Assembly (NCBI GenBank): GCA_965219455.1
Contig: OZ244744.1
Location: 1,504,001-1,568,000 of the forward strand
Source: Candidatus Latescibacterota bacterium
Lineage (GTDB): Bacteria; Latescibacterota; UBA2968; GCA-2709665
DNA length: 64,000 nucleotides
Reading direction: 5' to 3'
Part shown: one piece after another, positions 1 through 64,000 of the stretch
Position numbering within the stretch: position 1 is the first letter of the stretch
Layout: each line of letters opens with the position of its first letter
Position numbers and translations under genes: made by a program
Notes under the pieces: generated by a model
The model's input: only the letters and a program-made list of their open reading frames with translations
Told to the model about the DNA's origin: nothing
Databases searched by the model: none

Positions 1-360
1 GAAGAAATAGCGGCTAGTCGGTTTGCAGGCAATGTCTTGTTGAACGGCCGCGCCGAAGAACTAGCTCAAGCATGCATAACTTCCGCAGGGGGTCACGTAG
101 CGCGGCTGAAGAGCGTCGTGCCAGAGGTCGCCAAGCATGAAAACGTAGGAGTTGGTGCGCTTTCCAATTACCTTGCATTTCGACTTTCGCTGAAGGACAT
201 CAACTGGTGGGGCGCAGCTGCAAATCTTCAGCTGCAAGCCGCCGACCCATGGACCACTGCCCGAGACGTATTCGTGGAACGGTTCCCGTTCGAATTCAAA
301 GATGACATTGACCGTGATCTTCTAACCCAAGCACTAAGTAGTGAGGCAACCTACGAATAA
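1..360 (+). CDS. C-terminal part of a probable ImmA/IrrE-family metallopeptidase (5' end outside window)
   Basis: Frame 1 is open from base 1 (EEIAASRFAGNVLL...). The E-x-x-A-x-x-F-A-x-x-x-L-L pattern is typical of ImmA/IrrE proteins; HExxH is not visible in the window. Confidence 0.45.
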   Translation, partial: EEIAASRFAGNVLLNGRAEELAQACITSAGGHVARLKSVVPEVAKHENVGVGALSNYLAFRLSLKDINWWGAAANLQLQAADPWTTARDVFVERFPFEFKDDIDRDLLTQALSSEATYE

Positions 361-491
361 GGAACTCGCTGCAGAACGTGGTATGACGTGATACCGCCGG
401 ATAAAGCGGCCAGAGAAACCGGCTGTGCAAACGAAGTGGGCATACGGTTGGGAAGCCAGACACGGAACCATGAGACAGGGCAGAACGAACT

Positions 492-905
492 ATGACCATA
501 TCAACTACCAAACTGACGTCAGCAGTTGAGAGCTACTTCACAAACCTTCACCAAATCCGCGCTACGGGCGGCGGAACCGGCGAGCGGTCAAGTTATGTAC
601 CGCTGGCCAATCTCCTTAACGCCATTGGAAAGACGCTCAAGCCGAAGGTGTTTTGCGTAAGCGAATTGGCAGACCAGGGCGCCGGGCATCCCGATTTCGG
701 GCTTTACACGGCTAACCAAGTACAGAAGGGGCGTCCGCGCCAGGGACAAACGCCGGAACGGGGCGTAGTGGAGGTGAAGCCCCCTGCCGAGGAACTAGGC
801 GCTGACGGCGTCCGCGATCAGGTCGGGCGCTATCTGAAGAGGTACCACCTTGTGCTGGCAACAAATTTGCGTGAGTTCACTCTCGTCGGCTTGGACGCTG
901 AGGGT
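492..905 (+). pseudogene. 5' fragment (~138 codons) of a type IIG/ISP-like R-M gene, paralogous to 11053..14409
   Basis: Translation is nearly identical to the N-terminus of the 1118-aa enzyme (GGGTGERSSY..LANLLNA.GKTLKPKVFCVSELADQGAGHPDFGL..). Homology stops at ~905. Confidence 0.9.
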
Positions 906-1551
906 TTTGCTGAATCGATGCCGCGTGTATCATTTCCACGATACATCGCCGACTTCGAGAGTCCGGCAATATGGTTACATTGGAGACAACCGCTGGCTTA
1001 AGCCCGACGCGGGCAACCTGGCAGCTATACTTTGCGCGCTCAAGTCCAATAGTGAAACCGACTACCGGCGTATTGTGACCGCCATCAGGCAGGTGGCGCC
1101 GTTCTTCGATGACTTCGATCTGGAGCCCGCCGATTCACGGGACGTCATTCTCAATTGGCGGCATCGCGAATCCGATCTTGTTTTCGGCCCTCATCAGCTT
1201 TCGGACGGTACATTGCGAGCTATCTGTCTGATTTCGCTACTGTTACAGCCTGCTGAGAAATTGCCGTCTCTGATTGTGGTGGATGAACCGGAACTCGGAC
1301 TGGACCCCTGTGCTGTTGATGTGATTGCCTCGCTGTTTCGTTCCGTAAGCCAGCACGCGCAGGTGCTCGTCAGCACGCAGTCCAGCGCATTCGTCGACAG
1401 CTTCGAGCCGGGCGATATCGTGGTCGTGGAACGAAACAAAGAAGCCACGGAGTTCGAGAGGCCCCAGGCCGAAGCGCTCGACTCATGGGTGGAGGAATAC
1501 GCGCTGGGGGAAATCCGGGAAAAGAACACCGTCGGCGAAGGGCCGGATTGA
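901..1551 (+). pseudogene. 3' half of an ABC/AAA_21-type ATPase (Walker A half missing)
   Basis: YHFHDTS, LSDGTLR signature, Walker B VVDEPELGL, STQS. No N-terminal Walker A; starts abruptly at the junction with the R-M fragment. Confidence 0.85.
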
Positions 1552-1557
1552 GGGCTC
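1414..1557 (+). repeat. 144-bp direct repeat, copy A (3' tail of the AAA ATPase gene)
   Basis: About 10 mismatches (manual count) versus 2866..3009. Confidence 0.9.
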
Positions 1558-1565
1558 GACACCTG

Positions 1566-2018
1566 TCAATGCGCAGTTCTTCGCTCGCCAGGTCTGGCAA
1601 GCCATCGTTCGACGTGGCGAGCAAACGTCTCGAAGTCATCCAGTTGCCGGACGAGGAGTTGCCCGATCAGATCGAGGTCGACGTCAAGGTAGCCGTGGAC
1701 GAGCACGTTGCGGAAACCCGCCACAGCCCGAAAGTGCGCTGCGAAATCATCGGGTAACACGTTCATCTCTGCAAGTCGGTCAATGGCGGTTGCGTAATCC
1801 GGCGCATCAAGGCCGGCGGATAATGCCAGATGGGTTGCTACGTCGAGCGCGTTCTGGGCACAGAGATGAAGGCCGCGTTCGACTAACCAGCGAAGATCGG
1901 AATTGTCGCGGAGCTGAGCGGCCGTCGTATCCGAATGCCGACGCAAGTTGCCAACCGCGAAACTCAATGCGGTGAGGTGCCGCCGCACGACAGAGGGATT
2001 CGGTAGTCCGGGAGTCAC
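1566..2018 (-). CDS. hepT: HEPN/DUF86 ribonuclease toxin (type VII TA)
   Basis: FRNVLVHGY RxxxxH motif, ~150 aa, overlaps the nucleotidyltransferase gene by 4 bp. Confidence 0.9.
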   Translation of the reverse strand: MTPGLPNPSVVRRHLTALSFAVGNLRRHSDTTAAQLRDNSDLRWLVERGLHLCAQNALDVATHLALSAGLDAPDYATAIDRLAEMNVLPDDFAAHFRAVAGFRNVLVHGYLDVDLDLIGQLLVRQLDDFETFARHVERWLARPGERRTAH

Positions 2019-2443
2019 CGTTCACCACCGAAGCGAAAACGCCACACCGCATCCATTTTTGCAAGCTGGGGAACAAAGTCGCAGTATCGGGAAACCGCAC
2101 GGCCTTCCCGCGTCGTTGTCGCCGCCAAATCACGGGACAAGACACGTATGCCGTCGCGCAGCACATGGTAGTACAGAGTTGGAGGGGCCTGGTTGAGAAT
2201 CAGGAGATCGATGTCGTTGCTGTGGAGGCCGGCCATGATCTCTGTGATGAGTTGTGCCCGATACCCGAATGTGCTCTTTTCAACGACAGTTTCATCGATG
2301 TAAACGGCGACGTCGATGTCGCTGTGGGACTGTGCCCGGCCGTGCGCGCGCGAGCCGAATAGATAAGCCTCAAGAACCTCCGGGCGAGGTTCGAGCAGGC
2401 TCGCGATTCGCTGGTTCAGGATCTGGCAGGATTTCATTTGCAT
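2015..2443 (-). CDS. mntA: Minimal nucleotidyltransferase antitoxin
   Basis: LFGSRAHG..SDIDVAV (GS-x10-DxD) and IDLLILNQAPP motifs; start codon uncertain. Confidence 0.88.
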   Translation of the reverse strand: MQMKSCQILNQRIASLLEPRPEVLEAYLFGSRAHGRAQSHSDIDVAVYIDETVVEKSTFGYRAQLITEIMAGLHSNDIDLLILNQAPPTLYYHVLRDGIRVLSRDLAATTTREGRAVSRYCDFVPQLAKMDAVWRFRFGGER

Positions 2444-2569
2444 GTCGGCGGTCTGTGTCGGCAAGGGAAACTTTCGCCGGCAGGTGACAGGTTTCATGCC
2501 GGCCATATCCGAAACATATAGGAATTAGGGGCAAAGTTCAAGTGTCGCAGACACCCGGAGCCTTGAAAG

Positions 2570-2673
2570 ATGCGTATCACGACCAACCCAGCGACCCGAT
2601 TGACGACTGCAGTTGAGAGCTATTTCACTGACCTTCGACGAATACGTGCGACCGGCGGAGCAACCGGCGAGCG
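2570..2673 (+). pseudogene. Second, shorter 5' fragment of the type IIG/ISP-like R-M gene
   Basis: Translates MRITTNPATRLTTAVESYFTDLRRIRATGGATGER, matching the starts of the genes at 492 and 11053. Confidence 0.85.
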
Positions 2674-2865
2674 ATTGCAGACCGAGGCGCGGGCCCTGGA
2701 GCGAGTTGAATCGAATCGTTGGAGCAGATAGCCACTGGCCCTTCCACGGACAACAAGCGGGATGCGTCCAATGCGGGTCTTTTGCTGAATTTTTCCGGGC
2801 CATCCAGTCGGCCAGGGGCGTGCCACGCAGAGCGCAATGCGTCTTTCGACGTTATAGTACGGGAG

Positions 2866-3009
2866 GACATCGCGGTCGTCGAACGAAATAACGAAGCCAC
2901 GGAGTTCGAAAGGCCCCAGGCCGAAGCGCTCGACTCATGGGTGGAGGACTACGCGCTCGGGGAAATCCGGGAAAAGAACGCCGTCGGCGAAGGGCCGGAA
3001 TGAGGGCTC
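2866..3009 (+). repeat. 144-bp direct repeat, copy B (isolated AAA ATPase 3' tail)
   Basis: DIAVVERNNEATEFERPQAEALDSWVEDYALGEIREKNAVGEGPE*, ~93% identical to 1414..1557. Confidence 0.9.
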
Positions 3010-3265
3010 AATGCACGAATCCTGGAGCGAGTTTAATGGAATGGTTGGGGGAGATAATCTCTCGCGCCGGATCGGCATTGCTTTTTTTCCATTCTCCTGA
3101 ATGTCTGAACGAACAGACACTTGCCGAAACAGTCTTGAAGCCGTACATGGTGAAAATTGGCGTCTATATGCAGAAACCCACCCTCATCATACCCTACCCC
3201 CTTTCCAAAGTGTCCAATTCTAAACCGGTTGTTCTGTCAAGAATTAAATCGTTCTTGACATTTCT

Positions 3266-6200
3266 ATGAGTTCTACTATGGCGCAGCCGAAATACTTGAA
3301 TCAAGGCGTCAATTATCTTGGCTTCCTGTCCAAACAGCTTGGCGACCTTCGTGGTATAACAACGCTGGCACATGAGCTTATCCAGAACGCGGACGATGCG
3401 AAGGATGATGCAGGCGTCTTCTCCGCCACGCGAATCACCTTCGATATCAGAGACGACGCTCTGATTGTCAGCAACGATGCAGCCTTCAGAGAGATTGACT
3501 TTGATCGGATGCGTGACGTTGCCGGTGGTTCGAAGCGCAGTGAAGAAGGTGGCCGCACGACTGGCGCATTCGGGGTAGGCTTCGTCTCCGTGTACCAGGT
3601 GACCGACAGGCCGGAGATTCATTCATCAGGCCGCCGGTGGACCATGCGCCCCGATGAGCCGGAAGACCAACGGATAGAACAGCATAGCGATTCCTCAATC
3701 ACTAAAGATAAAGGTGCTGTCTTCAAACTCCCGTGGGCCTTTGAGGAATCAGTTGTACGCCGCGAGTTAAAAGTCTCGCCGGTTAATCGAGACAGGATAG
3801 ATTCGTTTGTCAATGAGCTCAAGGATTCATTACCGAAGGCAATCCTGTTCCTGAAGAATCTCAACACAATCGAGTTGCGTCGCAGCGGCAAGTCTGTTAG
3901 ATGTGTAACAAGGGTCGTTGATGGGAACCAGATCATTGTCTACCATGACGGTGTACGCTTGACTTGGCGAATCGTAGAAGGTGAATTCATGGAAAATGCT
4001 TGGAACCTAAAGTCCCAGTTCCCCTCAGATGTTGAGAAAAATCGTGAAGACCGTGTACGGATCGCGATTCCTAATGCACTCCTTAACGATGGATTGTTAT
4101 ATGCGACTCTGCCAACTGAACAGTCAACGGGACTGCCGTTTCACATTGATGCAGACTTTTTTCCTGCCTCAGATAGAAAAGAAATCATGTTTGAAGACAC
4201 CCGAGACCACAGGTCGGAGTGGAACCGCGCGGCAATACACGCAGCCGCCACCGTGTTTAGAGACAACCTGGACCCGCTACGAGGCATATTTAGACAGGAT
4301 GCCTTAACCTTTTGGGCTGTCCTGAATTGCCTGCAGAATGTATACCAGGAGCACAGAGACAACATCCGGAAGCCGTTGGGAGCCTTCTGGAAGACGCTGC
4401 TTCCTTCCCTGCAAACTTCCCCAATTGTATATACAGAATCGGGAAAATGGCTCGAGCCGACCCAGGTCCGTATCCCGACAGGTTCCGAAGAAGAAGAGGC
4501 TGTCTCGGTGTTTGGCACTCTGGGTATAGAGATAGTCCATCAAGACCTATGGAAGTACCGCAATATCCTTACACGCAAGGACTTGGGCGTGGAAAAGGTA
4601 GCGATCAGAGATGTCTACGAAGCACTTGATATGAGAGAACTGACTGAACACCCTCAGCCTGTCCCTTGCGATTTTCAAAATCATGATAGCCTGGAACTGT
4701 TGTGTAAGGGAATTCACGGGATACTGAAAAATACTCCGGGTCAACCCGCGAGACAGGAGGCTGAACGGATGTTGAAGCAGTGCTCGTTAGCACCAGGATT
4801 AGATGCACGACTCTGGCCGTGTGGTTCAGTTTACCTAGCCGACAATCGTACTCGCGAAATCTTCGCCAATCTGATGCCACCTGACAGATCGTTCTTGGCC
4901 AAAAATCAGATCCCTTTGATGGATACGCTCTGCCCTCAATTCGGGATCAGTAGCGCTATTAAAGAGTTGGAACGTCTGGATACTGAAAGATTCAAGATAG
5001 CTTGGAAAGGCGGCAGTTTCGATCCGGTAGCCCTGCTCAGGTGGTTTGACGACAACAAGAAGGAGTTGTCAGAAGACAACAAGCTGCGTGAAAGACTCGC
5101 AAGAATCCCAGTTTTCCCATCTGCGGAAGATCTGCATCCACTGGACGCGTTGCGGCTGCCAGGTGGTTTTGATGACCCGTTGAAAGAGACTGACCTCGTG
5201 GATATGATAAGGCTTGGAGGTTTTAGAGATTTCTTGCGCTTTCTGAGTGCCAAAGAACTCACATTCACAGACTATGTAGAAAACTACGTTTCGCAAGCGT
5301 TTGCTCCCAACAGTGTTGTAAGCATGAAGGTCAAACACAAGCTCCTGGACATTCTGTCAACCCGCATCGGTGAGATTGGGCAGGATGAATGGCTAAAGAC
5401 CAAGCTCGCTGAAACAAACATCGTTGAATGTACAGATGGTGAATTCAGGCAGCCGAACGAAGTTTACTTCTCCTGTAAGGAGGTTCAAGAGGTCCTCAGA
5501 AACTCTGTCCACTATGCACGTCTTCCTAAAAAATCGGAGGGTAGAACAGAGTTCTATCGCTGGCTGGGCGTCGAGAGTCGTCCTCGCCCCTATGACGTAT
5601 CGCAATTCATAGACGAATTAACGGCCGTAACACCCAATCAAAACTCCACACACGTAACGAAGAGAATCCTGGAGATCATAGGAAAGACCTTCCCAAATCT
5701 TCCAGATAATGTGAAGAATTGCTATCGAGTCCTTCAAAGCAAAGCGTGGCTGCTATCCGAAAGTGACTCAAGTAAATGGTACAAACCTGGCCAACTCTAT
5801 GCTGCTTACAATAAGAACCTCTTCGAGTCCCAGGCACAGTTCATAGATTTGCCCGTCGGGATCCAGCGACGAATCAACGATTTCCTCAGATATTTGGGAG
5901 TCAATCTCAGCCCTCAGCCATTCCATGTCGTTCGCCATCTGCTTGAATGTTCTAAGGGTGACGATGTGCCCCCCAAAGGTATCTATCAGTGGTTGAACGA
6001 CAATACACAACCTGGCGACCTCAAGGAGTTGCGGGATCCCGCATGTTTTCGGGTTGGAGATAAGTACCTCCGGCCAGACCAAGTTTTCTGGGGTCAGCAT
6101 CATTTTGGCAGATTCCGCATCCAACTGGGGCCTGACCTTCTATTGTATCAGGATCTTCTCCGAGCACTCAACGTCAGAGAAATGCCTGATTACAGCGATG

Positions 6201-7813
6201 CATTCGAGGTATTGAAAGAGATATCTGAGGACATAGGAAACAATCCGCTGAGGGCCGATGACAGAAACGTTGTTTTTCAATGCTGGGTTATGTTGGCCGA
6301 ATCGCTTGAGCACGACAAGATCAATAGTGAAGACCTTAAAACTGAATTAAAAGACATCAAGTGTGTGCTAAATCCCGATGATATATTGTACCCGCCTTCT
6401 TGGGTGTTCTTCGAAGATCGTCCAGGACTTTTGGATAAGTTCTCCAACTTGCTCAGCAAGAATTCGATTAAGCGTACAGAACGTGTCTGGCCAGCGATGG
6501 AAGCTGCCGGGGTGAGGCCAATCTCGGCTGTAGTAAAGGGATTGATAGATGAAGATGATGTAAACCCAAGGGAAGATGAGAAACTGAAGAAACGAGTCAT
6601 AGAACGCACAGATCTCATTAAGACCATATTAGAGGGAGTGGCTGCTCACAGAATGGCCGATGATGCAGAGATCCAGCTTGACAATATCCGCTTCCTTGGT
6701 GTTGAAGAACTCAGGGTGACGTGGAAGCTACATGCCTTTGACCGGACCGAGTCTACCCAACCCGAACCATCCTCGGCGCATCTGGAAAGATCTAAGGAGG
6801 CCATTTACTTCGTTTTGCAAAGAGGCAGCTATCCATGGTCGGCCATTGCTCGCGAATTGACTCAAGCACTCGCTCCTGGGGATGAGATCAGTTCCATTTC
6901 CCCTGGGCTCAAGATCATCTTGGAAGCTGACTCTCGTAGAAATGCTGTAGCACAACTCGATGAGTTGGGCATAGCCCATATCCGAGAACTAAATAGCCCG
7001 GCAAGTCCCGGAATCATAGCAGGCTCCTTTGACGAGGCTCCTCCATCCCCTCAACAGCAGGAGGTGCCAACTTCTTCTCAAGACGGGATAGATCAAGACA
7101 CTCCACCGCCTGTTTCTGAGCCTACGCCTGCCGGGACAGGCGAACCTGCTGAGGAGGATCCCTTCGCAAAGAAAATCTTGGAAGTCCAAACACCCACCCC
7201 ACCCGACGCCCCTCACACTCCGGTGGTGATTCCTGAAGGAGGCGCCCAAACTGAGGAATCCGCTATAACAGACACACAAAAATCCGGGCAGTTTGGGAGG
7301 GCCGGAGGCCATGTTCGCAAAAAAGTTACGCAATGGGAACCGAAAGAGGTATCCAGAGAACTCGCCGATAAATTCAAAAAAATGGTGCATGGCGATTATG
7401 GGAAGCGGTGCCAAATTTGTAGCAAGTCGTTCAAAATGGACAACGACAAATCCCAAGTGTTCGTTATTCACGTCGTACAGCCAAGTGCGGATCACCGAAC
7501 GAATCACTTCGGGAATCTCTTGGGACTGTGCGGATGGCACTACGCGCTCGTGCGATATGGTGCCTGGGCTTTTTGGGACCCTGAAACCGATAAACCTTTC
7601 AAAGACGACGAAGGAGAAGGATGGAAGCGTATGCGGGATTTCGTGCGCGACGCATCCAAGGAAATAGACAGCGAAGGAAATACTTATGTCGGCCTGCGAG
7701 TCCGGTTTTCAAATGTGTATCAGGGGTGGAACTCCTTGCCAGATACAGTAACCGAAGAAATCCGCTATAGTATTCCGCACTGGAAGTACCTCTGCAAACT
7801 CCTCGCCACGTGA
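3266..7813 (+). CDS. Sacsin-like N-terminal GHKL ATPase with C-terminal putative HNH nuclease
   Basis: ELIQNADDA, TGAFGVGFVSVYQVTDRPEIHS, GLPFHIDADF (sacsin-N motifs); Pro-rich linker; YGKRCQIC..H..NHFGNLLGLCGWH (HNH-like). Confidence 0.85.
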   Translation: MSSTMAQPKYLNQGVNYLGFLSKQLGDLRGITTLAHELIQNADDAKDDAGVFSATRITFDIRDDALIVSNDAAFREIDFDRMRDVAGGSKRSEEGGRTTGAFGVGFVSVYQVTDRPEIHSSGRRWTMRPDEPEDQRIEQHSDSSITKDKGAVFKLPWAFEESVVRRELKVSPVNRDRIDSFVNELKDSLPKAILFLKNLNTIELRRSGKSVRCVTRVVDGNQIIVYHDGVRLTWRIVEGEFMENAWNLKSQFPSDVEKNREDRVRIAIPNALLNDGLLYATLPTEQSTGLPFHIDADFFPASDRKEIMFEDTRDHRSEWNRAAIHAAATVFRDNLDPLRGIFRQDALTFWAVLNCLQNVYQEHRDNIRKPLGAFWKTLLPSLQTSPIVYTESGKWLEPTQVRIPTGSEEEEAVSVFGTLGIEIVHQDLWKYRNILTRKDLGVEKVAIRDVYEALDMRELTEHPQPVPCDFQNHDSLELLCKGIHGILKNTPGQPARQEAERMLKQCSLAPGLDARLWPCGSVYLADNRTREIFANLMPPDRSFLAKNQIPLMDTLCPQFGISSAIKELERLDTERFKIAWKGGSFDPVALLRWFDDNKKELSEDNKLRERLARIPVFPSAEDLHPLDALRLPGGFDDPLKETDLVDMIRLGGFRDFLRFLSAKELTFTDYVENYVSQAFAPNSVVSMKVKHKLLDILSTRIGEIGQDEWLKTKLAETNIVECTDGEFRQPNEVYFSCKEVQEVLRNSVHYARLPKKSEGRTEFYRWLGVESRPRPYDVSQFIDELTAVTPNQNSTHVTKRILEIIGKTFPNLPDNVKNCYRVLQSKAWLLSESDSSKWYKPGQLYAAYNKNLFESQAQFIDLPVGIQRRINDFLRYLGVNLSPQPFHVVRHLLECSKGDDVPPKGIYQWLNDNTQPGDLKELRDPACFRVGDKYLRPDQVFWGQHHFGRFRIQLGPDLLLYQDLLRALNVREMPDYSDAFEVLKEISEDIGNNPLRADDRNVVFQCWVMLAESLEHDKINSEDLKTELKDIKCVLNPDDILYPPSWVFFEDRPGLLDKFSNLLSKNSIKRTERVWPAMEAAGVRPISAVVKGLIDEDDVNPREDEKLKKRVIERTDLIKTILEGVAAHRMADDAEIQLDNIRFLGVEELRVTWKLHAFDRTESTQPEPSSAHLERSKEAIYFVLQRGSYPWSAIARELTQALAPGDEISSISPGLKIILEADSRRNAVAQLDELGIAHIRELNSPASPGIIAGSFDEAPPSPQQQEVPTSSQDGIDQDTPPPVSEPTPAGTGEPAEEDPFAKKILEVQTPTPPDAPHTPVVIPEGGAQTEESAITDTQKSGQFGRAGGHVRKKVTQWEPKEVSRELADKFKKMVHGDYGKRCQICSKSFKMDNDKSQVFVIHVVQPSADHRTNHFGNLLGLCGWHYALVRYGAWAFWDPETDKPFKDDEGEGWKRMRDFVRDASKEIDSEGNTYVGLRVRFSNVYQGWNSLPDTVTEEIRYSIPHWKYLCKLLAT

Positions 7814-10803
7814 AGGATCTCCAAATGACCAAACTGCAAGCCAACAAAAAGGTCAGATACAAGACCGACCCGTCCATCGCCGGCTGGCTCGTCAGCATCT
7901 CTGGAGAAGGCGCCAGAGTCTTCATTGACGGGTCTGAGAAGCTCGTGCCTCTCACCGAGCTTGAGCCGGCCCCCGGCCTAACGGAGATGGGTCCCGATGC
8001 GTTCAGGACTGCCCTGACCCGGCGCAGGCTGGAGCATCCCTTGACGGACCAGTTTCTCTCATACAAGGCTTCCAGAACCGACCTTTACTACCATCAATTC
8101 CTGCCGGTCAAGAAGATGCTGGAATCGTCCGACCAGCGCCTCCTAATTGCGGACGAAGTAGGTACGGGAAAGACCATCGAGGCAGGCCTAATCTGGGCGG
8201 AACTGGAATCCAGAGCAATACACGGCCTTGAAAACGTATGGATAATCTGCCCCAAGTCCCTCGTGGGAAAATGGCAAGACGAGATGCTTCAACGATTTGA
8301 CTTCCGGCTCGAAACCCTGTCATCCGAAGGTCTTCGCCAAGCATTGGTGTCCCTAGAACGGGATGGTGTTCTACCTCCCAGGTTTGCCAAGTCCATAGTC
8401 AACCTGGAGCTCATCCGGGCAGAAGAGCATTTGGCAAGGTTAAGCGAAACGTCCATCGCATGGGACTTTGTCATATTCGATGAAGCCCACCATCTACGCA
8501 ATCCTGAAACCCTGTCGTATACCCTGGCTGCCTTCATTTGTGAGCGATCGAAGGCTGCGGTCTTCCTTACTGCTACTCCATTGCAGACCAGTCTGGACGA
8601 CATTGTTCACCTTATGGGAGCACTGGGCGTCGACGTAGCAACAGACCCCGGCCTGCTCGAAGATCAGATACGCTGGGATATGGAATTGAACGACTGGATT
8701 CGCTTAGTTAGGCATCAGCCGCCGGGGTGGAGGCAAGAGCAGGATCGCGTGATGCGTCGTCTGGAATCGGATGGAGGACGCGACCGGCCCGGCTGGGGCA
8801 AATTCCGGCAGCTTGTGGCCAAGTCAGACCTAGAAGACAGAGGGCAACGGACCGTCGCGGTCGAGGCGGCTCATGACCTGCAAGTGTTAAGCCCCTATAT
8901 GACGCGAACGATTCGTTCAGATGTGGACGAGGACAGGCCGACGCGAGAGGCCATTACAAGGGTTGTGAAATTTAGTCCCGAAGAAGAGACATTTTACAGG
9001 GAAGTCTATCGTATCTGTCTGGAACGTGCCTTGGAAAAAGGTGTACCCCCAGGATTTGCAACCCAAATGCCGGAACGCCGAACAGCAAGCTGCGTTCCAG
9101 CCGTAGCTTCGGAGATCCTCAGATACGCAACAGAACATGAAGACGAAGAGCATAGAGCGCGATTTACACCTGGTGAAATCGACGCCTTGGAACCGCTCGC
9201 GCGAGTTGCGCTGGGTTCGCAAGATCAGAAACTGGAAGCGCTTTACGAGATACTGGAGTACTTATTCGGTGAGCTGAAGACTGACAGGGTGATGATCTTC
9301 TCCACTTTCAGGGGGACCCTTCATTACCTCAAGGAGAAGCTCAGCGAAAAAAGCTATTCGCTGGAGCTAATGTATGGCCCTGTACCAGCCAGAGACGAAG
9401 ATTGCCGCCGCGGTGAAAAGAGCAGAGAACGGATTGGGGTAGAGTTTCGACGAGGCGACTTCCAGATCCTCCTCGCCAGCGAAGTCGCCGGTGAAGGCCT
9501 GGACTTCGAGCACTGCCATGTCGTCATAAACTACGATCTTCCCTGGAACCCTATGCGGGTCGAGCAGAGGATTGGCCGATGTGACCGGCTTGGTCAGCGC
9601 TCCGACAAGGTCTATGTCGGGAGTCTCGCCAGCACAGGAACGATCGAACAACGGATTCTGTCGCGGCTGTACGAAAGACTGGACATCTTCGAGCGTGCCC
9701 TTGGTGACATGGAGGTCATTTTGGGCGAGGAGGTCGCCTCGTTCGAGAGAGACGTGTTCACGCGTGGCTTGTCCACGCAGCAACAGGAAGAGCGTCTGGA
9801 GAGGATCAGCCAGGCAATAGAAAACAGAGAACAGCAACGGGAATCCATCACTCAGTCGAGCGTTATTTCCTTACAAGGTCGCCAGTTGATTGAGTCCGAC
9901 CAGCAAGAGATAAAAGAAGCTGAGGCGAGGTTCCTGTCCCCGGAAGAGGTGTCAGAGTTCGTCTATGCTTCTCTTGAGAGCCATCTTCCCAACAGCGTGA
10001 AGAGAGCCTCAACCAAGGGTGAATTCGAGGTCAACGGAACCAGGGATCTGAGGGATGCGCTCCAGGAATTACTGAGAAGTTATCCGGCTACTCACTATGC
10101 TCGGACCGAGATTGTTCGCTTTCGCACTCGCATAAACGAACAGAAAAAGACTAAGATTTCGTTCTTGGGAGATGGAGATGATATGGAATTCGCTCACATC
10201 CGGCACCCCTTGGTGCTTCTGGCGCGGCATCTGGCGCAAGAGCCGCTCTCCGAAATCCCGTATTGCCTGGGTGTGACCCCAACGATGGTGGTAGATAGTC
10301 CTACGATGCTGGTTTGGGCCGTGGGTTCACTTGAAGGCTACACGAACCGTGCCGAGCTTCTTTGTGCAACTATCGATTTCGCCACGGGCTCAGCCAGCCC
10401 TATCTCCGTCAATCAAGCACAAGAGTGGATGTGCGCGTTATCACCGCCTCAGGGTGAACAGGGCAACGTCGATGCCGACATAGAAACGCTAATGCTACAA
10501 GCCGAGCAGACTCTATTATCTCAATTTGACCGCCTTGCCACGACCTTCAAGTCGAGGAACGACCTGCTAATGGATAAAGCAAAACAGGCAGTGCGCTCTC
10601 ACGCCGAACGCACGCTCAGTCGGAACAAGCGTCAGCTATCACGGAACGACCTCAAAGACAACATAAGAAATCTCTATCGCGGCTGGAACCGGCGGATCGA
10701 GGCTGAGACGCAATCCAAGATGGATGAGATAGAGCAGAAGAGCCAGACCCGTTCATCTCTCGAGATAATTGGAGTGGCGATCATTCATCAAGAAAATAAC
10801 TGA
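7810..10803 (+). CDS. SNF2/RapA-like SF2 helicase
   Basis: IADEVGTGKT, DEAHH, TATP, DLPWNPMRVEQRIGRCDRLGQ; GTGA overlap with the upstream gene. Confidence 0.92.
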   Translation: MKDLQMTKLQANKKVRYKTDPSIAGWLVSISGEGARVFIDGSEKLVPLTELEPAPGLTEMGPDAFRTALTRRRLEHPLTDQFLSYKASRTDLYYHQFLPVKKMLESSDQRLLIADEVGTGKTIEAGLIWAELESRAIHGLENVWIICPKSLVGKWQDEMLQRFDFRLETLSSEGLRQALVSLERDGVLPPRFAKSIVNLELIRAEEHLARLSETSIAWDFVIFDEAHHLRNPETLSYTLAAFICERSKAAVFLTATPLQTSLDDIVHLMGALGVDVATDPGLLEDQIRWDMELNDWIRLVRHQPPGWRQEQDRVMRRLESDGGRDRPGWGKFRQLVAKSDLEDRGQRTVAVEAAHDLQVLSPYMTRTIRSDVDEDRPTREAITRVVKFSPEEETFYREVYRICLERALEKGVPPGFATQMPERRTASCVPAVASEILRYATEHEDEEHRARFTPGEIDALEPLARVALGSQDQKLEALYEILEYLFGELKTDRVMIFSTFRGTLHYLKEKLSEKSYSLELMYGPVPARDEDCRRGEKSRERIGVEFRRGDFQILLASEVAGEGLDFEHCHVVINYDLPWNPMRVEQRIGRCDRLGQRSDKVYVGSLASTGTIEQRILSRLYERLDIFERALGDMEVILGEEVASFERDVFTRGLSTQQQEERLERISQAIENREQQRESITQSSVISLQGRQLIESDQQEIKEAEARFLSPEEVSEFVYASLESHLPNSVKRASTKGEFEVNGTRDLRDALQELLRSYPATHYARTEIVRFRTRINEQKKTKISFLGDGDDMEFAHIRHPLVLLARHLAQEPLSEIPYCLGVTPTMVVDSPTMLVWAVGSLEGYTNRAELLCATIDFATGSASPISVNQAQEWMCALSPPQGEQGNVDADIETLMLQAEQTLLSQFDRLATTFKSRNDLLMDKAKQAVRSHAERTLSRNKRQLSRNDLKDNIRNLYRGWNRRIEAETQSKMDEIEQKSQTRSSLEIIGVAIIHQENN

Positions 10804-11052
10804 CGTTCAAGTTACGCGAATGTATACATCGTATGATGCCAATCGCAGGAGTAGATTGAAAGTGATCAACATTCGGCTCCCTCGAAGTGGATCATTGACC
10901 AATTTTCCGAATACTCCAAATTGGAAGCGGACCCGCAGATGGCCGAACCCATAGATATGGATACCATTCGGTTCAAATGTCCTCACTTCAACGCGTGTAT
11001 TGAGCGACTTGAGATACTCGAACGGGAACCAACAAACGGGCCATAACGAACA

Positions 11053-14000
11053 ATGAACAAGACAACGACAAAACTCACGTCAGCGGTTGGGGTGTACTTC
11101 ACCGAACTTCGAAGGATCCACGCCTCTGGCGGCGGAACCGGCGAGCGGTCCAGCTATGGACCGCTCGCCAATCTGCTGAACGCTGTTGGAAAGACGCTCA
11201 AGCCGAAGGTGTTCTGCGTAAGTGAGTTGGCCGACCAAGGTGCGGGACATCCCGATTTTGGCCTTTACGAGGCGAAGCAGGTCCAGAAGGGTCGTCCACG
11301 CCAGGGACAAACGCCGGAACGGGGCGTAGTGGAAGTTAAAACCCCTGCCGAAAATATGGGCGCATCGCAGGTTCGGGGCCAAGTCGTGCGCTATCTGAAC
11401 CGGTACAGCCTCGTGCTGACCACCAATTTGCGAGAGTTCGCTCTCGTCGGCCCGGACGCGACGGGTGGAGAGACGTTGCTCGAGCGCTATCGTCTCGCCA
11501 ACACCGAAGAAGAGTTTTGGCACAAATTGGACAAGCCGCGCGCCTTTGCAAATGAGGTCGGCGCAGGTCTGGGCGAATACCTGGTCCGTGCGCTATCCCA
11601 CCACGCGGCGATCTCCGAGCCAAAAGACCTTGCCTGGTTGCTCGCCTCATACGCCCGCGATGCCTTGGCGCGGGTGGAGGCCGCTGACGATCCAAAGTCG
11701 CTGGAGGCAATACGGTCGGCGCTGGAAGAGTCGCTCGGAGTCCGCTTCAAGGAGGAGCGAGGCGCGCGTTTTTTCCACTCCACCCTGGTGCAGACCCTCT
11801 TCTACGGCATTTTCTCCGCGTGGGTGCTATGGGCGCGACAAAAACCGGCGACCGGGAGCGGGTTTAATTGGCATGAAGCCGTCTGGCATTTGCGCACGCC
11901 GGTAATGCAGGCTCTGTTTCAGCAGATATCGCAGCCAGATCGCCTGCAGCCACTCGGTCTCGTGGAGGTGCTGGACTGGACGTCCGTCGCGCTCGATCGG
12001 GTGGACCGAGACACCTTCTTTTCCCGTTTTGACGAGGGGAAAACCGTAACCTATTTCTACGAACCGTTCCTGGAAGCCTTCGATCCCGATTTACGAAAGC
12101 AGTTGGGCGTCTGGTACACCCCGTCTCAAGTGGTGCGCTACATGGTTGCCCGTGTTGATAAGGCGCTCAAGGACGACCTCGGGATCGCGGATGGGCTTGC
12201 CGCGGAGAACGTCTACGTGCTGGACCCGTGCTGCGGAACCGGAGCGTATATCGCAGAAGTCCTGCGCCGCATTGCCGCCAATCTCGAAGGACGCGGCCTC
12301 GGAGCGCTTGCCGGTGCGCGGGTCAAGCAAGCGGCCACCGAGCGCGTGTTCGGCTTCGAGATCATGCCGGCGCCCTTCGTCGTTGCCCATTTGCAGGTCG
12401 ACCTCGTCCTGAACGATCTCGACGCGGCGCTGGCAGATAATGGATCGGAACGTGCAGGCATCCTTCTCACCAATGCGCTGACCGATTGGGAGGGCACGGG
12501 CGAGGGATCGCAGACGGTTGCCTTTCCCGAACTTCAGGAGGAACGCGACCGGGCCGGGAAGGTGAAGCAGGACACACCGATCCTCGTAATTCTCGGCAAT
12601 CCGCCCTACAACGGCTTCGCCGGCATGGCGGTGGACGAGGAACGCGAGTTGTCGGATGCCTACCGCTCGACCAATCTCGCACCTCCACCCGTGGGGCAGG
12701 GGCTGAACGACCTATATGTTCGCTTCTTCCGCATGGCCGAACGGCGCATCGAAAAAACTGGCAAAGGCGTGGTGTGCCTTATCTCCAACTATTCCTGGCT
12801 TGATGGCTTGTCATTTACCGGGATGCGAGAGCGCTATCTGGAGACTTTTGACGCGGTCCGGATTGATTGCCTGAACGGGGACAGATACAAGAGCGGGAAA
12901 GTCGCACCGGACGGTTCGCCGGACCCGAGCATCTTTTCAACCCAGGGTGCCCCGGTTGGTATCCAGGTCGGCACCGCGATTGCGACACTCGTGCGCAAAT
13001 CTGACCACGCCCCTTCTGAGTCAGTCGGATTTCGCCATCTTTGGGGAAAAACCAAACCCGCGGAATTGATTGAGACGGCGGAGGCCGAACCAAGTGCGCT
13101 CTACGACCGTGTTGAGCCAGTCTTGCCGCTCGGCTTGGCTTTCTTCCCGGTGGCAGTGAGCAAGGGCTGGTTCGACTGGCCGCCGCTCCCGGAACTGTTT
13201 CCGACCTCCTTTCCGGGCGTAACCACAAACCGCGACTCATTTCTTGTCGACATCGACCTTGATCGCCTCAAGGTTCGTGTAGGCGACTACTTCGACTCCC
13301 GCCTAAGCCATGAGGAAATTAGCCAACGCTATCCGGTGGCCATGAAGGCTACGACTTCAATCCCGAAAAGTCCAACTTCAGTGCGCGACGCAAGACTCCT
13401 CTTAGGCGGACCTGCTAAAGCTGGGTTCATTCGTTATAGCCACCGGCCGTTTGACACCAGATGGCTTTATTGGGAAGCGGAATCTGGTCTGTTGGCTCGC
13501 CCATGCCCCGACTTTCGGGAGCACGTATTTGGTAGAAATATGTGGATTGAAGCTCGCCAACGAGAGTCACGGGACTTCTTCTCACGAGGAACATTCGTAC
13601 GCCATCTGGCTGGCGATCTTGGTAACGGGCGATCACACTACTTCCCGGCATGGCTTCGCGACCAGGTCTTTGGGAAAGAAATCGATGGAGTAAAATGTAG
13701 CCCAAATTTGTCGGAGATTGCGCAACGCTATCTCAACGTTTTGGGATTGAACGTAGAAGACCTGTTCTATCGTGCCCTTGCCGTACTACACGATCCCGTC
13801 TACCGAGATACAAATGCTGGCGCCCTTAAGATGGAATGGCCGCGCATTCCTCTACCCGGCTGGCCTGATGGCAAAGCTGAAGGCGCAGCGCAGGCCCTCG
13901 CCGAATCGGCGGCCCGAGGACATGAACTGGCCAGCCACCTCGACCCCGACGCAGCCGTACCGGGTGTAACCGAGAGCCCTCTGCGACCGGAAATCGCGGC

Positions 14001-14409
14001 CATTGCCGTACCCTCAAGAATCGACTGGCGAAATATGTCAGGCGACGATTTCGCGCTTACGGCAGGATGGGGACACTTCGGGGCGGGCGAAGCGGTGATG
14101 CCGGGGCAGGGCCGCGTCGAACAGCGAAAATACACGGAGTGCGAACGGGCCACGCTGGGTTTGGCTAAATCTGTGCTGGGTGACAATACGTACGACATAT
14201 ATTTGAACGAAAAAGCCTTCTGGCGCAACGTTCCGGCGAGGGTCTGGGACTACAAACTTGGCGGCTACCAGGTACTCAAGAAATGGCTGTCCTATCGTGA
14301 GCGGAAGGTGCTCGGACGGGTGCTCAATCCCGACGAGGTGGCGTACTTTGCGGAGGTGGCAAGGAGGATTGCGGGGATATTGACGTTGACAGGAAGAAGC
14401 GAGGAATGA
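11053..14409 (+). CDS. Single-chain restriction-modification enzyme (N6-adenine MTase, type IIG / ISP-like C-terminus, no helicase domain)
   Basis: N-terminal PD..ExK (HPDFG..VEVK), YFYEPFL..FDP.LRKQLGVWYTP, LDPCCGTG, NPPY, C-terminal WDYKLGGYQVLKKWLSYR. Confidence 0.9.
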   Translation: MNKTTTKLTSAVGVYFTELRRIHASGGGTGERSSYGPLANLLNAVGKTLKPKVFCVSELADQGAGHPDFGLYEAKQVQKGRPRQGQTPERGVVEVKTPAENMGASQVRGQVVRYLNRYSLVLTTNLREFALVGPDATGGETLLERYRLANTEEEFWHKLDKPRAFANEVGAGLGEYLVRALSHHAAISEPKDLAWLLASYARDALARVEAADDPKSLEAIRSALEESLGVRFKEERGARFFHSTLVQTLFYGIFSAWVLWARQKPATGSGFNWHEAVWHLRTPVMQALFQQISQPDRLQPLGLVEVLDWTSVALDRVDRDTFFSRFDEGKTVTYFYEPFLEAFDPDLRKQLGVWYTPSQVVRYMVARVDKALKDDLGIADGLAAENVYVLDPCCGTGAYIAEVLRRIAANLEGRGLGALAGARVKQAATERVFGFEIMPAPFVVAHLQVDLVLNDLDAALADNGSERAGILLTNALTDWEGTGEGSQTVAFPELQEERDRAGKVKQDTPILVILGNPPYNGFAGMAVDEERELSDAYRSTNLAPPPVGQGLNDLYVRFFRMAERRIEKTGKGVVCLISNYSWLDGLSFTGMRERYLETFDAVRIDCLNGDRYKSGKVAPDGSPDPSIFSTQGAPVGIQVGTAIATLVRKSDHAPSESVGFRHLWGKTKPAELIETAEAEPSALYDRVEPVLPLGLAFFPVAVSKGWFDWPPLPELFPTSFPGVTTNRDSFLVDIDLDRLKVRVGDYFDSRLSHEEISQRYPVAMKATTSIPKSPTSVRDARLLLGGPAKAGFIRYSHRPFDTRWLYWEAESGLLARPCPDFREHVFGRNMWIEARQRESRDFFSRGTFVRHLAGDLGNGRSHYFPAWLRDQVFGKEIDGVKCSPNLSEIAQRYLNVLGLNVEDLFYRALAVLHDPVYRDTNAGALKMEWPRIPLPGWPDGKAEGAAQALAESAARGHELASHLDPDAAVPGVTESPLRPEIAAIAVPSRIDWRNMSGDDFALTAGWGHFGAGEAVMPGQGRVEQRKYTECERATLGLAKSVLGDNTYDIYLNEKAFWRNVPARVWDYKLGGYQVLKKWLSYRERKVLGRVLNPDEVAYFAEVARRIAGILTLTGRSEE

Positions 14410-14517
14410 CCGGATGGACAGAAAGCAGTTTGTGCGGCCCGAGAAAGGACACTCTATATTAAATGTCCGTTTACCGCCGTGAACGTGGCATTGCAGCACA
14501 ATAAGTGTGAGGACGGG

Positions 14518-15381
14518 ATGAATTGGCAATCTTACGAAGAATTGGTAAAGGATATCTACGAGCAAATCGGAAAATCGGCTGGCGTCAAAATCGAATGTTG
14601 GGGGCCAACTTGCAAAGTCAAAGGAAAATCCGGCAACTACCATCAGGTCGACGTACTGACATCCCATAGTGATGGGATTCACATATACAAAACGGCGATT
14701 GAATGTAAGCACTGGAACGAGAAAGTTGACAAAGATCCAATTGCCAAGCTTGCAGTGATTCTCGAAGACGCAAGAATTGAAAAGGGCATCGTGGTTTCAC
14801 AATTCGGATTTACGGCTGGCGCGAGGAAATTGGCGGAATACAAGAACATAGGTCTTGTCGAACTGCGAGAGCCTGTGAATGACGATTGGGATGGTTTGAT
14901 AAAGGACATTCATATAGATGTTCACGTGGAAGTTCCTGAACTATATGATTTCGAATTCGTCCAGAGCGACACAACGGATGAAAGCAAGAAAGAAAACATT
15001 CGTGTATTGAATACTGACGTCCGTATCCATTTACTAAACGGAGATACATTATCTCTTCACGAAATCACGAATCGAGTCCTTAGCAATCCTAAGGCTGACG
15101 AAAAAGCCACTGATGCAGAGGGTTTCTGCTGGTCTGAATTGCATTCACAGGAAAATGGCGAACAAGCCTTTGATGTGAGGTTTCCTGATGGTACCTCTTT
15201 ATCGGTCCCTGTACGAGAGGGTAGTGCGAAAATCAGAGAAATCCGCTTTAAGGTGCGGCACAGACAATACACCGAAAATATCCACATACGTGGCGAAGAC
15301 TACGTTTCTTGGATAATGCTTGCCATTTTCGAAAACAAGCGATTCGCAATTGGCCCAGATGGCACCGTTCGATCGTTTTAG
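14518..15381 (+). CDS. Mrr-cat-like restriction endonuclease
   Basis: WQSYEELV..HQVDV..AIECKHW..GIVVSQFGFT.GA PD-(D/E)xK pattern; lower GC than flanks. Confidence 0.85.
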   Translation: MNWQSYEELVKDIYEQIGKSAGVKIECWGPTCKVKGKSGNYHQVDVLTSHSDGIHIYKTAIECKHWNEKVDKDPIAKLAVILEDARIEKGIVVSQFGFTAGARKLAEYKNIGLVELREPVNDDWDGLIKDIHIDVHVEVPELYDFEFVQSDTTDESKKENIRVLNTDVRIHLLNGDTLSLHEITNRVLSNPKADEKATDAEGFCWSELHSQENGEQAFDVRFPDGTSLSVPVREGSAKIREIRFKVRHRQYTENIHIRGEDYVSWIMLAIFENKRFAIGPDGTVRSF

Positions 15382-15528
15382 CGGTGATTTTTACGACGAC
15401 TTTCTCGGGCGCCACGATCAAGCGTCCTCTGGTAACGCGCTTCTCGGTTGCCGCAGTAAGGTGCGGCAGATGCCCGAACAGCCAATCGGCGCACCTGCCG
15501 TGAATGTAATGTCAGACAGGTACAGTCA

Positions 15529-15709
15529 GGCGCAACGTTCCCGTTGCGATCTGGAACTACAAACTCGGCGGCTATCAGGTGCTCAAGAAATGGCTGTCCT
15601 ATCGTGAACGGAAAGTGCTCGGACGGGCGCTCAAGGCCGACGAGGTGGGGTACTTTGCGGAGGTAGCGAGGAGAATAGCGGGGATATTGATGTTGACTGG
15701 TAGAAACGA
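15529..15709 (+). pseudogene. Orphan duplicate of the 3' end of the R-M gene (matches 14222..14402)
   Basis: RNVPVAIWNYKLGGYQVLKKWLSYRERKVLGRALKADEVGYFAEVARRIAGILMLTGR; collinear over 181 bp, many differences synonymous. Confidence 0.92.
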
Positions 15710-15881
15710 CCTTCACCGATCGCAACGATCAACATGATTGTACTCTCAACCTCGGAGGCTGCAATTGTCGAGGCTTGGCCCGGTGATCGTTTCTCAGTTG
15801 AGTAGTGAATCATCATTAACAGGAAACGTCTCAGGCGAGAACCGCAGCGAATTGAATAACTCTGGGGAAAATGCACTCTTC

Positions 15882-16298
15882 ATGAGAATTGGTGATACGA
15901 TTAAGACACGCACGGGTGTCCGATATTTTGTCCATCCGAAGCACCGCGGGTCTCCAACAAGCAATACATGCACGTGGACAATTCCGATAGTCGACGAAGT
16001 GGCCCTATTTGAGGCTGCGTTACCATCGGTGCGCAGTCCAGGTCAGGCTTGTTGGGCGGCTGAGCCCGGGGTTCGTCGCCTCCGGACAGTCGGTGTCAAT
16101 GTTCATGTGGAATCACTATTCTTCGGAAAGTTCGTTGACGGTAGTTCCATGTCCAGATGGCACGGTTACCCTGCGGACTATAGGAGACGCACCCAGGATC
16201 GACCACCTCCCGCAGTGCTCCAAGTCTGGGTCACTCAAGGGCTCATAGAAAAGCACCACTTAGCAAAGATATCCGGGGGTATGAAATGCAACCTTTGA
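15882..16298 (+). CDS. Hypothetical protein with HPKH and WHGYP motifs (putative small nuclease-like toxin)
   Basis: ORF track 15738..16298, ATG at 15882 preferred; overlaps the next gene. Confidence 0.65.
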   Translation: MRIGDTIKTRTGVRYFVHPKHRGSPTSNTCTWTIPIVDEVALFEAALPSVRSPGQACWAAEPGVRRLRTVGVNVHVESLFFGKFVDGSSMSRWHGYPADYRRRTQDRPPPAVLQVWVTQGLIEKHHLAKISGGMKCNL

Positions 16299-17617
16299 CT
16301 CTTTCGATACCGGGAGATTTCTGGGATGTGCAAATCTACAAGGGCCGCCTCTACCTCTGGCATTATGATGGCCGGCTATCCGTGTACGACTGGGAGAGAC
16401 TGATCGAGTTGGCATATCCAAAAGCGAGTCGGTCGCATGCAGTCAAGGCGGCCTGGTTGCGAGGAAACTCTCTGTACCATCCTGACGTACTCGCTGTGTT
16501 TGATGACCCCGGATTTCGCGAGGTTCTTGACGCGAATTTCGCCGAACTCAGGGCGGAAGCTCCGGTCATCACTCCAAAATTGCTGAAAGGAGCCTTGTAT
16601 GGTGAACAGGACAATCCAGTCAAGGAGCTTCCGACAGATACCGAGATCTTCAAGAATGTCCTTTATCTCGTTACCTATGACGGATTTTGGTCTGCCACCG
16701 CCCACAGAAACAACCAACGCTATCCTGTCAGTTCCAGACCAATGAAACGTTGGGACGCACAAGCCTATTCCGCTTCGGCGTCACAAGGGCGAATAGCCCT
16801 TTCAGCTGGCGATGACGGACTCTTCGAACTTGATCTTCGGTCCCCCGATGATGATACGAATAGCGGAAACGTCTACTTTCCAGGATCAAATGACGAAAAT
16901 GGCAGCGTCAGCCAATTGACGGGCCGACATTCTTCATATGCGGACTGGGCATTTGCGAGCGTCTACAGCACGTCACTGGTTGGAGAATCCTGTCTGCTGG
17001 CTTTCGGCTGGCTACCGGATCCTGCCAGGTCGGGACGTCTCCGGCGGGAATTTGTTCGTGAAATCGCTGAATCCGAGATACTTCAGACAGGGCTCGTTCC
17101 AGGATTGAGCTGGGGCGCCGGAGACAAGATTTGTGGTATCTGCGGTACCGAATTAACTGTGATGCGTTATGTACAGAAAAACGTCACAAAGCCAGAAACC
17201 GAGACCCATAAGGCTCTCCTGGTTTCTGACAGAACATCGATTCCCTCGAGCGCCGAGGCGATGACCGAGGACGGCCCTCAGCGCCGTGAATCTCCCTTCG
17301 ATTCTGTTGGTTCAGTTCCCCTCAAAGAAGAAGCCGACGTTATTAAGGCCGGTCTGGCATACTTTGGGATTCTCCTTGAAACGCCAGACCAACTCCAAGT
17401 ATTCCGCAGTGACAAAGAGTTGTGGTCAATGGCGGGGCCGATCGTCAGGTGGCGCACGTACCCCCGCGCGAAGTATTACGAAAATCATCTGCACGTAATC
17501 GTCCAGGACGCCGTCCATATTGTCGCTTTCGTGCACGATTATTGGCAACATCAAGACGAAAAGATCGCGGGTATCCAATACCGGCATCAAAACCATCAAA
17601 GGCGGTCGACATTCTGA
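16286..17617 (+). CDS. Hypothetical protein, 443 aa, beta-rich (possible beta-propeller)
   Basis: Long ORF overlapping the upstream gene by 13 bp; no motif recognised. Confidence 0.8.
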   Translation: MQPLTLSIPGDFWDVQIYKGRLYLWHYDGRLSVYDWERLIELAYPKASRSHAVKAAWLRGNSLYHPDVLAVFDDPGFREVLDANFAELRAEAPVITPKLLKGALYGEQDNPVKELPTDTEIFKNVLYLVTYDGFWSATAHRNNQRYPVSSRPMKRWDAQAYSASASQGRIALSAGDDGLFELDLRSPDDDTNSGNVYFPGSNDENGSVSQLTGRHSSYADWAFASVYSTSLVGESCLLAFGWLPDPARSGRLRREFVREIAESEILQTGLVPGLSWGAGDKICGICGTELTVMRYVQKNVTKPETETHKALLVSDRTSIPSSAEAMTEDGPQRRESPFDSVGSVPLKEEADVIKAGLAYFGILLETPDQLQVFRSDKELWSMAGPIVRWRTYPRAKYYENHLHVIVQDAVHIVAFVHDYWQHQDEKIAGIQYRHQNHQRRSTF

Positions 17618-17871
17618 CCCCTTGTGCCAAAATACCACGAGACACCTCTTCGGCCGAATTTAGTGCAAATATATCGGACGGATTGGAGATAATGGCAAAA
17701 ATGCAATCTTTGGTTGTGGCGATCCGGCACGGGACCTCCAGGACCAGAAGGCCCCTTCCCGGCAAACCGGCTTATCTTCTTGCATCCAGATGAAAGAATC
17801 TACGTCGTCGCGTAACGTGCCCGGGGCAATCTGAGCCCAAATCTCTTGACTAACGGATACTTAATAGAAGG

Positions 17872-18066
17872 ATGAAGACACTTCAGGTTGACCCGATTAT
17901 CGCCGAAGTCCGGGCTATCCGGGAGGAACACGCAGCTCGGTTTGGCTACGACGTAAATGCGATATTCAAATATATTCGAGCCAGACAAGAGGCTTCCGGT
18001 CGCAAGTACGTTCGTTATTCTGCTCGCCGCATTTCCATTGAGTCGGAGAATCAGGGGTCCCGCTGA
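17872..18066 (+). CDS. Small antitoxin-like protein (DPIIAEVRAIRE family)
   Basis: DPI.EVR.IRE.HAARF.YD..AIF pattern, as seen in small proteins usually next to PIN toxins. Confidence 0.6.
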   Translation: MKTLQVDPIIAEVRAIREEHAARFGYDVNAIFKYIRARQEASGRKYVRYSARRISIESENQGSR

Positions 18067-18200
18067 GAGTAGGCATATATTTTGCTTATAATGAGACAAA
18101 ACAACGAGGGTTCGGACTTGCTATAACTGAGCGCGTAGCAGTGACAATACTGTGACGAGAGTTTTACTATTGCCCGTTGGCCAAAAAACAAAATCCGGAC

Positions 18201-18230
18201 TTGCGCTTTGGCTGCGGCTGCTGTTATAAT
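18201..18230 (+). promoter_or_regulatory. Sigma70-type promoter for the TIR operon (extended -10)
   Basis: TTGCGC-18-TATAAT with TG upstream of the -10; ATG 5 nt downstream suggests a leaderless or short-leader mRNA. Confidence 0.55.
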
Positions 18231-18235
18231 ATCTT

Positions 18236-19480
18236 ATGGGGGTTGATGTGGCTGACTTAGCCCGTGCAATTTTGGCCGTACATGTGGTCTGGCATCCGAA
18301 TTACTCCGAAGGATCCGATATAGCCGAGTTGATTTTCGAGCACTTCCGCAGCAAGAGGTACAAAAACGTCTTGGGAAATGTAGATCTGAACGTTGCTTTC
18401 CATAGTGCCCCCGAGCCAAATACTGAAACACCTGCTGAAATCGATTTAAGCGAGGCGAAGGCGTCGGCGGTTGTCTTGTTGGCGGAGTCCGCGCTTGCAG
18501 CAGAATCTGCGTGGCGGAAATACGTGGACGGTTTGATCAATGACGCGAATGCAAGAGGATTTGGGGCACGCGTGTTCCCGGTGGCGGTGGAAGAAGCGGG
18601 TCTCGATGTTGGGTTCGACGTCCAGGCACTACGCTGGGATCGCTGGAAAGGAAATGATACGGAGCGAGCACAACGCCTCATCAGGGAACTCTCATACGAG
18701 TTCAGCCGGATGCTCAGACACTATATCGAGCATCTCAAACATCCGACAGAGGATGACGGGGATCTTGAGCGTTACCTGGAAAAGGTGCAGGTTTTCCTCA
18801 GCCATTCAAAACACGATGGTGATGGTGAGCGTATTGCCCGGGATATTCGCGATTGGTTGCATCAAAGCAGCGGTCTGTCGAGTTTTTTCGATATGGTTGA
18901 CATTCCCGCGGGGACACCGTTTCAAGAGGTCCTGGACCTGCATGTCAAACGGAGCGCACTTGTGGCCTTGCATACTGACTCCTACTCGTCCCGCGAGTGG
19001 TGTCGGCGAGAGATCATTGTAGCCAAACGGTGCAATGTTCCGATGATTGTGGTCAATTGCGTAAGAGACGTTGACGAGCGTGGCTTTCCGTACATGGGCA
19101 ACGTTCCCAATGTGCGTATGGATCCTGGTAAGACAGTACCGGATAAGACATCTCGGATTGAAAGAGTAATAGGCTGTTTACTCGACGAGGTGTTCAAAGA
19201 CTTTCTTTGGCGTTGCCGCATCGAACTCGCAAGTGGAGAGAACCCGGATGTCTTGTTCATGGCCAGACCTCCTGAGCTGGTCTCTCTAGCGAGCGAGTTG
19301 ATCTCTCTTGGGAGTGCGGAGTTGCGCTCTCTTGCGAAGTTGCCGACTCGTACGGATGTAATGGATCCCATGATCGTATATCCCGACCCTCCTCTGGGGG
19401 CTGAGGAGGAACAGCTATTTGAAAAAATCGCGCCGCACGTGCGGTTGCGAAATCTGACCCGGTGGCTTACGGAGGCATAA
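18236..19480 (+). CDS. TIR-domain protein
   Basis: VFLSHSKHDG..FFD..DIP.G..YSSREWCRREI (TIR with catalytic Glu); C-terminal YPDPPLG.EE. Confidence 0.88.
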   Translation: MGVDVADLARAILAVHVVWHPNYSEGSDIAELIFEHFRSKRYKNVLGNVDLNVAFHSAPEPNTETPAEIDLSEAKASAVVLLAESALAAESAWRKYVDGLINDANARGFGARVFPVAVEEAGLDVGFDVQALRWDRWKGNDTERAQRLIRELSYEFSRMLRHYIEHLKHPTEDDGDLERYLEKVQVFLSHSKHDGDGERIARDIRDWLHQSSGLSSFFDMVDIPAGTPFQEVLDLHVKRSALVALHTDSYSSREWCRREIIVAKRCNVPMIVVNCVRDVDERGFPYMGNVPNVRMDPGKTVPDKTSRIERVIGCLLDEVFKDFLWRCRIELASGENPDVLFMARPPELVSLASELISLGSAELRSLAKLPTRTDVMDPMIVYPDPPLGAEEEQLFEKIAPHVRLRNLTRWLTEA

Positions 19481-19482
19481 CG

Positions 19483-20862
19483 ATGGCCTACATGCCAACG
19501 ATCGCCGGCAGCAAAGTGGCGATATCGATATCGGAAAGCCCGGACATGTCAGTGTTGGGGCTGAGCAACGCGCATCTGCGCGACGCCATGGACAGGCTTG
19601 CCCTTCACTTGCTCTCGTCCGGTGCTCGTCTCGCTTCCGGGGGCGATCTCCGGGCGTATGGCTTTACGGAATGGTTGTTTGAACTGGTAAGTCGCTACCG
19701 GCGCGAAACGAGCGAGGTTCAGATTGGCGTGACCAACTACCTTGCATGGCCGGTCCATATACGGATGGCAACAGACGAACTTGAAGCGATTTCCGCCGGC
19801 CTTGCCGACACCGGGGAGTTGGTCTGCCTCACGCAGGATGGCCACCACTTGGATCCCTCCGTGTGGAGCAAACGTCCGCTACATCAACCCACCAACGAGG
19901 AATGGGCCGCGGGGTTGACCGCCATGCGTCGCGTCGTGCGCAGAGCGACGCACGCCAGAGTCGTGCTGGGCGGCCGCGTCACCGGTTACAAGGGCGTCAT
20001 GCCAGGTATTGCGGAAGAGGCCCTGCTATCACTCCGGAAAAGACAGCCCCTGTTCCTGCTGGGCGGTTTCGGCGGCTGTACACGGGATATTGCGGAAACC
20101 CTTGGCCTGGTTGACCGTTGGGCAGGCTCCCGCCCAGTATGGCCGGGCCGTGAGAAATTCGAGGAGTTCTCTTCCGACTTGAGCAATGGGCTTTCAGAAG
20201 AAGAGAACGCCACCCTCGCCCGTACACCACATATCGACCAGGCGAACGTTCTGGTCCTTCGGGGGCTACATCGCCTTGGACTGCGAAAGGAAAGGGAGAT
20301 AAATCAGGCTAATAGACACAAAGCCTTCATCAGCTTTTGCCACGACGATCAGGAGTACAAAGACCTGTTTGTCCACATGATGGGAGATGACATTGTCGAT
20401 AAATCGGTCGAAGACGGCGACATAGACGACGACAACATCAAGACAGAAACCATTCGCCAGAAAATCCGCGACGATTTCATTGCAGATGCAACCGTGACAG
20501 TCGCGCTGATAGGCCCTCGCACCTGGCAACGGAAGCACGTGGATTGGGAGATCGGTTCCAGTCTGAGAGACACCAAAAAGAACCCCAGGTGCGGTCTGTT
20601 GGGCATCCTTCTCCCCAATCACCCGGATTTCGGGACAAAAACGTACAATCCGCGGCTGATACCGCCGAGGCTGGCGGATAACTGCGAGGGAGACGATTCC
20701 TACGCATGCATTTATGATTGGCCCGGCCAGCGGGCAACGGAACGCATTCGCCAATGGATCCATAGGGCATTTGAGAGAAGGAAGGGAACGCCGTCCGACA
20801 ACAGCCGGGTTCAATTCAAGCGCAATAGAACAGGTAGCTGTTCAGACGGATGGAGCGAATAG
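19483..20862 (+). CDS. SLOG-domain protein fused to a C-terminal ThsB/DUF1863-like TIR domain
   Basis: N-terminal AISISESPD..GGDLR..VVLGG..PGIAEEA..LLGGFGG (SLOG); C-terminal KAFISF.H..IRQKIRD..VTVALIG.T.RKHVDWEI (ThsB-type TIR). Confidence 0.85.
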   Translation: MAYMPTIAGSKVAISISESPDMSVLGLSNAHLRDAMDRLALHLLSSGARLASGGDLRAYGFTEWLFELVSRYRRETSEVQIGVTNYLAWPVHIRMATDELEAISAGLADTGELVCLTQDGHHLDPSVWSKRPLHQPTNEEWAAGLTAMRRVVRRATHARVVLGGRVTGYKGVMPGIAEEALLSLRKRQPLFLLGGFGGCTRDIAETLGLVDRWAGSRPVWPGREKFEEFSSDLSNGLSEEENATLARTPHIDQANVLVLRGLHRLGLRKEREINQANRHKAFISFCHDDQEYKDLFVHMMGDDIVDKSVEDGDIDDDNIKTETIRQKIRDDFIADATVTVALIGPRTWQRKHVDWEIGSSLRDTKKNPRCGLLGILLPNHPDFGTKTYNPRLIPPRLADNCEGDDSYACIYDWPGQRATERIRQWIHRAFERRKGTPSDNSRVQFKRNRTGSCSDGWSE

Positions 20863-20993
20863 ACCGGTTCCAAAGAAGCTGGTTACAGGTTTAACATCAG
20901 CCTGCGATCAATTCATTTCAATCCTGCGACGTTTTGCGTTGCACTCGAACTGCGGCGCAATTGCAATGCATCGCCAGAAAGACGACGGCAACC

Positions 20994-21542
20994 ATAGCTA
21001 CTCCCAATCCTATCGTCAAGTTTACATACGAAGACTTCCGAAATACGCCGGAAGACAAGCGATACGAGCTTTTGGACGGAGAGTTGGTTACGGTCCCTAC
21101 GCCTGGAGAACTTCACCAGAGTGTTTCCGCCCAGTTTGGGTGGAGATTGGTTCAATTCGCATCCGAAAACAATTTGGGGCGGGTCTATCACGCTCCCTTT
21201 GACGTGGTGCTGTCGGATACGGACGTGGTGCAGCCCGACCTGCTCTTCGTCTCCAATGAGCGTACCCACATTATCACTCCAGAGAACATACAGGGTACAC
21301 CGGACCTGGTCGTCGAAGTCCTGTCGCCCTCCACGGCTACACGTGACAGGACATTCAAGCGCACCCTCTATGCCAGGCATGGCGTGAAAGAGTACTGGAT
21401 GGTGGACACCACCGCAATAGACGTAACGGTCCTGCTGCTTGGTAATCGAGGATTCGAGGTTGCGGACGTCTACGGCGAAGGGGAGGCGTTGACTTCGCCG
21501 ACGTTGCGAGGCTTCAGACTCAAGATCGACGATATATTCTAA
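20994..21542 (+). CDS. Uma2-family PD-(D/E)xK endonuclease
   Basis: FTYED..PEDKRYELLDGEL, VVQPDL, PDLVVEVLSPST..RD..K..YA..GV.EYW. The expected start position reads ATA. Confidence 0.88.
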   Translation: MATPNPIVKFTYEDFRNTPEDKRYELLDGELVTVPTPGELHQSVSAQFGWRLVQFASENNLGRVYHAPFDVVLSDTDVVQPDLLFVSNERTHIITPENIQGTPDLVVEVLSPSTATRDRTFKRTLYARHGVKEYWMVDTTAIDVTVLLLGNRGFEVADVYGEGEALTSPTLRGFRLKIDDIF

Positions 21543-21727
21543 ACAGTCTGAGGTAATGTATCGGGGATTGAGCGACAAAAGGCTCAAGGGATGGTGAACG
21601 ACAAGGCGTAGGTGAATAGTCGCGCGTCTCTCGTCGATCCATTCAAAAAAGCTATTCGGTTGCAACTTCAACAGGAAAACCGAGGCGACGATGGCCTCGG
21701 TATCTTTTTGACTTCCAAGCAAGAACA

Positions 21728-21925
21728 TCAGATTACAAAAAAGCTCGCCTTTGGCCTGGGTTGGCTGACAGGCGTATCGTCAACCGGACGTCGAGACCCA
21801 TAAGTGTCTCCAAGTCGGTATTTCGCTTTTTTTGCCGGTGGGCATTGCGAAAACAACGCCTGGTTTTTCTCGAAAACCTCTCTTGCCTTGGGATTTTTCT
21901 CAATAAGCTCATTAATGTCTAACAT
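21728..21925 (-). CDS. Small hypothetical protein (65 aa)
   Basis: GGGGAG SD before ATG; TGATG overlap with a downstream start codon. Confidence 0.55.
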   Translation of the reverse strand: MLDINELIEKNPKAREVFEKNQALFSQCPPAKKAKYRLGDTYGSRRPVDDTPVSQPRPKASFFVI

Positions 21926-22021
21926 GTTTTGTTCTCCCCATCGTCTTCGATTGATTGTTTTTCGCATATGCACCAGTCGTCAAACCGCGAGATTTCGTCA
22001 AATGTTTTGGGAGCCTTGATT

Positions 22022-23284
22022 TTAAGTCGGACCTCTACGTGAATCTCCGAAAGTAAAGCGCATCTGGCTGGACATCACAATTCGGTCGACAGTTCTGAGT
22101 CTTTGCAACGTCGGCGAACGGACTTTACCGTTGGCGCCCAGAATCTCAATCTCGCCTTCGCGAAAAAGCTGCAGTACGATCGAATCGAGATCCGAATAAC
22201 GGGCAGCCGTTCTGTTTGCGAACCTGTGCCGCATCGCGTCAATCGTGACAGGTTCTTCGGATGCCAAACTGAAGAGCTCCCGGGGCATGTCATTCAGAAG
22301 CTGCGTGTGCATTTTATTTTGGTCCATTTCAGTAAAGCTAAAGAGCGGCATCGTTCCAGGATCCCTTAATGTGTCCCAACCCAGCATCCCGAAATCGCCA
22401 GAACCATAGTGTTCAAACGTATTCTGTATTTCCCAATGACGTTGAATCATAACGTCGCGTGCCGTCGGATGTTTTGACAGATGTAGAAACCACAAAGCGC
22501 GACGCGATTCTCTTGGACGTATGAAAAAGGGCGTATCGTAAGTCGCGCCCGTTACTAGACGAATGTGCTCGCGCAGCGTCCTTTGAGCGAGCGCTCTTCC
22601 TGTGTTGCCATTCTTGAGTTGAATCAAGTCGTATATCTGTGATTCAGTCAATTCAAGTGGCGCGACCATCTTGATCATTTCGGGCGTTAGTGAAAGATGA
22701 TTATAGAGGGCATCTGCGGCAAATGTCAAAATGACCTCAGCCGCCGGCAGTTCGCGCAGTATTTTGGCTACATTCATGAGTTGCACTTGCGAGAATCCGG
22801 TCTGGTCCAGAAGAAAGATCGCGCGACCGGCGCGAGGTTGGCGGTGCTTGATTGCGGTCAGGATGTTTTCGACCTCGTCTTCAAATGGGCTGTTAAGGAC
22901 AACGATTCTGGCATCATCCAACGCGTATTCTCGCTCCCTTAAGACCTTTCGAAGATGATCTGCGTGGGTCGCTTCTTTGTCGATGAAATAGCACTTACAA
23001 TCGAAACGCAGGGGCTTGGTGCGATTTTCGTTCAGCCTCTCCAGCGCCGCTTTGCTCTCTTCCAGCATAATCAGAGGCGTCCCTGAGACGATTTTTTCGC
23101 CATCCCGAAAGGTGCCACCCCCCGCAAAGCCATCGACAAGATCGATTTTGAATTCTGCGCGACTTGGATTGACATTCAGCCTGTCGAAATAGGCGCGAAG
23201 GTAGCTACGCAAAACATCCAGCTTCGCTTTGCTGTGTTCTTCAATAGAAGGTGGAGGTTCCTCAGGGTGCCAGTTGAAATTCAC
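22022..23284 (-). CDS. tcmP: Three-Cys-motif partner protein (TcmP-like, SAM-MTase-like fold)
   Basis: HSKAKLDVLRSYL, VDGFAGGG, GTPL, FLLDQTG; adjacent to DUF5131; GTG start. Confidence 0.85.
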   Translation of the reverse strand: MNFNWHPEEPPPSIEEHSKAKLDVLRSYLRAYFDRLNVNPSRAEFKIDLVDGFAGGGTFRDGEKIVSGTPLIMLEESKAALERLNENRTKPLRFDCKCYFIDKEATHADHLRKVLREREYALDDARIVVLNSPFEDEVENILTAIKHRQPRAGRAIFLLDQTGFSQVQLMNVAKILRELPAAEVILTFAADALYNHLSLTPEMIKMVAPLELTESQIYDLIQLKNGNTGRALAQRTLREHIRLVTGATYDTPFFIRPRESRRALWFLHLSKHPTARDVMIQRHWEIQNTFEHYGSGDFGMLGWDTLRDPGTMPLFSFTEMDQNKMHTQLLNDMPRELFSLASEEPVTIDAMRHRFANRTAARYSDLDSIVLQLFREGEIEILGANGKVRSPTLQRLRTVDRIVMSSQMRFTFGDSRRGPT

Positions 23285-24023
23285 AGTTCGTCTCCGCTGT
23301 AGAGTAGACAGGCATGGCGTTGTACTCGATCCCTTTGAGGCGTCGCCCACCGGATTTTGAGGTCAGTCCGCCCCATTGCTTGAAGAAGAAATCGACCCCA
23401 TTCCGTTCGCAGATTTCCTTGACTTCGATTACCCAACATTCTTTCATGGGCCGAGCGTTTGGACCGCTCTCGCCGCCAACGATAACCCAGGATATCCCTT
23501 CCAGGTCGATTTCTCCCACAGGACCCAAAAGTGGTTCTATTGAAAGGAATCGAATCGGTACCGGTGCCTTCTGGAGGTGCCGGATTCTCGCGGTTGCGGT
23601 GTGGTCTTCGACGGAGACTCCGCACCAGATGTGTCGCGGTGCTGTTCCGTGCCCATATCTTCCCTGCAGATAATTCTGCATTAGTGAACTTCGTTTTGTC
23701 AGGACCTGAAAAATGTGACGGTCGGCATCCTCCATCGTTTCGAAGACGCGATCTATAAAATGTCTCGGAATCCTATTGTGAAACAGGTCACTCATCGAAT
23801 TCACAAATACTCTTCGCGGGCGTTTCCATGAAAGCGGTTGGGAAAGCCGCTCTGGTCGGAGCGTGAGCTCGAACCCGTTTTCGAATGGATGGCCCTTTAC
23901 GCCGCGAAACCTTTCGGCAATTCGCTCGGCGTAACAGTTGTCGCAGCCACGCGTGACTTTGGTGCAGCCGGTGACTGGATTCCACGTTGCGTCGGTCCAT
24001 TCAATCGCAGACTTGTCGGCCAT
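23262..24023 (-). CDS. DUF5131 / phage Gp37-Gp68 family protein
   Basis: IEWTDATWNPVTGCTKVTRGCDNCYA (Cx6Cx2C), FVNSMSDLFH, WVIVGGESG, FFFKQWGG. Confidence 0.93.
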   Translation of the reverse strand: MADKSAIEWTDATWNPVTGCTKVTRGCDNCYAERIAERFRGVKGHPFENGFELTLRPERLSQPLSWKRPRRVFVNSMSDLFHNRIPRHFIDRVFETMEDADRHIFQVLTKRSSLMQNYLQGRYGHGTAPRHIWCGVSVEDHTATARIRHLQKAPVPIRFLSIEPLLGPVGEIDLEGISWVIVGGESGPNARPMKECWVIEVKEICERNGVDFFFKQWGGLTSKSGGRRLKGIEYNAMPVYSTAETNCEFQLAP

Positions 24024-24252
24024 CTGAACAATCCTCTATGGAGTGAAGTTTGTCAATTTGACCTTGCTGTTCCGTTTTGATCGTTCCGTACGCGCCGATA
24101 TTTCGTCAGACAATTCATACTCTGACTTGAGTGCGGAAATTTTGGGTAAGAGAAAGATCTGAAATTACATTAAAGACGATTGATTGTGATAGTTGCGAAC
24201 GCCAATCTCTGATGGATGTTTTCCTATTGGCTCGTTAATCGCATCGTGCAAT

Positions 24253-25395
24253 CTAACTGACGATTTCCTCCCGATGTGTCTTGTAGGATTCCTCGTAAAA
24301 GGTCAATATATCCACGTCCGGAACTTCGTCCGGCGCAAAGTGCCACCTTACAACGATCTTGTCGCCATCGACGGCGATCACTTTAAGGTCAAAGAAGACT
24401 TCCTGTTTTTCGAATGTATGGGATAGCACATCCCGCACAAGCTTCAGATCCGCCGGGAAAGCGGGCCCTTTTCTGGGCGCGGTGAGTTCCACATGCACAA
24501 ATTGCGGCGTCCGTTGCATCAATGAATCCGAACCGATTACGGGCGCCAGTATGCCGAGATTGTACTGAATTGTCCTGTCCTTGTGATCGTCGACAACAAT
24601 CTCCCCCGCCAGCGCACGGACGAGCACGCGTACGAAACGCACCAAACAGTCAATCTGGTTGCTGGTCAGCGCGAGGGTGGCGCCCGTCCTGACATTTGAA
24701 AGCGTCAATGTATCTCCGGATACGCAAAAGCTATTTCTGTGTACGACTTCGTCCCGGTAGGGCAGCAGTTCGCAATAAAGCGACCTCGCACAGGCGAAGA
24801 GACGGGCATGGCAATCGAAAAACGTCGGTAATTGGAGATCGTCTTCTTTTTTAAACAACTCCATCTTCGCCTCGGAATGACAAGGGATCTTTCGGATTTT
24901 GCCCAGCTCGCAATTCTCTTCAAATATCAACTCGAAGATCATCTCGAGCGCCTTGAAGGAAGCGACAAGAGTGAGGGGCATTACGGCATGCATTGGCGAT
25001 AAGTCACGAAAGACCTTCTCTTCGAGTTTCTTCTCCGATCGTGCCGGTAAATTCCAGGACTCCTCACCGCTCGTGACCCTGAGCACTGGAAATGTGTCGT
25101 TATTCCGGGCCATCTCGTAACGCTTTTCCAGAAAGCCAAGAAACCATCCCTCGTAATCCAGCTTGGCCCTAAACGGCGTGATCTGGGCGTCTGCCGTGTC
25201 CCTGGCTTTTAGTCCTGATCCTGTATTCTCGAGACGTTGTGCCGCCTCCGGCGTGTAAAGACGTTCCCCACATTTCAGGCACACGTCGGTCCGCATTCTT
25301 ACGGTCTCCCTTACAACGCCTCCTCGCAATCCCTTCTCGACTTCTCTTTCAACAATCTGGCCGCCACACACCGGACATCTGCCAAAGGACGCCAT
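24253..25395 (-). CDS. YgiT-type zinc-finger fused to an unknown (HEPN-like?) domain
   Basis: N-terminal CPVCGG..VEK..VCLKCGERLY; later YRDEVVH. Confidence 0.7.
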   Translation of the reverse strand: MASFGRCPVCGGQIVEREVEKGLRGGVVRETVRMRTDVCLKCGERLYTPEAAQRLENTGSGLKARDTADAQITPFRAKLDYEGWFLGFLEKRYEMARNNDTFPVLRVTSGEESWNLPARSEKKLEEKVFRDLSPMHAVMPLTLVASFKALEMIFELIFEENCELGKIRKIPCHSEAKMELFKKEDDLQLPTFFDCHARLFACARSLYCELLPYRDEVVHRNSFCVSGDTLTLSNVRTGATLALTSNQIDCLVRFVRVLVRALAGEIVVDDHKDRTIQYNLGILAPVIGSDSLMQRTPQFVHVELTAPRKGPAFPADLKLVRDVLSHTFEKQEVFFDLKVIAVDGDKIVVRWHFAPDEVPDVDILTFYEESYKTHREEIVS

Positions 25396-25493
25396 CAAAG
25401 GGTCCTCCTCGTTCGCCAATTGATCCAACGGATCGGATTCGGGCGATAAACGGTAATCAGTATTGCTCTTTGATTCTTCTCATTGTAAGTCCA
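25395..25493 (-). pseudogene. 3' remnant of a DUF4258-like toxin gene
   Basis: WTYNEKNQRAILITVYRPNPIRWINWRTRRTL*, TGATG-coupled to the YgiT gene; no N-terminal part. Confidence 0.7.
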
Positions 25494-25537
25494 TCCATGT
25501 GGATATTTCTTGGCAATCCCCGATGATACTGAACATA

Positions 25538-25566
25538 AGTATAGTATTTTCATCTTCCGGTGTCAA
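25538..25566 (-). promoter_or_regulatory. Near-consensus sigma70 promoter facing into the island
   Basis: TTGACA-17-TATACT on the minus strand. Confidence 0.7.
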
Positions 25567-25649
25567 GGCGAGGTTGGACGAATTCGTTAGGTCTCGAAGC
25601 CTGGATCGACTGGGTGTTCGGTTCTTGCGCCTTTATCCTGTCCATCCTG

Positions 25650-25682
25650 CCTGCCTGTGCGTGTGGGACGCACGCAGACAGG
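25650..25682. repeat. 33-bp palindromic element CCTGCCTGTGCG..CGCAGACAGG
   Basis: Imperfect hairpin; related copy in reverse orientation at 52374..52409. Confidence 0.65.
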
Positions 25683-25745
25683 TCCATCCATGTAAGTTTC
25701 TTCGGTCTTCGCGAAATCACCTCAATCACGATCTGATGTTTCGGG

Positions 25746-25774
25746 TTGACAGGGTCTATTTCCCGCCGTACTTT
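25746..25774 (+). promoter_or_regulatory. Putative sigma70 promoter
   Basis: TTGACA-17-TACTTT upstream of 25913. Confidence 0.5.
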
Positions 25775-25912
25775 GCCAACTGCTCGCCTATTTTGGTCTA
25801 AATTACGGGCCCCCGTGTTGCGTCAGCCGTCCGGGACATGCCACGCCTGTAGAACGCATTTTGATTGCCTGGCAGGCGCTTAATACCGATGCCAGCTTAT
25901 AATGGAGAAGCC

Positions 25913-27199
25913 ATGATCCAACTCGCCACTTTCCAATCCGACGTGACGCCGCCGCTGGGCCATCCGCTTTGTGCGGGGTGGTATCCTCCGGCCAAAGGCA
26001 TCCTGGACCCGCTGGCTGCTCTGGGGTTGATTCTGGTGCCGGACGATCAATCGCCTCTGGTCCTGTGCGCCCTGGACTGGGCCGAATTGAGCAACGGCGA
26101 TTACGACCGCTGGCGCGAAGCACTGGCCGTGGCCGTGGGCACCGGGGCCGATCGGGTGGCCGTGCACTGCACCCACGCCCACGATACCCCCTGGCCCGAC
26201 CGCGATGCCCAGAACATTCTCGACGCCCACGGGCATCCCGACGTCATTATGGCTGGCGACTGGGCCGAAAAGGTGCGGACCCGGGCGGCGCAGGCAGCCG
26301 GCGAAGCCATGTCCAGACTGCAGCCCTGCACGCATCTTTCCGTGGGCGAGGCAAGGGTCGACCGGATTGCCTCCAATCGGCGGGTGATGGGGGCTGACGG
26401 CAAGGTGGCCGCCGTGCGCTGGACCAGGACTCCGAATCCAGACGTGCGCGCCGCGCCCGAGGGCGTGATCGACCCCATGCTCAAGACGATCGGCTATTAC
26501 CATCAGGATACGCCACTGGCCCTCGTACATTACTATGCCACACATCCAACCAGCATGGACGGCACGGGGCTGGTGACGCCCGAATTCGTCGGCCTGGCCC
26601 GCAACCGCCGCACGGAGGAAAGCGGGGTGCCGCACATCTACTTCACCGGCTGCGCGGGTAACGTCACCGCTGGAAAGTACAACGACGGCGTGGCCGACAA
26701 CCGTGAATTGTTCGCCGGGCGAATCCACAGGGCTATGTTGGAAGCGGAGCAGGGCAGTACGCGGCAACCCCTGGAGCGCGTGCGCTGGACGGTCGAGCCG
26801 GTTCGGCTGCCGCCGAGGGAGGATCTGGTCGAGGAAGACCTGCTGGCGGAAATCGCGTCGTCGGCCCCCGGGGCCAAAGGACACAGCAAAGCCGCCCTCA
26901 TGGTGACGTATCTGCGACGCCGCGAGCGGCCCATTCCCGTCACCTGCATCCATCTCAACGACCGGGTGGCGGTGGTGAATTTACCGGGCGAGATCTTTAT
27001 CGAATACCAGCTGCACGCCCATGCGAGCCGTCCGGACGCCTTTGTCGCCGTGGCGGGGTACGGAGATCTGGGCACCGGTTACATCACTATGGAGACATCC
27101 TTTGCCGAGGGTGGCTACGAGCCGGTGGACGCCTTCGTGTCCGGGCAGTCGGAAAAAATCGTTCGCGCCGCCATCGACACGGTCCTGCGGGCGGGTTGA
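25913..27199 (+). CDS. Neutral/alkaline ceramidase-like hydrolase
   Basis: DVTPPLG, HCTHAHD, YATHP, GCAGNV, LPGE.FIEY; GGAG SD. Confidence 0.75.
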   Translation: MIQLATFQSDVTPPLGHPLCAGWYPPAKGILDPLAALGLILVPDDQSPLVLCALDWAELSNGDYDRWREALAVAVGTGADRVAVHCTHAHDTPWPDRDAQNILDAHGHPDVIMAGDWAEKVRTRAAQAAGEAMSRLQPCTHLSVGEARVDRIASNRRVMGADGKVAAVRWTRTPNPDVRAAPEGVIDPMLKTIGYYHQDTPLALVHYYATHPTSMDGTGLVTPEFVGLARNRRTEESGVPHIYFTGCAGNVTAGKYNDGVADNRELFAGRIHRAMLEAEQGSTRQPLERVRWTVEPVRLPPREDLVEEDLLAEIASSAPGAKGHSKAALMVTYLRRRERPIPVTCIHLNDRVAVVNLPGEIFIEYQLHAHASRPDAFVAVAGYGDLGTGYITMETSFAEGGYEPVDAFVSGQSEKIVRAAIDTVLRAG

Positions 27200-27215
27200 T
27201 GCAGAGGTCTGTCCG

Positions 27216-27626
27216 ATGAACGAAGAACACGTGCAAATCATAGCGAAGGACGGTGAGCCCGAATATGCGGTTATCCCGATTGTGGCGTACCGCCGCATGA
27301 CAGCGGCGCTCGAAGACGCGGACGATACTGCGGCCATCGACAGGGCATGGGCCGATGACGCCGCGGGCGAGACGGTCCCGGGTGAGGTCGTGAAGGGTAT
27401 ACTCGATGGTGGATCGCCGTTGCGGGTATGGCGAAAGCACCGGGGGTTCACGCTGGCCGCGCTTGCCCGGTTGGTTGGCGTTTCGAAGGGGTATTTGTCA
27501 CAGATTGAGAACGGGCGCAAATCCGGTACACTCGACCTGTTCCGCAGACTCGCCGGCGCGCTCGACGTGTCGATGGACCAGTTGGTCGAACCGGCGCCAC
27601 CCCCAGTTCGACGAGGGGAGGGATGA
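27216..27626 (+). CDS. XRE-family HTH regulator / antitoxin-like
   Basis: GEPEYAVIP N-terminus; PLRVWRKHRG.T...LA..VGVS.GYLSQIE.G HTH. Confidence 0.85.
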   Translation: MNEEHVQIIAKDGEPEYAVIPIVAYRRMTAALEDADDTAAIDRAWADDAAGETVPGEVVKGILDGGSPLRVWRKHRGFTLAALARLVGVSKGYLSQIENGRKSGTLDLFRRLAGALDVSMDQLVEPAPPPVRRGEG

Positions 27627-27747
27627 TCGCAGCCCGAGGAGGGAGCGGACGTTCTGCCTGCCAGGTCGGGTCCGGTGACACACGCTCAGGTATCGTCCGG
27701 CGCCGCAGGCTTTTCTTCTGTCTCTTTGCCAACAGTGAGTCAATGAT

Positions 27748-27774
27748 GTGGGCAGACAGGAATGTCTACCCCAC
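27748..27774. repeat. REP-like hairpin GTGGGCAGACAGGAATGTCTACCCCAC
   Basis: Imperfect palindrome; degenerate inverted partner near 27641..27662. Confidence 0.5.
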
Positions 27775-28307
27775 CTTCAAACCGACTTCCTCAACAGGAC
27801 AGTATTGGCCATAGAAACAAGACAGGAGCAGCGGTGTTGCGACGAGTCATCCACGGGGCATTCGTGTTCGTAATGGCATTTGTCCTGATGGGACCGTTTT
27901 CGCACTTCATGGTCGCGCAGTCCGGCTGGCTCCACGCGATGGGGTTGGGGTTGGGATGGGGTCTGGCGCTGGGATTGATCGTGGGTCTGGGCAGCGACAT
28001 CAGCACAGGCATTGGGATGGTGCTGGGTCTGGGAGTCGGCGCCGGGGTTTACTGGGGCCCGTTCGACGGGGTGATCGTCGGGTTTGTCGCGGCCATACCG
28101 GCCGCCATGGGCGTGGGCTTTGTATCGGTGCTGCTGGACTGGAGCCTTGGAGCGGGGCTCTTCTGGGGTCTGTCGCTCGGCATCAGCGCCGTCTTGCTGG
28201 TATTGTTGGAGGGCGGATGGGTCGTTTTCGCGGCCGCCGCCACAGGGTGCGTAGCCGGGCTTGGCGTGCGGGTTCTGCTGAGGCTTTGGTCGACGCGAAG
28301 CGGGTGA
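27762..28307 (+). CDS. Gly-rich multi-pass membrane protein (start uncertain)
   Basis: Several hydrophobic GLGLG-type segments. Confidence 0.55.
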   Translation: MSTPPSNRLPQQDSIGHRNKTGAAVLRRVIHGAFVFVMAFVLMGPFSHFMVAQSGWLHAMGLGLGWGLALGLIVGLGSDISTGIGMVLGLGVGAGVYWGPFDGVIVGFVAAIPAAMGVGFVSVLLDWSLGAGLFWGLSLGISAVLLVLLEGGWVVFAAAATGCVAGLGVRVLLRLWSTRSG

Positions 28308-28450
28308 CGCGCGCGAACCGGCGGGTTCCCGGCAACGCGCCTGCCACGTTGAGGAAACACTGGTAAGCGCGAACGCCTCCAATCCGATAGCAGCCGCTCA
28401 ATCGCTCCACTTTTTGAAGACGAGGATCCATATAAACCTGCCGGGAGGGC

Positions 28451-31138
28451 ATGATGCGCCGTTTCATTCTCGTTGTTTCACACCTCCTCTTCGCGTCCAT
28501 GTTGGTCCCGGTCGTGAGTGCCGAAGAGGCCAGCCCCGACACCACCGCGCCCGACACCGCGAAAGTGGACGCCAAAAAGGCCGTGGCGGACTCGAGCGGG
28601 AAAAAAGAAAAGAAAAAGAAGAAGAAAACCTTTGAGGAGGTCACGAAGGACTTCGAAGTGGTCAGGGGTCTCTTTACCGTGTACCGAAAGGACGACGAAG
28701 GCAAAGTATACCTGGAGATCAAGCCCAGGCAGTTCGACAGGCTCTACCTCTGCGCCGTCACCCGCGAGGCGGCCGACGGTTATTTCTTCGACGCCACGGC
28801 CCTGATCCCCAGCTTTATGAACTACGGCTTTCCCTTTATCCTCAAACGCATCGGAAAAAACGTGCAGTTCCTGCACAAAAACGTCTACTTCCGGGCGGAC
28901 GAGGACGCCCCGATCGCCGATGCGGTCCGTCGAAGCGTCACCAATTCCATCCTGAGCGTCGCGAAAATCGTGGAGAGCGAGCCCCATCCGGAAAGGAAGA
29001 GCATCCTCGTGGACGCTGGCGGTTTTTTCCTCAAGGACCTCACCATGGTTGCGGCCGCGTTCAAAGACCGCAAGGTAAAGTACAAGTTCGATGGCAAGAA
29101 CAGCTACTTCGGAAAGGTGAAATCCTTCCCGCTGAACACGGAAATCGAAGTCGTCCTTCACTTCAACACGGCCAACCCCGAATTCGAGGCGTACACCTTC
29201 CCCGACCCACGCAGTTTTCAGCACGTTTACCATTACAGCCTTTCGACGTTGCCCCGGACGAGCTATCGACCCAGGCTGGGAGACGACCGGGTCGGCCACT
29301 TCCATACCATATACCAGGATTACAACACGGTTCAGAAGGAGACTCCGTACACCCGGTACGTGGAACGTTGGAACCTGCAGAAGGAGAATCCCCGGGCAAA
29401 ACTATCGAAACCCAGACAGCCGATCGTCTTCTGGCTGGAAAAGACGGTTCCCGTGAAATACAGGGAAGCCCTGAAGAAAGGCCTCCTGATGTGGAATGAG
29501 GCCTTCAAACGCATCGGCTTCAAGGAAGCCGTCGTGGTCAGGCAGCAGCCGCACGACGCGGATTGGGATGCCGCGGACGCGCGCTACAACATGGTCCGCT
29601 GGTTCGTGAACCCGCGCAGGGTATATGCCCAGGGGCCCTCGCGCGCCAACCCGCTCACGGGTGAACTCTTCAACGCGAGCATCCGTTTCAGCGCCGATTT
29701 TCCACGGTCGATGTTCCGAGAATACGAGGAATTCGTGGACCCCGTAACCGACGCCGGCGGCCCTGTGCCGGCGCAGGATCGAACGAGGGACTATTGGCGG
29801 GGATTCTGCGACTACGCGGAAGGCGTTGCGCACCAGGCCGCCTTTTCCGGAAACCTGCTGGCCGTCCGGGGAGAAATCGACCTTGCGGGGAAGGGCGGCC
29901 AGAAATTCATCAACGACTATCTGACCATGATCGCCGCCCACGAAATGGGGCACACACTGGGCCTTCGGCATAACTTCAGGGCCAGCACCCTGCATCCCAC
30001 GGACCGCCTGCAGGACAAAGAGGCTGTAAAGGACCTGTCCAGTTCGGTAATGGACTACCTGCCCCCCAATATCGCGCCTGAGGGAGAAAAGCAGGGGCAC
30101 TACTTTCCCACGACACTGGGTCCCTACGACAAATGGGCGATCGAATACGCGTACAAGCCCATCGACGCCGAAAGCCCCGAAGCGGAACGGGCGGAATTGG
30201 ACAAAATCGCCGCCAAAGTCGCCGACCCCAGGGTCGCCTACGGCACGGATGAAGACGCCTTCGGGGCGCCCCGCGGCATCGATCCAACGGTCAATCGTTG
30301 GGACCTGGGCGCCGATCCACTGGCTTTCCACGGGAATCGTATCGCCCTTGCGAAAGAACTCTGGCGAAAAATGGAGGGCGCGTTCGAGGTTCCGGGAAGG
30401 CGGTACCAGAAACTGCGGAGGGTGTTCGGACAGGGCCTGACGGAGTACTTACTCGCCGGACGCAATATCACGAAGTACATCGGCGGTATCTATCACCGGC
30501 GCGACCACGTGGGCGACCCCGGCAACCGGCTTCCGTTCAAACCGGTCCAGGCAGCCAGACAACGGGAGGCGTTCGACTTTCTCAAAGCGCACATCTTCGG
30601 TCCGAACGCCTTCACTTTTTCCCCGGAATTGATGCGTAAACTCGCCCCCGAACGCCTCTGGGGCTTCACGGGCGCGGTCTGGCGCATGCAACGTCTCGAC
30701 TATCCGATCCACAGCCGGATTCTGGGCATCCAGCGCGGCCCCCTGAGCGCGCTGTATCATCCGCTGCTGCTGGGCAGGCTGCAGGACATGGAACTCTGGG
30801 CAGGCGGCGACGCATTCGGCATGCCCGAACTCTTCGACGGCCTCCGGGAGGCCATCTGGACGGAACTGGAATCCGGCGGCAACATCAACAGCTTCCGTCG
30901 AAACCTCCAGCGCATGCACCTTGACCACGTCGTTGCCCTCGTCGTGAAACCGCCCCGCGACGCTCCGGCCGACGCCTCCTCGCTGGCGCGCGCCGACCTC
31001 GTGTCCCTGACAACCGCCATCCGGAACGTCCTCTCCAACACCGGGCTGGACCGCCAGACCCGCGCCCACCTGGAGGAGAGCGTCGCGCGCATCGATGCGG
31101 CCCTGGAGGCGGGCGTGCAACGTCACCTGGGAGGGTAG
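28451..31138 (+). CDS. Secreted zinc-dependent metalloprotease (Met-zincin, DUF5117/EcxA-like)
   Basis: Signal peptide, DDRVGHF, HEMGHTLGLRHNF, SSVMDY, GPYDKWAIEYAY. Confidence 0.92.
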   Translation: MMRRFILVVSHLLFASMLVPVVSAEEASPDTTAPDTAKVDAKKAVADSSGKKEKKKKKKTFEEVTKDFEVVRGLFTVYRKDDEGKVYLEIKPRQFDRLYLCAVTREAADGYFFDATALIPSFMNYGFPFILKRIGKNVQFLHKNVYFRADEDAPIADAVRRSVTNSILSVAKIVESEPHPERKSILVDAGGFFLKDLTMVAAAFKDRKVKYKFDGKNSYFGKVKSFPLNTEIEVVLHFNTANPEFEAYTFPDPRSFQHVYHYSLSTLPRTSYRPRLGDDRVGHFHTIYQDYNTVQKETPYTRYVERWNLQKENPRAKLSKPRQPIVFWLEKTVPVKYREALKKGLLMWNEAFKRIGFKEAVVVRQQPHDADWDAADARYNMVRWFVNPRRVYAQGPSRANPLTGELFNASIRFSADFPRSMFREYEEFVDPVTDAGGPVPAQDRTRDYWRGFCDYAEGVAHQAAFSGNLLAVRGEIDLAGKGGQKFINDYLTMIAAHEMGHTLGLRHNFRASTLHPTDRLQDKEAVKDLSSSVMDYLPPNIAPEGEKQGHYFPTTLGPYDKWAIEYAYKPIDAESPEAERAELDKIAAKVADPRVAYGTDEDAFGAPRGIDPTVNRWDLGADPLAFHGNRIALAKELWRKMEGAFEVPGRRYQKLRRVFGQGLTEYLLAGRNITKYIGGIYHRRDHVGDPGNRLPFKPVQAARQREAFDFLKAHIFGPNAFTFSPELMRKLAPERLWGFTGAVWRMQRLDYPIHSRILGIQRGPLSALYHPLLLGRLQDMELWAGGDAFGMPELFDGLREAIWTELESGGNINSFRRNLQRMHLDHVVALVVKPPRDAPADASSLARADLVSLTTAIRNVLSNTGLDRQTRAHLEESVARIDAALEAGVQRHLGG

Positions 31139-31197
31139 GAATCCCCAAAGCTGGTATCGCACGGCAACTTCACCGCGTGCCGATCAACGGAGCGACT

Positions 31198-32550
31198 ATG
31201 CCAAAATCCTCTGATATCCGTATCCGCAACGTCGAACTCGACTTTGAAGCATACCCCTACCGTACCCCGCTCAAATTCGGGGGCGTGGTCACAACCCACT
31301 GCAAGTTGATGAACGTTTCCATCGACGTCGAAAACGGAGCGGGCGCCGTGGCTTCCGGTTTCGGATCCATGCCCCTGGGCAATGCCTGGTCCTTTCCCTC
31401 TCAGACCGTCGGATTCGAGGACTCGATGCAGGCGATGGTCCGGCTCGGCGAACGTATGGTTGCTGACACACGCACCCACCGCGACAGCGGGCATCCCATC
31501 GACACCATGGCGGATCTGGAATCTCGGTTTCTCGACCTCGCCGTGGAAACCGGCGGGGAATTGAACCTGGCGGAGCCCATTCCCAGGCTCTGTACCCTGG
31601 TTACCGCCAGCCCCATCGACGCCGCGCTGCACGACGCCTACGGAAAGGTCAACCGAATCAACGCCTACGACGGTCTCTCCGCCGAATGGATGAACCACGA
31701 CCTGGCCCGATATCTCAACGAGGACTTCAGCGGCGAATATCCGGACCGGTACACCCTGCGGAACCCCAAGCCGCGGATGCCGATCTACCACCTCGTCGGC
31801 GCCCTCGATCCACTCACCGACGCGGACGTCGAGCAGCGCCTGGGCGACGGCCTGCCCGAGACCCTTCCCGAATGGATCCGCGCGGACGGCCTGACCCACC
31901 TGAAAGTCAAACTCAATGGCGACGACCTGGCCTGGGACGTGGACCGCGTGTGCGATATCGACGCCGTCACCGCCCGGACACAGGCCGATCGCGGCGTTTC
32001 GGACTGGTCCTATTCGCTGGACTTCAACGAGAAATGCCGCGACGTGGGCTACCTCCTGGACTTCCTCGCGCAAATACGGGAAAAAAGGGGTGGCGCCTTC
32101 GAACGCGTGGCCTATATCGAGCAGCCCACCGCCCGCGACCTCCGCGCCAACCCGGAGAACAAAATGCACGAAGCCGCCGGAATCCGGCCCGTGGTGATCG
32201 ACGAATCCCTCGAGGATTTTGAGAGCCTGCTGCTGGCCCGCGACCTCGGGTATTCCGGCGTGGCGCTCAAGACCTGCAAGGGTCAGTCGCAGGCCCTGTT
32301 GATGGGCGCCGCCGCGAAGAAATACGGCATGTTTCTATGCGTGCAGGACCTCACCTGCCCCGGCGCCTCGTTTCTGCACTCCGCAGGCCTGGCCGCGCGC
32401 GTGCCCACGGTGACGGCCATCGAGGGTAACGCGCGACAATACTGCCCCGATGCCAACGGCATTTGGGCGGATCGCTATCCCACGGTCTTTAATATTACGG
32501 ACGGCTCCGTGGATACATCCGGACTGACGGGTAACGGCTTGGGACATTGA
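31198..32550 (+). CDS. Enolase superfamily (mandelate racemase-like) enzyme
   Basis: HLKVKL, LDFNE, YIEQP, VVIDES, ALKTCKG. Confidence 0.88.
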   Translation: MPKSSDIRIRNVELDFEAYPYRTPLKFGGVVTTHCKLMNVSIDVENGAGAVASGFGSMPLGNAWSFPSQTVGFEDSMQAMVRLGERMVADTRTHRDSGHPIDTMADLESRFLDLAVETGGELNLAEPIPRLCTLVTASPIDAALHDAYGKVNRINAYDGLSAEWMNHDLARYLNEDFSGEYPDRYTLRNPKPRMPIYHLVGALDPLTDADVEQRLGDGLPETLPEWIRADGLTHLKVKLNGDDLAWDVDRVCDIDAVTARTQADRGVSDWSYSLDFNEKCRDVGYLLDFLAQIREKRGGAFERVAYIEQPTARDLRANPENKMHEAAGIRPVVIDESLEDFESLLLARDLGYSGVALKTCKGQSQALLMGAAAKKYGMFLCVQDLTCPGASFLHSAGLAARVPTVTAIEGNARQYCPDANGIWADRYPTVFNITDGSVDTSGLTGNGLGH

Positions 32551-32680
32551 CGGGCGGAATCGGGATTCATCCCCGTGGCGGACCAGGGTCCCCCCATAAC
32601 CGGTCATATCCGCCATAAAAAATCTCCAGTGGATGCGCGTTGGACAGGTTGCGCCGGCATCCAGCGCAAAGGATACGCTC

Positions 32681-33691
32681 ATGAAGGCCAGACAGCTCGT
32701 TTTCTCCGGAAAAATGGTGGTCGAAACCGTCGACGTCGAAGTCAGGGACACCCCGGGACCCGGCGAAGTCCTGGTCGAAAACCTATACGGCCTCATCAGC
32801 CCCGGCACCGAACTGGCGATGTTCACGCAGACACACGTGGGTTTCCCACTGCGGGACTTCGCCTATGCCAAATACCCCTTCTACCCCGGATACGCCTCCG
32901 TGGGCCGGGTGCTGCTTGCGGGCCGGGACGTCGATACCGTCCAGGAAGGCGACCTGGTTTACGTGAGGGGAAAGCACGCCTCCCATTCTCTCGTCTCTTC
33001 GCGCCGGGCCCCGCTGAAGCTACCTGACAACCTGGCGATTGAACATGCTCCGTTCGCGGTACTCGCACAGATTGCATTAACGGCCGTGCGTCTTTCAAGC
33101 GTCCGCCTCGGCCATACCGTCGCCGTGTTCGGCCAGGGTCTCATCGGCAACCTGGCGGCACAGTTGATGACTCTGTCAGGCGCTCGCCGGGTCATCGGCA
33201 TCGATTCGGTTCCGGAGCGGCTCGCCATCTCGAAGGCCTGCGGCATCGCCGCCGGCGTCAACCCGGAAACGGAGAACCTGCAGGATCGCGTCAACGCGCT
33301 CACCAACGGGGCGGGCTGCCAGATCGTGGTTGAAGCCACGGGCAACCCGGAGGTGGCCCCACAGGCCATCAGGGCAGCCGCCCAGATGGGACAGGTCATC
33401 CTTTTGGGCAGCCCGCGCGGCAGCGCCGAAATCGACCTCTATTTCGATCTTCACCGCACCGGCGTGTCCGTAATCGGCGCGCACGGCTCCAGGCAGGTCG
33501 ACGCGACGCAATTCGGCGACCCGGACCCCGACGAACTCATGCTGGACTTTATCGCCCGCGAGCGCCTGAAAGTCGGCCCCCTGCTCACCCACGTCCTGCC
33601 GGCCTCCCGGGCCGCCACGGCATACCGGGGCCTCCTGCAAGAAAAAGACGCCTATCTCGGCGTCCTCCTGGACCTCACCCGCTGGGAGTAA
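32681..33691 (+). CDS. MDR-family (Zn-binding type) alcohol dehydrogenase
   Basis: ISPGTE, PGYASVG, GQGLIG, EATG. Confidence 0.88.
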   Translation: MKARQLVFSGKMVVETVDVEVRDTPGPGEVLVENLYGLISPGTELAMFTQTHVGFPLRDFAYAKYPFYPGYASVGRVLLAGRDVDTVQEGDLVYVRGKHASHSLVSSRRAPLKLPDNLAIEHAPFAVLAQIALTAVRLSSVRLGHTVAVFGQGLIGNLAAQLMTLSGARRVIGIDSVPERLAISKACGIAAGVNPETENLQDRVNALTNGAGCQIVVEATGNPEVAPQAIRAAAQMGQVILLGSPRGSAEIDLYFDLHRTGVSVIGAHGSRQVDATQFGDPDPDELMLDFIARERLKVGPLLTHVLPASRAATAYRGLLQEKDAYLGVLLDLTRWE

Positions 33692-33698
33692 GGCGCGC

Positions 33699-34982
33699 AT
33701 GCGAATCGTCCACGCAGATCTGGAACTGCAGCGACAACCCTTCGCCAGGCCCTTCGCGTTCAAGGGCGCGGCCTTCCACGAAAAGTGGAACCTGATCGTA
33801 AGGCTCCGGGACGAAGACGGTACCGAGGCCGTGGGCGTGGGCGGCACGGCCGTGCTCTGGTCCGACCCCGACGTGTTTTCGAATCATACCGAAGTCGGCG
33901 GCAATATCCTCATGTCCGCGCTTCTGGAATTCGCGCTTCAGCAGGCGGTGAACCGCGAATTCGCGGACCCGCCCTCCCTGTTGTCGGAACTCGTCCCGCA
34001 GGTGCACGACTACGGCAAGACCGTCACCGCCAACCCCGGGCTGCGCCTTACGTTTACGCTCATCGCCCTGGTCGCCCTGGACAACGCCGCGTGGATGCTC
34101 CACGCGAAGCGTAACGGGATCACAACGTTCGACAATCTCATACCGGGTGCGTTCCGCCCCTTTTTCACGAGCCGCCAGACCCATCTGGGCGTGGCCCCCG
34201 CCGCAGGCTACACGATGCCGTTGGACGAACTGAAAGCCATCCTGGATACCGGCGTCTACATCCTGAAGATCAAGATCGGCCATCCGGGCGCGGAGGCGGA
34301 CATGGTCCGAAAGGACATCGCGTGGCTCAACCGCATCCATGGTGTTGCACGGGGTTACGAATCGCCGATGACGGATTCCGGGAACGTTCTCTACTATCTC
34401 GACGCGAACGCACGATACGCCAAGAAAGAAACCATGGCCCGCCTGCTGGACCACACTTGGAAAACCGGTATTCACGAGCACCTCGTTCTCATCGAAGAGC
34501 CCTTTAAGGATCCCGATGAGATCGACGTGGGCGACCTGCCGGCCCGTTTCGCGGCGGACGAGAGCGTACAGACCGAGGAGGACGTGTACACCCGGACCCA
34601 CCAGGGGTACGGGGCCATCGCCATCAAGCCCGCGGGCAAGACCCTCTCGCTTGCGTTCCGGATGGTCCGCGCCGCGGCGGAGGCCGGCGTGCCGTGTTTC
34701 GTAGCCGACAACGGATGCATTCCCCTCCTGGTGGAGTGGAACAAGAACATCGCTGCCCGCCTGCCGACGTTCCCCGGTATCAAGGGCGGGTTCATCGAAT
34801 CCAACGGCCCGGAAAGTTACGGCAACTGGGCCGATCTGCTTTCGGCGTACCCCGTCCCCAACGCGCCCTGGCTCACGCCCAGGTCCGGCGCCTTTGTCCT
34901 GGACGAAGACTACTACCGGCGCAGCGGCGGCGTGTTTCTCGATCCGGTACCCTACGCCGGGATGTTCCGTTCAAACGCCTGA
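33699..34982 (+). CDS. Enolase superfamily enzyme (epimerase-like)
   Basis: LKIKIG, YLDAN, IEEP, AADES, AIKP. Confidence 0.85.
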   Translation: MRIVHADLELQRQPFARPFAFKGAAFHEKWNLIVRLRDEDGTEAVGVGGTAVLWSDPDVFSNHTEVGGNILMSALLEFALQQAVNREFADPPSLLSELVPQVHDYGKTVTANPGLRLTFTLIALVALDNAAWMLHAKRNGITTFDNLIPGAFRPFFTSRQTHLGVAPAAGYTMPLDELKAILDTGVYILKIKIGHPGAEADMVRKDIAWLNRIHGVARGYESPMTDSGNVLYYLDANARYAKKETMARLLDHTWKTGIHEHLVLIEEPFKDPDEIDVGDLPARFAADESVQTEEDVYTRTHQGYGAIAIKPAGKTLSLAFRMVRAAAEAGVPCFVADNGCIPLLVEWNKNIAARLPTFPGIKGGFIESNGPESYGNWADLLSAYPVPNAPWLTPRSGAFVLDEDYYRRSGGVFLDPVPYAGMFRSNA

Positions 34983-35065
34983 TCCACGATTGCTTCGTCA
35001 GGCCCGTACGGCGCAGCGCAACCGGAGACCCCCGCCGCCGTGGGGCGGTAATCGACCTCTAAACG

Positions 35066-36715
35066 ATGGAGTATGCCATGCAATCGCCTCACGGTATCGC
35101 CCACCACGCCTTTCGCCCATCGGTGATGGGAAAGAACGGGCTTGTTGCCTCCGGCCATCCCCTGGCATCCCAGGCCGGCATCAGCACGCTCATGGCCGGC
35201 GGCAACGCCATCGACGCCGCGGTTGCGACGGCCGCCGCGCTTGGCGTGGTCGAACCCGCTGCATCGGGCGTGGGAGGCGACGGTTTTCTGCTCATCTACC
35301 GGTCCGATACCGGCCGCGTCTCGGCCGTCAACGCCACCGGCGCCGCCCCCGGGGCGGCCACCCGAGAAATCTATCTGAAACGGGGCGGTATCCCCATGAA
35401 GGGCATTCTGAGCGTCTCCGTCCCCGGCCTGGTGGACGGCTGGCTCATCGCCCACGAGCGCCACGGCATTCTCGACCTCGAACGGGTCCTGGATCCCGCC
35501 GTCTCCTTTTGCGAAAACGGATTTCCCGTCAGCCACAAATTGTCCGGCAGCCTTGCCGGCCGGACCGCGGGCTTTGCCTCGGACCCGTTCACCCGCGACG
35601 TGCTTACAAAGGACGGCCAACCCCTCGCCCCCGGCGACGTCCTTCGCCAGAACGACCTGGGCGCCACGCTGCGCCGGATCGCCGCCGATGGCCGGACGGC
35701 CCTGTACGAAGGCGACGTCGCGGAGGCCATCGTCGCATTCAGCCAAGCCCGCGGCGGCCTGCTCACCCGTGAAGACCTGGCGAACCACCACGCCCGGTGG
35801 GACGATCCGATTCAAACCACGTACCGCGGCCACACCGTCTATGAGATGCCGCCAAATTCCAGCGGCCATATTCTGCTCCAGGAACTCAATATCGTCGAGC
35901 GTTTCGATCTGCAAACCCTTGGCTGCAACTCGGCCGGGTGCATCCATCTGATGGTGGAGGCCAAAAAGCTCGCGTTTTCGGACAGAGAAGCCTATGTTGC
36001 CGATCCCGATTGGCTGGATATCCCGCTCAAGGGCCTCCTCTCCAAAGCCTACGCGGAACAGCAGGCGCGGCGTATCGACCTCAATCGCGCGGCAACCGAC
36101 GTTCCCGCCGGGCGGCCCGAATCCCATGAAGACACCACCTGCTTCTGTACGGCCGACAGGTGGGGAAACGCCGTCTGCGTGCTACAATCCATCCAGTCCG
36201 GATTCGGCTCCGGTCTGATCGCCGGAAACACGGGCATCCTTCTCAACAACCGGATGACGTACTGGCATCTGGAGGAAGACCACCCCAACTGCCTCAGACC
36301 CGGCAAACGGGTACGACACACCATGAACCCCGTCATCGTGACGCGGAACAACAAGCCCGTTCTCGTGTGCGGAACGCCGGGCGCGGACACCCAGGTACAG
36401 ACCAATCTCCAACTCATCACGCACATTCTGGATTTTGGCATGACCCCGCAGGAGGCCGTGGAGGCGCCCCGGTGGCGCAGCTTGCAGAACCCGATGGAGT
36501 CCACCGTACCGCATACCTGCGAGGACGTGCTGCAGCTCGAGGGCCGGTTTTCCGCAGACGTCCGCGAGGGCCTCGCCCAGCGGGGCCACGACCTTCGGAT
36601 CCTGGGCGACTGGGACGGCCCCGGCAGCGCCCAGGCGATCCGCATTCTCCCCGAAACCAACACGCTCATCGGCGGGTCGGACCCGCGTCGGGACGGCTAT
36701 GCCGCGGCCTGGTGA
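35066..36715 (+). CDS. ggt: Gamma-glutamyltransferase family protein
   Basis: GGNAIDAAVA, GVGGDGF, VPG, DTT nucleophile, PGKR.RHTMNP, GTPG, DPRRDG. Confidence 0.9.
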   Translation: MEYAMQSPHGIAHHAFRPSVMGKNGLVASGHPLASQAGISTLMAGGNAIDAAVATAAALGVVEPAASGVGGDGFLLIYRSDTGRVSAVNATGAAPGAATREIYLKRGGIPMKGILSVSVPGLVDGWLIAHERHGILDLERVLDPAVSFCENGFPVSHKLSGSLAGRTAGFASDPFTRDVLTKDGQPLAPGDVLRQNDLGATLRRIAADGRTALYEGDVAEAIVAFSQARGGLLTREDLANHHARWDDPIQTTYRGHTVYEMPPNSSGHILLQELNIVERFDLQTLGCNSAGCIHLMVEAKKLAFSDREAYVADPDWLDIPLKGLLSKAYAEQQARRIDLNRAATDVPAGRPESHEDTTCFCTADRWGNAVCVLQSIQSGFGSGLIAGNTGILLNNRMTYWHLEEDHPNCLRPGKRVRHTMNPVIVTRNNKPVLVCGTPGADTQVQTNLQLITHILDFGMTPQEAVEAPRWRSLQNPMESTVPHTCEDVLQLEGRFSADVREGLAQRGHDLRILGDWDGPGSAQAIRILPETNTLIGGSDPRRDGYAAAW

Positions 36716-36732
36716 ACGGTCGGAGAGCCTAG

Positions 36733-36891
36733 CAGCCCGTTGAAAAAGTCCATCCGGGCTGCGGCCGGCTCTTGTGGCCGAATTACTGCGTTGCACTCCC
36801 TCCCCGAATCCCCGATTCAACTCGGTCGCGCGCCTTGTCTTCGGTCACAATGGCTCGGCCTCGCCTGCAGAGCAACTTTATCAACGGACTG
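36733..36891. mobile_element. 159-bp MITE, family A copy 1 (IS5-like ends)
   Basis: TIR CAGCCCGTTGAAAAAG / CTTTATCAACGGACTG, flanks CTAG/ATAG, ~93% identical to 54303..54461. Confidence 0.85.
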
Positions 36892-36906
36892 ATAGAGGAG
36901 CATCCC

Positions 36907-37701
36907 ATGTCACGTTACGAAGATTTCCAGAGGGACGGCTACTTCATCCACTCCCGGCCGGTGATTCCCGGAGACCTCGTCCGACTCGCAATGGAAGGCG
37001 TGGACGACGTGCTGGCGGGCCGGTACGAAACGGGGATTCCGCCGCAGCCCTCCTACTGGAATCCCGGCGACGACCCGAACAAGCTGGGCAAGGTCGAAAT
37101 GCCCCAGCTAGCCAATCGCGCCATTAGGGAACTTGTCAGCCACCCGAACCTCGGCAGCCTTGCCGCGGAAGTCACCGGTGCAAAACGGGTCCAGGTCTGG
37201 TGGGTCCAACTCCTTTCCAAGCCCCCCGCGAGTATGGACGCGGGATCCGGCGTGAGCGTCGGCTGGCACCAGGATCGGCAATATTGGAAAGCCTGGAAAG
37301 AGGGAAGCGAGCTGTTCACCGCGTGGGTCGCCGTATCCGACGTGGGACCCGACACGGGCCCCATGGCCTTCGTGAAGGGCTCCCACAAATGGGGTCTGCT
37401 CAACCAGGGCGCCTTTTACATCGACAACAGCGACGACATCGAGATGCAGCGCGACCAGATCACGCTTCCCCTGGGCGAAACGTGGCGGGAGGTCGAAGCC
37501 ACTATGTCCCCCGGCGGCGTTTCGTTCCACCATTGCCTCACCTTCCACGGCAGCCGCCCCAACCGCTCAGGCGTGCCGCGGCGGAGTTTCGCCATCCACA
37601 TGCGTACGGAGAATTCATACCCCGTCTCCCAACCGGAAGGCACCCTCGCCCAGTTCATCCATAACACGGAAACCTGTCCCGTGGTTTACGGACACGAATA
37701 A
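36907..37701 (+). CDS. Phytanoyl-CoA dioxygenase (PhyH) family Fe/2OG enzyme
   Basis: WHQD, TAWVAVSD, GSHKWG, HGSRPN..RRS; GAGGAG SD. Confidence 0.9.
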   Translation: MSRYEDFQRDGYFIHSRPVIPGDLVRLAMEGVDDVLAGRYETGIPPQPSYWNPGDDPNKLGKVEMPQLANRAIRELVSHPNLGSLAAEVTGAKRVQVWWVQLLSKPPASMDAGSGVSVGWHQDRQYWKAWKEGSELFTAWVAVSDVGPDTGPMAFVKGSHKWGLLNQGAFYIDNSDDIEMQRDQITLPLGETWREVEATMSPGGVSFHHCLTFHGSRPNRSGVPRRSFAIHMRTENSYPVSQPEGTLAQFIHNTETCPVVYGHE

Positions 37702-37767
37702 TCCCATTCGCGTCCCTCAATCTGATAGGGTCGGCCGGCGCTTCGCCAGCAGGCACGACTCTCACAA

Positions 37768-37809
37768 AAGAAAACGCAACGGCAGTAAATCCTGCCGTTG
37801 CGTTTTCTT
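37768..37809. terminator. Bidirectional intrinsic terminator
   Basis: Perfect 18-bp inverted repeat AAGAAAACGCAACGGCAG / CTGCCGTTGCGTTTTCTT between convergent genes. Confidence 0.8.
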
Positions 37810-37875
37810 GTGTTTCGTTCAACGTGAACCGACGCGGCGGTCCCGCCCGCGTTGTTCCTTATCGGCAATGACGAC

Positions 37876-40488
37876 CTAATAGTTGAAGCTGTACTTCGCG
37901 TACCAGAACGCGCCGCCGAAACCGAACGGGCTGAACTGGCTGTACTTGTTGCCCGTCCTATCCCGGGCTTTCTGGTGTTCGTCGGGATAGGTATTGAGGA
38001 TGTTCTGCACGCCAATGGCGATCGCGGACCTGTAATCGTCAAATGAGACACTGGTTTCCAGGTCGAAAAGAACCTTGCCACTGTAGACCTGATCGTCTTC
38101 GGAATCGTACCACTCGCCGAAGTAGCTGGCGCGCCCCAGGACGTCCCAGCGGCTCGTGAGCGTCTGCGTGAGGGTCAGATTCCCACGCTGTTTGGGAAGG
38201 TTCTCCTCCAGTTCCCTGATCCGGAGGTCGTCCAGAATCTCCGGATTGTGGTCGGTGACCTTGCTGCCCGTATAGTTGTAGGCGATATTCATGGCGCCCA
38301 AACCCACGGGCACCGAGAACACCACGTCCACCCCCTGGGTTCGGGAATCGAAGTCGTTGGTGAAGAAGCGAAATTCCTGCAGGCCCGCCGCGCTCGTGAG
38401 ACCCTCCCTGACGAGCTGGTCCCGCTCCGTATCGGAAAGCGAAAAGTCCTGTGAGACCGTCAGGCGGTCGTTCACCTTGATGTCAAAATAGTCGACTGTC
38501 ATACTTGCCTTGCCCATATCCACGATGACACCCAGTGAAATGTTCTTGGACTGCTCGGAATCGAGAGGCCTGGCTCCCTTCAACGCGGCCGCGCGGCTGG
38601 TGGAGGGGACCGTTCCGTTGTTCACCAGGTCGTTCTTCTCGAAATTGAACTCCGTGGTGATGTTGAAGGCGTTCTGCTGGCCCGGGGTGGGCGCCCTGAA
38701 GCCCGTGCTGTAACTGCCGCGCACCCTCAAGTTTTCGGAAATACCGACGTTTGTGGCAACCTTGTAGTTGGAGGTGGCGCCGAAGTCGTCGAAATTCTCG
38801 TAGCGCAGGGCAAGGGCAAGGGACCAATCGTCCACGGGTTGAACGTCACCTTCGGCGTACACGGCCGTGTTGGATCGACCCCATCTGCCGGCGGCCACTT
38901 TACTGAAACCCGAAAACCCGTTCGTCGCCGGTTGAAATCCCTGGCTGGCCAGCGGCTGGCCGATAATGTAGGACTCGATCTGCCCCTCAACGATCTCGAA
39001 TGTCTCTTTTCGATATTCAAGACCGCCAGCGAGGAAGACCTGGGCGTTCACGGGGTAGGTCACGCCGAAGTCCAGGTTGACGTCCGATTGAATGTAGGTG
39101 CCCGGGTCGAAATACGTGGGCGTAGCGGGCCCCATCGAGGCGTTCACCGTGTTGAAGATAAAGTAGTCCGCCTCGTGGCGGCCGTAGGACATGCTCAGGT
39201 CCCACGATGCCAGATCCTGCTCCCCGATACCCGTGCCCTTCACGCCGAGCAGGACGGATTCATCCGTTGTAAATGCGCCGAATCGGGGCGTGAAGCCGCC
39301 GGGGAATATTTTCAGGAAGGCGAAGCAATTGGGGTCATCCCGGACCTGAAGCCACGCATTCTCGTCTGGCCTGTTGTCGATGATGGGTACGGACGGACAT
39401 TCACTGCCCTGACCCACGCCGTCCAGATCGCCAACCAGGACAGATGCCGTCTCGGGTTCGCCATCGCCATCCAGATCGATCAACGGCCCCTTGAAGACGC
39501 CGCTGCGCGTATGGGGATTCCGGAAATAGAACCCGCCTTCGGTTTCTTTATTGGCATAGTTCGCGTGACCGTAGAAATCGACGCTCTCGCCAAGGGTGGA
39601 GCCGTAGTTGGCGAAGAATTTCAAGTCGTCGCGAACGAAGGGCTGCCCCCATATCTGGGCGGGATTCGCCACCTCGATATTGCCCGCCGCAATCAGATCC
39701 GCGGCGTCGGTGCGCTGAACAGAGCGAATGGTTTCGCCCGTGTTGCCGTATTCCAGGCTGAGGTTTGCCCACGTGTTTTCATTGCCCAGGCCAATATTGA
39801 AGGCGGCCGTGAACATCTCGCCGTCGCCAAGGAACTTACCCTTCCCGTCCTGGAAACTGCCCACCTTGACATTCGCGGCCATTCCCTCGTGGTTGGTTTT
39901 CAGGCGGAAGTCCAACACGCCCGCAATGGCGTCCGATCCGTACTGCGCCGAGGCGCCGTCGCGGAGGACCTCCACCCGTTTCAGGGCGATTGCGGGGATG
40001 GCAGACATGTCGGGCCCCTGCGCGCCATCGGCAACACCGTTGCCCAGCCAGTGAATCACGGCGGCCCGGTGGCGGCGCTTGCCGTTGACGAGCACCAGTG
40101 CGTGGTCGGGCGCCAGTCCCCGCAGGTTGGGCGGCCGGACAACCGTTCCAGCGTCGCTGATCGGCTGGGTGTTGACGTTGTATGACGGGATGATGTTTCG
40201 CATCAGATCGGCCAGATCCGTGCCGCCCTGCTTGATGAAATCCTCGGCGCTGACCACGTCGATGGGCACGACCGATTTCGTCACCGAGCGCGCCCGCCGT
40301 GAACCGATCACGACCATTTCTTCGAGTTCTACAATTTCATCGAGAATGATCTCCATGGAATCGGCGTCGGCGGTAGCTTCGGCTTCCTGCGATACGGAGA
40401 CACCGGCCATGGAATGAAGGACGGCGACTGTAAGCGCAACGGATCTGCAAATGTTCTTCGCAGTAAAAACTCTCGAATCGAACGTCAT
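37876..40488 (-). CDS. TonB-dependent receptor
   Basis: Signal peptide, EEMVVIGSR, LVLVNGKR, RVEVLRDGASAQYGSDAIAGV plug motif, aromatic C-terminus. Confidence 0.93.
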   Translation of the reverse strand: MTFDSRVFTAKNICRSVALTVAVLHSMAGVSVSQEAEATADADSMEIILDEIVELEEMVVIGSRRARSVTKSVVPIDVVSAEDFIKQGGTDLADLMRNIIPSYNVNTQPISDAGTVVRPPNLRGLAPDHALVLVNGKRRHRAAVIHWLGNGVADGAQGPDMSAIPAIALKRVEVLRDGASAQYGSDAIAGVLDFRLKTNHEGMAANVKVGSFQDGKGKFLGDGEMFTAAFNIGLGNENTWANLSLEYGNTGETIRSVQRTDAADLIAAGNIEVANPAQIWGQPFVRDDLKFFANYGSTLGESVDFYGHANYANKETEGGFYFRNPHTRSGVFKGPLIDLDGDGEPETASVLVGDLDGVGQGSECPSVPIIDNRPDENAWLQVRDDPNCFAFLKIFPGGFTPRFGAFTTDESVLLGVKGTGIGEQDLASWDLSMSYGRHEADYFIFNTVNASMGPATPTYFDPGTYIQSDVNLDFGVTYPVNAQVFLAGGLEYRKETFEIVEGQIESYIIGQPLASQGFQPATNGFSGFSKVAAGRWGRSNTAVYAEGDVQPVDDWSLALALRYENFDDFGATSNYKVATNVGISENLRVRGSYSTGFRAPTPGQQNAFNITTEFNFEKNDLVNNGTVPSTSRAAALKGARPLDSEQSKNISLGVIVDMGKASMTVDYFDIKVNDRLTVSQDFSLSDTERDQLVREGLTSAAGLQEFRFFTNDFDSRTQGVDVVFSVPVGLGAMNIAYNYTGSKVTDHNPEILDDLRIRELEENLPKQRGNLTLTQTLTSRWDVLGRASYFGEWYDSEDDQVYSGKVLFDLETSVSFDDYRSAIAIGVQNILNTYPDEHQKARDRTGNKYSQFSPFGFGGAFWYAKYSFNY

Positions 40489-41215
40489 TGCAAAATTCCT
40501 TTGCTGCAGGTTTCAGGATTCGGGTCTGTGATCCAATCGTTTCAACCCTGACACACGGCCGACAACATTGAATGAAATCGCTATGAATCAATTCACAAAG
40601 ACCCGACGGAATCATCTTGGCGTTGAGGAAAAAGACTCGGACTCAAGGACGCTTCAATCCGAATCGTCGTTGCGACTGAAGGGTGTACAGACAACTCCTC
40701 CCTCGTCACCATAGGCGATATCTCCTATTCTATTGTAAGCGGGTGTCACAGCGTTTCTTTTTGACGGAATCTAAATCCGGGGAGGTTCACCGGCGAAAAA
40801 TCGGGAATGAGATCCGCGGGAGAAAATGCGCCGGGTGATATGAATTGCAACACTCTTTATACTAAGATAGTAAAATCGCGGCAATTCGCAACAGGTTCAG
40901 TAAGAAAATATTATGTTTAACCTCGATTCGACAGAAATCCGCACCCTTATACATTAGCTATATTTACGTTTTAATCCTTTTTTTCCGGCTTAGTCTACAC
41001 GCCCGACGTCCTGCACGAGATTTCTCCGGCACGGACGGGCTGTCACTGGCGCGAACGCCTCGTCGTCGTTGCGGCCGCCGTTCGACGGCCGGGTGCAAGT
41101 GTCGCATTTTGCGACAGTGGTTGTCAGCCCCACGTAGGCGGCCAACGGCACGGCAACGGAATTCCGGCTTTTTCCGCGTAGATTCCAGCCCGGGCGCCGT
41201 GACGCTTTCCGATCC

Positions 41216-41244
41216 TTGACTTGCGCCACCAAAAGGAATATACT
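41216..41244 (+). promoter_or_regulatory. Sigma70 promoter
   Basis: TTGACT-17-TATACT, 130 nt upstream of 41374. Confidence 0.7.
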
Positions 41245-41373
41245 TCTGCTCGTCTCATCTGCCAACCCATCGTTCCGGGCGAGGCCGTCATATCAATCGC
41301 AGGCCGGGCAGGTTTGGCGCCACGACGGCGATTTGTTTTTGCTCTTATCATCTGCTCTTCATAGAGGACTGAA

Positions 41374-42342
41374 ATGGACACGGTGAAAGTTGTCATCATG
41401 GCCGGGCCCTGGACCGAATGGAAGGAACAACTCCAATCGGTGTCTCCCCGCGTTGTGGCGGTCGCCGCGCATTCAGACGGCGCTCTTCTGCGGGAAATTG
41501 CGGATGCCGAAGTCGTCTTCGGCCGCCTGCCGCGAGCCCCCTTTCTCAAAGCCGGAAGACTTCGATGGGTGCAGAGTATCGGCGTGGGATTCGAGACCAT
41601 GCTCTATCCCGAGATGATCGAGAGCGACGTGATCATCACCAACACCGCCGGCGCCTTCGACGCCGCCATGGCCGAATCCGCGCTCGCGTTCATGCTCGCC
41701 CACGCGCGCGGCCTCATGCACTTCGAACGCGAAAGGAAAGACCGCACCTGGAACCAGCACAGAGATATGGTCTCGCAGATCGACGGAAAGACGGCCTGCG
41801 TGCTCGGTCTGGGCTCCATCGGACGCAGCATCGCCATCCGGCTCCACGCCCTCGGACTCACCGTGACGGCCGTGGACGCCCAGGCCGAAACACCGCCTTC
41901 CGGTGTGCGACGCCTTTACAGACCGGATGAGATGCTCAATGCCCTTGCCGACGCGGACTACGTTGTGGTGGCGCTCCCGCAGACCGAAAGCACCCAGGGG
42001 ATCATCGACGCGGCGTGCTTCAACCGCATGAAGGAAACGGCGTTTCTGGTCAATATCGCGCGCGGGCCCATCGTGAATGAATCCGACCTGATCCGGGCCC
42101 TCCAGGAGAAACGCATTGCCGGCGCCGGCCTGGACGTCTTCAAGGAAGAACCCCTTCCGGATGCCAGCCCGCTGTGGGACATGCCCAACGTCGTGTTCGC
42201 CCCCCACTCCGGCGGATACTCCCCCGAGGGCCGCGAAAATGTCCTTCGAGTCTTCAAAGAAAATCTCAGACGCTATCTTTCCAAAGAACCCCTTCTGAAC
42301 GTAGTGGACAAAGAAAAGGGATACCTCATCCAGACGGCCTGA
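41374..42342 (+). CDS. D-2-hydroxyacid dehydrogenase
   Basis: GLGSIG, VNIARG, GAGLDVF..EPLP, PH. Confidence 0.92.
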   Translation: MDTVKVVIMAGPWTEWKEQLQSVSPRVVAVAAHSDGALLREIADAEVVFGRLPRAPFLKAGRLRWVQSIGVGFETMLYPEMIESDVIITNTAGAFDAAMAESALAFMLAHARGLMHFERERKDRTWNQHRDMVSQIDGKTACVLGLGSIGRSIAIRLHALGLTVTAVDAQAETPPSGVRRLYRPDEMLNALADADYVVVALPQTESTQGIIDAACFNRMKETAFLVNIARGPIVNESDLIRALQEKRIAGAGLDVFKEEPLPDASPLWDMPNVVFAPHSGGYSPEGRENVLRVFKENLRRYLSKEPLLNVVDKEKGYLIQTA

Positions 42343-42437
42343 AGGCACCTACTGCGATGCCTTTGAATACCGGCTCCGCACAATTGCCGGCGTTCTGAGT
42401 TCAACCGGGTTACGGCCCGGCCGAAAGCGTAAATCTC

Positions 42438-43688
42438 ATGTCATCTCCTGCCGCCTTCTCCGTCAACGACGCTGTCGCCCTCGCCTTCGAAAATCAACCG
42501 ATTGTAGACATCCATACCCACCTCTATCCAGCACAAATGGGCTCGCTGTGTCTCATGGGCCCGGACGAACTCCTCACCTACCACTACCTGAAAGCAGAGA
42601 CCAGCCGTCAGCTTCCGCCTGAAATCACCGTCGCACAATTCAGCGCCCTGCCGAAGCCGCGTCAGGCCGACGTCGTCTGGCGCACCCTCTTCGCGGGCGA
42701 CGGCAGTCCGCTCTCCGAAGCCCAGCTCGGCGTGGTGACCGTTATGTCAGCGCTGGGCCTGAACCCCAGGACGGACAGCCTGTCCGAATTCCGCGCTTTC
42801 TTCTCCGGGACAGACCCCGAAGACTACATCGATCTTATCTTTCGGAAATCCGGTGTGGCAAGTGTCTTTATGACCAACGATCCCCTGGACGATCAGGAGG
42901 GCCCCATCTGGCAAGCCGGATTCGATAGAGACCCGCGGTTTGAAGCCGCGCTCCGGCTGGACAGCGCCCTGGCGGGCTGGCCCGCGCCCGTCGCGAAATT
43001 AAACGCACTGGGTTACGAGGTGGAAACGGATCTCTGCGCCCGAACGATTGCAGAACTTCGCCGTTACCTCAACGAAGGGTGCACGCGCATGGACGCCCGT
43101 TACATGGCCATCTCCCTCCCGCCGGATTTCGTCTATCCCTCCGAGTCTCCCGTAGCCAGGCTGCTGCATGCCGCGGTCTATCCCACCGCCAGGGAGCGCG
43201 GGATTCCCGCGGCCATGATGGTTGGCGTCAGGCGCCAGGTCAACCCGCTGTTGCAGGACGGCGGCGACGGCATGGGAAAATGGGATGTCGCCGTCCTGGA
43301 AAACATCGCGCGGGAATGGCCCGAGGTCAATTTCCTCGTGACGCTGCTTTCTCGCGAAAACCAGCACGAACTCTGCGTGGCCGCCCGAAAATTCCCCAAT
43401 ATTCTCCCCTTCGGCTGCTGGTGGTTTCTGAACAACCCCAGCATTATCCAGGAAATCACGGCCGAACGCCTTGAACTGCTCGGAGCCGGCTTCGTGCCTC
43501 AACACTCCGACGCCCGGGTCCTGGACCAGCTACTCTACAAATGGACCCACTCCATCAAAGCCATTGCGCCGGTCTTCGTGCGGAAGTACGAAGCGTTGAA
43601 GCACGCCGGCTGGCCGCTGACCGAACGGGACATCCGCAATGACATCGCCCGAATGTTCGGCGGCGGCCCCCTCAATGCGAGCTCTTGA
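42438..43688 (+). CDS. Uronate (glucuronate) isomerase-like amidohydrolase
   Basis: DIHTHL, LLTYHYL, MTNDP, GCWWF.NNP, QHSDARVLDQL.YKW. Confidence 0.82.
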   Translation: MSSPAAFSVNDAVALAFENQPIVDIHTHLYPAQMGSLCLMGPDELLTYHYLKAETSRQLPPEITVAQFSALPKPRQADVVWRTLFAGDGSPLSEAQLGVVTVMSALGLNPRTDSLSEFRAFFSGTDPEDYIDLIFRKSGVASVFMTNDPLDDQEGPIWQAGFDRDPRFEAALRLDSALAGWPAPVAKLNALGYEVETDLCARTIAELRRYLNEGCTRMDARYMAISLPPDFVYPSESPVARLLHAAVYPTARERGIPAAMMVGVRRQVNPLLQDGGDGMGKWDVAVLENIAREWPEVNFLVTLLSRENQHELCVAARKFPNILPFGCWWFLNNPSIIQEITAERLELLGAGFVPQHSDARVLDQLLYKWTHSIKAIAPVFVRKYEALKHAGWPLTERDIRNDIARMFGGGPLNASS

Positions 43689-43690
43689 AG

Positions 43691-44878
43691 TCAGCGCAGC
43701 CAGGACCATTGCGCGGCCACCGTGGCCTCGTCGCCGAATCTTTCCATCACCCGCGCTTTTTCGGCAGGCCCCGCCAAGAGCAGCCCCACCAGCCGATCGC
43801 ACGTCAATTCCACCTCTTCGTCCGTCATCTCCATCGCATCCACGGTGAAATATCCCTCATCCGTATGGTGCGCGCGAAGCCGGATGGACGGATCGCCCTC
43901 CATCATCGCGAGGTTGATCACGGCAGCGCTCAATCCGGTTTTGTCCGCGTCCACCGTGACACGCGCGCGACTGAACGGATTGCCGTTGGGATCCGGATCC
44001 ACGCTGAGACCGATGCCGTCGATGCCCTCCAGGCGCGCCATCACCCGGTTCATCTTCCGGTTTTGCTCCGCCTCCCAGCCCCCCACGTCCAATCGCATCC
44101 GGTACTCCAGCGCCGCCATCGCGCCCACGATTCCCTCCTTGCCCACCTTCATCGGCCTCCCGATCCCCCGGTTCTGAAGGTTCAGCGCCCGCACCAGGTC
44201 CTCCCGGCCGCAGACCACGCCGGCCGTGGCGCCGGAGAGATACTTGTGCCCGCTGCAGATTACCAGGTCCGCCCCCGTGTCCACGATCTTTCTGATCAGA
44301 AACGACTGCGCCGCCCCGTCGACGATCACGGGGACGCCGAACTCGTGCGCGATCTCGACCACCCGCGTCAGGGGCAGGGCGCCGTACCGGACGGTATGGT
44401 GAGAAACCACGAATACCACCGCCGCCGTCCGGTCTCCAATGGCATGCCTCAGGTGCTCCTCGGTCGAACGGTGCACCGTCCCGATCTCCACGGCCACGGC
44501 GCCGGCCAGCCGGATCATCTGCGTTACCGGCGCTCCGAAGTTCACCGCGTGACCCTTCTGAATCACAACCTCGTTTGCCATCCCGGTTGTGTCCGGAAGT
44601 TGCCAGACCCGGCCGAGGTCGTTTCCGGTCATCGTGGCCGCCACCCCCAGCGAAATGCCCGCGGCCGTGCATGCGGTCACGCACCCCCACTGAGCGCCCG
44701 TGGCGCGTGCGATCACCTCACCCGCGCGGTCCTGGAGTTCATCCAGGTCGTAGAAGCGGCCCATAGCCTGCGTCACCTCTTCAACCACTTCGGGCAACAC
44801 GATCGCCCCCGCCAGGTGCGTCATTTTGCCACAAGCGTTGATAACACGAGTCAACCGGTACTTCTCGTACAAATCCAT
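43691..44878 (-). CDS. SelA/DgaE-like PLP-dependent enzyme
   Basis: VINACGKMT, IVDGAA, SGHK, GIGRPMKVGKE. Confidence 0.85.
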   Translation of the reverse strand: MDLYEKYRLTRVINACGKMTHLAGAIVLPEVVEEVTQAMGRFYDLDELQDRAGEVIARATGAQWGCVTACTAAGISLGVAATMTGNDLGRVWQLPDTTGMANEVVIQKGHAVNFGAPVTQMIRLAGAVAVEIGTVHRSTEEHLRHAIGDRTAAVVFVVSHHTVRYGALPLTRVVEIAHEFGVPVIVDGAAQSFLIRKIVDTGADLVICSGHKYLSGATAGVVCGREDLVRALNLQNRGIGRPMKVGKEGIVGAMAALEYRMRLDVGGWEAEQNRKMNRVMARLEGIDGIGLSVDPDPNGNPFSRARVTVDADKTGLSAAVINLAMMEGDPSIRLRAHHTDEGYFTVDAMEMTDEEVELTCDRLVGLLLAGPAEKARVMERFGDEATVAAQWSWLR

Positions 44879-44976
44879 TGAGGTCCCTCCGTACAGGAAA
44901 AATGCGAGCGACAATACCGGCCGCCCGCCTTTCCCGGTGTCCCGTCCCGAATGTTTTCGGAACGGCTTCCCGCCGG

Positions 44977-46347
44977 TTAACTTCCCACCGCCTCGTCCAC
45001 CGACTCGCCCAGCACCGCCAGGCCTTCGGCCACCGCTTCCCCGGTAATGGTCAGCGGCGGAGCGATCTTCACCGTCTGCCCCCAGGATCCCACCGGCGCG
45101 AAAAACAGCAGCCCCTTGTGAAAACAGCGTTCAACCACGTCGAATGCCAGATCCGGGTCGGGCTCCTTCAAACCCGGTTTGACCATCTGCAACCCCGCAA
45201 CCAGCCCCTTGCCCGTGCAATTGCCGATCACGAGCGGATGACGGGCCTGAATCGCGCGCAACCCATCCATCATTACCGCCTCCAGCCGGGCGGCATTGCC
45301 CGCCAGGTCGTCTTCCACGATTTTTTTCAAGCTGGCCAGCGCCGCCGCCGCGCAGACCGGATTTCCGGTATGCGTGCTGGTCATGGATCCGGGCGGGTAT
45401 TGATCCATCACCTCCGTCCGGCCGATCACGCCGGACAGGGGCAGGGAACTGCTCACGCCCTTTCCGAATGTAATCAGATCCGGTGTGACGCCGTAGTGCT
45501 CGAACCCCCACATTTTTCCGGTTCGTCCGAACCCCGCCTGTACCTCGTCGAATATCAGCAGAGCCCCGTGCGCCCGGCACCATTCGGCCAGGGCTCGTGC
45601 ATATTCCACCGGGAGAAAGTCCGGGCCGACGCCCTGGTAGGTCTCCACGATCACCCCCGCCACGTCGTCGGCCTTCATCCCTTTTTCGTTCAGGGTCGCG
45701 CAGAAGTGGTCGAAATCGGTATTCTCCGTCCAGTATCCGTCCGGAAAGGCAACCTGTACAATGGCGGGATCCTCATTCACAATCCAGTCTTTCTGTCCGG
45801 GCATCCCGCCGGCCTGCTGCGCCCCGAGCGTGCGCCCGTGAAAGCCACGCTCAAACCCCACGATCCCGACCTTCCGGTTCCCGCCCTGCATTATTCCCCA
45901 GGTGCGAGCCAGTTTGATCGCATTCTCGGTGGCCTCGGAACCGGTGGTCAGCAGAAATACCTTATCCAGACCTTCCGGCGCCAGTCCCGTGAGGGTTTCG
46001 GCCAGTGCCGCCCTTGCGGCGTTGGGAAACACGTAGCTGTGAAGGAGTCCGTTGTCGACCTGTTCCAGAATGGCCCTCCGCACCTCCGGCATCCCGTGGC
46101 CCGCATTGGTCACCAGCACCCCGGAACTCCAATCCAGCCACATATTCCCGTACCTGTCGTGAACCTGGACGTCTTCCGCCCGATCCCACACGACCGGGGG
46201 CTGTCCGCGCATCGAAGAAGGCTCATGGGTGCGAAGCGCCTCGAGCACGGGAACCGACTCCGGATGCGGCAATCTGGAGGCGATTCGCCGATATTTTGTG
46301 TCCACGCGGGGAACGTCCCGGGGTGTGATATCGAACTCCCTGCCCAT
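44977..46347 (-). CDS. Class III aminotransferase
   Basis: TGSEATE, FHGRT, IFDEVQAGFGRTG, PDLITFGK. Confidence 0.92.
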   Translation of the reverse strand: MGREFDITPRDVPRVDTKYRRIASRLPHPESVPVLEALRTHEPSSMRGQPPVVWDRAEDVQVHDRYGNMWLDWSSGVLVTNAGHGMPEVRRAILEQVDNGLLHSYVFPNAARAALAETLTGLAPEGLDKVFLLTTGSEATENAIKLARTWGIMQGGNRKVGIVGFERGFHGRTLGAQQAGGMPGQKDWIVNEDPAIVQVAFPDGYWTENTDFDHFCATLNEKGMKADDVAGVIVETYQGVGPDFLPVEYARALAEWCRAHGALLIFDEVQAGFGRTGKMWGFEHYGVTPDLITFGKGVSSSLPLSGVIGRTEVMDQYPPGSMTSTHTGNPVCAAAALASLKKIVEDDLAGNAARLEAVMMDGLRAIQARHPLVIGNCTGKGLVAGLQMVKPGLKEPDPDLAFDVVERCFHKGLLFFAPVGSWGQTVKIAPPLTITGEAVAEGLAVLGESVDEAVGS

Positions 46348-46435
46348 CGCATCCTCCTGAAAAAAAACGAGCCGCGAGACTCGGCGCCGCCCGAACCGGA
46401 CGTTGCGGCGTCTCGCGACCCGCTGCGCCCCGCCC

Positions 46436-47719
46436 CTATAGAGCCTTTTTGTAAATCCGCTGAAATACCGCTTCCGGGCCCTCGTCAATCCGGTTCGGAT
46501 CGATAATGGTGATGCCGTCCTCCCCGAACCGCGCCGTCACCGGCGTCCCCTTGCCTTCATGCAGATATTTGAAGTTCAGATCCCGCACCCGCCTGGCCGC
46601 ATCCACAATCGCGACCGTAATCCGCCCATCCGCCGCCGTGGGATAGATCTCGTCCACGTCCTCCCGCGTCTCTCCCAGGAACTTGATCCGGCAGGCGGCA
46701 ACCAGCCCCACCGTGATGCTGTCCACGCCGTATCCGATATACGCATCCGAGCCGTCCGGACGCCTGACGTCGCGGGTCATATGATTATTCACCGTACGGC
46801 TGCCGCCCCCGTCGTACCAGAAACGCAGACCCCGGTACTGCTGGTCCGACTCCACCTTGCCGTCGGTGCCCACAATTTCATGGCCCTGATTCACGGGGCC
46901 CTCGAAATCATCGGGCGTTATCCAATTATTGTGGAAATAGATGCTCATACCGTTATCGAATTCCACGCGCACCTGAACCGCGTCGTAGGCGTTGATCCCG
47001 TCCCGAACCAGCCGCTTCTTCTGTCCGACCGCGGATAGCGCGACGGGTTTGCTCCTGAAATAGTTGTAAATCAGGTCCGTCCAGTGTGGACCGACATAAC
47101 TGAACGGATCGCTCTGCTCCGCCCACTTGAACGTGCTCGTGGACACCTCCAGCGGCTCTTCGAGCACGGCCTGCCCGTAGAGCGGCTCTCCGATCCGCGT
47201 GGACAGATCGTGCTGGACGCGCAGATGATCCGGATCGTATCGCTTGTGCATATCCACGCAGACCACCAGCCCCTTCTCGTCGGCCACGTCGATGATCTCG
47301 TCCGCCTCCTCGATCGACAGACACATCGGTTTCTCCATCACCACGTGCGTCCCGTTCCGGAGCGCGGCCAGCGTCACCTCGGTATGCAGATGATCCGGCG
47401 TAACCACCGCCATGACGTCGAGGTCGGGGAAATCGCGCAACACGTCTTCCCACGGCTTTTCTCCCCAGTACGGTCCTGGCTCGCACCCCGTGGAAGCTTT
47501 AAAATTATCCCGCGCGCGTTCCGCCGACGCCTGCGACCGCGTGGCCACGGCCACCAGATCGAACTGTATATCGGCCAGGTCCCGCGCCCACCGGTCCAGG
47601 CCGACCCGCCCGAGATTTCCACTGATTCCCATCCGCTGCAGATCGGCGAACGCCCGGGCATGAACGTCTCCGCCGAACATCCCCGCGCCGATCAGCGCGA
47701 TTTTCATCGTGCGCTGCAT
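46436..47719 (-). CDS. Gfo/Idh/MocA family oxidoreductase
   Basis: IGAGMFG, TPDHLH, EKP, HKRYDP. Confidence 0.9.
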   Translation of the reverse strand: MQRTMKIALIGAGMFGGDVHARAFADLQRMGISGNLGRVGLDRWARDLADIQFDLVAVATRSQASAERARDNFKASTGCEPGPYWGEKPWEDVLRDFPDLDVMAVVTPDHLHTEVTLAALRNGTHVVMEKPMCLSIEEADEIIDVADEKGLVVCVDMHKRYDPDHLRVQHDLSTRIGEPLYGQAVLEEPLEVSTSTFKWAEQSDPFSYVGPHWTDLIYNYFRSKPVALSAVGQKKRLVRDGINAYDAVQVRVEFDNGMSIYFHNNWITPDDFEGPVNQGHEIVGTDGKVESDQQYRGLRFWYDGGGSRTVNNHMTRDVRRPDGSDAYIGYGVDSITVGLVAACRIKFLGETREDVDEIYPTAADGRITVAIVDAARRVRDLNFKYLHEGKGTPVTARFGEDGITIIDPNRIDEGPEAVFQRIYKKAL

Positions 47720-47839
47720 TCGTTACCTCGCTTTCCCGCTTTGTCGGTTCTCTCCCCGTAGCACCAGAACCTTGTTTTCGTTTCATCGATTCGAGCGGCC
47801 TCGACGTCCGCGCGGCGGGAACCGCGCCCAACGTGCGAG

Positions 47840-48574
47840 TCATCTCGTAAAGACGGTACCCCTCACATAGTCCGCATCGTCCGAAACCAGAAACGCCAGG
47901 ACCTTTCCCACACCCTCCGGATCTCCCAAGCCCTGTCTCATCTCCTCCAGGGACCGCCCCTCCAGACTCGCCTGTTTCCTCAACACGCCCATCTTCAACG
48001 GCGTTTCAAGGCTCCCGGGACACAACGCATGCACCCGGATTCCCCTGGAGGCCAGTTGCGGCGCGAGCACCAGAGAGAGCCCGTGCACCCCGCCTTTGCT
48101 CGATCCGTATGCCGCGGACGAACTGCCTCCCCGCACGCCGGCGCCGGAAGACACCAGCACGAGCACCCCGCCGCCGGACCGCTCCAGAACCGGCGCCACA
48201 TACTTGCACATCAGAAAACTTCCCTTCAAATTCACGTCGACCACCCGATCCCAGGTCTCCTCTTCGAACAGATCGACGGGGACCAGCGCGCCTTCCAGAA
48301 TGCCAGCGGAATGAATCAGACCGTCGATCCGTCCGAACGCGCCGACCACGTCCTTCACCATCGCCCGAACCCCGGCCTCCACGCGTACGTCCACATCGAA
48401 CCCCCGGGCGGCGCCCCCCGACCCCTCGATTTCGCTAACCGTTGCCGTAACGCCGTCCACGTCGCAATCCGCGACCCCCACGCGAGCGCCGGCCCGTGCG
48501 CAACAAAGCGAAGCGGCGCGGCCGATGCCCGAGGCCCCGCCGGTTACCAGAATCACCTTCTTCTTCAACGGCAT
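47840..48574 (-). CDS. SDR oxidoreductase
   Basis: TGGASGIG, YGSSK. Confidence 0.92.
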   Translation of the reverse strand: MPLKKKVILVTGGASGIGRAASLCCARAGARVGVADCDVDGVTATVSEIEGSGGAARGFDVDVRVEAGVRAMVKDVVGAFGRIDGLIHSAGILEGALVPVDLFEEETWDRVVDVNLKGSFLMCKYVAPVLERSGGGVLVLVSSGAGVRGGSSSAAYGSSKGGVHGLSLVLAPQLASRGIRVHALCPGSLETPLKMGVLRKQASLEGRSLEEMRQGLGDPEGVGKVLAFLVSDDADYVRGTVFTR

Positions 48575-48676
48575 CTCACCCTCGCGGGTCGAATCCGGCC
48601 TGACGGGCCAGGCGCCTGGCGCTACGGAACGGGAAAATGAATTCCCGCGTCGGTTGCGCCCCGCGTTCCGCGGCAC

Positions 48677-50104
48677 CTATTGCGTTATCGCGTACAGCGT
48701 ATTGCGGGTGCCAATGTAAAGCACCCCGTCTTCTGCGACCGGCGTGGTGTATACCGCGCTGCCCATATTGATTTCGTTGATCTTCTCGAACGCTGCCGAG
48801 GCCTTGAAGATCATTACGTCGCCGTCTTCATCGCCAATGTATACCTTGCCATCGACCACAAAGGGCGACCCCCAGATGGCGGCGTAGGCATCGTAGGTCC
48901 AGTGCGGCTTTCCTGTCTTCAGGTCAAGACAATAGACGAATCCGCTCAGGTCCGCCGCATACAGCAACCCATCCTGTATGGCAACCGTCGACATGGTCCG
49001 GTTAAAATCCTTGTCTCCCAGATGCCAGACAACGTGGGTGCCCGTTACGTCCCCTTTTCCAGTCGCGTCAATCGCCCACAGATGACCCACTCCTTCGCCG
49101 TGTTCGGGATCCTGTCCCACACCGATATAGACCTTGTTGTCGTAGATCACCGGCGTGGCGATTACCGCGTTGCGTGTGCCGCGTCCGCCTAGCTCCCACT
49201 CCGAATCCTTCGGATTGCAATCGAACTTCCAGATCAATTCGCCCGTCTTCGGCGCCACGGCATAAATCCATCCGTCCCCTCCCGGCAAGACAACCTGGGG
49301 TTCTCCGTTGATCATTCCATACGTCGGGTTCGACCACTGCCCATGCAGGATGTTCGTGCCGGGATAGGCCTTCTCCCAGACAAGTTCCCCGGTTTTCAGG
49401 CTGAGGGCGATAAAACTGGGCGCGAGCGGTGAAGGGATGGCGACGTGGCCTTCATCCACGCCGTTGCTGGTAATCACGAATAGCATGCCGTCCGCTCCGA
49501 CAGGCGAACAGGTGGCCAGATTGTGCGGGAAGACATCCAATTCTTCCATCATGTCGAATTCCCAGACAATATCCACGCCAACCTTCCCGGTTACGTCTTC
49601 GCCCTGATACGGCCCGTCGTTTTCCGAGTCCAGAAACCCCTCCGTATCCGCGCAGACCACGCGCCCCTGGTTGGAAACATAGTACAGACGCTGGTCCTGG
49701 ACAAATGGCGTGGAGCAGACCCCCTGCAGCGGCCAGTCGTTCACCCTTCCAGCCGGCAGCTTCGGATGGGCCGCCTGCCACAGAAACTTACCGTCGGATT
49801 CCCGGAATGCCATCACCACGCCGCGGTCGCCCTTGATATCGGGATTGCGTTCGCCGCGGTTGTTCGTCCCCATAAACACCTTGCCGCCCAGCAGTACGGG
49901 CCCGGCGTACGACTGGGAGCCGAGAGCGGCCTTCCACTTGATATTCTCGCCGGTGATCGGATTCCAATCCGTTGGCAGGTTCTTTTCATCCGATACCTGG
50001 TTTCGCGAGGGCGTGAATCCCCACATCGCGGTCTCCTGCGCGCGTGCGTCCGAAACCGCCCAGATCACAATCATAGCGCCGCATACAACCCATCTCGATT
50101 TCAT
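48677..50104 (-). CDS. Secreted PQQ-like beta-propeller protein
   Basis: Signal peptide; repeated D..TG...W units. Confidence 0.85.
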   Translation of the reverse strand: MKSRWVVCGAMIVIWAVSDARAQETAMWGFTPSRNQVSDEKNLPTDWNPITGENIKWKAALGSQSYAGPVLLGGKVFMGTNNRGERNPDIKGDRGVVMAFRESDGKFLWQAAHPKLPAGRVNDWPLQGVCSTPFVQDQRLYYVSNQGRVVCADTEGFLDSENDGPYQGEDVTGKVGVDIVWEFDMMEELDVFPHNLATCSPVGADGMLFVITSNGVDEGHVAIPSPLAPSFIALSLKTGELVWEKAYPGTNILHGQWSNPTYGMINGEPQVVLPGGDGWIYAVAPKTGELIWKFDCNPKDSEWELGGRGTRNAVIATPVIYDNKVYIGVGQDPEHGEGVGHLWAIDATGKGDVTGTHVVWHLGDKDFNRTMSTVAIQDGLLYAADLSGFVYCLDLKTGKPHWTYDAYAAIWGSPFVVDGKVYIGDEDGDVMIFKASAAFEKINEINMGSAVYTTPVAEDGVLYIGTRNTLYAITQ

Positions 50105-50147
50105 TGGTGTCTTACTCTCCCGGAGTCTGCGTTCGATGTTGGAACCT

Positions 50148-52322
50148 TCAATACACGCTCACATTGTCATAATAGATGTTCGCCGGCGAGTACCCGTAAA
50201 GTCCCGGGCTGCCTTCCCGTATGGGCAGCGGATCCTCCGCCTCGATCGTCCAGGCGTCGGGCTCCGGGTCGCCCCGTTTCCACACTTTGCCGCGGACCAC
50301 GGCCCGACCGCCCACGATATCCACCCTCATCTTCATCGTATACCAGACGTCGGGATCCCATGCGAAGTCCACGCGTTTTGCCATCCGCAGATCCGAGGAC
50401 CAGGACCGGACCTCCAGCCGCTGGTAAGCGCCCTGCAGGTCCAGGATGTATCGGTGCGCGATCAGGCCCACGTCCGGACGCCAGCGCCTGCGCCTGCCCC
50501 CCATCAGATCGGCCTGGAGGGTATATCCCTTCATATCGGGCGGACCAATGTACAGATTGGACCGGTCCAGTCCGCGCGCCGCGGGCGGCTTCACCAGAAC
50601 CCTGTTTCCATCCTGCTCCTCAACCCTGAACCCCCTGCCACCCCACACCCAGTGGCGCGGATTCTTGCCAGCAGGGATCCCCTCAAAGTCCTCCGTCCAG
50701 GGCGGATCGGGGACCACCCGCACCCACGCCCTTGCGGTCAGCCCCCCGGAGGTGGCAACCACCCACCCGGCCTGTCCGTGTTTCGCCGGTGTAAACCGTT
50801 CGTTCTTGACCCGCCCGGCCAGGCCTTCGAGGGACCATTCCACTTGCACCTCCCCGATCAACCGCCCCCGCTCGTCGTACGCCCGGGCGCTCAGCGGCAG
50901 CGCCTCGTCCGACGCCAGTGTTTTCTCGGCCGGCACGACCAGAAGCGAGGCTGGTTGGACGCCTGACGGTGCGCGCGGGTGCCCCACAAACGGCGTGGGC
51001 GTGGGCGTGAACGCCGCGTCCCTGTCTCCCAGGCAGAACAGTCCCGCCTCGGTTGCGAAGTAGACCCGGCCGTATGCGACGGCCACCGAACCGTAGATTT
51101 CCGCGAGCCTCCCGCCGGGCATCGTAATCTTCTTCTCGTCCAGCGCCTGCGCGCCCGCGTCCCCCACCTTGAGAATCCGGACTCCGCCGTTGACTTCCGT
51201 GACGTACAATTTGCCGTCGGCCCACGTGGGTGAGCCCTTGCCCACCGTGCCGATATTCTGCTCCCAGTTTTTTTGCCCGGTCTGGGCGTCCAGGCAGTGT
51301 ACGTTCGCCGAATTGTCAATAACGTACAGGCGCCCCGCGTGAAGGGCGGGGGAAGCATACCCCGCCGCGATCCCGTCCTGGCGCCAGATCTCCTTTCCCG
51401 TGCCCGCGTCGATGCATACCACCCGACCCATCGTGGTATTGTCCACGTTTTCTTCGCTGTGGGTCGCGTACACCCGATTGTTACCCGCAACCGGAGAGGT
51501 GTTGATACCCCGCTTGCTCAGCGGGAACCCCCATACCACTTCCCCCGTCCCGGCCTTGAAGGCAAAAACACCTCCGTTTCCGTTGCCGGCGATCAACAAC
51601 CGCTGGCCGTCGACGGTCGCGGATATCGGCGTGGAATATACGGTCAGGTCGGCCTGCCCGCCCCCACCCGGGCGCGCCATCCAAGCGGTCTCTCCAGTCC
51701 GCTTGTCGAAGGCCATGTACCGGTGGGAGGGCGGGCGGTCCGCCCAGCCCCGGTTGCCCATGCTGATAACAACCAGGTCTCCGTCTACCACGGGCGTATG
51801 CAACCGGCCTCCGTAGCCCGAAAACCTGTTGAATTCCTCGGTCAACGACCGGGTCCACAGAATCCGGCCATCACGGTCGAAACACAACAGCAGACCGTTT
51901 ACGAGGTGCACGTACACATTGCCGGTTTCCCCGTCGGCGCCCGGATTCGCCCAGCCCAGGCGGTTGAACGTGATGGTGGAATGCCATACATTGAACTTGT
52001 GCTCCCATACCAGCCTACCGTCTTGCGCGTCAAAACAGGCAACGTGTTCCTGTCTGGTCACGCCTTCGCCGGTTCTTCCGATCACATATACGCGCCCGTT
52101 CAGAATCACCGGCGTGGACCGGCCGATAAACTCCGACCGCCAGACCAGATTCTCTCCATCCGGAGTCCAACCGGAGATCAGGCCGCTCTGCGATGAAGCA
52201 CCGGTCTGCATCGGACCGCGCCAGTGCGTCCAGTCCGATGCCGTGGAAATATTCGACGATACGACCTGAAGGCCACCGATCAGGCAGGCCGCAAGGATGC
52301 GAGGTTTCAGCCACCTTTTCAT
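50148..52322 (-). CDS. Secreted PQQ-like beta-propeller protein with C-terminal beta-sandwich
   Basis: DWTHWRGP; repeated D..TG...W units. Confidence 0.85.
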   Translation of the reverse strand: MKRWLKPRILAACLIGGLQVVSSNISTASDWTHWRGPMQTGASSQSGLISGWTPDGENLVWRSEFIGRSTPVILNGRVYVIGRTGEGVTRQEHVACFDAQDGRLVWEHKFNVWHSTITFNRLGWANPGADGETGNVYVHLVNGLLLCFDRDGRILWTRSLTEEFNRFSGYGGRLHTPVVDGDLVVISMGNRGWADRPPSHRYMAFDKRTGETAWMARPGGGGQADLTVYSTPISATVDGQRLLIAGNGNGGVFAFKAGTGEVVWGFPLSKRGINTSPVAGNNRVYATHSEENVDNTTMGRVVCIDAGTGKEIWRQDGIAAGYASPALHAGRLYVIDNSANVHCLDAQTGQKNWEQNIGTVGKGSPTWADGKLYVTEVNGGVRILKVGDAGAQALDEKKITMPGGRLAEIYGSVAVAYGRVYFATEAGLFCLGDRDAAFTPTPTPFVGHPRAPSGVQPASLLVVPAEKTLASDEALPLSARAYDERGRLIGEVQVEWSLEGLAGRVKNERFTPAKHGQAGWVVATSGGLTARAWVRVVPDPPWTEDFEGIPAGKNPRHWVWGGRGFRVEEQDGNRVLVKPPAARGLDRSNLYIGPPDMKGYTLQADLMGGRRRRWRPDVGLIAHRYILDLQGAYQRLEVRSWSSDLRMAKRVDFAWDPDVWYTMKMRVDIVGGRAVVRGKVWKRGDPEPDAWTIEAEDPLPIREGSPGLYGYSPANIYYDNVSVY

Positions 52323-52373
52323 AAGCACAATGCCCCTATGGTTCTGTCCCGGAAAACTGTCACCATTATTCCG

Positions 52374-52409
52374 CCTGCCTGCGAAGGTGAGACAGCACGC
52401 ACAGGCAGG
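52374..52409. repeat. 36-bp palindromic element CCTGCCTGCG..CGCACAGGCAGG
   Basis: Its reverse complement shares CCTGCCTGTGCGTG with 25650..25682. Confidence 0.6.
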
Positions 52410-52499
52410 CCGATTCATCACGTCTCGGTCCCTTGTTTACACTGAGCCTGTCGAAGCGAGCCTGTCGATACGCGCTCGCCGGCGTGGCGCAGAACACAC

Positions 52500-52964
52500 T
52501 TACCGAAATGCGCCTTCCGCAATATCCGATTCCCCCACAAACTGCTTGAGATGCTCTATTGCCCTTGCCAGATCGCTCCTGACCCACGGATCTCTCTCTG
52601 TCCGCATCGCCAGTTCCAGAACGGCAATAGCCTCCGGCTGTTCGATATGCATAATCGCGACCACCGCCTGCTGGCGCAATCGGCGGCTTCTGTCTGTAAG
52701 GAAATGCAACAGATCGGGCAGCGCTTCGCTGGCGCCCAGCATCCCCAGCGCCCATATCGCTTTGGCGCGCACCTCGGGTACCGTATCCCTCAGCGCCTGG
52801 CGCAAATGGGGAACCGCCCCGACCACGCGACGCGCGCCCAGATAGGCCGCGGCATCCTCGCGTTCCTGCGCCGTACCCCATCGAAGCCGTGTAAAATGAT
52901 CGCTGTCGCCGCCGCAACACGGCAACCCGATCGAAAATAGAAGAATAACACTCAGGCTGCGCAT
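52500..52964 (-). CDS. HEAT-repeat protein (possible lipoprotein)
   Basis: [23 protein letters not shown] repeats; hydrophobic N-terminus with Cys. Confidence 0.8.
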
Positions 52965-54241
52965 TCTTTCAGGGCCGTGTATTGCGCTTTAACCGTCCGG
53001 TCGATATCCGCATCGGTATGCGCCAGAGAAACAAACGTCGCTTCAAACTGGGAAGGCGCCAGATACACGCCCTGTTCCAGCATCAGCCGGAAGTAACGTG
53101 CGAAGGCATCCTGGTCGGATGCCACGGCGGCTTCGTATCGTGTAGGAGGACGATCCGTAAAAAACAGGGTCATCATGGAACCGACCCGGTTCAGGCGAAA
53201 CGGCAACCCGAGCGACTTCAGGTTCTCCCGGAAACCGGCTTCCAGCGCGGCGGCTTTGCCCTCGAGCGCCTCATACGCGCCCGGTTCCCGGAGTTGCCTG
53301 AGCGTTTCGTAACCGGCCGTCATCGCAAGGGGATTTCCGGAAAGCGTCCCGGCCTGCGACACTCCTTTTCCAAGTGGCGATATATGCGACATGATCTCCC
53401 GGCTGCCGCCGAATGCACCCACCGGCAACCCTCCGCCGATTATTTTGCCGAGCGTGGTCAGATCGGGTGTGATCCCGTAAAGCGCCTGCGCGCCGCCCGG
53501 ATGAACCCGGAATCCGGTAATTACTTCATCGAAAATCAGCACAATGCCCGACCTGGCGGTGAGTTCGCGCAACCCTTCGAGGAATCCCCCGGCCGGCGGA
53601 ATCACGCCCATATTGCCAGCCACAGGCTCCACGATGATCGCCGCGATTTCGTCCGTGTTCTCCGCTACAATTCGCTGTACCGCCTCCAGATCGTTGTAGG
53701 GCGCGGTGACGGTTCCCTCGGCCGTGCCGGCGGTCACGCCGGGGCTGCTGGGCACCCCCATGGTGAGCGCGGACGACCCCGCCCGGATCAGGAAACTGTC
53801 CGCGTGCCCGTGCCAGCACCCCTCGAACTTGATCACCTTCTCGCGGCCGGTATATCCCCTCGCCAGGCGCACGGCGGACATTGTGGCCTCCGTGCCCGAG
53901 TTCACCATCCGCACCATTTCCACACCGGGCACGAGGTCGGTGACCAGCCTGGCCATTTTGACTTCGATTTCCGTGGGCGCCCCGAAACTGGTTCCCTGCT
54001 CGCAGATCCGCTTGAGCGCCTCAACCACGCGTGGAGGCGCATGACCCAGAATCAACGGACCCCACGAGCAGACGTAGTCGATATACTCCCGTCCGTCCGC
54101 GTCGTACACCTTCGAGCCGCGTCCTCGCGTTATGAAAAGCGGCTGGCCGCCCACCGGGCCGAACGCCCGCGCCGGGCTGTTCACCCCGCCCGGAATCACC
54201 CGTTGCGCCGCTTCGAATAACTCTCCCGAACGGTTGTTCAC
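52952..54241 (-). CDS. hemL: Glutamate-1-semialdehyde 2,1-aminomutase
   Basis: [47 protein letters not shown]. Confidence 0.97.
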
Positions 54242-54302
54242 AAAACACCCCCCGATGCAACGGCCGTTGTGTGATTTAACGACAGTCGATGCCAGCCCTT
54301 AA

Positions 54303-54461
54303 CAGCCCGTTGAAACAGTCCATCCGGGCTGCGTCCGGCCCTTGTGGTCGAATTACTGCGTTGCACTCCCTCCCCGAATCTCCGATTCGACGCGGTCGCG
54401 CGCCTTGTCTTCGGCCACAATGACTCGGCCTCGCCTGCAGAGCGACTTTTTCAACGGACTG
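54303..54461. mobile_element. 159-bp MITE, family A copy 2
   Basis: TIRs CAGCCCGTTGAAACAG / CTTTTTCAACGGACTG with a perfect TTAA target duplication. Confidence 0.88.
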
Positions 54462-54508
54462 TTAATTATTGGATTTTGTCATTCATTGTCAAGTGGCGAT
54501 TATTGGGC

Positions 54509-54536
54509 TTGCAACGGCGCCGACGAAACGTATATT
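54509..54536 (+). promoter_or_regulatory. Putative promoter of the tRNA gene
   Basis: TTGCAA-16-TATATT, 14 nt before the tRNA 5' end. Confidence 0.55.
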
Positions 54537-54550
54537 TGTCCAACGCCTTC

Positions 54551-54793
54551 GCGGCAGTAGCTCAGAAGCTGTTTTAAAATTCCCGGTGAGTTCCCGAGCG
54601 CGAGCGAAAAGGTGTCGGTCAAGGCGGGCGAATTCGCCCCTATCTCAAAGATAAGGGTGGATTTGACCAACGCAGACCGAGGGGTTTGCAGCCGCGCGAA
54701 GACCGCCGGGGGTTTTAAGACAGCTTCTCAATAGGATAGAGCATCTGGCTTCGGACCAGACGATTGGGGGTTCGAGTCCTCTCTGCCGCACCA
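54551..54793 (+). tRNA. tRNA-Arg(UCG) interrupted in the D-arm by a MITE (segments 54551..54564 and 54731..54793)
   Basis: The joined segments give a 77-nt cloverleaf: acceptor GCGGCAG/CTGCCGC, D stem GCTC/GAGC, anticodon stem TCTGG/CCAGA with TCG at 54751..54753, TTCGAGT T-loop, ACCA end. Confidence 0.9.
54565..54727. mobile_element. 163-bp MITE, family B, inserted in tRNA-Arg
   Basis: TIR GAAGCTGTTTTAAAATTCCCGG / CCGGGGGTTTTAAGACAGCTTC (19/22); TCA duplicated at 54562..54564 and 54728..54730. Confidence 0.9.
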
Positions 54794-54841
54794 TCCAAAA
54801 CCCCGGTCACCTGATCGCGGTTTTGCCTCCCCGATCTTTAC

Positions 54842-57613
54842 ATGCCGCTTACCCACGACGCCATCCGAATCCGGGGCGCCCGCCAGCATAACCTGCGGAG
54901 CCTCGATCTCGACATTCCCAAAAACCGGTTTGTGGTCATCACGGGGCCATCCGGCTCCGGGAAATCCTCGCTTGCGTTCGACACCATCTACGCTGAAGGA
55001 CAGCGCAGGTACGTGGAGGCGATGTCCGCACACGCGCGCCGTTTCCTGGAGGTGATGGAGAGACCCGACGTGGACGGCATCGACGGCCTCTCTCCCGCCG
55101 TGGCGATTCAACAGCGCCGGGCCTCGGGAAATTCCAGGTCGACGGTTGGAACCCTCACGGAGATCCACGACCATCTCAGGATCCTGTTTGCCCGGGCCGG
55201 TCTGCCGCATTGCCCGGAATGCGACAAACCCATTTCGTGCCAGACCGTTGGCGAAATCGTTGACACCGTGCGCGCCCAGCCCGACGGTACGCGGCTCAGG
55301 ATCCTGGCGCCACGGGTCCGGAACCGGAAAGTTGCGTTCGACGAGGAACTGGAACGTCTGCGGCGCGACGGGTACGTGCGCGTGCGAATTGACGGGCGCG
55401 ACCGTTCGCTGGACGAAGAGATTCGCCTGGATCCCACTCTGCCGCACACCGTCGACGCCGTTGTGGACCGGCTGGTCGTCCGTCCGAAAATTGAACGCCG
55501 GCTGGCCGACTCGCTGGAAACCGCGTTAGCCCTCAGCGGCGGCGGCGTTTTTGTGGATATCCTCGAAGGACCGGAGTTGAGCTTTTCCACGCAATTCATC
55601 TGCAGAAACTGCGACGTCGGCTTTGAAGAATTGACGCCGCGTCTGTTCTCGTTCAACAGCCCGTACGGCGCCTGTCCGGCCTGTAACGGAGTGGGCGTGA
55701 GGACCGAAATCGATCCTGACCGGGTCGTTCCGGACACAAACCGATCCATTGCCGAGGGCGCGATCGCACCCTGGGGCGTCCCCAGAGGCCGTGCGGCGCT
55801 CGATCTGCTCCAGCGTCTCGCGAACCGATATCGTTTCGATCTCGCCGCACCATTCGGTTCCCTTTCACCCAGAGTGAGGGAGGCCATTCTGTGGGGCGAC
55901 AAATCCCTCCAATTCGACGGCGTGATCCCGCTCCTCAACAGGCGGGTTGCGGATACCGCGTCGGACGAAGGCGGATCCAGGCTGGACTCGTACGTCCGCA
56001 CGGTCGACTGCTCCGACTGCGCCGGCGCCAGGTTGCGAAAGGAGGCCCTGGCGGTCAGAATCGCCGGCAGGAACATCGCGCAGTTTGCTGCGATGAATAT
56101 CCACGTGGCCTGCGATTTCGTCGATAGCCTGAAGGGAAGGCTGGACCCTCCGGAGGTCGTTGCGCCGATTCTTCATGAAATACGCAACCGGCTTGCCTTC
56201 CTGAGGGACGTGGGCGTGGGGTATCTCACCCTGGAACGAAACGTGGCATCGCTCTCCGGCGGCGAGACGCAGCGTATCCGCATGGCCACGCAGATCGGCG
56301 CGCGCCTGTCGGGGGTACTCTACGTCCTGGACGAACCCAGTGTCGGTTTGCACCCCCGAGACAACCGTAAACTCATCCATACGCTTCACACGCTCCGCGA
56401 CCTTGGTAATACCGTTCTGGTCGTGGAGCATGATCGGGAAACCATGCTGGCCGCGGACCATCTGATCGACCTCGGACCGGGAGCGGGCGAGCAGGGCGGC
56501 GAACTTATGGCCCAGGGCACCGCTCAGGAAATTATCGCGGCCGGGGAAAGCCTCACGGGCGCGTACCTCTCCGGCCGGAAGACCATCCCCCCGCCTCCCG
56601 ACAGACGGCAACCCACCGGCCGAATGGTATTGAAGGGCGCGCGAGGGCACAATCTCAAGTCCATTGACGTCGCCCTCCCACTGGGCATTTTTGTCTGCGT
56701 CACCGGTGTGTCCGGATCCGGCAAGAGCACACTGATCAACCGGACACTGTATCCGGCCCTGGCGAACAGGCTGCACAACGCCACCGCCGCACCGCTTGAA
56801 CACGACGGTATCGATGGCCTGTCACAAATCGACAAAATCATTCGAATCGATCAGGCGCCGATCGGGCGGACTCCCAGATCTAACCCGGCCACATACACAG
56901 ACCTCTTTACGGATATCCGCGAACTCTACGCGCAGCTGCCCGAATCCAGGGTTCGGGGCTATACAGCCGGGCGATTCAGCTTCAACCTGAAGGGCGGGCG
57001 TTGCGAGCCCTGCCAGGGCGACGGCCTGCGTCGGATCGAAATGCACTTCCTTCCGGATGTCTACGTGACCTGCGATGCCTGCGGCGGAAGCCGGTACAAC
57101 AGGGAGACCCTGGAAATCCGTTACAAGGGCTGTTCCATCGCCGACGTCCTGAACATGACGACGGAGAGGGCGCTCACCTTCTTCAGAGATATTCCGAGCG
57201 CACAGCGTAAACTGAAAACGCTTGCGGAGGTCGGCCTGGGTTATATCCGGCTGGGCCAATCCGCAACCGTCCTCTCCGGAGGCGAAGCGCAACGCATCAA
57301 ACTGGCCTCTGAACTTTCCCGTGTGGCAACCGGAAAAACCATGTATATTCTGGACGAACCGACAACCGGGCTGCACTTCGAGGACATCCGGTCGCTCATT
57401 TCCGTTCTGGACCGGCTGGTGGATAAGGGCAACTCCGTCGTTGTGATCGAACACAACCTGGATGTGGTCAAGCGGGCGGACTGGATTGTTGATCTCGGTC
57501 CCGGCGGTGGCGATTCCGGCGGCCGGGTCGTCGCCGAGGGGCCCCCGGAACGCGTTGCCGCGGCGCCGGCTTCCCACACAGGCCGCTTTCTCAAAGAGGT
57601 GATCGCACTATGA
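54842..57613 (+). CDS. uvrA: Excinuclease ABC subunit A
   Basis: GARQHNL, TGPSGSGKSSLAFDTIYAEGQRRY, two LSGGE signatures, zinc fingers, PIGRTPRSNPATY. Confidence 0.97.
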   Translation: MPLTHDAIRIRGARQHNLRSLDLDIPKNRFVVITGPSGSGKSSLAFDTIYAEGQRRYVEAMSAHARRFLEVMERPDVDGIDGLSPAVAIQQRRASGNSRSTVGTLTEIHDHLRILFARAGLPHCPECDKPISCQTVGEIVDTVRAQPDGTRLRILAPRVRNRKVAFDEELERLRRDGYVRVRIDGRDRSLDEEIRLDPTLPHTVDAVVDRLVVRPKIERRLADSLETALALSGGGVFVDILEGPELSFSTQFICRNCDVGFEELTPRLFSFNSPYGACPACNGVGVRTEIDPDRVVPDTNRSIAEGAIAPWGVPRGRAALDLLQRLANRYRFDLAAPFGSLSPRVREAILWGDKSLQFDGVIPLLNRRVADTASDEGGSRLDSYVRTVDCSDCAGARLRKEALAVRIAGRNIAQFAAMNIHVACDFVDSLKGRLDPPEVVAPILHEIRNRLAFLRDVGVGYLTLERNVASLSGGETQRIRMATQIGARLSGVLYVLDEPSVGLHPRDNRKLIHTLHTLRDLGNTVLVVEHDRETMLAADHLIDLGPGAGEQGGELMAQGTAQEIIAAGESLTGAYLSGRKTIPPPPDRRQPTGRMVLKGARGHNLKSIDVALPLGIFVCVTGVSGSGKSTLINRTLYPALANRLHNATAAPLEHDGIDGLSQIDKIIRIDQAPIGRTPRSNPATYTDLFTDIRELYAQLPESRVRGYTAGRFSFNLKGGRCEPCQGDGLRRIEMHFLPDVYVTCDACGGSRYNRETLEIRYKGCSIADVLNMTTERALTFFRDIPSAQRKLKTLAEVGLGYIRLGQSATVLSGGEAQRIKLASELSRVATGKTMYILDEPTTGLHFEDIRSLISVLDRLVDKGNSVVVIEHNLDVVKRADWIVDLGPGGGDSGGRVVAEGPPERVAAAPASHTGRFLKEVIAL

Positions 57614-58251
57614 TCCGCATCGACTTCGGCACCCTGTACGAATTTGAACGGGAAGACAACAATCGCCGGCGGGAAAACCGGAAAAAAATCCAGGACTTCC
57701 TCAGCCTGTGTGAAACCCACCAGGCCACCATCGTCGAACAGCGGGATTGGAATACGCGAGACCTCATCCACTTCCTGGGTATCTCGCCGGACCTGGTCTT
57801 CACCATTACGATATCGGAAAAATACCTGGGCGTACAAACCAGCCAGATTCGCGAGAAATTCCAGACATTCAAAGCCGATTACGTTTCCGTACCCGACAGG
57901 CACGCGGTGTCCGTCGAACAGCCTCCTGCGGACAAACTGGGCCTGCACGACGTGGTGAACTGCTCGGGGTGCGGGAAGACCACGCCCTACGACGGCTACT
58001 TTCAGCACTGTGTGCGCTGCGGCGAAAAGCTGGACACACTGGTGAAAACCTGCAAAACCTGTAACAACGGCGTCCTGTACCATCCCTCGTACGCCTGCTG
58101 CCCCATCTGCGGGAACGAACTGCAACCGGATTACGACAGCCCCCCACTGAACGAACTGGATCCCCACGGCCTGATCTGGGGCATCTCGAACAAAGAAGAA
58201 ACCGCCGAAGAAGGCGAAGACCTTTTCGGCGGCGGCGGCCCGCTTGGATAA
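57610..58251 (+). CDS. Hypothetical protein with double zinc ribbon
   Basis: CSGC, CVRC, CKTC, CPIC; ATGA overlap with uvrA. Confidence 0.75.
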   Translation: MIRIDFGTLYEFEREDNNRRRENRKKIQDFLSLCETHQATIVEQRDWNTRDLIHFLGISPDLVFTITISEKYLGVQTSQIREKFQTFKADYVSVPDRHAVSVEQPPADKLGLHDVVNCSGCGKTTPYDGYFQHCVRCGEKLDTLVKTCKTCNNGVLYHPSYACCPICGNELQPDYDSPPLNELDPHGLIWGISNKEETAEEGEDLFGGGGPLG

Positions 58252-58624
58252 GGAAAAACGGACCCCAATAATCCACCGAGAGCTTGCAAACGTCGAGGGC
58301 TTCAGAGAACCGTACAGTATGGGTTTTCACCAACTACAGGAGAAATCACGGCTGTAAATTGGCGATCGCGATTAATAGCCATCTGCCTAACGAGCTCTAC
58401 GAGGCATGCTTAACCCACGAACATAGCAACAGCATAACTACGCCCTGTACATATACGCATTGAGACAGGGCGTTCTGAGATCAAAAAGCGAATTCTGACG
58501 CTACCAATACAAAAACCGCTGTCCGCAACACATTTCTTCAGATTACAGTCGAAATAATACAATTCATGTTAATGATTCAGGATAGAACGCAATGGCCGGA
58601 AGTCGAATAGCCCCTTAGGAGCAC

Positions 58625-61549
58625 ATGATGGCACGACGACGCACCCGCCAATCCAAACGCCCTATTGAGTCCTATGACCACCAGGACAAAGAGCGGCTGA
58701 ACAACCCGCCTGTCGGCCTGGTCACGCCCGAGACCGATCGGGACGCGGGACGGAAGACCTACGCCTTTGACCCTCACCTGGACCCGCAGCTGCAGTGGGC
58801 AGGGAAGGCGGAGCACACCTCCTTCGACGTATCCACAGTATCGCTACACGTCCATGAGCGCATTGACCCCCGCACCATTATCGAGGCCGCCCGCAAGCGC
58901 AACGAAAATGGCGCCCCGGTGCAGGGCAGCCTGTTCGAGCTGCCGGAGGAGAACCCGCCGGTCCGCAGCGCAATCGAGTTCTACAAGCACCGCCACAACT
59001 GGACCAACCGCCTGGTAGCGGGCGACAGCCTGCTGGTAATGAACAGCCTTCTGGAGAAGGAGGGCATGGCGGGCAAGGTGCAGATGGTCTACATCGACCC
59101 GCCCTACGGCATCCGGTACGGCTCCAACTTCCAGCCCTTCGTCAACCGGCGCAACGTGAGGGATGGCCGGGATGAAGACCTGACCCAGGAGCCGGAGACC
59201 ATCAAGGCCTTCCGAGACACCTGGGAACTGGGCGTTCATTCCTACCTTTCTTATCTACGGGATCGTTTGTTGCTAGCTAGGGAACTGCTGACCGAGAGCG
59301 GTTCCTGCTTCGTGCAGATTTCTGATGAGAATGTGCATCGAGTGCGTCAGATTATGGATGAGGTGTTTGGGGAAAAGAACTCCGTTGCGTCAATACGGTT
59401 TAGACGTGGGGGGTTTCAAACTTCTGCCCATCTTCCAGAAACCCACGATTTTATACTCTGGTATGCACGCGACGAAGATCGGTTGAAGTTCAGGCGACAA
59501 TTCCTTCAATCGGACCGCCGAGAGGCATTCCCGGGTCAGACTCTATTTGCGGAAAACGAAGAAGGCCAATATGAACGAATCGATCGATCTGCTATTGGAG
59601 ATCATATCCATCGGGTCTTCCGACATCGTGCTGCATATAGCGCCACAGGGTCTGATGCGTCCAGATTCCCCTTTAAGTTTAACGGCAGAGAGTTTTTGCC
59701 ATCAGGACAGCGAGGTTGGTCAACAAACAAAAAAGGTATGAAGAGGGCTGAAAGAGCGAACCGGCTCATCGTCATAGGAAATACTCTGGAAAGAAAAATG
59801 TACTTTGAAGATTCTCCTTTCCGAACTCTTTCTACAAATTGGGATGACACGATAACAAGTGGATTCGGCGAAGACAAAACGTATGTAGTGCAGACCCAGA
59901 CACTGGTAATACAGCGATGCATCCTGATGACCACTGACCCGGGTGAATTGGTGTTCGACCCGACCTGCGGCTCCGGCACAACCGCATACGTCGCCGAGCA
60001 GTGGGGACGCCGCTGGATTACATGCGACACCTCCCGGGTAGCCACTTCCTTGGCCAAGCAACGGCTTATGACCGCCCTTTTCGACTACTACGAGTTAGCT
60101 CATCCCAACGAAGGCGTGGGCAGTGGGTTCAACTACAAGACTGTTCCACACATCACTCTTGGTTCGATCTCCAACAACTCAGAGATTGACAGCATTTGGG
60201 AGCACCACCAGCAGGCGATAGAACCGCTTCGAGAGAAGCTAAACGCTGCTCTGGGCGAGAGTTGGGAAGAATGGCAGATTCCTCGCAACGCGGACAATAG
60301 ATGGCCGGAGGAAGGGCGTAAGGCGCATGCGGCCTGTTGGGAAGGGCGCAACGCACGGCAAAAGGAGATTGATGCATCCATGGCTTGCCACGCCGGACAT
60401 GAGACACTGTACGACCAGCCGCTGGTGGACACGAGCAAGAAGCGGGTCGCCGGCCCCTTCAGCGTCGAGGCCGTGCCGGCCCCAGCGGTGACACCCATCG
60501 ACGACGTGTACGAGGCCGAGCCTCTGCCCGCCGATGACACGGTGGCCCGCTCCGGCGAAACGGTGCGCCAAGCAGAGTGGCGGGACGAGTTATTGAGGAC
60601 GGGAATCCGGGGCAAGGCGAGGCAATTCATCCGCTTTGCTCGTTTGGAACCCTTGCCAGGCTTTCGCTACCTCCACGCGGACGGCCAGAGCTTGCCCAAC
60701 AAGGACGGCGCTGACACGGTACGTGAAGGTCCGGCGCAAGCAGCCCAGCGTATTGTCGTGTCTTTCGGACCCGATCACGCGCCATTGGAGCAACGGCAGG
60801 TGAACCATGCCCTCCAGGAAGCCGAAACGCTTAGGCCGAGCCCCAGGGTCATCGTCTTCGCCGCCTTCCAATTCGACCCCGAAGCGGCCAAGGATATCGA
60901 CGAGACCAACTGGCCGGGCATCGCCCTGCTGAAGGCGCAGATGAACGCCGACCTGCTGACCGGGGATCTGAAACGCAAACGGGCCAGCAACGAGAGTTTC
61001 TGGCTCATCGGGCAGCCTGACGTGTTGGTACATCAAATAAGCAAGGGTCAGAACACTGGTATGTGGCAAGTAGCGGTTCAGGGATTCGACTACTACAATA
61101 CTAAGACCGGTGACGTGGAATCAGGCGGAGAAGATAAAATCGCGATGTGGATGCTCGACTCGGACTACGACGGCCGTAGCTTGTACCCACGACAGGTGTT
61201 CTTCCCTATGGCCGGGACCAGAGACGGATGGACTCGCCTGGCCCGCAACCTCAGGGCCGAGATAGACGAGGAGTTGATCGAAGCCTATCGTGGCGCGGTC
61301 TCCCTGCCCTTCGATTCTGGCGAGCACGGTCGTATTGCAGTGAAGATCGTGGACGATCGGGGTATCGAAAGCCTGAAGGTAGTGACTCTGGAGCCAGACC
61401 GAAGCATCGTTCCTACGCAAGGCAAACTCAGCATCGAAGAGATAATCGCTGAACGTTCCAAAAAAGTTCCTAAAGAGGAGTGGGACCGATTGCCCTCAGA
61501 CCTGATCGACAACTTGGACCATTACCTCTATGGGACCGACAAGCGATGA
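58625..61549 (+). CDS. mod: Type III R-M DNA methyltransferase (Mod) with C-terminal antitoxin-like extension
   Basis: DPQLQWAGK, YIDPPYG, FDPTCGSGTT, IAVKIVDDRGIESLKV, then ~51 extra aa ending LPSDLIDNLDHYLYG. Confidence 0.92.
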   Translation: MMARRRTRQSKRPIESYDHQDKERLNNPPVGLVTPETDRDAGRKTYAFDPHLDPQLQWAGKAEHTSFDVSTVSLHVHERIDPRTIIEAARKRNENGAPVQGSLFELPEENPPVRSAIEFYKHRHNWTNRLVAGDSLLVMNSLLEKEGMAGKVQMVYIDPPYGIRYGSNFQPFVNRRNVRDGRDEDLTQEPETIKAFRDTWELGVHSYLSYLRDRLLLARELLTESGSCFVQISDENVHRVRQIMDEVFGEKNSVASIRFRRGGFQTSAHLPETHDFILWYARDEDRLKFRRQFLQSDRREAFPGQTLFAENEEGQYERIDRSAIGDHIHRVFRHRAAYSATGSDASRFPFKFNGREFLPSGQRGWSTNKKGMKRAERANRLIVIGNTLERKMYFEDSPFRTLSTNWDDTITSGFGEDKTYVVQTQTLVIQRCILMTTDPGELVFDPTCGSGTTAYVAEQWGRRWITCDTSRVATSLAKQRLMTALFDYYELAHPNEGVGSGFNYKTVPHITLGSISNNSEIDSIWEHHQQAIEPLREKLNAALGESWEEWQIPRNADNRWPEEGRKAHAACWEGRNARQKEIDASMACHAGHETLYDQPLVDTSKKRVAGPFSVEAVPAPAVTPIDDVYEAEPLPADDTVARSGETVRQAEWRDELLRTGIRGKARQFIRFARLEPLPGFRYLHADGQSLPNKDGADTVREGPAQAAQRIVVSFGPDHAPLEQRQVNHALQEAETLRPSPRVIVFAAFQFDPEAAKDIDETNWPGIALLKAQMNADLLTGDLKRKRASNESFWLIGQPDVLVHQISKGQNTGMWQVAVQGFDYYNTKTGDVESGGEDKIAMWMLDSDYDGRSLYPRQVFFPMAGTRDGWTRLARNLRAEIDEELIEAYRGAVSLPFDSGEHGRIAVKIVDDRGIESLKVVTLEPDRSIVPTQGKLSIEEIIAERSKKVPKEEWDRLPSDLIDNLDHYLYGTDKR

Positions 61550-61965
61550 CTACGGTATTCGCTGATGCTTCATATTGGATAGCTATTTTTCGAGAGAATG
61601 ACCAATGGCACAACGCGGCAGTTACAGCGCGTCGACGACTGGGCACAACATCGCTCGTAACCACCGATGAGGTGTTGACGGAGTTTCTTTCTGCGATGTC
61701 CGGGTCCCAAGATGTGATACGGAGAGAGGCTGCAGCGGTAGTACGTGACATCTTGGATAATCAGGGCGTTCGGGTTGTTCCCCAGACCCACGAGTCTTTC
61801 CTTGACGGTCTTGATCGGTATGAGAGACGGCGGGATAAGCATTACAGCCTTCAGGACTGCATTTCCATGAATGTTATGGAAGCGCAGGGAATCACCGACG
61901 TTCTGACCAGCGACCACCACTTCGAGCAAGAGGGCTTCGCGATCCTGATGAAGTCGATCTCGTAG
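61546..61965 (+). CDS. vapC: PIN-domain (VapC-like) toxin
   Basis: VFADASYWIA..DQWH, VLTEF, YSLQDCISMNVM, TSDHHFEQEGF; ATGA overlap with mod. Confidence 0.9.
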   Translation: MTTVFADASYWIAIFRENDQWHNAAVTARRRLGTTSLVTTDEVLTEFLSAMSGSQDVIRREAAAVVRDILDNQGVRVVPQTHESFLDGLDRYERRRDKHYSLQDCISMNVMEAQGITDVLTSDHHFEQEGFAILMKSIS

Positions 61966-61973
61966 GGCCGAAC

Positions 61974-64000
61974 ATGGAACGATCGTCAATTGACCGACTC
62001 ATCATAAACAAGCCCTATAAGGAGCCTGCGGAGCACTGGCGCTACAACCGGGAGAGGCGAACATTCTCACGGGCGGGAGGTCGTCGGCCTGCGGGCTACC
62101 TCATAGCGTCGGGGGATTCCAAGACCTTCGACGACCCGGGCATCTTCGTTGAAATCCCTCTGGTCAATCAGATTCGGACACGCGTAAAATCGTGGCGGGA
62201 CACCAGCTATCCCGGCGTGACAACAATAACCAAACGCCTCTTGGAGCATTGGACGGACTCGGAGGAGTTCGAGAACCGTCGGTTCTTCTTCTGCCAGCTT
62301 GAGGCGGTAGAGACGCTGATTTGGCTGACTGAAGCGCCCGATAGCGAGAAGGTAGGGATAGAGATTCCCGGTGACGGCGGCGAGTTCCGTCGCCTATGTG
62401 CCAAGATGGCCACAGGAACGGGCAAGACAGTGGTTATGGCTATGGTCATCGCCTGGCACATCCTCAACAAGGTCGCATATCCCCAGGACACCCGCTTCGC
62501 CAAGAACGTGCTGGTGGTCGCCCCCGGCCTCACCGTCAGGAGCCGCCTCGCCGTCCTGGAACCATCCAATCCTGAAAACTACTACGGGGCGTTCCATATC
62601 GTGCCCTCACCTTTCTTGGACCGGCTTCGCCAGGGGAAGGTGATAGTACGCAACTGGCACGCCCTCAACTGGGAGACCAATGAACAGATTGCCAATAAAC
62701 GGAGCGTGGACAAGCGAGGAGCCAAGAGCGACGAGGCCTATGTGCGTGACGTGCTGGGCGACATGGCCGGAGCCCGAAACCTGTTCGTCATCAACGACGA
62801 AGCGCACCACGCCTGGCGGGTGCCAGCTGAGTCCAAGGTGAAGGGCGTCGCCAAGGCCGACATCGAGGAAGCGACCAAGTGGGTGGGCGGCCTGGACCGG
62901 ATTCACAGTGTGCGTGGCATCCTCACCTGTTACGACTTCTCGGCCACACCCTTTGCTCCATCAGGCAAGAAAAGCTCAGATGAGGCCCTGTTTGACTGGA
63001 TCGTGAGCGACTTTGGACTGAACGACGCCATTGAATCGGGCTTGGTGAAGACACCGCGTGTGGTGATCCGCGATGACGCAGTGCCGGATTCCAAGACCTA
63101 CAAGTCCCGCCTGTACCACATATACAACGATCCAGAGGTGAAGGACGATCTGAATCGCCGTGCGCAGGCCCACGAGCCGCTGCCTGACCTGGTGACTAAT
63201 GGGTATTACCTGCTTGGCTATGACTGGAGAGAGGCTGCCAGAGATTGGCGAAAAGCAAAGTTCAGGACACCGCCAGTGATGATCACCGTCGCTAACCGCA
63301 CCGAGACGGCGGCTCGGATTAAGCACGCCTTTGACCGCAAGCGCATCTTGATTGACGAGCTCTGCAATGAGAAGCGGACTCTGCACATTGACTCCGGTGT
63401 ACTCAAGCGGGCTGAAGCGTCCGAGGAGCCGATAGCGGAAGTCATAGCGGACGGTGAAGGCGAATCTAAGAATGGAGTGGTGGCTCAGAGGCTCACCGCA
63501 GACCAGAGGGCTGAGCAACTCAGGAGGATGGTGGATACAGTGGGGCGGCCGGGGCAGCCGGGCGAGCAAATACAGAACGTCATCTCGGTGGGGATGCTCT
63601 CTGAGGGCTGGGACGCCAAGACTGTGACTCACATCATGGGACTCCGTGCGTTCACCAGCCAATTGCTGTGTGAGCAAGTGGTGGGTCGGGGCCTTCGCCG
63701 CACTTCCTACGACGTAAATGACAAGACCGGCATGTTCGAGCCTGAGTACGTCAACATATTTGGCGTGCCCTTCACGTTCTTACCCCACCAATCAGACGGC
63801 AGCGTAGCGCCGAAACCTCCAACCCCAAAGACTACCGTTGAGTCGGTGGCCGAGAAGGCCGCGTTCGAAATCACATGGCCCAATGTCATACGCATCGAGC
63901 ACGTTTACCGGCCCCGTCTCTCTCTCGATTGGGGACGAGTCGAGCTCCTTCGCCTCAATGCCAGCGAAACGGCCCAAGTCGCCGAGCTTGCTCCGGTAGT
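61974..64000 (+). CDS. res: Type III restriction subunit Res (runs off the window; absent from the ORF track)
   Basis: MERSSIDRLIINKPYKEP..FFCQLEAVET..KMATGTGKT..INDEAHH..EGWD..EQVVGRGLRR, in frame from ATG 61974 (spot-checked at several motifs). Confidence 0.92.
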   Translation, partial: MERSSIDRLIINKPYKEPAEHWRYNRERRTFSRAGGRRPAGYLIASGDSKTFDDPGIFVEIPLVNQIRTRVKSWRDTSYPGVTTITKRLLEHWTDSEEFENRRFFFCQLEAVETLIWLTEAPDSEKVGIEIPGDGGEFRRLCAKMATGTGKTVVMAMVIAWHILNKVAYPQDTRFAKNVLVVAPGLTVRSRLAVLEPSNPENYYGAFHIVPSPFLDRLRQGKVIVRNWHALNWETNEQIANKRSVDKRGAKSDEAYVRDVLGDMAGARNLFVINDEAHHAWRVPAESKVKGVAKADIEEATKWVGGLDRIHSVRGILTCYDFSATPFAPSGKKSSDEALFDWIVSDFGLNDAIESGLVKTPRVVIRDDAVPDSKTYKSRLYHIYNDPEVKDDLNRRAQAHEPLPDLVTNGYYLLGYDWREAARDWRKAKFRTPPVMITVANRTETAARIKHAFDRKRILIDELCNEKRTLHIDSGVLKRAEASEEPIAEVIADGEGESKNGVVAQRLTADQRAEQLRRMVDTVGRPGQPGEQIQNVISVGMLSEGWDAKTVTHIMGLRAFTSQLLCEQVVGRGLRRTSYDVNDKTGMFEPEYVNIFGVPFTFLPHQSDGSVAPKPPTPKTTVESVAEKAAFEITWPNVIRIEHVYRPRLSLDWGRVELLRLNASETAQVAELAPV

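Follow-up and report, generated by a model that had tools for sequence, protein, structure and literature searches.

A MITE splits the tRNA-Arg(UCG) gene upstream of uvrA in a Candidatus Latescibacterota bacterium and probably knocks it out

The genome under study (G000), from an uncultured sponge-associated bacterium, is a single contig of 5.84 Mb, and the window analyzed here is a stretch of 64,000 nucleotides corresponding to its positions 1504001 to 1568000; coordinates below count from the first letter of that window. Between hemL and uvrA lies a tRNA-Arg(UCG) gene that is parted by a 163-bp element into a 5′ fragment of 14 nt and a 3′ fragment of 63 nt (Table 1). The element has inverted ends and is bordered by a duplicated TCA, and the split layout that a sequence-only reading had described for this locus was recovered in full. 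Upstream of the tRNA, one of three promoter-like sites found by scan (versus a mean of 0.4 in shuffled sequences) matches the promoter-like sequence reported in that same reading, with a 16-nt gap between the hexamers TTGCAA and TATATT. Both hexamers are conserved in 12/12 aligned sequences of the genus and also in the 12 aligned species that, as described below, carry a deletion in the tRNA.

Table 1. Features of the hemL-uvrA region, in window coordinates
Feature	Position	Strand	Details
hemL	52952..54241	-	TIGR00713, 613.2 bits, cut-off 527.3
Second, unrelated MITE (family A)	about 54297..54465		Between hemL and tRNA promoter
Promoter-like TTGCAA-16 nt-TATATT	54509..54536	+	5′ of tRNA; 9/12 consensus matches
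5′ tRNA-Arg(UCG) fragment	54551..54564	+	Acceptor 5′ strand, nt 8-9, D-stem 5′ strand, A14
TCA target-site duplication, left copy	54562..54564		Single TCA at empty sites L032, L033
Family B MITE	54565..54727		163 bp, almost wholly self-complementary
Left terminal inverted repeat	54565..54586
Right terminal inverted repeat	54706..54727
Chimeric ARAGORN tRNA call (artefact)	54717..54793	+	5′ end taken from MITE
TCA target-site duplication, right copy	54728..54730
3′ tRNA-Arg(UCG) fragment	54731..54793	+	D-loop remainder, D-stem 3′ strand, anticodon arm (TCG), variable loop, T-arm, acceptor 3′ strand, ACCA
Conserved hairpin between tRNA and uvrA	54796..54825	+	Inverted repeat; not called terminator by scan
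uvrA	54842..57613	+	NF001503, 1357.2 bits, cut-off 1147

When the element and one TCA were removed in silico, ARAGORN drew a 77-nt cloverleaf for tRNA-Arg(tcg) with an encoded CCA, in agreement with the full pairing earlier noted for the two halves. All stems of the rejoined tRNA were complete, with 7/7 pairs in the acceptor, 4/4 in the D stem, 5/5 in the anticodon stem, and 5/5 in the T-stem, two of which are G-U. The 5′ 14 nt are the same as in the intact orthologues of two relatives, G013 and G011, and the 3′ fragment carries two lineage-specific substitutions relative to G013. A second MITE, of the unrelated family A, lies on the hemL side of the tRNA promoter. Family A gave 89 HSPs in the genome, its best copies are 95 to 97% identical and fold as a hairpin, and the copy at this locus was unaligned at the corresponding site in G013 and G011.

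The split gene is read by tRNA finders in two different ways. The Rfam tRNA model gave a local match from 54726 to 54782 (model positions 10 to 63) at 29.1 bits (gathering score, 29), compared with 68.1 bits for the intact orthologues of G013 and G011, and no contiguous cloverleaf scoring like those orthologues was obtained from the split gene. ARAGORN called a tRNA in which the first 11 nt are the right end of the element, the acceptor pairs at 4/7 positions, and the D stem has 3 bp. Standard finders had been expected to miss or truncate the gene; truncation was borne out by the Rfam match, whereas a simple miss was not, as ARAGORN calls the chimera. Because the 5′ end of that call is derived from a transposon, automated tRNA inventories of this genome would overstate its decoding set. 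The locus is thus an annotation trap, in which a reported tRNA-Arg(TCG) has borrowed a transposon 5′ end.

The junctions were examined in four sequencing runs, for all of which contigs were used: X9, an RNA library from a sponge metagenome, and X1, X2, and X4, for which the library type is not on record. The right junction was crossed by contigs from three studies, at 54647 to 54950 in X1 (0 differences), 54698 to 54950 in X4 (0 differences), and 54698 to 54795 in X2 (1 difference). X9 contributed a 265-nt contig over 54570 to 54833 that has 1 difference and is unspliced. The left junction was covered at low depth and in X2 only, and searches of metagenome contigs for the exact left- and right-junction patterns returned 0 stretches each. 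A misassembly had been named as one outcome that would undo the locus; the contigs of X1, X2, X4, and X9 show that misassembly does not account for the right junction.

The element belongs to a family of dispersed, noncoding repeats. BLAST of the 163-bp query against the genome gave 43 matches, 17 of them full length, and the same terminal ends were present on 17/17 full-length copies. Nine of these are about 162 bp long (88 to 100% identity), seven form a subfamily of 185 to 190 bp (73 to 76%), and one is 130 bp. The inverted arms of the copy under study, 54564 to 54586 and 54706 to 54728, are 23 nt long and 87% complementary, and its interior holds zero open reading frames of at least 60 aa, as the listed frames merely cross its edges. 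Family B was found in 12/12 congeners searched, with 138 to 169 first-look candidates in six of them, and gave weak matches only in 4/8 genomes of the neighboring family. A scan of genome contigs for the exact end pattern returned 81 stretches, nearly all in metagenome-assembled genomes labeled Candidatus Latescibacterota or Gemmatimonadota and one in a genome labeled "uncultured bacterium."

To define the target site, flanks were compared for 58 full-length copies with enough flanking sequence, drawn from the genome under study and from 80 end-pattern loci. Perfect TNA/TNA flanks were found at 42/58 copies, comprising TAA at 19, TTA at 12, TCA at 9, and TGA at 2. Since 9 of the 42 perfectly flanked copies have TCA duplications, TCA is a normal target of family B. 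In silico excision yielded a tRNA at 1/58 copies, solely the copy under study, and a suggested preference of the family for tRNA GCTCA motifs was not upheld. Several family B copies sit 85 to 300 bp from tRNA genes, a raw figure that is uncontrolled for intergenic space.

No autonomous parent insertion sequence, in the form of an end pair enclosing a transposase, was found in the genome under study or the 80 loci of relatives. The scan covered spacings of 400 to 4000 bp and returned 15 pairs, of which the two shortest above 1 kb were inspected; neither is an insertion sequence, as each consists of two distinct MITEs with an ordinary gene between them, for DUF5069 in one pair and for SRP54 (ffh-type) in the other. 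The Pfam domains PF13586 and PF13340, which we take to mark the IS1031/IS427 subgroup of IS5, had 0 matches in the genome. PF01609 had 39 matches, in open frames of 245 to 543 aa, none adjoining family B ends. The parent may lie elsewhere or may have been lost. Family B shares its TNA target with IS1031/IS427-type elements of the IS5 family, which make a 3-bp TNA duplication, but neither the two domains nor the ends of an insertion sequence of that type were matched. The earlier proposal of an IS5/IS1031-type element therefore held for the TNA target and was not confirmed for parentage, and the TNA duplication is the one feature by which the element could be assigned to that type. Four of five MITE hallmarks are present, namely a short noncoding body, terminal inverted repeats, a target duplication, and dispersed copies; the fifth, an autonomous insertion sequence, was not found. 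We class the element as a MITE and its family as genus-wide.

To place the insertion in time, the hemL-uvrA interval was compared across the other species of the genus, 14 in total. In the two closest ones, G013 (flank identity, 96.6 to 97.1%) and G011 (89 to 93%), the flanks abut with a 4-nt overlap, a single TCA stands where the split gene has two, and the tRNA is intact (loci L032 and L033, respectively). Moreover, an intact tRNA-Arg(tcg) lies just 5′ of uvrA in 15/15 scanned loci from other genera and the neighboring family. The comparison of empty and filled sites that had been proposed as a check thus placed the insertion in the lineage of the genome under study, after its split from G013, as both near relatives have empty sites. 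At uvrA, 68/321 four-fold sites (0.212) differ between the genome under study and G013. The membership of the element in a multicopy family and the empty orthologous site with one TCA in both near relatives together indicate that the split layout is more than a chance arrangement.

The tRNA itself differs from that of G013 at two positions, a D-loop site that we count as position 17 and a G-to-A change at position 46, both of which are placed on the branch of the genome under study because outgroups agree with G013. The position 17 site also varies elsewhere. At position 46, A is present in the split copy alone and G in 29 others (17 intact and 12 deleted), read by eye. By our own arithmetic, two substitutions since the split from G013 compare with about eight expected if all 77 nt were neutral. 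This shortfall would fit either an insertion that is recent within the branch or some constraint on the region.

In the remaining 12/14 congeners, the same tRNA gene has lost its D-loop and D-stem 3′ strand through a deletion of 9 to 11 nt. The acceptor, anticodon, and T arms survive in all 12 of these alleles, together with a connector of 8 to 10 nt, and additional mutations affect the anticodon (G009 and G008), the T-loop (G004 and G005), and the acceptor stem (G004, G010, and G014). BLAST with the 3′ part of the tRNA did not find a second tRNA-Arg(UCG) copy in these species. The Rfam tRNA model scored 7/12 remnants at 24.7 to 47.3 bits and left 5/12 undetected at an E value of ≤1, and ARAGORN called one deleted allele (L035) a 68-nt tRNA. 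Five of the 12 lie over the Rfam gathering threshold, and so similar caution applies to their annotation. Mitochondrial tRNAs lacking the D-arm exist, and the deleted alleles keep the same arms as they do, but the anticodon, T-loop, and acceptor mutations in several species point to decay rather than to working D-armless tRNAs. We note that the left edge of the deletion in the 12 species coincides with the TCA that the MITE used as a target. Further, the 11 to 12 nt after GCTCA in G007 and G009 match the MITE end at 10/12 positions, compared with 7 to 8/12 for the remnants of their kin, by our own count. One deleted allele is in G003, which groups with G011 in the uvrA tree and looks mosaic.

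Decoding of CGN codons was assessed from the tRNA and enzyme complement of the genome. ARAGORN found arginine tRNAs with the anticodons acg, ccg, and cct and two with tct. TadA was present at 160.9 bits against an NCBIfam equivalog cut-off of 150, and was over the cut-off in 15/15 genomes of the genus. In most bacteria, two tRNAs suffice for the four CGN codons, one with ICG for CGU, CGC, and CGA and one with CCG for CGG (PMC3711424). CGA is not a rare codon in the genome under study, at 9.4 per 1000 codons and 11.6% of arginine codons in 2408 crude long open reading frames. In the uvrA fragment it accounts for 7 to 10 of 67 to 69 arginine codons in G000, G013, and G011 and for 4 to 9 of 66 to 76 in the 12 deleted-type species, both of which are small numbers. 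The sequence-only reading had called tRNA-Arg(UCG) often dispensable and had asked for another CGA decoder and for tadA. tRNA-Arg(ACG), tRNA-Arg(CCG), and TadA are all encoded, and the same gene is degraded in 12/14 congeners. We conclude that the genus evidently lives without tRNA-Arg(UCG).

The explanation that we favor, with a probability of roughly 0.85, is an ordinary, lineage-specific MITE insertion that knocked out a redundant tRNA-Arg(UCG). After the lineage split from its nearest sequenced relative, a nonautonomous member of the genus-wide family inserted in the D-loop of the only tRNA-Arg(UCG) gene, the one in the hemL-uvrA interval, at a TCA that was thereby duplicated. CGU, CGC, and CGA would then be read by tRNA-Arg(ACG) once TadA has made inosine-34, and CGG by tRNA-Arg(CCG). 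With nt 14 and nt 15 held 166 nt apart, a normal tRNA should no longer be made, and we infer that the split gene gives no working tRNA. A MITE knock-out was one of two readings originally offered, and it agrees with the empty sites, a mobile TNA-duplicating family, the substitute decoders, and the decay in most congeners. Within one genus, then, one redundant tRNA gene has had three fates, being intact, MITE-split, or D-arm-deleted, and these illustrate the loss of UCG-type arginine tRNAs once ICG decoding suffices.

Some observations run against a knock-out. The halves still pair perfectly and have accumulated only two substitutions, the promoter is intact, and CGA is in common use. Moreover, the predicted fold of the locus keeps the acceptor and D stems and sets the MITE apart as a clean D-loop hairpin.

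One alternative, which we think unlikely and which is compatible with a knock-out, is that what selection keeps is a transcribed uvrA leader, made up of the promoter together with the tRNA-like 3′ portion and the hairpin, for example as a processing module for RNase P or RNase Z, and that the MITE is tolerated within it. The interval between the tRNA and uvrA contains no promoter-like site, and the scan found 0 terminator-like sites after the tRNA. When the 12 deleted-type species are compared in pairs, the tRNA remnant differs on average by 0.177 and the leader from the hairpin to the ATG by 0.140, compared with 0.417 for the 16-nt spacer that separates the −10 hexamer from the start of the tRNA and 0.321 for uvrA four-fold sites (11 species, with G007 omitted for poor alignment). 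On these grounds the promoter, remnant, and hairpin may be kept as a uvrA leader. Consistent with such a role, the hairpin shows covariation between AAAG/CTTT and AAAA/TTTT, and the tRNA model still scores the majority of remnants noted above. Retention as a leader may also explain the clean-looking halves of the split gene. The promoter scan, however, goes by consensus matching only, and the X9 RNA contig ends at 54833, short of the uvrA start. The conservation could also arise if recombination had spread the deleted allele at a late stage (G003 looks mosaic), and the five remnants that the tRNA model fails to detect also speak against a selected tRNA-like structure.

A second alternative, which we hold to be very unlikely, is that the split gene still yields a working tRNA, either because the tRNA accommodates the hairpin as a very large extension of the D-loop or because the hairpin is cut out or nicked and the acceptor and D stems keep the halves together, whether or not these are religated. 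In one version, a shade more doubtful still, a double-strand RNase would trim the D-loop hairpin, and the acceptor, D, and residual hairpin stems would hold together a nicked or extended tRNA-Arg(UCG). The predicted fold of 54551 to 54793 retains the acceptor and D stems and forms the element into one long hairpin, with a minimum free energy of −120.3 kcal/mol and a z score of −6.97. Genes for RNase III (122.9 bits) and RtcB (564.4 bits) are encoded, and the proposed RNase III target is a stem of about 29 bp. Perfect pairing of the excised halves, a conserved promoter, the low number of substitutions in the halves, and the use of CGA would likewise be expected of a functional gene. The insertion, however, separates A14 from A15 within the tertiary core of the tRNA, next to A20 of the D-loop, which is presumably an identity element for ArgRS, and the otherwise invariant G46 is lost in the split copy. 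RNase III leaves 5′-phosphate and 3′-OH ends, and RtcB does not join such ends.

Evidence for processing of the split transcript was likewise lacking where it was sought. A joint of 54564 to 54731, which would give the GCTCA-ATAGG junction proposed as a diagnostic, was absent from the contigs of X1, X2, X4, and X9, in which rare forms can be missed. The X9 contig, the sole one from an RNA library to cross the junction, has the unspliced form; because contigs cannot show rare processed forms, it counts as weak evidence. With an empty site in the nearest relatives and a single tRNA among the 58 copies, the arrangement does not recur in a way that would point to selection for it, and most of the genus does without this tRNA. 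The second reading originally offered, a new type of bacterial tRNA intervening sequence, is left with predicted hairpin geometry as the sole point in its favor. If it were true, the locus would hold the first transposon-derived intervening sequence of a bacterial tRNA outside the anticodon loop.

The element also differs from the known classes of tRNA intervening sequence. Group I introns likewise interrupt bacterial tRNA genes, but these are self-splicing ribozymes located in the anticodon loop, whereas the element lies in the D-loop between nt 14 and 15 and is a palindromic repeat with a target duplication. A search of 54300 to 55000 with Rfam at an E value of ≤10 returned no group I intron or other intron family, and nothing beyond the tRNA match and a 14.5-bit snoRNA match. 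Noncanonical introns and split tRNAs of archaea are processed by the tRNA splicing endonuclease at a bulge-helix-bulge. Like the locus described here, they combine an interruption outside the anticodon with a helix that joins the halves, but the present organism is a bacterium, and the endonuclease domain PF01974 had 0 matches in its genome while four archaeal controls were positive. Moreover, in the predicted fold the D stem continues into the element as one uninterrupted stem, and symmetric 3-nt bulges are not seen. We conclude that the element is neither a group I intron nor an archaeal-type intron.

A third alternative, which we judge highly improbable, is that the insertion is ancestral to the genus and was followed by precise excision in G013 and G011 and by imprecise excision with loss of the D-loop in the other 12 species. 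The 12-species deletion does share its left-edge TCA with the MITE target, and the bases after GCTCA in G007 and G009 do resemble the MITE end. The MITE end and the 5′ strand of the tRNA anticodon stem are inherently alike (7/11), however, so that this apparent footprint is inflated. Two precise excisions would be needed, each restoring a tRNA that matches the outgroup sequence exactly or almost so, and the intact genes, at 68.1 bits, bear no trace of a former pseudogene state. One insertion and one independent deletion are more parsimonious, and the uvrA tree suggests that the insertion is nested among clean empty sites.

The least credible alternative, that the junctions are an artefact of assembling a repeat-rich metagenome-assembled genome, draws on the repetitive nature of the element, a quality figure of 8.49% contamination, a sampled-word content of ≤0.70 in every run, and the lack of depth in X1 and X4 over bins 54476 to 54559, but it is contradicted by contigs with 0 to 1 differences across the right junction in all four runs, by X2 depth spanning the left flank, and by a perfect TCA duplication with exactly complementary tRNA halves, which is the expected product of real transposition.

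The locus can finally be set beside other bacterial MITEs. Elements such as Correia/NEMIS of Neisseria are about 100 to 200 bp long and noncoding, with inverted ends, a short target duplication, and many copies; they form a long RNA hairpin when cotranscribed and can interrupt genes. Family B has the same build but differs in having a 3-bp TNA target rather than TA and in having no matching parent insertion sequence among the sequences searched; the present copy differs further in its uncultured, Latescibacterota-type host and in its tRNA D-loop target. Our literature search found no described case of a bacterial MITE within a tRNA D-loop in the papers that it reached, although such cases may exist. 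A MITE interrupts hupL in Thiomargarita (PMC4853749). The closest analogues of the split gene are hairpin-forming MITEs of the Correia type and MITE-interrupted genes such as Thiomargarita hupL. With this locus, a previously undescribed MITE family of sponge- and coral-associated Latescibacterota-like genomes gains a dated insertion, with an empty site in relatives and a defined TNA target.

The orthologous tRNA-Arg(UCG) upstream of uvrA has lost its D-loop and the 3′ side of its D-stem in 12 species of the genus (loci L034 to L045). In each case, the deletion removes 9 to 11 nt and starts at the same TCA that is the target of the MITE in the split tRNA. Among these 12 congeners, the remnant, its promoter, and the downstream hairpin changed at about half the synonymous rate (0.14 to 0.18 versus 0.32), and 5 of the 12 remnants still pass the Rfam gathering score for tRNA. 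Together, the remnant, promoter, and hairpin may form a uvrA leader that resembles a tRNA.

The uvrA tree placed one carrier of the deletion, G003 (L034), as sister to G011, a carrier of the intact tRNA, with a support of 1.0. G003 nonetheless has the deleted allele, which has a T8C change in common with those of the congeners G005 and G002 and flanks that resemble those of G013, a near relative of the split-tRNA genome. The deleted allele in G003 is probably a short recombination patch. In two further deleted loci, L044 (G007) and L036 (G009), the 11 to 12 nt directly 3′ of the remnant's GCTCA match the MITE terminus at 10 of 12 positions, as counted by eye, but match the tRNA sequence of their kin at only 7 to 8 of 12. 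A previous insertion into this site could have left these MITE-like bases as its footprint. Alternatively, the resemblance could be due to chance, as the MITE terminus and the tRNA sequence are inherently alike.

Features near the split tRNA and elsewhere in the genome
Feature	Position	Strand	Description
Family-A MITE	window 54297-54465		~168 bp; folds as a hairpin; flanked by TTA/TAA; located in the interval from hemL to the tRNA promoter
Strong promoter-like site	window 54465-54492	minus	TTGACA-16-AATAAT, 11/12; directed toward hemL
Two tmRNA calls	G000:C1:2870202-2872757 (outside window)		2.2 kb apart, identical tag
Two tRNA-Ser(cga) genes	G000:C1:5011376-5011967 and 5024157-5024487 (outside window)		12.5 kb apart

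Upstream of the split tRNA lies a second MITE, family A, which is unrelated to the family-B MITE in the tRNA. BLAST returned 89 HSPs for family A in the genome, the top copies being 95 to 97% identical, and thus family A looks both younger and more abundant than family B. Contig depth over the family-A MITE was very high in sequencing runs X1, X2, and X4, and no alignment to it was found at the orthologous site in G013 or G011. The −10 hexamer of the hemL-facing promoter-like site adjoins this MITE, and its −35 hexamer is a conserved TGTCAA block present in all alignments of the genus.

Elsewhere in the genome, tmRNA and tRNA-Ser(cga) are each doubled, and a TadA fragment precedes the second tRNA-Ser(cga) gene. 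The doubled genes are local duplications or assembly redundancy, the assembly being flagged with 8.49% contamination. DDE_Tnp_1 (PF01609) had 39 matches genome-wide, which fall into several sets of nearly equal score and length. These matches and the presence of two or more MITE families point to a very transposon-rich genome in this sponge-associated lineage.
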